19,303 nucleotides of DNA from Octopus sinensis. Lineage: Eukaryota. The stretch covers positions 1 through 19,303 of the forward strand of contig NW_021824207.1 of assembly GCF_006345805.1 (NCBI RefSeq). Direction: 5' to 3'. Shown in pieces: positions 1 to 19,303 of the stretch (its first letter is position 1; every line of letters starts with the position of its first letter). The notes below the pieces were generated by a model. That model was not told the DNA's origin. It worked only from the letters and a program-made list of their open reading frames with translations, and searched no databases. Both the position numbers and the translations under genes were made by a program.

Positions 1-336
1 AAAAGAAATATAAAATGTGACTTCATTGACCGAGGTTACCGTGGTCTTTTCCGTAGGCTTTTCTTTCCACGGGTAAACCTCAACTGTCCTCCCCTTTACA
101 CTTCATATTGACATTTCTGTGATAACGATCCCTATTGATCAATTTTTTTTTCCTCGCCCCCCTTTTTTTAACCCCCCTTTTTTTGTCCACTTTCTCTCCT
201 TTTACGATCCCTTTTGATCGAAACTCCCCCCTTTCCTTTTTTTTTTTTTTCATTATTTTTTAAACCTTCAAAAGAAAAGCTCTACCTTGTAATTTGTTCT
301 ATCTGTGCGCAGCCCTGTGTGGCTAATAAAGAAACA

Positions 337-394
337 TATCTATCTATCTATCTATCTATCTATCTGTCTGTCTGTCTCTCTATCTCTCTCTCTG

Positions 395-437
<43 letters not shown>

Positions 438-456
438 CTCTATCTATCTCTCTCTG

Positions 457-523
<67 letters not shown>

Positions 524-546
524 GTCTGTCTCTCTATCTCTCTCTG

Positions 547-588
<42 letters not shown>

Positions 589-596
589 AATCTAAC

Positions 597-691
<95 letters not shown>

Positions 692-706
692 TATTTATGT
701 ATATAT
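337..706. repeat. Compound microsatellite: (TATC)n/(TC)n then (TA)n
   Basis: Read directly from the sequence; explains ORFs 214..744 and 305..595 (SIYL/YIYI low complexity). Confidence 0.97.
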
Positions 707-929
707 ACATAATCGTCATCATCATACTTGCTTGGCTCCGATAGATTATATTGAGGCAAATTTCCTGCAGCTGGATGCTCTCCCTATCGCCAACCTTCTC
801 CTCTTCTTTTCAAGGAAGCTAACAATTGCCAAGAACAAGACATGTTCCTGCAGAATGTTGGAAATAAGAGACCCTGCTTATATGACAGTGGCACTCATTT
901 ACAACTATCACACAGATGTCAAGACAAAG

Positions 930-1078
930 AGACACTCACACACACAAGCGTATACGCACTCACATATAAGATGAATACTCATATATATATATATACATAC
1001 ACACACAATGAAGTCTGTGTGTGTCTGTGCGTATATATATGTATGGATATATACATACATACACATATATATATATGC

Positions 1079-1116
<38 letters not shown>

Positions 1117-1175
1117 CTATGCATTGGGATATGTATATATTTATACACACACACACACACACATATATATACATA
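930..1175. repeat. Mixed (CA)n/(TA)n/(TG)n microsatellites
   Basis: Read directly; explains the overlapping YI/TH/CV ORFs at 842-1248. Confidence 0.93.
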
Positions 1176-1596
1176 TAAAGTAAGAAATTATAAGATGAAT
1201 ATATTTCTTTCACCAGTTACATCGTTTCACAGAAATTTTTGTGTATGATAAATCTTTTTACATGTCTGCATTAGTGTATAGGTTATAAATCATACAGTGC
1301 CATCGTACAATTTACAAAGTAAAACAGGTATAAATGACAAGCACCTCAGTTCATAGAATATCATGTTTACATCCATTCTTCAATGCAATATACATATACA
1401 AGAACAGAATTTTATTTTTAAAATATTAATGTATGGAAGACAATAATTTACAAAGCAGTTTTTTATAGAAGAGAGAAGGAGATTTAGTAAGATATCAAAA
1501 AGGAAGCAGTAAATATACATACATGCATATACACTTATATATATATATATACCTATACATATATATATATGTATATAAAAAATTAGGGTGGCTTAT

Positions 1597-2068
1597 GGGA
1601 TTACCTTGGGTTTCCCATTCATAAAGGGTTTAGCTTTGTACCGTATCGTAAGGCCCCAAAACCTGTTGGCCTAAGACCTCTTCAAAATATGGAAGGGGAA
1701 AAGCCTTGGATTTACGTTTTCTGCAAAAGATCCTTTCAGCTCCCTGGCAAGAGATTATCCCAGTGACCATGTGGTTTCTATTAAATACCTCACCATTGAA
1801 GCGTTTCTACATATTCACTGAAACCACGGGTCTCCCATAAATATGAAAGAATTTGACCTCGGATACTCCAGCAATAACATCCCCACGTCATCCAACGAAC
1901 TATACACCCGTATGCAGCTGGAAAAGCTATTGGACGGGATTAGGCGTATGAGGTGAAGGGCTTTTCCACCCTCCATATTTAGAAGAGGTCTTAGGCCAAC
2001 AGGTTTTGGGGTCTAATGATACGCCATGAAGCTAAATCCTTTTTGGACCGGAAACCAAGGGTAATCCC
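1597..2068. mobile_element. Fold-back / MITE-like element with ~110-bp imperfect inverted arms
   Basis: 1654-1683 ccccaaaacctgttggcctaagacctcttc is the exact reverse complement of 1982-2011. Similarity extends imperfectly over 1597-1705 vs 1959-2068. No coding capacity seen. Confidence 0.6.
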
Positions 2069-2262
2069 GGAAACCGGCCTTCCCCAGTTTTAAAATATAC
2101 ACTGCTCTGCATCTTAGAGTGTGCTTCTTCTCCGGATTTATCTTTTCTACAATCAAAACATATATATACATAGATATGTCATTATTCAGTTTATTTCCAG
2201 ATATTCTATTTTTCACTTTACGTCAACATCCGCTGGACAGCTAAACTATGCACAGTTTCTCT

Positions 2263-2454
2263 ATGTATGTATGTATGTATGTATGTATGTATGTATGTAT
2301 GTATGTATGTATGTATGTATGTATGTATATATGTGTGTATGTATGTATGTATGTGTGTATGTGTGTGTGTGTGTGTGCGTGTGTGTGTGTGTGCGTGCGT
2401 GTGTACGTACGCACGTCTGTCTGTATGTCTGCACACACACACACACACACACAC
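2263..2454. repeat. (TATG)n-(TG)n-(CA)n compound microsatellite
   Basis: Read directly; explains the MYVC/THTH ORFs at 2121-2477. Confidence 0.97.
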
Positions 2455-2534
2455 GTTATGATATAATTGTCACTTAGTCTACCTCAGAAATTTCACAGTG
2501 TTTTATTACAAATGAGGGATTGGGAAATGGTGTA

Positions 2535-2793
2535 TTGACCCATTTTGCATCGGACGCTTGTGGGTTGGATACTGTACAATTGGATGTGTTGCATCTTCCG
2601 GTGCAGATGCATATCATCTGGTGTCTTGTTTTACAGAAGAAACCTCACTAAATATTCTCGGTTTCGCTTGGCATGATGTTGCCAGGAGGTTGTTGGCTAT
2701 AATGCTATAATCCAAGAAACTACTGACAACAACAACATACCAAGCGACACCGAGACTCTCCCACCTGCAAGGAATCGATGCAAGATGGGTCAA
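2535..2793. repeat. Fold-back element with an ~87-bp extra segment in the left arm
   Basis: 2535-2569 pairs with 2759-2793 (ttgacccattttgcatcg / cgatgcaagatgggtcaa). 2657-2696 pairs with 2712-2754 (ctcggtttcgcttggcatgatgttg / caacaacataccaagcgacaccgag). Confidence 0.65.
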
Positions 2794-2828
2794 ACCAATG
2801 GTTGTGATGGATAAAGTTTCTCGTGAAT

Positions 2829-2901
2829 TTCATTTTACATATTCCTCATTCAACATATATATTTATATATCCAACAGTAATGTATATAAATCTCTCTCTC
2901 T

Positions 2902-2940
<39 letters not shown>

Positions 2941-2950
2941 GAATTTCCTC

Positions 2951-2987
<37 letters not shown>

Positions 2988-3023
2988 ATAATATATATAT
3001 ATATATATATAATATATATGTAT

Positions 3024-3054
<31 letters not shown>

Positions 3055-3059
3055 TATAT

Positions 3060-3095
<36 letters not shown>

Positions 3096-3184
3096 GATAT
3101 ATATATGTATATATATATATATGTATATATATATGTATATATATATATATATATATATACATATATATATACATATATATATAT

Positions 3185-3232
<48 letters not shown>

Positions 3233-3268
3233 GATATATATATATACATATATATATAGATATATAAT

Positions 3269-3299
<31 letters not shown>

Positions 3300-3300
3300 C

Positions 3301-3331
<31 letters not shown>

Positions 3332-3382
3332 TATATATATATACATATATATATTATATATATATATATATAACATATATAA

Positions 3383-3436
<54 letters not shown>

Positions 3437-3466
3437 GAGAGAGAATTCTATCAATATCATATAATT

Positions 3467-3517
<51 letters not shown>

Positions 3518-3596
3518 GTAGTGAGAGAGAGAGATTTATATACATTACGGTTGGGATATATAATATAATATTTGAATGAGGAATATGTAAAATGAA
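2829..3596. repeat. Inverted duplication centred on a ~470-bp degenerate (TA)n tract
   Basis: 2829-2958 (ttcattttacatattcctcattcaa...tctctctctcactac...gaatttcctctcacta) is the reverse complement of 3430-3596, with small indels. Confidence 0.9.
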
Positions 3597-3654
3597 GTAT
3601 ATATATATATATATACATATATATAATACATATATATAATATACATATATATAC

Positions 3655-3691
<37 letters not shown>

Positions 3692-3693
3692 GT

Positions 3694-4058
3694 AGGCGCA
3701 GGAGTGGCTGTGTGGTAAGTAGCTTGCTAACCAACCACACGTTGCGGGTTCAGTCCCACTGCGTGGCATCTTGGGCAAGTGTCTTCTGCTATAGCCCCGG
3801 GCCGACCAATGCTTTGTGAGTGGATTTGGTAGACGGAAACTGAAAGAGCCTGTCGTATATATGTATATATATGTATATGTGTTTGTGTTTGTGTGTCTGT
3901 GTTTGTCCCCCTAGCATTGCTTGACAACCGATGCTGGTGTGTTTAGGTCCCCGTCACTTAGCGGTTCGGCAAAAAGAGACCGATAAAATAAGTACTAAAA
4001 GGTGGTGCTCCAGCATGGCGCAGTCAATGACTGAAACAAGTAAAAGAGTAAAAGAGTA
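3694..4058 (+). mobile_element. tRNA-derived SINE (cephalopod type) with internal microsatellite and (AAAAGAGT) tail
   Basis: Head aggcgcaggagtggctgtgtggtaag (A-box-like) and ggttcagtccc (B-box-like), followed by ttgggcaagtg, which resembles the CORE-SINE motif. A homologous copy lies at 7755-8177 on the minus strand. Confidence 0.85.
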
Positions 4059-4134
4059 TATATACATATATATATACATATATATATTATACATATATAT
4101 ATATATATATAATATACTATATATATACATATAT

Positions 4135-4177
<43 letters not shown>

Positions 4178-4222
4178 TGTATATATATAATATATATATA
4201 TGTTATATATATATATATATGT

Positions 4223-4256
<34 letters not shown>

Positions 4257-4304
4257 TAATATATGTAATATATATATATATATGTATATATATATATTAT
4301 ATAG

Positions 4305-4342
<38 letters not shown>

Positions 4343-4414
4343 TGTATAATATATATATATATTATGTATATATATATAATATGTGTATATGTATATATAT
4401 ATATATATATATGT

Positions 4415-4490
<76 letters not shown>
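4059..4490. repeat. Degenerate (TA)n tract
   Basis: Read directly. Confidence 0.97.
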
Positions 4491-4492
<2 letters not shown>

Positions 4493-4608
4493 CTCTTTTA
4501 CTCTTTTACTTGTTTCAGTCATTTGACTGCGGCCATGCTGGAGCACCACCTTTTAGTACTTATTTTATCGGTCTCTTTTTGCCGAACCGCTAAGTGACGG
4601 GGACCTAA
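4491..4608 (-). mobile_element. Inverted copy of the 3' ~117 bp of the SINE at 3694-4058
   Basis: Reverse complement of 3943-4058, differing only by small indels. Confidence 0.9.
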
Positions 4609-5083
4609 TATATATATATATATAGATATATATATATTTATATATATATATTTGAAAGTCTCTGTGTATGTGTGTGTGCACGCGCATTAATTTCATGGTG
4701 GTGGACACTAACCACCTCAACAGTTTTAAGAACCTCTTATTAATTATAGCAACATCAAAAGAATGCTTTATAAACTTTTATTCTTCTTTACTAGTCTTGA
4801 TCTTTTAATCATGTGTTCACTCGTGTTCAGCTCCCCTAAAACTTACTATAGTTAGGAATACAGGTAGATTAAGCTGAAACAATCTATTTAGGACATCTTT
4901 ATCCTGTCTAGAACACATTCTCATAGCAACATCTAGAGGATCTTACGAAGGTTGATTTTACGGGCAAACATCAAATGTACATGATCAGTTTGATCAAGTA
5001 TACAGTAGAAGACAATAATGACACATTGATATCCATCCTGATTTTCATGTAAATTTTCATTTTCTATTTTTACTTCCACAAAG

Positions 5084-5293
5084 GGTTCTGTTCAGTTGGA
5101 TATTCAAAACAATCAGAAAAGGACACCATTGCTTGAAGCCGTTTCCTGGGGTCACCTCGGAATGACACACAAGCTAATAGCTCTGGGTGCAAATGTAAAT
5201 GCTGTTGATGGTGAGGGTAACAGCTGTTTGCACCTGGCCGTGGAAAGAGAAGTGTTTGATTCCGAGGATGCACCCTTGGATTTACTAAACGAA
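5084..5293 (+). CDS. MIB2: Internal exon (phase 0-0, 70 aa) of a MIB2-like ankyrin/RING E3 ubiquitin ligase; two ankyrin repeats
   Basis: Acceptor ttccacaaAG and donor GTAAGT at 5294. Translation GSVQLDIQNNQKRTPLLEAVSWGHLGMTHKLIALGANVNAVDGEGNSCLHLAVEREVFDSEDAPLDLLNE has ankyrin hallmarks (TPLxxA..GH, GAxVN..D..G.S.LH.A). It parallels my recollection of the last ankyrin segment of MIB2 (GRCDVN...GDTALH...PLQLL). Probably a MIB2-like paralogue; orthology is not established. An alternative in-frame acceptor exists at 5095. Confidence 0.88.
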
Positions 5294-5330
5294 GTAAGTT
5301 TTTAAATTGTTTGCGTATATATATATATAT

Positions 5331-5362
<32 letters not shown>

Positions 5363-6092
5363 CTGTGTGTGTGTCTGTGTGAATTTGTGTATTTGTGAGT
5401 CTTTGTGTGAGTGTGAGAAAGAGACAGACAAGCAGACAAACTTTGGTTGTCATGTATCAATTCTCCCCTATCAACCCCATCCTCCATTACCATTCCGTGA
5501 TCCAGTCTCCCCTTGTGACCCAAGTGATATTATGTAACAAACAATATTCCATCTCCTTTCACTCTCAAAGATGTCGTCTCACCACGGTCGAGAGGTGACC
5601 CATCTCGGTTGTTGGCCATATAAACACAGCCATCACAATGTGACGGAGAAGTGGCCTATTTAATAGAGGAGATATTATTCTCAATTAACAATGATGCAGG
5701 ATAGAAGAGATGTCTGAGCTTTATAGTGCTGGCGCCATGGTAAATACATCCAGTCCATTCTATGAAGAATTCTGAGTGAAACTGCTCTCTATCCTACTTC
5801 TTGTACACGACATGAATCCACTGACTTCTTGTGGACATGTCATAACAATGTTCAATGTTAAAACACTAGAGAATGAATACAATAAAGCATGGTCCTTAGT
5901 GAGATTTCCTGTATTTAAGTTCTGTACTTAGGCACAGACACACACACAAACACTCACACACACAAACACACACAAGTAATGATTTTCAGTTTGAGTATAT
6001 ATCTTGTAAAATGCTGTTTAAAGCCCGTTTACTGTATTCGGCTATCTGATGTCATCAACAGTATGGACTTTAATACTACTGGACTTTTTGCT

Positions 6093-6285
6093 GTCATCTC
6101 ATAAATAAAGCAGTTTTTTATAATTCTTATATTTTTCAAAATTAAGATAAACAAAGTACTTTTTTCTGTTAATCTAAAACATATTCTCCTTCATTTTCTA
6201 CAATGCTCTTCCATCTTTCTGCTAGACTTACAAGTCGCCTCTTCCAAAATTCACTTGTCCGTGATTAAAAATACTCCTCCATTAC
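6093..6285 (-). mobile_element. Mariner transposase C-terminal remnant plus 3' end/TIR-like sequence
   Basis: Minus strand 6285->6169 reads VMEEYF*SRTSEFWKRRLVSLAERWKSIVENEGEYVLD*, matching the mariner C-terminal pattern (F..GI..L..RW..IV...G.Y). It has an internal stop, so it is non-functional. Confidence 0.75.
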
Positions 6286-6878
6286 TCTTCTGACTTGACA
6301 CTAATTCCTGCTTCCTTTACTTTACCATCATCATTCAAAGATGCTTCTTGCTTAATTATGGAAACATTATTGATATGTTTGGTCATGTCTGTGTGGTATT
6401 GACTTTGTTATGTTATAGGTGTTTTTGTTTCTGATATAACTTATGTTCTTTCTTCTCATGTTGTGTTATATTTATATATACAATAATCTTTCTTATGGCC
6501 ACATGCTCGCCTTTATCAAGCCAATTATATAGATAGATTCTTGTTGGTTTGTTCTTCCTAAATTTGACTTTTCTATTGAATATATTGACAAGTAAATATT
6601 TACTCATTAATAAGCTTGATGTTAATCAATACGGTTTCTCCTGCTCAATGTAATGACAATATATTTAGAGGGTGTCTCAGTGTTGAAAATAAAGTAAAAA
6701 CATGAAAATGGGAAATGGACTCAATTAAAGATTATGTAGGAACTCAATACTTTGTAATTGCTTTAATTAGTGGATAAACAAGCTATGAGTAAATTTAGAT
6801 GAACTTTTGTGTAATTAGGGGCATTTGTTTTGAATATTTGTGTAATATTGTCATAATTTTATATTTCATCATTTGTAG

Positions 6879-7049
6879 TGCTGCACTTCCCTTAACCTGA
6901 AAGAGATGAAATGCTCTCTGGTGTAGTGGTAGGTAGATATCTCGCCAGCCAGGGAGGGACTTTCACCATAAAAACAACAATATAACACACCATTGGACCT
7001 CATTAAGGACCCAAATTTGAGAAGAAAATTAAAGCTTTTCACCACCACA
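6879..7049 (+). pseudogene. MIB2: Frameshifted internal exon of the MIB2-like gene (last ankyrin-like repeat / linker to RING)
   Basis: Acceptor catttgtAG and donor GTAAGT at 7050. Allowing about five 1-nt losses it reads CCTSLNLK.DEMLSGVVVGRYLASQG.DFHHKNNN.NTPLDLIKDPNLRRKLK.F.PPQ. It starts in phase 0 (fits 5293) and ends CA| (fits the leading A of the RING exon). True pseudogenisation vs sequence error is unresolved. Confidence 0.8.
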
Positions 7050-7754
7050 GTAAGTATTTCCTGGCAATGGAACAGATAAACCAGTACATTTTCTATTTTG
7101 TATATAATCATGTTTATATGTTTATTTCGTTTTAATTCTACCAATACATTATACTGTCGCTAGTGTTTTTGTCAAAGGCCACACAATAAAAATATGCAGT
7201 GTCAGGAGATCAAAGAAAGAACACGATTTTGATTACATTCACATGATTCGTAGTGTTGCCAGTTATACTTCACTGTCCATCACCACCTACCCCTCTTCGT
7301 TCCCTATTTTAAAGATTTGTGATCAATACGAAAATATAGATCTAAATAATGAAGTGAATGAATTCCATTTTGAAACTGTTACTTAGAATTAAGTGGAATT
7401 TATCTGTCTACCACATCTTTTTCTCACTCTTCTATGTCCGAATCAGTCAATATTAAGAATGATTTCATAGAAAAATAACCTACAAACACCACCAACTGTG
7501 TAATATTATATTTCTGCAAATACTGATGGAATATTGCCACATATCTCATAGAGAAAAAACCTGCCAGGAAACGTAAATAATTCAAGTAACACATATACCA
7601 TTACTAGGTGTTTTAGTCGCCTTTGACTCCCGTATTTTATAAGGTTTGGCAATTTCTTTGCCATACATCTCTCTGTATTAGTTACTTAAGAAGCAGACAC
7701 ATTTGCCCCTCGGTGAATATACAAAACTTTCTTTGTCTGTTGAAATTCAAATAT

Positions 7755-7959
7755 TACTCTTGTACTTGTTTCAGTCATTTGACTGCGGCCATGCTGGAGC
7801 ACTGCCTTTAGTCGAAAGATTCGACCCCAGAACTTATTCTTTGTAAGCCTAGTACTTATTTGCCGCAACGCTAGATTACGGGAATATAAACACACCAACA
7901 TCGGTTGTGAAGCGATGATGGGGACAAACACAGACAAACAAATATACACAAACCAACAA

Positions 7960-8016
<57 letters not shown>

Positions 8017-8177
8017 GCGACGGGCTTCTTTCAGGTTCCCTCTACAAATCCATTCAAAAGCATTGGTCAGTCTGAATATATAGTAGAAGTCACTTGCCCA
8101 AAGTGCCACGCAGTGGGATTGAACCCAGAACCATGTGGTTGGTAATCAAGCTACTTATCACATCTACTCCTGCGCCT
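7755..8177 (-). mobile_element. tRNA-derived SINE, same family as 3694-4058
   Basis: Reverse complement starts aggcgcaggagt...ggttcaatcccactgcgtggcactttgggcaagtg and ends gctccagcatggccgcagtcaaatgactgaaacaagta, with an internal (TA)/(TG) tract. Confidence 0.85.
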
Positions 8178-8287
8178 GTTGTTCATAGATATTGATTTTT
8201 GGACTGTACAAATATAGTTCTGTTTTCTTCAATTGACAAGCTTCAGAATACTTTATTTGCTTTTACAAATGAGTTTATGTGAATGTT

Positions 8288-8305
8288 ATATCATTATTAT
8301 TATTA

Positions 8306-8341
<36 letters not shown>

Positions 8342-8471
8342 TATTATCATTATCATTATTATTATTATTTTATAATGATGATGATGATAATAATAACAAC
8401 ACAAACAACAACAACAACAACAACAACAACAATAACAATAATAATAATAATAATGAGATAATAATAATATA

Positions 8472-8506
<35 letters not shown>
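8288..8506. repeat. Compound triplet microsatellite (ATT)n-(GAT)n-(AAC)n-(AAT)n
   Basis: Read directly; explains the poly-I/Y/N/T ORFs at 8233-8634. Confidence 0.95.
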
Positions 8507-9197
8507 AATGCCCTGATGCAGTACCAGGCAGTGGCTCTCATGGCTTCTGATCTTAACTGATTGGAAGTGTTATCATGACATTGTTTTGTCTTGGTATAAA
8601 GATGGGCTACAGCAAATATTCTGCTCAATACCACAGATTTGCTAATGCCCTGATGCAGTACCAGGCAGTGGCTCTCATGGCTTCTGATCTTAACTGATTG
8701 GTAGTGTTATCATGAAACATTGTTTTTCTTGGTATAAAAGATGGGCTACACAGCAAATATTCTGCTCAACCACAGATTTGCTAATGCCCTGATGCAGTAA
8801 CCAGGCAGTGGCTCTCATGGCTTCTGATCTTAACTGATTGGTAGTGTTATCATGTACATTGTTTTGTCTTGGTATAAAAGATGGGTTACAGCAAATATTT
8901 GCTAAATTAATACACAGATTTGCTAATGCCCTGATGCAGTACCAGCAGTGGCTCTCATGGCTTCTGATCTTAACTGATTGGTAGTGTTATCACATGAAAC
9001 TTGTTTTGTCTTGGTATAAAGATGGGCTACAGCAAATATTCTGCTCAATACCACAGATTTGCTAATGCCCTGATGCAGTACCAGGCAGTGGCTCTCATGG
9101 CTTCTGATCTTACTGATTGGTAGTGTTATCATGTACATGTTTTGTCTTGTAAAAAGATGGGCTACAGCAATATTCTGCTCAATACCCCAGATTTGCT
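8507..9197 (+). repeat. Five tandem copies of a ~134-142-bp unit
   Basis: The unit aatgccctgatgcagtaccaggcagtggctctcatggc...cacagatttgct starts at 8507, 8644, 8783, 8925 and 9064. Confidence 0.95.
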
Positions 9198-9646
9198 TGT
9201 CAGTTGTTTGACCTTACCAGTGAGCATGTCCCTTAGTGGGTGACAAAATGTGCATCTCTGATCACGAGCAGAAGTAGTGGGGGAGCATCAAAGCCATGTG
9301 TTGAGAGGGACTTTTTGGGTTTGGACAATTCACCTCTGGAAACATGGGTGTTTCGTTCAACATCCTTAAACAATCCTTATTCAGGGACCCATTTGAGCGG
9401 GATGGGCTAATCGGCCAGAAGAAAATTCTAGCTGGGCCTCACCTGCAAGGTCATGTGCTGTTTATCTTGATATGAGATCACCATGTCGCGCACATATGTT
9501 TGTGATGCATGTGTCTGGTGTACCCTTATCAGACGGGTAGTCATGATGGGTATACTGGGCTTCGCATATTTATACTCCAGTGTTATTTTTATGGTATGCT
9601 CTGCTCTCTCACTCAATAATAATAACAGTAACAATAATAATAATAA

Positions 9647-9680
<34 letters not shown>
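9064..9680 (+). mobile_element. Retroposon-like interspersed repeat with (AAT)n/(AAG)n tail; its 5' end is the tandem unit
   Basis: The fifth tandem copy continues into ~415 bp of GC-richer non-coding sequence ending ctcactc(aat)n, with (AAT)n on both flanks. I recall similar sequence as a common Octopus repeat but have not verified it. Confidence 0.5.
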
Positions 9681-9681
<1 letters not shown>

Positions 9682-9769
9682 CTACAGAGCGCAGCTGATA
9701 TTATTGGAAAGGGGAAAAATAAGGGACAGAAAACTAGAACTACATGCACGATACATATAATAAAGCCTC

Positions 9770-10106
9770 CCAAAATCATGGTGGAAAATATCTCATCAGC
9801 ATTGCTCAAATGATGTTGGCATCAGCTTTAAGATATACCGAAGGCCTGGCCCCGTATTATCTGCCCACAACATAAATCAAACTCGCATCACACATAACAA
9901 CAATACGGCAAAATTATTTCACCTCAAGTGGACCCGGTCCATTTAGCATTACACCAAAATACATTAAAGCAGAAAAAGACCCCCATAAAGTTCATGAAGT
10001 ATTTGGAAAAATCCTTCAAGAAATCCCGGATAAAACTCCAACACCAGGATATGTCCCCGTAAACAGCAACTCTCTCCTCGAGTGGGTCATGTTGTCCGCA
10101 TCCTGA
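9770..10106 (+). mobile_element. CR1/L2-clade LINE ORF2 C-terminal remnant
   Basis: 9897-10106 reads TTIRQNYFTSSGPGPFSITPKYIKAEKDPHKVHEVFGKILQEIPDKTPTPGYVPVNSNSLLEWVMLSAS*. This resembles the CR1-like ORF2 ending (GP.LFN.LP...IPD.P..PGY....NSL..W). Upstream frameshifted bits (NDVGISFK) fit the same region. Confidence 0.6.
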
Positions 10107-10176
10107 TTCGCCCGGTAGTGGGATTATGTTAAACATGACCTGCGCTAATACTGGCCGAAACCTATCATGCATACAT

Positions 10177-10221
<45 letters not shown>

Positions 10222-10226
10222 AGATA

Positions 10227-10282
10227 TATCATCATCATCATCATCATCGTTTAACATCCGTTTTCCGTGGTAGCACGGGTTG
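10227..10282 (-). mobile_element. Short 3'-end fragment of the (CAT)n-flanked repeat family
   Basis: (cat)n cgtttaacatccgttttccgtggtagcacgggttg matches the starts of the copies at 14250, 16447 and 18903. Confidence 0.6.
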
Positions 10283-10946
10283 CACGAAAATATACATAAG
10301 TAATATTTGTAGGCACGCCAACATGAGTATCTGTTCGAATGGACTCTACTGCGAATGTTTAACCCCGAGAGAACAACTCCTGTAAGTAATTAACGACGCA
10401 GAGTGCATCCGATTAATTGCGAGCAGGGATCGAACCCCTACCATCTTATAGCAACAGGACCGCAGACCAGGTCTGGTTTCGGGCTATTCCTGCCACTGCT
10501 CAGTACTGGACACCTCATCTGCTAATCTGTGGAGACGGGATGTATAATAAAGTGTATATAATAAAATATATGTCTATAAAGAAACCTGTGTAGATATATT
10601 TGTTCAGAAGAATTGAGTTCGATGTTAGAAGTGAAATATATTTCTGGAATATATGCAGTTCACTGTGTGTCAACCAATTTCTATGATGTATCAGGGTCAA
10701 GACAAACATTTATCAATGTATGTATGCATGTGTGTGTATGTATGTATGTGTGTGTGTGTGTGTGTGTTTCTGCGTCATTTAACTACACAAAATGCTGTAT
10801 GTATGTAATTGTTTAAAGAAGAGTTTCTGCTCTACTCTTGGTAGTTACTGATGTATCTTATAATATTCTCTATTCCGAACATGTAAATAATGTAATATTT
10901 GTTATAAATGAATGTTATTGATTGGATGTTTCTGTTTTGTCCACAG

Positions 10947-11086
10947 ATGTTTGTGGTGCAGAAATAAAGCGGCCACAACAAAAGTCCATCCATGTGGACA
11001 CCTTGTAATATGTAAGGGATGTTCAAACGTTCCACTTCAACAATGTCTGAAGTGTTTAAAACCTGTAACAAGCAGAGGTCGAGTTG
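10947..11086 (+). CDS. MIB2: C3HC4 RING-finger exon (phase 2-1) of the MIB2-like E3 ligase
   Basis: Acceptor tctgttttgtccacAG and donor GTAAGA at 11087. CLWCRNKAATTKVHPCGHLVICKGCSNVPLQQCLKCLKPVTSRGRV has ligand spacing C-x2-C-x11-C-x-H-x3-C-x2-C-x7-C-x2-C, typical of MIB/IAP-type RINGs. Confidence 0.9.
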
Positions 11087-12202
11087 GTAAGAATATTCTT
11101 TGCTGATCTGTCTGTTTGTCCTGCTTGTCCCACTGCCCTTATTGTGTAGAATAATATACTTCATGTTGTTATGTAGACAGAGGTCTGCCATAATCTGGCA
11201 GATTTATGATAAAAGGTGTTCCTAGTGTCTGTTCTCTGTAATAGTATATCTCTCACACTACATCCACTAAACATTGACCTTATCCAAGTAGGAAACATGT
11301 CACACTTCAAGAGGGTTGTAGTCTGCAACGTAAAGATAATGGACGATTCTGCAAGATAATTAGTGAGTAACTGAAGTATCAATAAATCTCCATCAACACT
11401 ATAATTAATTATGAGTTATTAGAAGATAATTATGAGTTATTAGAAGATAATTAAATACAACAGTACTTACAAGGACATCAGTGTCATCTTTGGTAAAGTA
11501 TTAAATTTAGTAGAATATTTTAAAGGAGTAAAATTATATGTCACTAGTTTGAGAGACTTTAACACACAATTCCATGTTGTTATGTTTGTAATTGGAGGAT
11601 ATTAAGGCTAATAGAGACAGTTTTGTTTGTCAAGCAACCAGATCATGAAACCTTCAAATATATCCTGAATGAGATGACATTCTGGTGAACTGTGAAGTTA
11701 AAATTAGGGATTATCAGCAACAATGTTTAACAAAGAGATTAGGTGTATGTTTCTCCTTCTTGAAGTGGTTGTGACATGTGTTTGTTGTTATATCTTTGAT
11801 GAATAAATTTGTTGACACTGGAATCAAACAGGTTCTTAGTGAAGATCAGGGTTTTGAAAATGCAATAGATTTGGCATAGATATAAGCAAGGAAACCAAAG
11901 CCTACAGATAAACTGTTAGTAAGTGATAATTAAGTGATATAATTACAGCATTGTTAGATTATGTAGGATATCTTAACAGAGAGAGGAAATTTACAAAGAT
12001 CAACTAGAGTTCGTTTTGGAGCTAAATATTGGCTATTACATGGGTCCACTGTTGAAAGTATAAAAACATTGACCAAAACAATTATGATCGCTGGTTGGCC
12101 ATTGATGATATGAATGTTTCTCATTAATAAAATATAGATTATTAATAAATATAAAGGGATTGTGCTATAAATAAATATAAAACTTGGAGACACATATTTC
12201 AG

Positions 12203-12253
12203 AGAGTCCAAAGTTTGAAGAGAAGGGAGTGCAGACTGTGGCAGAGACAGTTG
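12203..12253 (+). CDS. Micro-exon E0 (51 bp, phase 1-1): (E)SPKFEEKGVQTVAETV; donor position reads ATGAGT
   Basis: Acceptor catatttcAG; homologous to E1-E3. If unspliced it reads through to VDEFKIRDLN* (stop 12280-12282). Confidence 0.6.
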
Positions 12254-13920
12254 ATGAGTTTAAAATTAGAGATCTTAATTAATTTCTATAGATTTTACAT
12301 TCACCTCAGCTATTTTGAGTATTAGAATGGTGGAGAACAAATCCCATCTCTAATTTCCATTTGAAAGGTTAGCTCTAAAGTAATTGTATTAAAAATATTA
12401 CTGAAATTTCATAAAGTCATGTTTAACATGTTTGGTTAAATGGATAAATTAAAAGCCACAATAGAGTTAATATTGTCTTCTGGAAGATGGAACTATAATT
12501 TATTAGTTTAGGTGTAAACTCGTGAATTATAAAATAGTTGTTTGTTTTTCTACTAAGATCTTTCGTAAGTTTTCTGATAGGTTATTCATGATGTTGTTAT
12601 GTAGCCAGATGTCTGTCGTAATATTTTGTATTTTTCTGGGGTTGTGTACCCTGAATGTCTCTGGTTAGAATACATTTTGTAGTTGCAAATTAGAAAATTA
12701 TATTAAATGTTAACTCTGTATAAGAATATTCATCATGAACTTAATTTTATTAAATGTTAAATTTAGTATTGAACCGTGAATATCTGTTTATATTTAAACA
12801 AATTATTGGTGTTTATACAAAATATACGATCAGAAATTGAATTTGACTTGAACTCACAAATCCTTGTTTGTAGCTATATATAATATACACTTATTACATT
12901 GTTTGAACAACATTTACCATCCATATAGTCATTCTTTTTCTCACTCTTGTTAGATTTTAGATGATATTAATGCTAAAAGAGGCACAGTTTTCTGAGTGTT
13001 TCACCCTTTGGTCTTGATTGTTGCGTTCAAATTTTTTAATGGAAGTTAGTCATTGTTATTTGACAGGAAATTAATTAATCATTAGTATTTGGCAGTGGAC
13101 TTGGTTATATCTTTCTTCGTTTGCTCATGGAACTACGATAATATTAGCTGTGCTGAGACACAATCATATTCATAGTAATGAAGGTTATATGTTCTTTACT
13201 CAGATTATATACAATCTATATTGATATCTAGTATTGCACCGTCAAGCACAGTGCCATTATATCACATATATACCCAATTATCATGATAATTAATAAGCTA
13301 TAATTCATTAACCTCTTACATTTGTATGTATGAAATGTAACTTATTTTGTCATAGGAACATCGTGTACCCTCACCTTACATTTTATATCTTGTTAGGGAT
13401 CATGTTGGGGAAGGGTGTATGGAATTTGGCTTGTGCAGATGTTTATTAGGAGACAGATTGTGTGCGGGGTGGAGGGGATACACAAAAGGACATCTTATGA
13501 ACTCAGTTTTACTTAATTAGAGAGGAATGTTGATTAGTGAACTCTAGAGATGAGAGTACTGTGCCATGCCATAGGTCTGGCACAGTTATAAGAAGAGAAA
13601 CAAGCTAAGAGAAAATTGTTATCAAGTGTTAATTAAATGAGATAATTGGTACATTGTTAGAATATTTAATGTGTTTTTTAGAGGAGAGAGAGAGAGAGAG
13701 GGTGGATTTAGGAATGTTAGTCTGTTTTATTGTGGACATATTGGGCTATTACATGGGACCCACTGTAGAAAGTACAGAAATATGACCAAAACCATAATGG
13801 TCAACATTTGACCAGTAACGACAGGAATTGAATGTCTCACAATAACAAGATAGAGTTTAATAAAAAATAAGATGAAGAAAGTTTATTTTTAAATGTAAAA
13901 CTTGGAAATATTTATTTCAG

Positions 13921-13998
13921 AGGCTCCAAAGTTTGAAGACAGGTGTGTACAAACAGAGGCTACATGTCAGGAATTAGGGGCTGCATCTCAGGCAATAG
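13921..13998 (+). CDS. Micro-exon E1 (78 bp, phase 1-1): (E)APKFEDRCVQTEATCQELGAASQAI
   Basis: Acceptor tttatttcAG and donor GTGAGT at 13999. Open frame; phase matches the RING exon donor. Confidence 0.72.
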
Positions 13999-14249
13999 GT
14001 GAGTATAAAATAATAGTTCCCAATTGATTTCTGTAAGGTTTTCTTCCCCCGAGTATATTGTGCTCGAAAGAATAACTGAAAACAGCTTCCATTCCTATTT
14101 TCCAATTGAACGATTATCTGTATAATAATTGAATTAAAGATATCGATTTACTGAGAGTTTATGAAATACCCATTGAGATTAATGCTGTTGGTAATAATGT
14201 TCAAATTAGAAGACACAATAGAGTTAATATTGTCATTTGGTCACAGAAC

Positions 14250-14750
14250 TCATCATCATCATCATCATCATATCATCATCATCATCATCATCATCATTAA
14301 CATCCGTTTCTTATGGTGGCATGGGTCGGACGATTTCACTGGCAAGGCAGTAGGCTGCGTCAGGCTGCAATGTGATCTGGCAAGGTTTCCACATATGTAT
14401 GCCATTCCTAACGCCAACCACTCCGAGAGTGTGGTGGGTGCCTTTTACGTGCCACTGACACAGGAGCCAGTCGGGGTGGGGGCTGGCATTGACCACGTTC
14501 TGATGGTGCTTTTTACGTGCCACCGGCACAGGGAACCAGTCGGGCGGCACTGGCAACAAACAATGTTTGAATGGTACTTATTATGGTGCCACCGGCACAG
14601 GTGCCAGCCATGCGGCACTGGCATCGGCCATAATTACAATTTGCATTTTGATTTCGATCTTGATTTGATTTTGATTTGTGATTTCTGATTTTTGGTTTTA
14701 CTTGACTCAGAAATTCTTCTCAAGCGCAACTTATCACTCTGTAATTCAAG
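14250..14750 (-). mobile_element. Retroposon-like interspersed repeat with (CAT)n/(ATG)n tail, copy 1
   Basis: GC-richer block starting (cat)n taacatccg, containing ~60-bp internal subrepeats (tacgtgccaccggcacagg..ccagtc). Paralogous copies at 16447 and 18903. Orientation is inferred from the tail. Confidence 0.6.
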
Positions 14751-14889
14751 GGTACTTTTAATATTAGGCTGTGCTGAGACACAATCATATTCATAGTAAT
14801 GAAGGTTATATGTTCTTTACTCAGATTATATACAATCTATATTGATATCTAGTATTGCACCGTCAAGCACAGTGCCATTGTATCACATA

Positions 14890-15459
14890 CACTTGCGTCG
14901 AAATTAATTAGCACTTCTCAAATTTCTACATTTTCTTACATTTTCTTAATTTAATTAACTTATTATCAGAAACGAACATGTTTTTTAATCGAAAATTATT
15001 AAAACATATCCCGCACACCACATAATTGATATTAATCGTGAAATTTAGTCAATATCTTGTTACTACTCCTCCTTCCGCAGGCAGCAATGACGGCTGCTAC
15101 GCGGGTCGGCATGCTGTCTATGAGTGCCTGCAGGTACTGTGCAGGGATGGCCCCTCATCAGCAAGAAGTGCCCAAACAGCTCGTGTCGGTTCCTGTATTT
15201 GCTGCACATTCAAATCCCTACCCAATCGACTCCAGAGGTTCTCAATAGGGTTCAGGTCAGGTGACTGGCCAGCACGTACTCTCGCCACCAAAGAGGTATC
15301 CCGTACTATCTCAACGTACTTTTGCTGCGTTGATGTTGCCTTCGACGGCATAGAGCCGCCCAACACAACTGTAGCTGAACGCCCCTCACACATCAGACCA
15401 CCCCCACCATGCTTCATGGTGAGCAAATCAAGGGTGCTAATTAATTTCTGACCGTAGTG
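14890..15459 (-). mobile_element. Internally deleted non-autonomous Tc1-family transposon (570 bp) with TA target-site duplication
   Basis: TIRs are cacttgcgtcgaaattaattagcac and the reverse complement cactacggtcagaaattaattagcac, with TA at 14888-14889 and 15460-15461. The minus strand encodes TMKHGGG, SPDLNPIENLW and SMPTRVAAVIAA...TRY*. Empty paralogous sites at ~13260 and ~17921 have one TA fewer. Confidence 0.93.
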
Positions 15460-16122
15460 TATATACCCAATTATCATGATAATTAATAAGCTATAATTCA
15501 TTAACTCTCTTACATTTGTATGTCTGAAATGTAAACTTATTTTGTCATAGGAACATCGTGTACCCTCACCTTACATTTTATATCTTGTTAGGGATCATGT
15601 TGGGGAAGGGTGTATGGAATTTGGCTTGTGGAGATGATTTTTAGGGGACAGATTGTTGCGGGGTGGAGGTATGTACATAAAGGACATGTCTTTATGACCT
15701 CAGTTTTACTTAATTAGAGAGGAATGTTGATTAGTGAATTCTAGAGATGAGAGGACTGTGCCATGCCATAGATTTGGCACAGTTATAAGAAAGAAAGACA
15801 AAGCTAAGAGAAAACTGTTATCAAGTGTTAATTAAAGGAGATAATTGCAACATTGTTAGAATATTTAATGTGTTCTTAGAGAGAGAGAGAGAGAGGGAGA
15901 GGGTGGATTTAGGAATGTTAGTCTGTTTTATTGTGGACATATTGGGCTTTTACCTGAGACCACTGTAGAAAGTACAGAAATATTGACCAAAACCATAATG
16001 GTCAACATTTGACCATTAACGACAGGAATTGAATGTCTCACAATAACAAGATAGAGTTTAATAAAAATAAAGATGAAAGAAAGTTTATTTTTAAATGTAA
16101 AACTTGGAAATATTTATTTCAG

Positions 16123-16199
16123 AGGCTCCAAAGTTTGAAGACAGGTGTGTACAAACAGAGGCTACATGTCAGGAATTAGGGGCTGCACTCAGGCAATTG
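16123..16199 (+). CDS. Micro-exon E2 (77 bp, 1-nt loss relative to E1/E3): (E)APKFEDRCVQTEATCQELGAA then frameshift
   Basis: Acceptor tttatttcAG and donor GTGAGT at 16200. It reads gctgcactcag where E1 has gctgcatctcag. Confidence 0.62.
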
Positions 16200-16446
16200 G
16201 TGAGTATAAAATATAGTTCCCAATTGATTTCTGTAAGGTTTTCTTCCCCCGATTATTGTGCTTGAAAGAATAACTGAAAACCGCTTCCACTCCTATTTTC
16301 CAATTGAACGATTATCTGTATAATAATTGTATTAAGATATCGATTTACTGTGAGTTTATGAAATACCCATTGAGGTTAATGCTGTTGGTAATAATGTTCA
16401 AATTAGAAGACACAATAGAGTTAATTTTGTCAATTGGTCACAGAAC

Positions 16447-16860
16447 TCATCATCATCATCATCATCATCGTTTAACGTCCGTTTATAGTAGCATGGGTCG
16501 GACGATTTCACTGGCAAGGCAGTAGGCTGCGCCAGGCTCCAATGTATCTGGCAAGGTTTCCACATATGTATGCCATTCCTAACGCCAACCACTCCGAGAG
16601 TGGGTGGGTGCCTTTTACGAGCCACCGGCGCAGGAGTCAGTCGGGGTGGGGGCTGGCATCGACCACGTTCGGATGGTGCTTTTTACGTGCCACGGCACAG
16701 GGAACTAGTCAGGCGGCAGTGACAAGGACCTATGCTTCTATGGTACTTATAACGTGACACAGGAACAGGTGCCAGTCAGGCGGCACTGGCATCGGTCACA
16801 ACTACAATTTGCATTTTGATTTCGATCTTGAATTGCTTTTGATTTTCATTTCTGTTATTG
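16447..16860 (-). mobile_element. (CAT)n-flanked repeat, copy 2
   Basis: Homologous to 14250-14750 and at the same position in its module. Confidence 0.6.
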
Positions 16861-18574
16861 CCTGGTGGACTATGATGAAAACGAGGGGTTCAGGAATGAT
16901 CCCTAGTGAACTCCTACTTCTATCCGGAATTCTTCTTCACTATACTCATTGCCGATCCTCACCTTACTACAGGGCCTCTTCAACTCTTATAATCGCTCGT
17001 CAATCCCTAGTTTCCGCATTAGCTGTAAAAAGGATTCTATTAAATATTCCACTGAAATTTCATAAAATCAAGGTTAACGTGGTTGGTAAAATGGTTAAAT
17101 AAGAAGACATAATAGAGTTAATGATGTCTTTTAGGACAGAGAACTAAAACATTTTGTTGTTTATTTGTAAACAGGTGAGTTAACGAGAAAGTGTTTTGTT
17201 TCTTTTGCTACTAAGGTATTTCCTAAGTTTTCTCATAGGTTATTGTTGTTGTTATTGTTATGTAGCCAGATGTCTGTCATGATATGTTGTTTAGGTACGT
17301 ACCCTGAATGTCTCAGGTCAGAATAACTTTGTTATAAATTAAAGAAATTAAAAATCAAATCTCTAAGATTATAAGTATAATGATCATTAACGTTGATTAA
17401 ATATTAAATTTAGTATTGAACGGTGAACATCTGTTTGCATTTAAACAAAATATTGGTGTTGACATAAAATACAAAGATAGGAATTAAATATGAGTTCCCT
17501 GTGTGACTTGATCTCACAAATCCTTGTTTGTAACTATATATAATATACACTTATTACATTGTTTGAACAACATTTACCATCCATATAGTCATTCTTTTTC
17601 TCACTCTTGTTAGATTTTAGATGATATTAATGCTAAAAGAGGCACAGTTTTCTGAGTGTTTCACCCTTTGGTCTTGATTGTTGCGTTCAAATTATTTAAT
17701 GAAAGATAGTCATTGTTATTTGACCAGGAAATGAATTAATCATTGGTATTTGGCAGTGGACTTGGTTATATCTTTCTTCGTTTGCTCATGGAACTACCAT
17801 AATATTAGCTGTGCTGAGACACAATCATATTCATAGTAATGAAGGTTATATGTTCTTTACTCAGATTATATACAATCTATATTGATATCTAGTATTGCAC
17901 CGTCAAGCACAGTGCCATTGTATCACATATATACCCAATTATCATGATAATTAATAAGCTATAATTCATTAACTCTCTTACATTTGTATGTATGAAATGT
18001 AAATTTATTTTGTCATAGGGACATCGTGTACCCTCACCTAACATCTTATATCTTGTTAGGGATCATGTTGTGGAGATGATTTTTAGGGGACAGATTGTGT
18101 GTGGGATGGAGCGTATGTACATAAAGGACATGTCTTTATGACCTCAGTTTTACTTAATTAGAGAAGAATGTTGATTAGTGAATTCTAGAGATGAGAGGAC
18201 TGTGCCATGCCATAGATTTGGCACAGTTATAAGAAAAGAAAGACAATGCTAAGAGAAAACTCTTATCAAGTGTTAATTAAATGAGATAATTGCAACATTG
18301 TTAGAATATTTAATGTGTTTTGAAAGAGAGAGGGAGAGAGAGAGAGAGACAGAAGTGAGGGTGGATTTAGAAATGTTAGTCTCTTTTATTGTGGACATAT
18401 TGGGCTATTACATGGGACCACTGTAGAAAGTACAGAAATATTGACCAAAACCATAGTGGTCAACATTTGACCATTAACGCAGAAATTGAATGTCTCACAT
18501 AAAAAGATAGAGTTTAATAAATAAAGATAAAGAAAGTTTCTTTTTAAATGTAAAAATTGGAAATGTTATTTCAG

Positions 18575-18652
18575 GTGCTCCAAAGTGTGAGGACAGGTGT
18601 GTACAAACAGAGGCTACATGTCAGGAATTAGGGGCTACATCTCAGGCAATTG
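18575..18652 (+). CDS. Micro-exon E3 (78 bp, phase 1-1): (G)APKCEDRCVQTEATCQELGATSQAI
   Basis: Acceptor gttatttcAG and donor GTGAGT at 18653. Open frame; several substitutions relative to E1. Confidence 0.72.
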
Positions 18653-18902
18653 GTGAGTATAAAATAATAGTTCCCAATTGATTTCTGTAAGGTTTTCTTC
18701 CCCCGAGTATATTGTGCTTGAAAGAATAACTGAAAACAGCTTCCATTCCTATTTTCCAATTGAAGAATTATCTGTATAATAATTGAATTAAAGATATCGA
18801 TTTACTGTGAGTTTATGAAATACCCATTGAGGTTAATGCTGTTGGTAATAATGTTCAAATTAGAAGACACAATAGAGTTAATTTTGTCATTGGTCACAGA
18901 AA

Positions 18903-19303
18903 TCATCATCATCATCATCATCATCATTTAACATCCGTTTCTTATGGTGGCATTGGGTCGGACGATTTCACTGGCAAGGCAGTAGGCTGCGTCAGGCTGC
19001 AATGTGATCTGGCAAGGTTTCCACATATGTATGCCATTCTAACGACAACCACTTCGAGAGTGTGGTGGGTGCTTTTTACGTGCCACCGACACAGGAGCCA
19101 GTTGAAGTTGGGGCTGGCCATTAACCACGTTCGGAAGGTACTTTTTATGTGCCAACGGCACAGGGAACCAGTCAGGCGGCACTGGCAAAAAACAATGTTT
19201 GAATGGTACTTATTACGTGCCACCGGCACGGGTGCCAGCCAGGCGGCACTGGCATCGGCTGTAATTACAATTTGCATTTGATTCCGATCTTGATTTGATT
19301 TTG
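18903..19303 (-). mobile_element. (CAT)n-flanked repeat, copy 3 (cut by window end)
   Basis: Homologous to 14250-14750 and at the same position in its module. Confidence 0.6.

What the first reader, a model, noticed from the sequence alone, without database searches (positions are those of the whole stretch)
12203..18652. Expanding array of symmetric micro-exons encoding LC8/DYNLL-like motifs behind the RING of a MIB2-like E3 ligase
Seen: four paralogous 51-78-bp exons follow the RING exon, all phase 1-1 and compatible with its phase-1 donor. E1-E3 have canonical AG/GTGAGT sites. Joined, they give ...GRV-ESPKFEEKGVQTVAETV-EAPKFEDRCVQTEATCQELGAASQAI-EAPKFEDRCVQTE...-GAPKCEDRCVQTE.... The diverged E0 and the young E1-E3 both keep [DE]-[KR]-x-V-Q-T while the downstream residues differ. 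Established: the dynein light chain LC8 (DYNLL) binds [KR]-x-T-Q-T-type motifs in disordered tails, and multivalent arrays of such motifs tune dimerisation (e.g. ASCIZ). Inference: exon duplication is building a multivalent LC8-binding tail that could dimerise or localise this ligase, with valency set by copy number or exon skipping. Caveat: the motif has V rather than the strict T at position -1.
Basis: partly seen in the sequence, partly recalled or inferred. Interest (0 to 1): 0.85.

Follow-up and report, generated by a model that had tools for sequence, protein, structure and literature searches.

The report
Duplicated micro-exon linker, octopus RING–Death gene
The four short repeated exons are real: they are tandem copies of the first death-domain exon and form a variable, flexible linker between the RING and death domains in an Octopus gene family; their conserved core resembles a docking site for the dimerising hub protein LC8, but that is untested and this gene copy looks damaged.

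Summary
Observation partly confirmed. Four paralogous exon-like segments lie behind a RING exon (10947-11086): E0 12203-12253, E1 13921-13998, E2 16123-16199, E3 18575-18652. Two details are wrong. E2 is 77 nt, so it shifts the frame. E0 has ATGAGT instead of a GT donor.

Each segment sits in a 0.7-2.3 kb tandem duplication. Each unit is homologous, flanks included, to the segment carrying Death-domain exon 1 in related loci (E 1e-80 to 1e-106). Annotated relatives in Octopus sinensis, O. vulgaris and O. bimaculoides show ANK repeats, one RING, 0-7 such units, then a Death domain. Isoforms differ by whole units. The array is therefore an internal linker, not a tail.

A structure model of a relative gives the units pLDDT 31-35, which suggests disorder.

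The LC8 idea stays plausible. VQT anchors occur in validated LC8 binders. EDRCVQTE scores like a mid-range binder. The best-kept unit positions ([DE]-[KR]-x-V-Q-T) match the published LC8 consensus. One unit type carries canonical KETQT.

Against it: only 25 of 52 distinct units keep a compatible anchor, young copies show no constraint, and I saw no transcript or binding data. As assembled, this copy is broken by five deletions, which may be assembly errors. Moderate interest.

The parts
5084..5293 (+). Ankyrin-repeat exon (70 codons, phase 0-0) of the same gene
   Evidence: tblastn to P0001, P0002 and P0004 at 85-90% identity. Translation is open. Relatives match Pfam Ank families.
6879..7049 (+). 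Middle exon, damaged as assembled: 171 nt against 176 nt in relatives. It has four window-specific deletions (5 nt in total) that give frameshifts and in-frame stops. It cannot be skipped without putting the RING exon out of frame.
   Evidence: Alignments to L001, L004 and L005. Conceptual splice. The window's small indels here are deletion-biased, 11 deletions to 0 insertions over 4626-7736.
10947..11086 (+). RING exon (zf-C3HC4_3 type) ending with a phase-1 donor G|GTAAGA
   Evidence: The RING is 45 of 46 residues identical to O. vulgaris P0038. Relatives match Pfam PF13920.
11731..12525 (+). Oldest duplication unit (E0 unit), homologous to the genomic segment that holds Death-domain exon 1
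   Evidence: blastn of L005 Death exon 1 plus or minus 500 nt: 68% identity over 845 columns, E 6e-106.
12203..12253 (+). E0: a 51-nt unit of the old 17-aa type (ESPKFEEKGVQTVAETV). The acceptor is intact and the donor is dead (ATGAGT). It is either skipped or used as a terminal exon, with a read-through stop at 12280-12282.
   Evidence: L001, L004 and L005 carry the same AT. The O. sinensis model P0001 ends in this exon, and the O. vulgaris model P0038 skips it.
13520..14240 (+). E1 duplication unit, homologous to the Death exon 1 segment
   Evidence: 68% identity over 742 columns, E 7e-85.
13921..13998 (+). E1: an intact 78-nt phase 1-1 cassette exon, EAPKFEDRCVQTEATCQELGAASQAI
   Evidence: The identical peptide is spliced into P0017, P0018, P0019 and P0038.
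15717..16437 (+). E2 duplication unit, homologous to the Death exon 1 segment
   Evidence: 68% identity over 741 columns, E 9e-89.
16123..16199 (+). E2: 77 nt because of a 1-nt deletion. Including it shifts the frame.
18161..18891 (+). E3 duplication unit, homologous to the Death exon 1 segment
   Evidence: 67% identity over 749 columns, E 4e-80.
18575..18652 (+). E3: an intact 78-nt phase 1-1 cassette exon, GAPKCEDRCVQTEATCQELGATSQAI
   Evidence: The identical peptide is the third unit of O. sinensis P0012 and of O. vulgaris P0015.

Best explanation
What it is. The window holds the 3' part of one member of a gene family seen here only in Octopus and annotated as 'MIB2-like'. Its proteins are ankyrin repeats, one RING, a variable linker, then a Death domain. 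The linker is built from tandem duplicates of the genomic segment carrying Death-domain exon 1: the exon, about 400 nt upstream and about 300 nt downstream.

How the units behave. The copies keep that exon's acceptor, GTGAGT donor and phase 1-1 symmetry. They no longer match the Death profile. They encode 17-26-aa peptides that a structure model of a relative leaves at low confidence, which suggests disorder. Because they are symmetric, they can be included in series or skipped. Gene copy number and splicing therefore set the length of the spacer between the RING and the Death domain.

Most likely specific function (inferred, not shown). The conserved unit core [DE]-[KR]-x-V-Q-T-[VE] acts as an LC8/DYNLL docking strand. 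The number of units would then also set how many LC8 dimers can bridge two ligase chains, bringing the RINGs and Death domains into a pair.

This locus. The array is E0 (old, donor dead), E1, E2 (frameshifted) and E3. It probably continues past the window end to more units and the Death exons. As assembled, this copy is disabled by four deletions in the middle exon and one in E2.

My confidence by layer:
- anatomy and origin: about 0.9
- real use as cassette exons in the family: about 0.75
- LC8 docking: about 0.4-0.45
- this copy being a true pseudogene rather than mis-assembled: about 0.5
For: Anatomy:
- Exon coordinates, splice sites and lengths.
- Tandem duplications containing the exons.

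Origin:
- Death exon 1 plus or minus 500 nt from O. vulgaris L005 aligns to all four window units over 740-845 columns at 67-68%, E 1e-80 to 1e-106.
- The O. sinensis Death exon 1 gives the same result.
- Exon interiors are also alike: Death exon 1 against E0 has z = 4.6.
- At protein level, ESPVLKERDLLRVAK (Death exon 1) lines up with ESPKFEEKGVQTVAE (E0).
- Both exon kinds are phase 1-1, and the units sit directly upstream of Death exon 1 in L002 and L005.

Use as exons:
- P0012 is four units plus a Death domain. P0013, P0015, P0016, P0017 and P0018 are RING, 2-3 units, then Death. P0023 and P0025 carry a 26-aa and a 17-aa unit.
- Isoforms differ by whole units.
- Pfam architecture of relatives.

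Disorder:
- AlphaFold2 model of P0017: RING pLDDT 74-84, Death 63-84, and the two units (residues 151-202) 31-35.

LC8:
- The published consensus allows V at -1 (PMC3078936).
- Validated binders with V-Q anchors are listed in PMC6607443 Table S4.
- In my position-weight matrix built from those 79 binders, EDRCVQTE scores 13.1 bits. That is the 35th percentile of held-out binders and above 81% of anchor-containing non-binders. A random 8-mer reaches it with P = 7.5e-6.
- Across 51 family proteins, the only 8-mers that reach binder-like scores lie in linker units.
- Across 52 distinct units, the best-kept positions are P3, [DE]7, [KR]8, V10, Q11 and T12, and x9 is the most variable core position. 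This matches the LC8 pattern.
- One unit type carries canonical KETQT, three times in P0048.
- Between the three old unit lineages, the VQT codons differ only synonymously. Elsewhere pN is 0.24-0.41.

Damage in this copy.
Against: - I saw no transcript reads. The evidence for splicing is annotated gene models only, mostly automated predictions.
- No binding data exist.
- Only 25 of 52 distinct units have an LC8-compatible anchor (VQT, TQT or VQV). VKT (8 units), VQA (5), VQM (3), SQR, VWT and VKK occur too. Some proteins are mostly VKT (P0061) or VQA (P0057).
- Among 16 young E1-type peptides, Q11 and T12 are as variable as any other position.
- Young exons are no more conserved in substitutions than their intron flanks: 5.6% against 7.2% upstream and 3.5% downstream. 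Variable sites split about 7 non-synonymous to 3 synonymous by my count from the alignment.
- The E0 exon interior is more diverged from E1 (39%) than the flanking intron is (about 22%).
- VQT is two substitutions from the ancestral Death helix-1 sequence LQR, so it could arise easily by chance.
- Many peptides with a TQT anchor fail to bind LC8 (PMC6607443).
- The unit conservation profile comes from an HMM that I seeded myself, so it is partly circular.
Confidence: 0.6

Rival explanations
1. Neutral spacer. The units are duplicated Death exon 1 copies that are tolerated because they are symmetric and encode disorder. They only vary the distance between RING and Death domain, or do nothing. 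The VQT core is left over from the ancestral helix-1 sequence (K-x-L-Q-R-V-A) plus drift, not a docking site.
For: - Young copies show no extra constraint.
- Copy number varies freely between loci, and many isoforms or genes have no unit at all, for example P0024, P0027, P0031 and P0034.
- About half of the distinct units lack an LC8-compatible anchor.
- Some Death exon 1 copies already carry Q at the aligned position, as in YLQRAA and FLQDVA.
- The paralogue L004 and window E2 are decaying.
Against: - [KR]8, V10, Q11 and T12 are among the best-kept positions across old unit types and across O. bimaculoides, O. sinensis and O. vulgaris.
- The VQT codons differ only synonymously between old lineages.
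- A canonical KETQT variant exists and is itself repeated.
- In my scan, binder-like 8-mers occur nowhere else in these proteins.
Confidence: 0.35
2. Locus-level reading. The gene copy in this window is a decaying paralogue (pseudogene). E0-E3 here are then relics, whatever the units do in intact family members.
For: - The middle exon has four window-specific deletions with in-frame stops, and it cannot be skipped in frame.
- E2 has a 1-nt deletion.
- No annotated protein in the 5.8-billion-protein collection is identical to the window's exons.
- A sister copy, L004, is clearly decayed: its E1 lost the acceptor and 13 nt, another unit is frameshifted, and the RING is read out of frame.
Against: - All window-specific small indels in 4626-7736 are deletions (11 to 0). 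L004 shows a similar cluster elsewhere. This pattern also fits long-read consensus errors.
- The ANK exon, RING exon, E1 and E3 are open with intact splice sites.
Confidence: 0.5
3. The units dock a partner other than LC8 through a beta-strand-like K-x-V-x-T-V-x-E pattern, or they serve as RING-proximal lysine-rich or acidic substrate sites. The match to LC8 would be coincidental.
For: - V10, T12 and V13 and the alternating pattern survive in units where Q is replaced by K (VKT in 8 of 52 units), which LC8 should not accept (anchor rules from PMC6607443).
- The units lie between two protein-interaction or catalytic domains.
Against: I found no candidate partner or known motif for this pattern. 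The full LC8 consensus, including -4 D/E, -3 K/R and +2 E/V, is matched by the majority type.
Confidence: 0.12
4. One reading: a C-terminal tail of a MIB2 orthologue that is currently expanding by exon duplication to raise LC8 valency.
For: Repeated VQT units lie behind the RING. Some gene models end inside a unit by read-through: P0001, P0002, P0014, P0033 and P0043.
Against: - Intact relatives continue into Death exons.
- Full-length relatives lack the mind-bomb N-terminal domains.
- Unit copies within the array are as old as the divergence between loci, and identical positional counterparts exist in L002.
- E2 is broken and the E0 donor is dead.
Confidence: 0.08

Closest known systems
Multivalent LC8/DYNLL clients (ASCIZ/ATMIN, GKAP/DLGAP1, Chica/FAM83D, RSP3, Nup159)
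   Same: Several copies of an 8-residue [TVI]-Q-[TV]-anchored motif sit in a disordered segment, spaced by short linkers. The unit core EDRCVQTE / E[ED]K.VQTV matches the published consensus and resembles the validated binders SDKGVQTP, EDKGVQCE and RHQSVQTE.
   Different: Binding is untested. Each motif here is its own symmetric micro-exon of very regular length, so valency could be set by splicing and by tandem duplication. About half the units have non-permissive anchors such as VKT, VQA and VQM.
Mind bomb E3 ligases (MIB1/MIB2), the name given by the annotation
   Same: Ankyrin repeats are followed by a C-terminal zf-C3HC4_3 RING.
   Different: Full-length relatives show no MIB/HERC2 or ZZ domains and only one RING, and they end in a Death domain. 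Membership in the mind bomb family is not supported.
Tandem exon duplication producing cassette or alternative exons
   Same: An exon and its flanking intron are duplicated in tandem. Splice sites and phase are preserved, and annotated isoforms differ by which copies are included.
   Different: The copies are joined in series rather than used one at a time. The source exon encoded the first helix of a folded domain, whereas the copies encode a segment predicted to be disordered.
Ankyrin-repeat plus Death-domain proteins (ANKDD1, ankyrins, NF-kB p100/p105); named from my own knowledge, not tested here
   Same: Ankyrin repeats are combined with a C-terminal Death domain.
   Different: A RING and a micro-exon linker are inserted between them. 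No sequence relationship beyond the shared domains was tested.

Membership tests
LC8/DYNLL-binding linear motif | Anchor [T/V/I]-Q-[T/V], with Q at position 0 | tested here: met
   E0, E1, E2 and E3 all carry V-Q-T. V-Q anchors occur in validated binders (PMC6607443 Table S4). The consensus is in PMC3078936.
LC8/DYNLL-binding linear motif | Favourable flanks: D/S-type residue at -4, K/R at -3, strand-breaking D/E/P at +2, no proline before the anchor | tested here: met
   EDRCVQTE scores 13.1 bits, the 35th percentile of held-out binders and above 81% of non-binders. E0 EEKGVQTV is weaker at 9.5 bits, the 10th percentile. This is my own simple matrix, not LC8Pred.
LC8/DYNLL-binding linear motif | Motif lies in an intrinsically disordered segment | tested here: met
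   In the AlphaFold2 model of relative P0017, the two units have pLDDT 31-35 between a confident RING and a confident Death domain. This is a prediction on a relative, not on the window's own product.
LC8/DYNLL-binding linear motif | Motif conserved in orthologues and paralogues | tested here: inconclusive
   [KR]8, V10, Q11 and T12 are among the best-kept positions, yet only 25 of 52 distinct units keep a permissive anchor. Q and T vary among young copies. Between old lineages the VQT codons show synonymous changes only.
LC8/DYNLL-binding linear motif | Physical, Q-dependent binding to the LC8 dimer groove | not testable with these tools
   Needs calorimetry, a pull-down or a complex-structure prediction.
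Mind bomb (MIB1/MIB2) E3 ligases | Ankyrin repeats followed by C-terminal RING finger(s) | tested here: met
   Pfam Ank families and zf-C3HC4_3 match in relatives. The window's ANK and RING exons align to them. Only one RING is present.
Mind bomb (MIB1/MIB2) E3 ligases | N-terminal MIB/HERC2 and ZZ domains | tested here: not met
   The full-length relatives P0052, P0060 and P0061 (505-563 aa) start with ankyrin repeats and have no such Pfam match. The window itself does not reach the 5' end of the gene.
Symmetric cassette exon | AG acceptor and GT donor | tested here: met
   E1, E2 and E3 have cag|...|GTGAGT. E0 fails, with ATGAGT.
Symmetric cassette exon | Length a multiple of three with the same phase at both ends | tested here: inconclusive
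   E0 (51 nt), E1 (78 nt) and E3 (78 nt) meet it. E2 (77 nt) does not, and the missing base may be an assembly error.
Symmetric cassette exon | Observed inclusion and skipping in transcripts | not testable with these tools
   Only annotated gene models and their isoforms in relatives were available. I could not examine any reads.
Death domain (PF00531) | Common descent of the units from a Death-domain exon | tested here: met
   The Death exon 1 segment aligns to all four units with their flanks, E 1e-80 to 1e-106.
Death domain (PF00531) | Unit peptides still match the Death profile or fold | tested here: not met
   The Pfam Death match in P0012 starts after the four units, at residues 111-188. 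The units have low confidence in the model.

The most novel reading that the evidence does not exclude
A cephalopod-specific family of ankyrin-RING-Death ligases has turned the first exon of its own Death domain into a genomically encoded, alternatively spliced array of LC8-docking micro-exons. LC8-driven pairing of the RING and Death domains would then be tuned exon by exon. This would be a documented birth of a short linear motif module from a folded-domain exon.
Probability: 0.3. Interest if true: 0.65.

Novelty: new variant of a known kind. Interest (0 to 1): 0.45.

Why it matters
If the units dock LC8, this would be a clear case where the valency of a hub-protein client is written as one motif per symmetric micro-exon. 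Valency would then be adjustable by tandem duplication and by exon skipping. It would also show a docking motif arising from an exon that once encoded a helix of a folded domain.

Without LC8, it still documents a sizeable, undescribed Octopus gene family (ANK-RING-linker-Death, mislabelled MIB2-like). The family shows birth-and-death evolution and a linker built by serial exon duplication.

For annotation, it warns of three things. Several models end artificially in a unit by read-through. E0-type exons with dead donors mimic terminal exons. This particular locus may be a pseudogene or mis-assembled.

Tried and rejected
- Rfam scan of the whole window: no hits.
- Literature search for octopus, death domain and MIB2: one unrelated paper, so I found no description of the family.
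- Locus look-ups for P0002, P0013 and P0019 failed because those isoforms are not the longest product on record.
- Test for purifying selection on the young exons against their intron flanks: no signal in substitutions, only fewer indels.
- I considered E0 as a U12-type AT-AC intron donor. ATGAGT does not resemble the ATATCC donor (from my own knowledge), so I rejected it.
- I tried to identify the window as the same locus as an annotated contig. L001+L002, L004 and L005 are all collinear with it, but only at 88-97% identity. Species and exact orthology stay unresolved.
- Exon-interior similarity of Death exon 1 to E1 alone is not significant (z = 1.0-1.6). The homology rests on the flanks and on E0.
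- The HMM-based unit census is partly circular because I chose the seeds.

Full report
**1. What is in the window**

The sequence is AT-rich and full of microsatellites and dispersed repeats. It carries part of one gene on the + strand. The exons, mapped with relatives found, are:

- an ankyrin-repeat exon at 5084-5293
- a middle exon at 6879-7049
- a RING exon at 10947-11086, ending in a phase-1 donor
- four paralogous exon-like segments behind it: E0 12203-12253 (51 nt), E1 13921-13998 (78 nt), E2 16123-16199 (77 nt) and E3 18575-18652 (78 nt)

E1 to E3 have cag|...|GTGAGT sites. Two details differ from the finding:

- E2 lacks one base. Including it shifts the frame and gives a stop inside E3.
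- E0 is followed by ATGAGT. It can only be skipped or read through to a stop at 12280-12282.

**2. The segments are tandem duplicates, not chance**

Self-comparison shows nested tandem duplications of 1.4-2.3 kb at 88-91% identity. These carry the exons together with their introns. Later insertions include a SINE-like element with a (CAT)n head in each young unit and a Tc1/mariner remnant between E1 and E2.

Among seven young units from the window and related loci, substitution divergence is 5.6% in the exon, 7.2% upstream and 3.5% downstream. Only indels are rarer in the exon. About 7 variable exon sites are non-synonymous and 3 synonymous, by my count from the alignment. Similarity among E1, E2 and E3 therefore says nothing about function.

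**3. Relatives show what the exons are for**

Protein searches returned only Octopus proteins named 'MIB2-like' or 'MIB1-like', or uncharacterised.

- O. sinensis P0012 is four E1-type units spliced in series, followed by a full Death domain (PF00531, E 4.6e-9). Its locus L002 has units at 283, 2365, 5005 and 7104, Death exon 1 at 11904 (72 nt, phase 1-1) and Death exon 2 at 14327.
- P0013, P0015, P0016, P0017 and P0018 are RING, then 2-3 units, then Death.
- P0023 and P0025 carry one 26-aa unit plus one 17-aa unit (ARPIFEDKEVQTVEEPR) spliced internally.
- Isoforms of single genes differ by whole units: P0013/P0015, P0030/P0031, P0032/P0034/P0041 and P0016/P0025. One O. sinensis gene has isoforms X9-X22 whose lengths step by 17 aa.
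- Full-length members are ankyrin repeats, one RING, the linker and a Death domain. They have no MIB/HERC2 or ZZ domain.

The array is therefore an internal RING-Death linker, not a tail. The mind bomb label is nominal.

An exhaustive HMMER search of 1.84 billion representatives found only 65 proteins at E of 0.001 or better. Every named protein I looked up was from O. bimaculoides, O. sinensis or O. vulgaris.

**4. Origin of the units**

Death exon 1 plus or minus 500 nt from the O. vulgaris locus L005 aligns to each of the four window units over 740-845 columns at 67-68% identity, with E from 1e-80 to 1e-106. The aligned window ranges are 11731-12525, 13520-14240, 15717-16437 and 18161-18891. 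The O. sinensis Death exon 1 gives the same picture.

Further points agree:

- The exon interiors are similar (Death exon 1 against E0, z = 4.6).
- At protein level, ESPVLKERDLLRVAK lines up with ESPKFEEKGVQTVAE.
- Phase and position agree, since the units lie directly upstream of Death exon 1.

The units are therefore serial duplicates of the first Death-domain exon that have lost the Death profile. V-Q-T aligns with L-Q/L-R of Death helix 1.

**5. State of this particular copy**

The window is collinear with three other stretches, always at 88-97% identity:

- O. sinensis contigs L001+L002, which look like adjacent pieces of one locus
- O. sinensis L004
- O. vulgaris L005, the gene of P0038, whose RING is 45 of 46 residues identical to the window's

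All of them share E0 with the same dead donor. P0038 skips E0 and two units, uses one unit and goes on to Death exon 1.

The window's middle exon has four deletions (5 nt) found in none of the other three. These give frameshifts and stops, and the exon cannot be skipped in frame. With E2, that makes five disabling lesions.

All 11 window-specific small indels in 4626-7736 are deletions. L004 shows a similar cluster elsewhere. Long-read consensus error is therefore a live alternative to true decay. L004 is clearly decayed: one unit lost its acceptor and its first 13 nt, another is frameshifted, and the RING is read out of frame in P0011. The family thus shows birth-and-death evolution.

I see no evidence that the array is currently expanding. 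Units within an array are about as diverged from each other as from units in other loci. E3 is identical in peptide to the third unit of L002.

**6. The LC8 hypothesis**

Established knowledge:

- The LC8 consensus is [D/S]-4 K-3 X-2 [T/V/I]-1 Q0 [T/V]+1 [D/E]+2 (PMC3078936).
- Binders sit in disordered regions. Flanks matter, and many TQT peptides do not bind (PMC6607443).
- That paper's Table S4 lists validated binders with V-Q anchors: RHQSVQTE, RCVSVQTD, SDKGVQTP and EDKGVQCE.

Tests run here:

- A simple position-weight matrix from the 79 binders scores EDRCVQTE (E1-E3) at 13.1 bits. That is the 35th percentile of held-out binders and above 81% of anchor-containing non-binders. A random 8-mer reaches it with P = 7.5e-6. 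E0 EEKGVQTV scores 9.5 bits, the 10th percentile.
- In 51 family proteins (11,677 8-mers), the only binder-like scores lie in linker units.
- An AlphaFold2 model of P0017 gives the two units pLDDT 31-35, between a confident RING (74-84) and a confident Death domain (63-84).
- Across 52 distinct units, the best-kept positions are P3, [DE]7 (41 of 52), [KR]8 (48), V10 (43), Q11 (38) and T12 (36). x9 is the most variable core position. This is the LC8 pattern.
- A unit type with canonical KETQT exists and is repeated three times in P0048.
- Between the three old unit lineages, the VQT codons differ only at synonymous sites, while pN elsewhere is 0.24-0.41.

Against the hypothesis:

- Only 25 of 52 units keep a permissive anchor. 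VKT, VQA, VQM, SQR, VWT and VKK occur, and some proteins are mostly VKT or VQA.
- Q and T vary freely among young E1-type copies.
- The E0 exon interior is more diverged from E1 than its flanks are.
- VQT is two substitutions from the ancestral LQR.
- The unit census is partly circular, because I chose the HMM seeds.

I put LC8 docking of the VQT/TQT units at about 0.4-0.45.

**7. Verdict**

It is a variable, probably disordered RING-Death linker made of serially duplicated, symmetric micro-exons born from Death exon 1, in a gene family seen only in Octopus.

The LC8 reading is a reasonable, testable hypothesis with family-level support, but it has no direct evidence and clear exceptions. The copy in this window is damaged as assembled.

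I rate it a new variant of a known kind (tandem exon duplication, and a possible multivalent LC8 client) with moderate interest.

Noticed in passing
window 14890-15460 (- strand; ORF 15118-15501): Remnant of a Tc1/mariner-type transposase (...SPDLNPIENLW...; weak Pfam DDE_3 match, E 0.003) inserted in the spacer between E1 and E2. On its upstream side lies a 131-nt segment (14759-14889) that is a 98.5% copy of 13139-13268.
   Followed up: partly
window 14250-14700, 16445-16850, 18900-19303; short piece at 10228-10290: A SINE-like element with a (CAT)n head and an internal 68-nt repeat (2.7 copies at 14437-14623) sits downstream of each young E unit. It was therefore inserted before those units were duplicated. 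No Rfam family matched.
   Followed up: partly
window 8506-9197: A 140-nt tandem repeat, 5 copies at 90% identity, in the intron between the middle exon and the RING exon.
   Followed up: no
window 2829-3596 and 3943-4608: Two large near-perfect palindromes (87% and 92% self-complementary) built around long (AT)n tracts. The second has SINE-like arms (3943-4030 and 4497-4608).
   Followed up: no
window 1597-1705 and 1959-2068: A 110-nt inverted repeat pair (84.5% identity) bounds a roughly 470-nt element, which looks like a MITE.
   Followed up: no
window 3694-3906 and 7964-8177 (inverted); L003 3390-3754: Copies of a dispersed repeat (81% identity within the window, 96.7% to L003), likely an octopus SINE.
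   Followed up: no
window 4626-7736: In a four-way alignment, window-specific small indels are all deletions (11 deletions, 0 insertions, against 1-3 deletions in the other loci). Four of them fall in the 171-nt middle exon. L004 shows a similar cluster in another segment. This suggests local long-read consensus errors.
   Followed up: partly
L003 9671 and L004 17633: A further diverged unit type (ETPTSVKDALTTSQPV) with a CAA in place of the CAG acceptor lies downstream of the E array. A related peptide (ETPMCVKEVLTTSQQI) is spliced into O. bimaculoides P0035.
   Followed up: partly
L003 7602 and L005 51902: In these two loci the ARPIFEDKEVQTV-type 17-aa unit has a dead donor (CTGAGT) and is read through to a stop. 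The same unit type is spliced internally in P0023, P0025 and P0032. Dead donors therefore arose independently in two unit lineages (ATGAGT in E0, CTGAGT here).
   Followed up: partly
P0064 and P0078 (O. bimaculoides P0064; species of P0078 not looked up): Other Death-domain proteins of this clade carry a different repeat (PSTSQ(H/P)E or QSTSQ runs) directly upstream of the same Death exon 1-type sequence. P0078 is a 1283-aa LRR and seven-transmembrane protein. Repeat arrays in front of this Death domain may be a wider habit.
   Followed up: no
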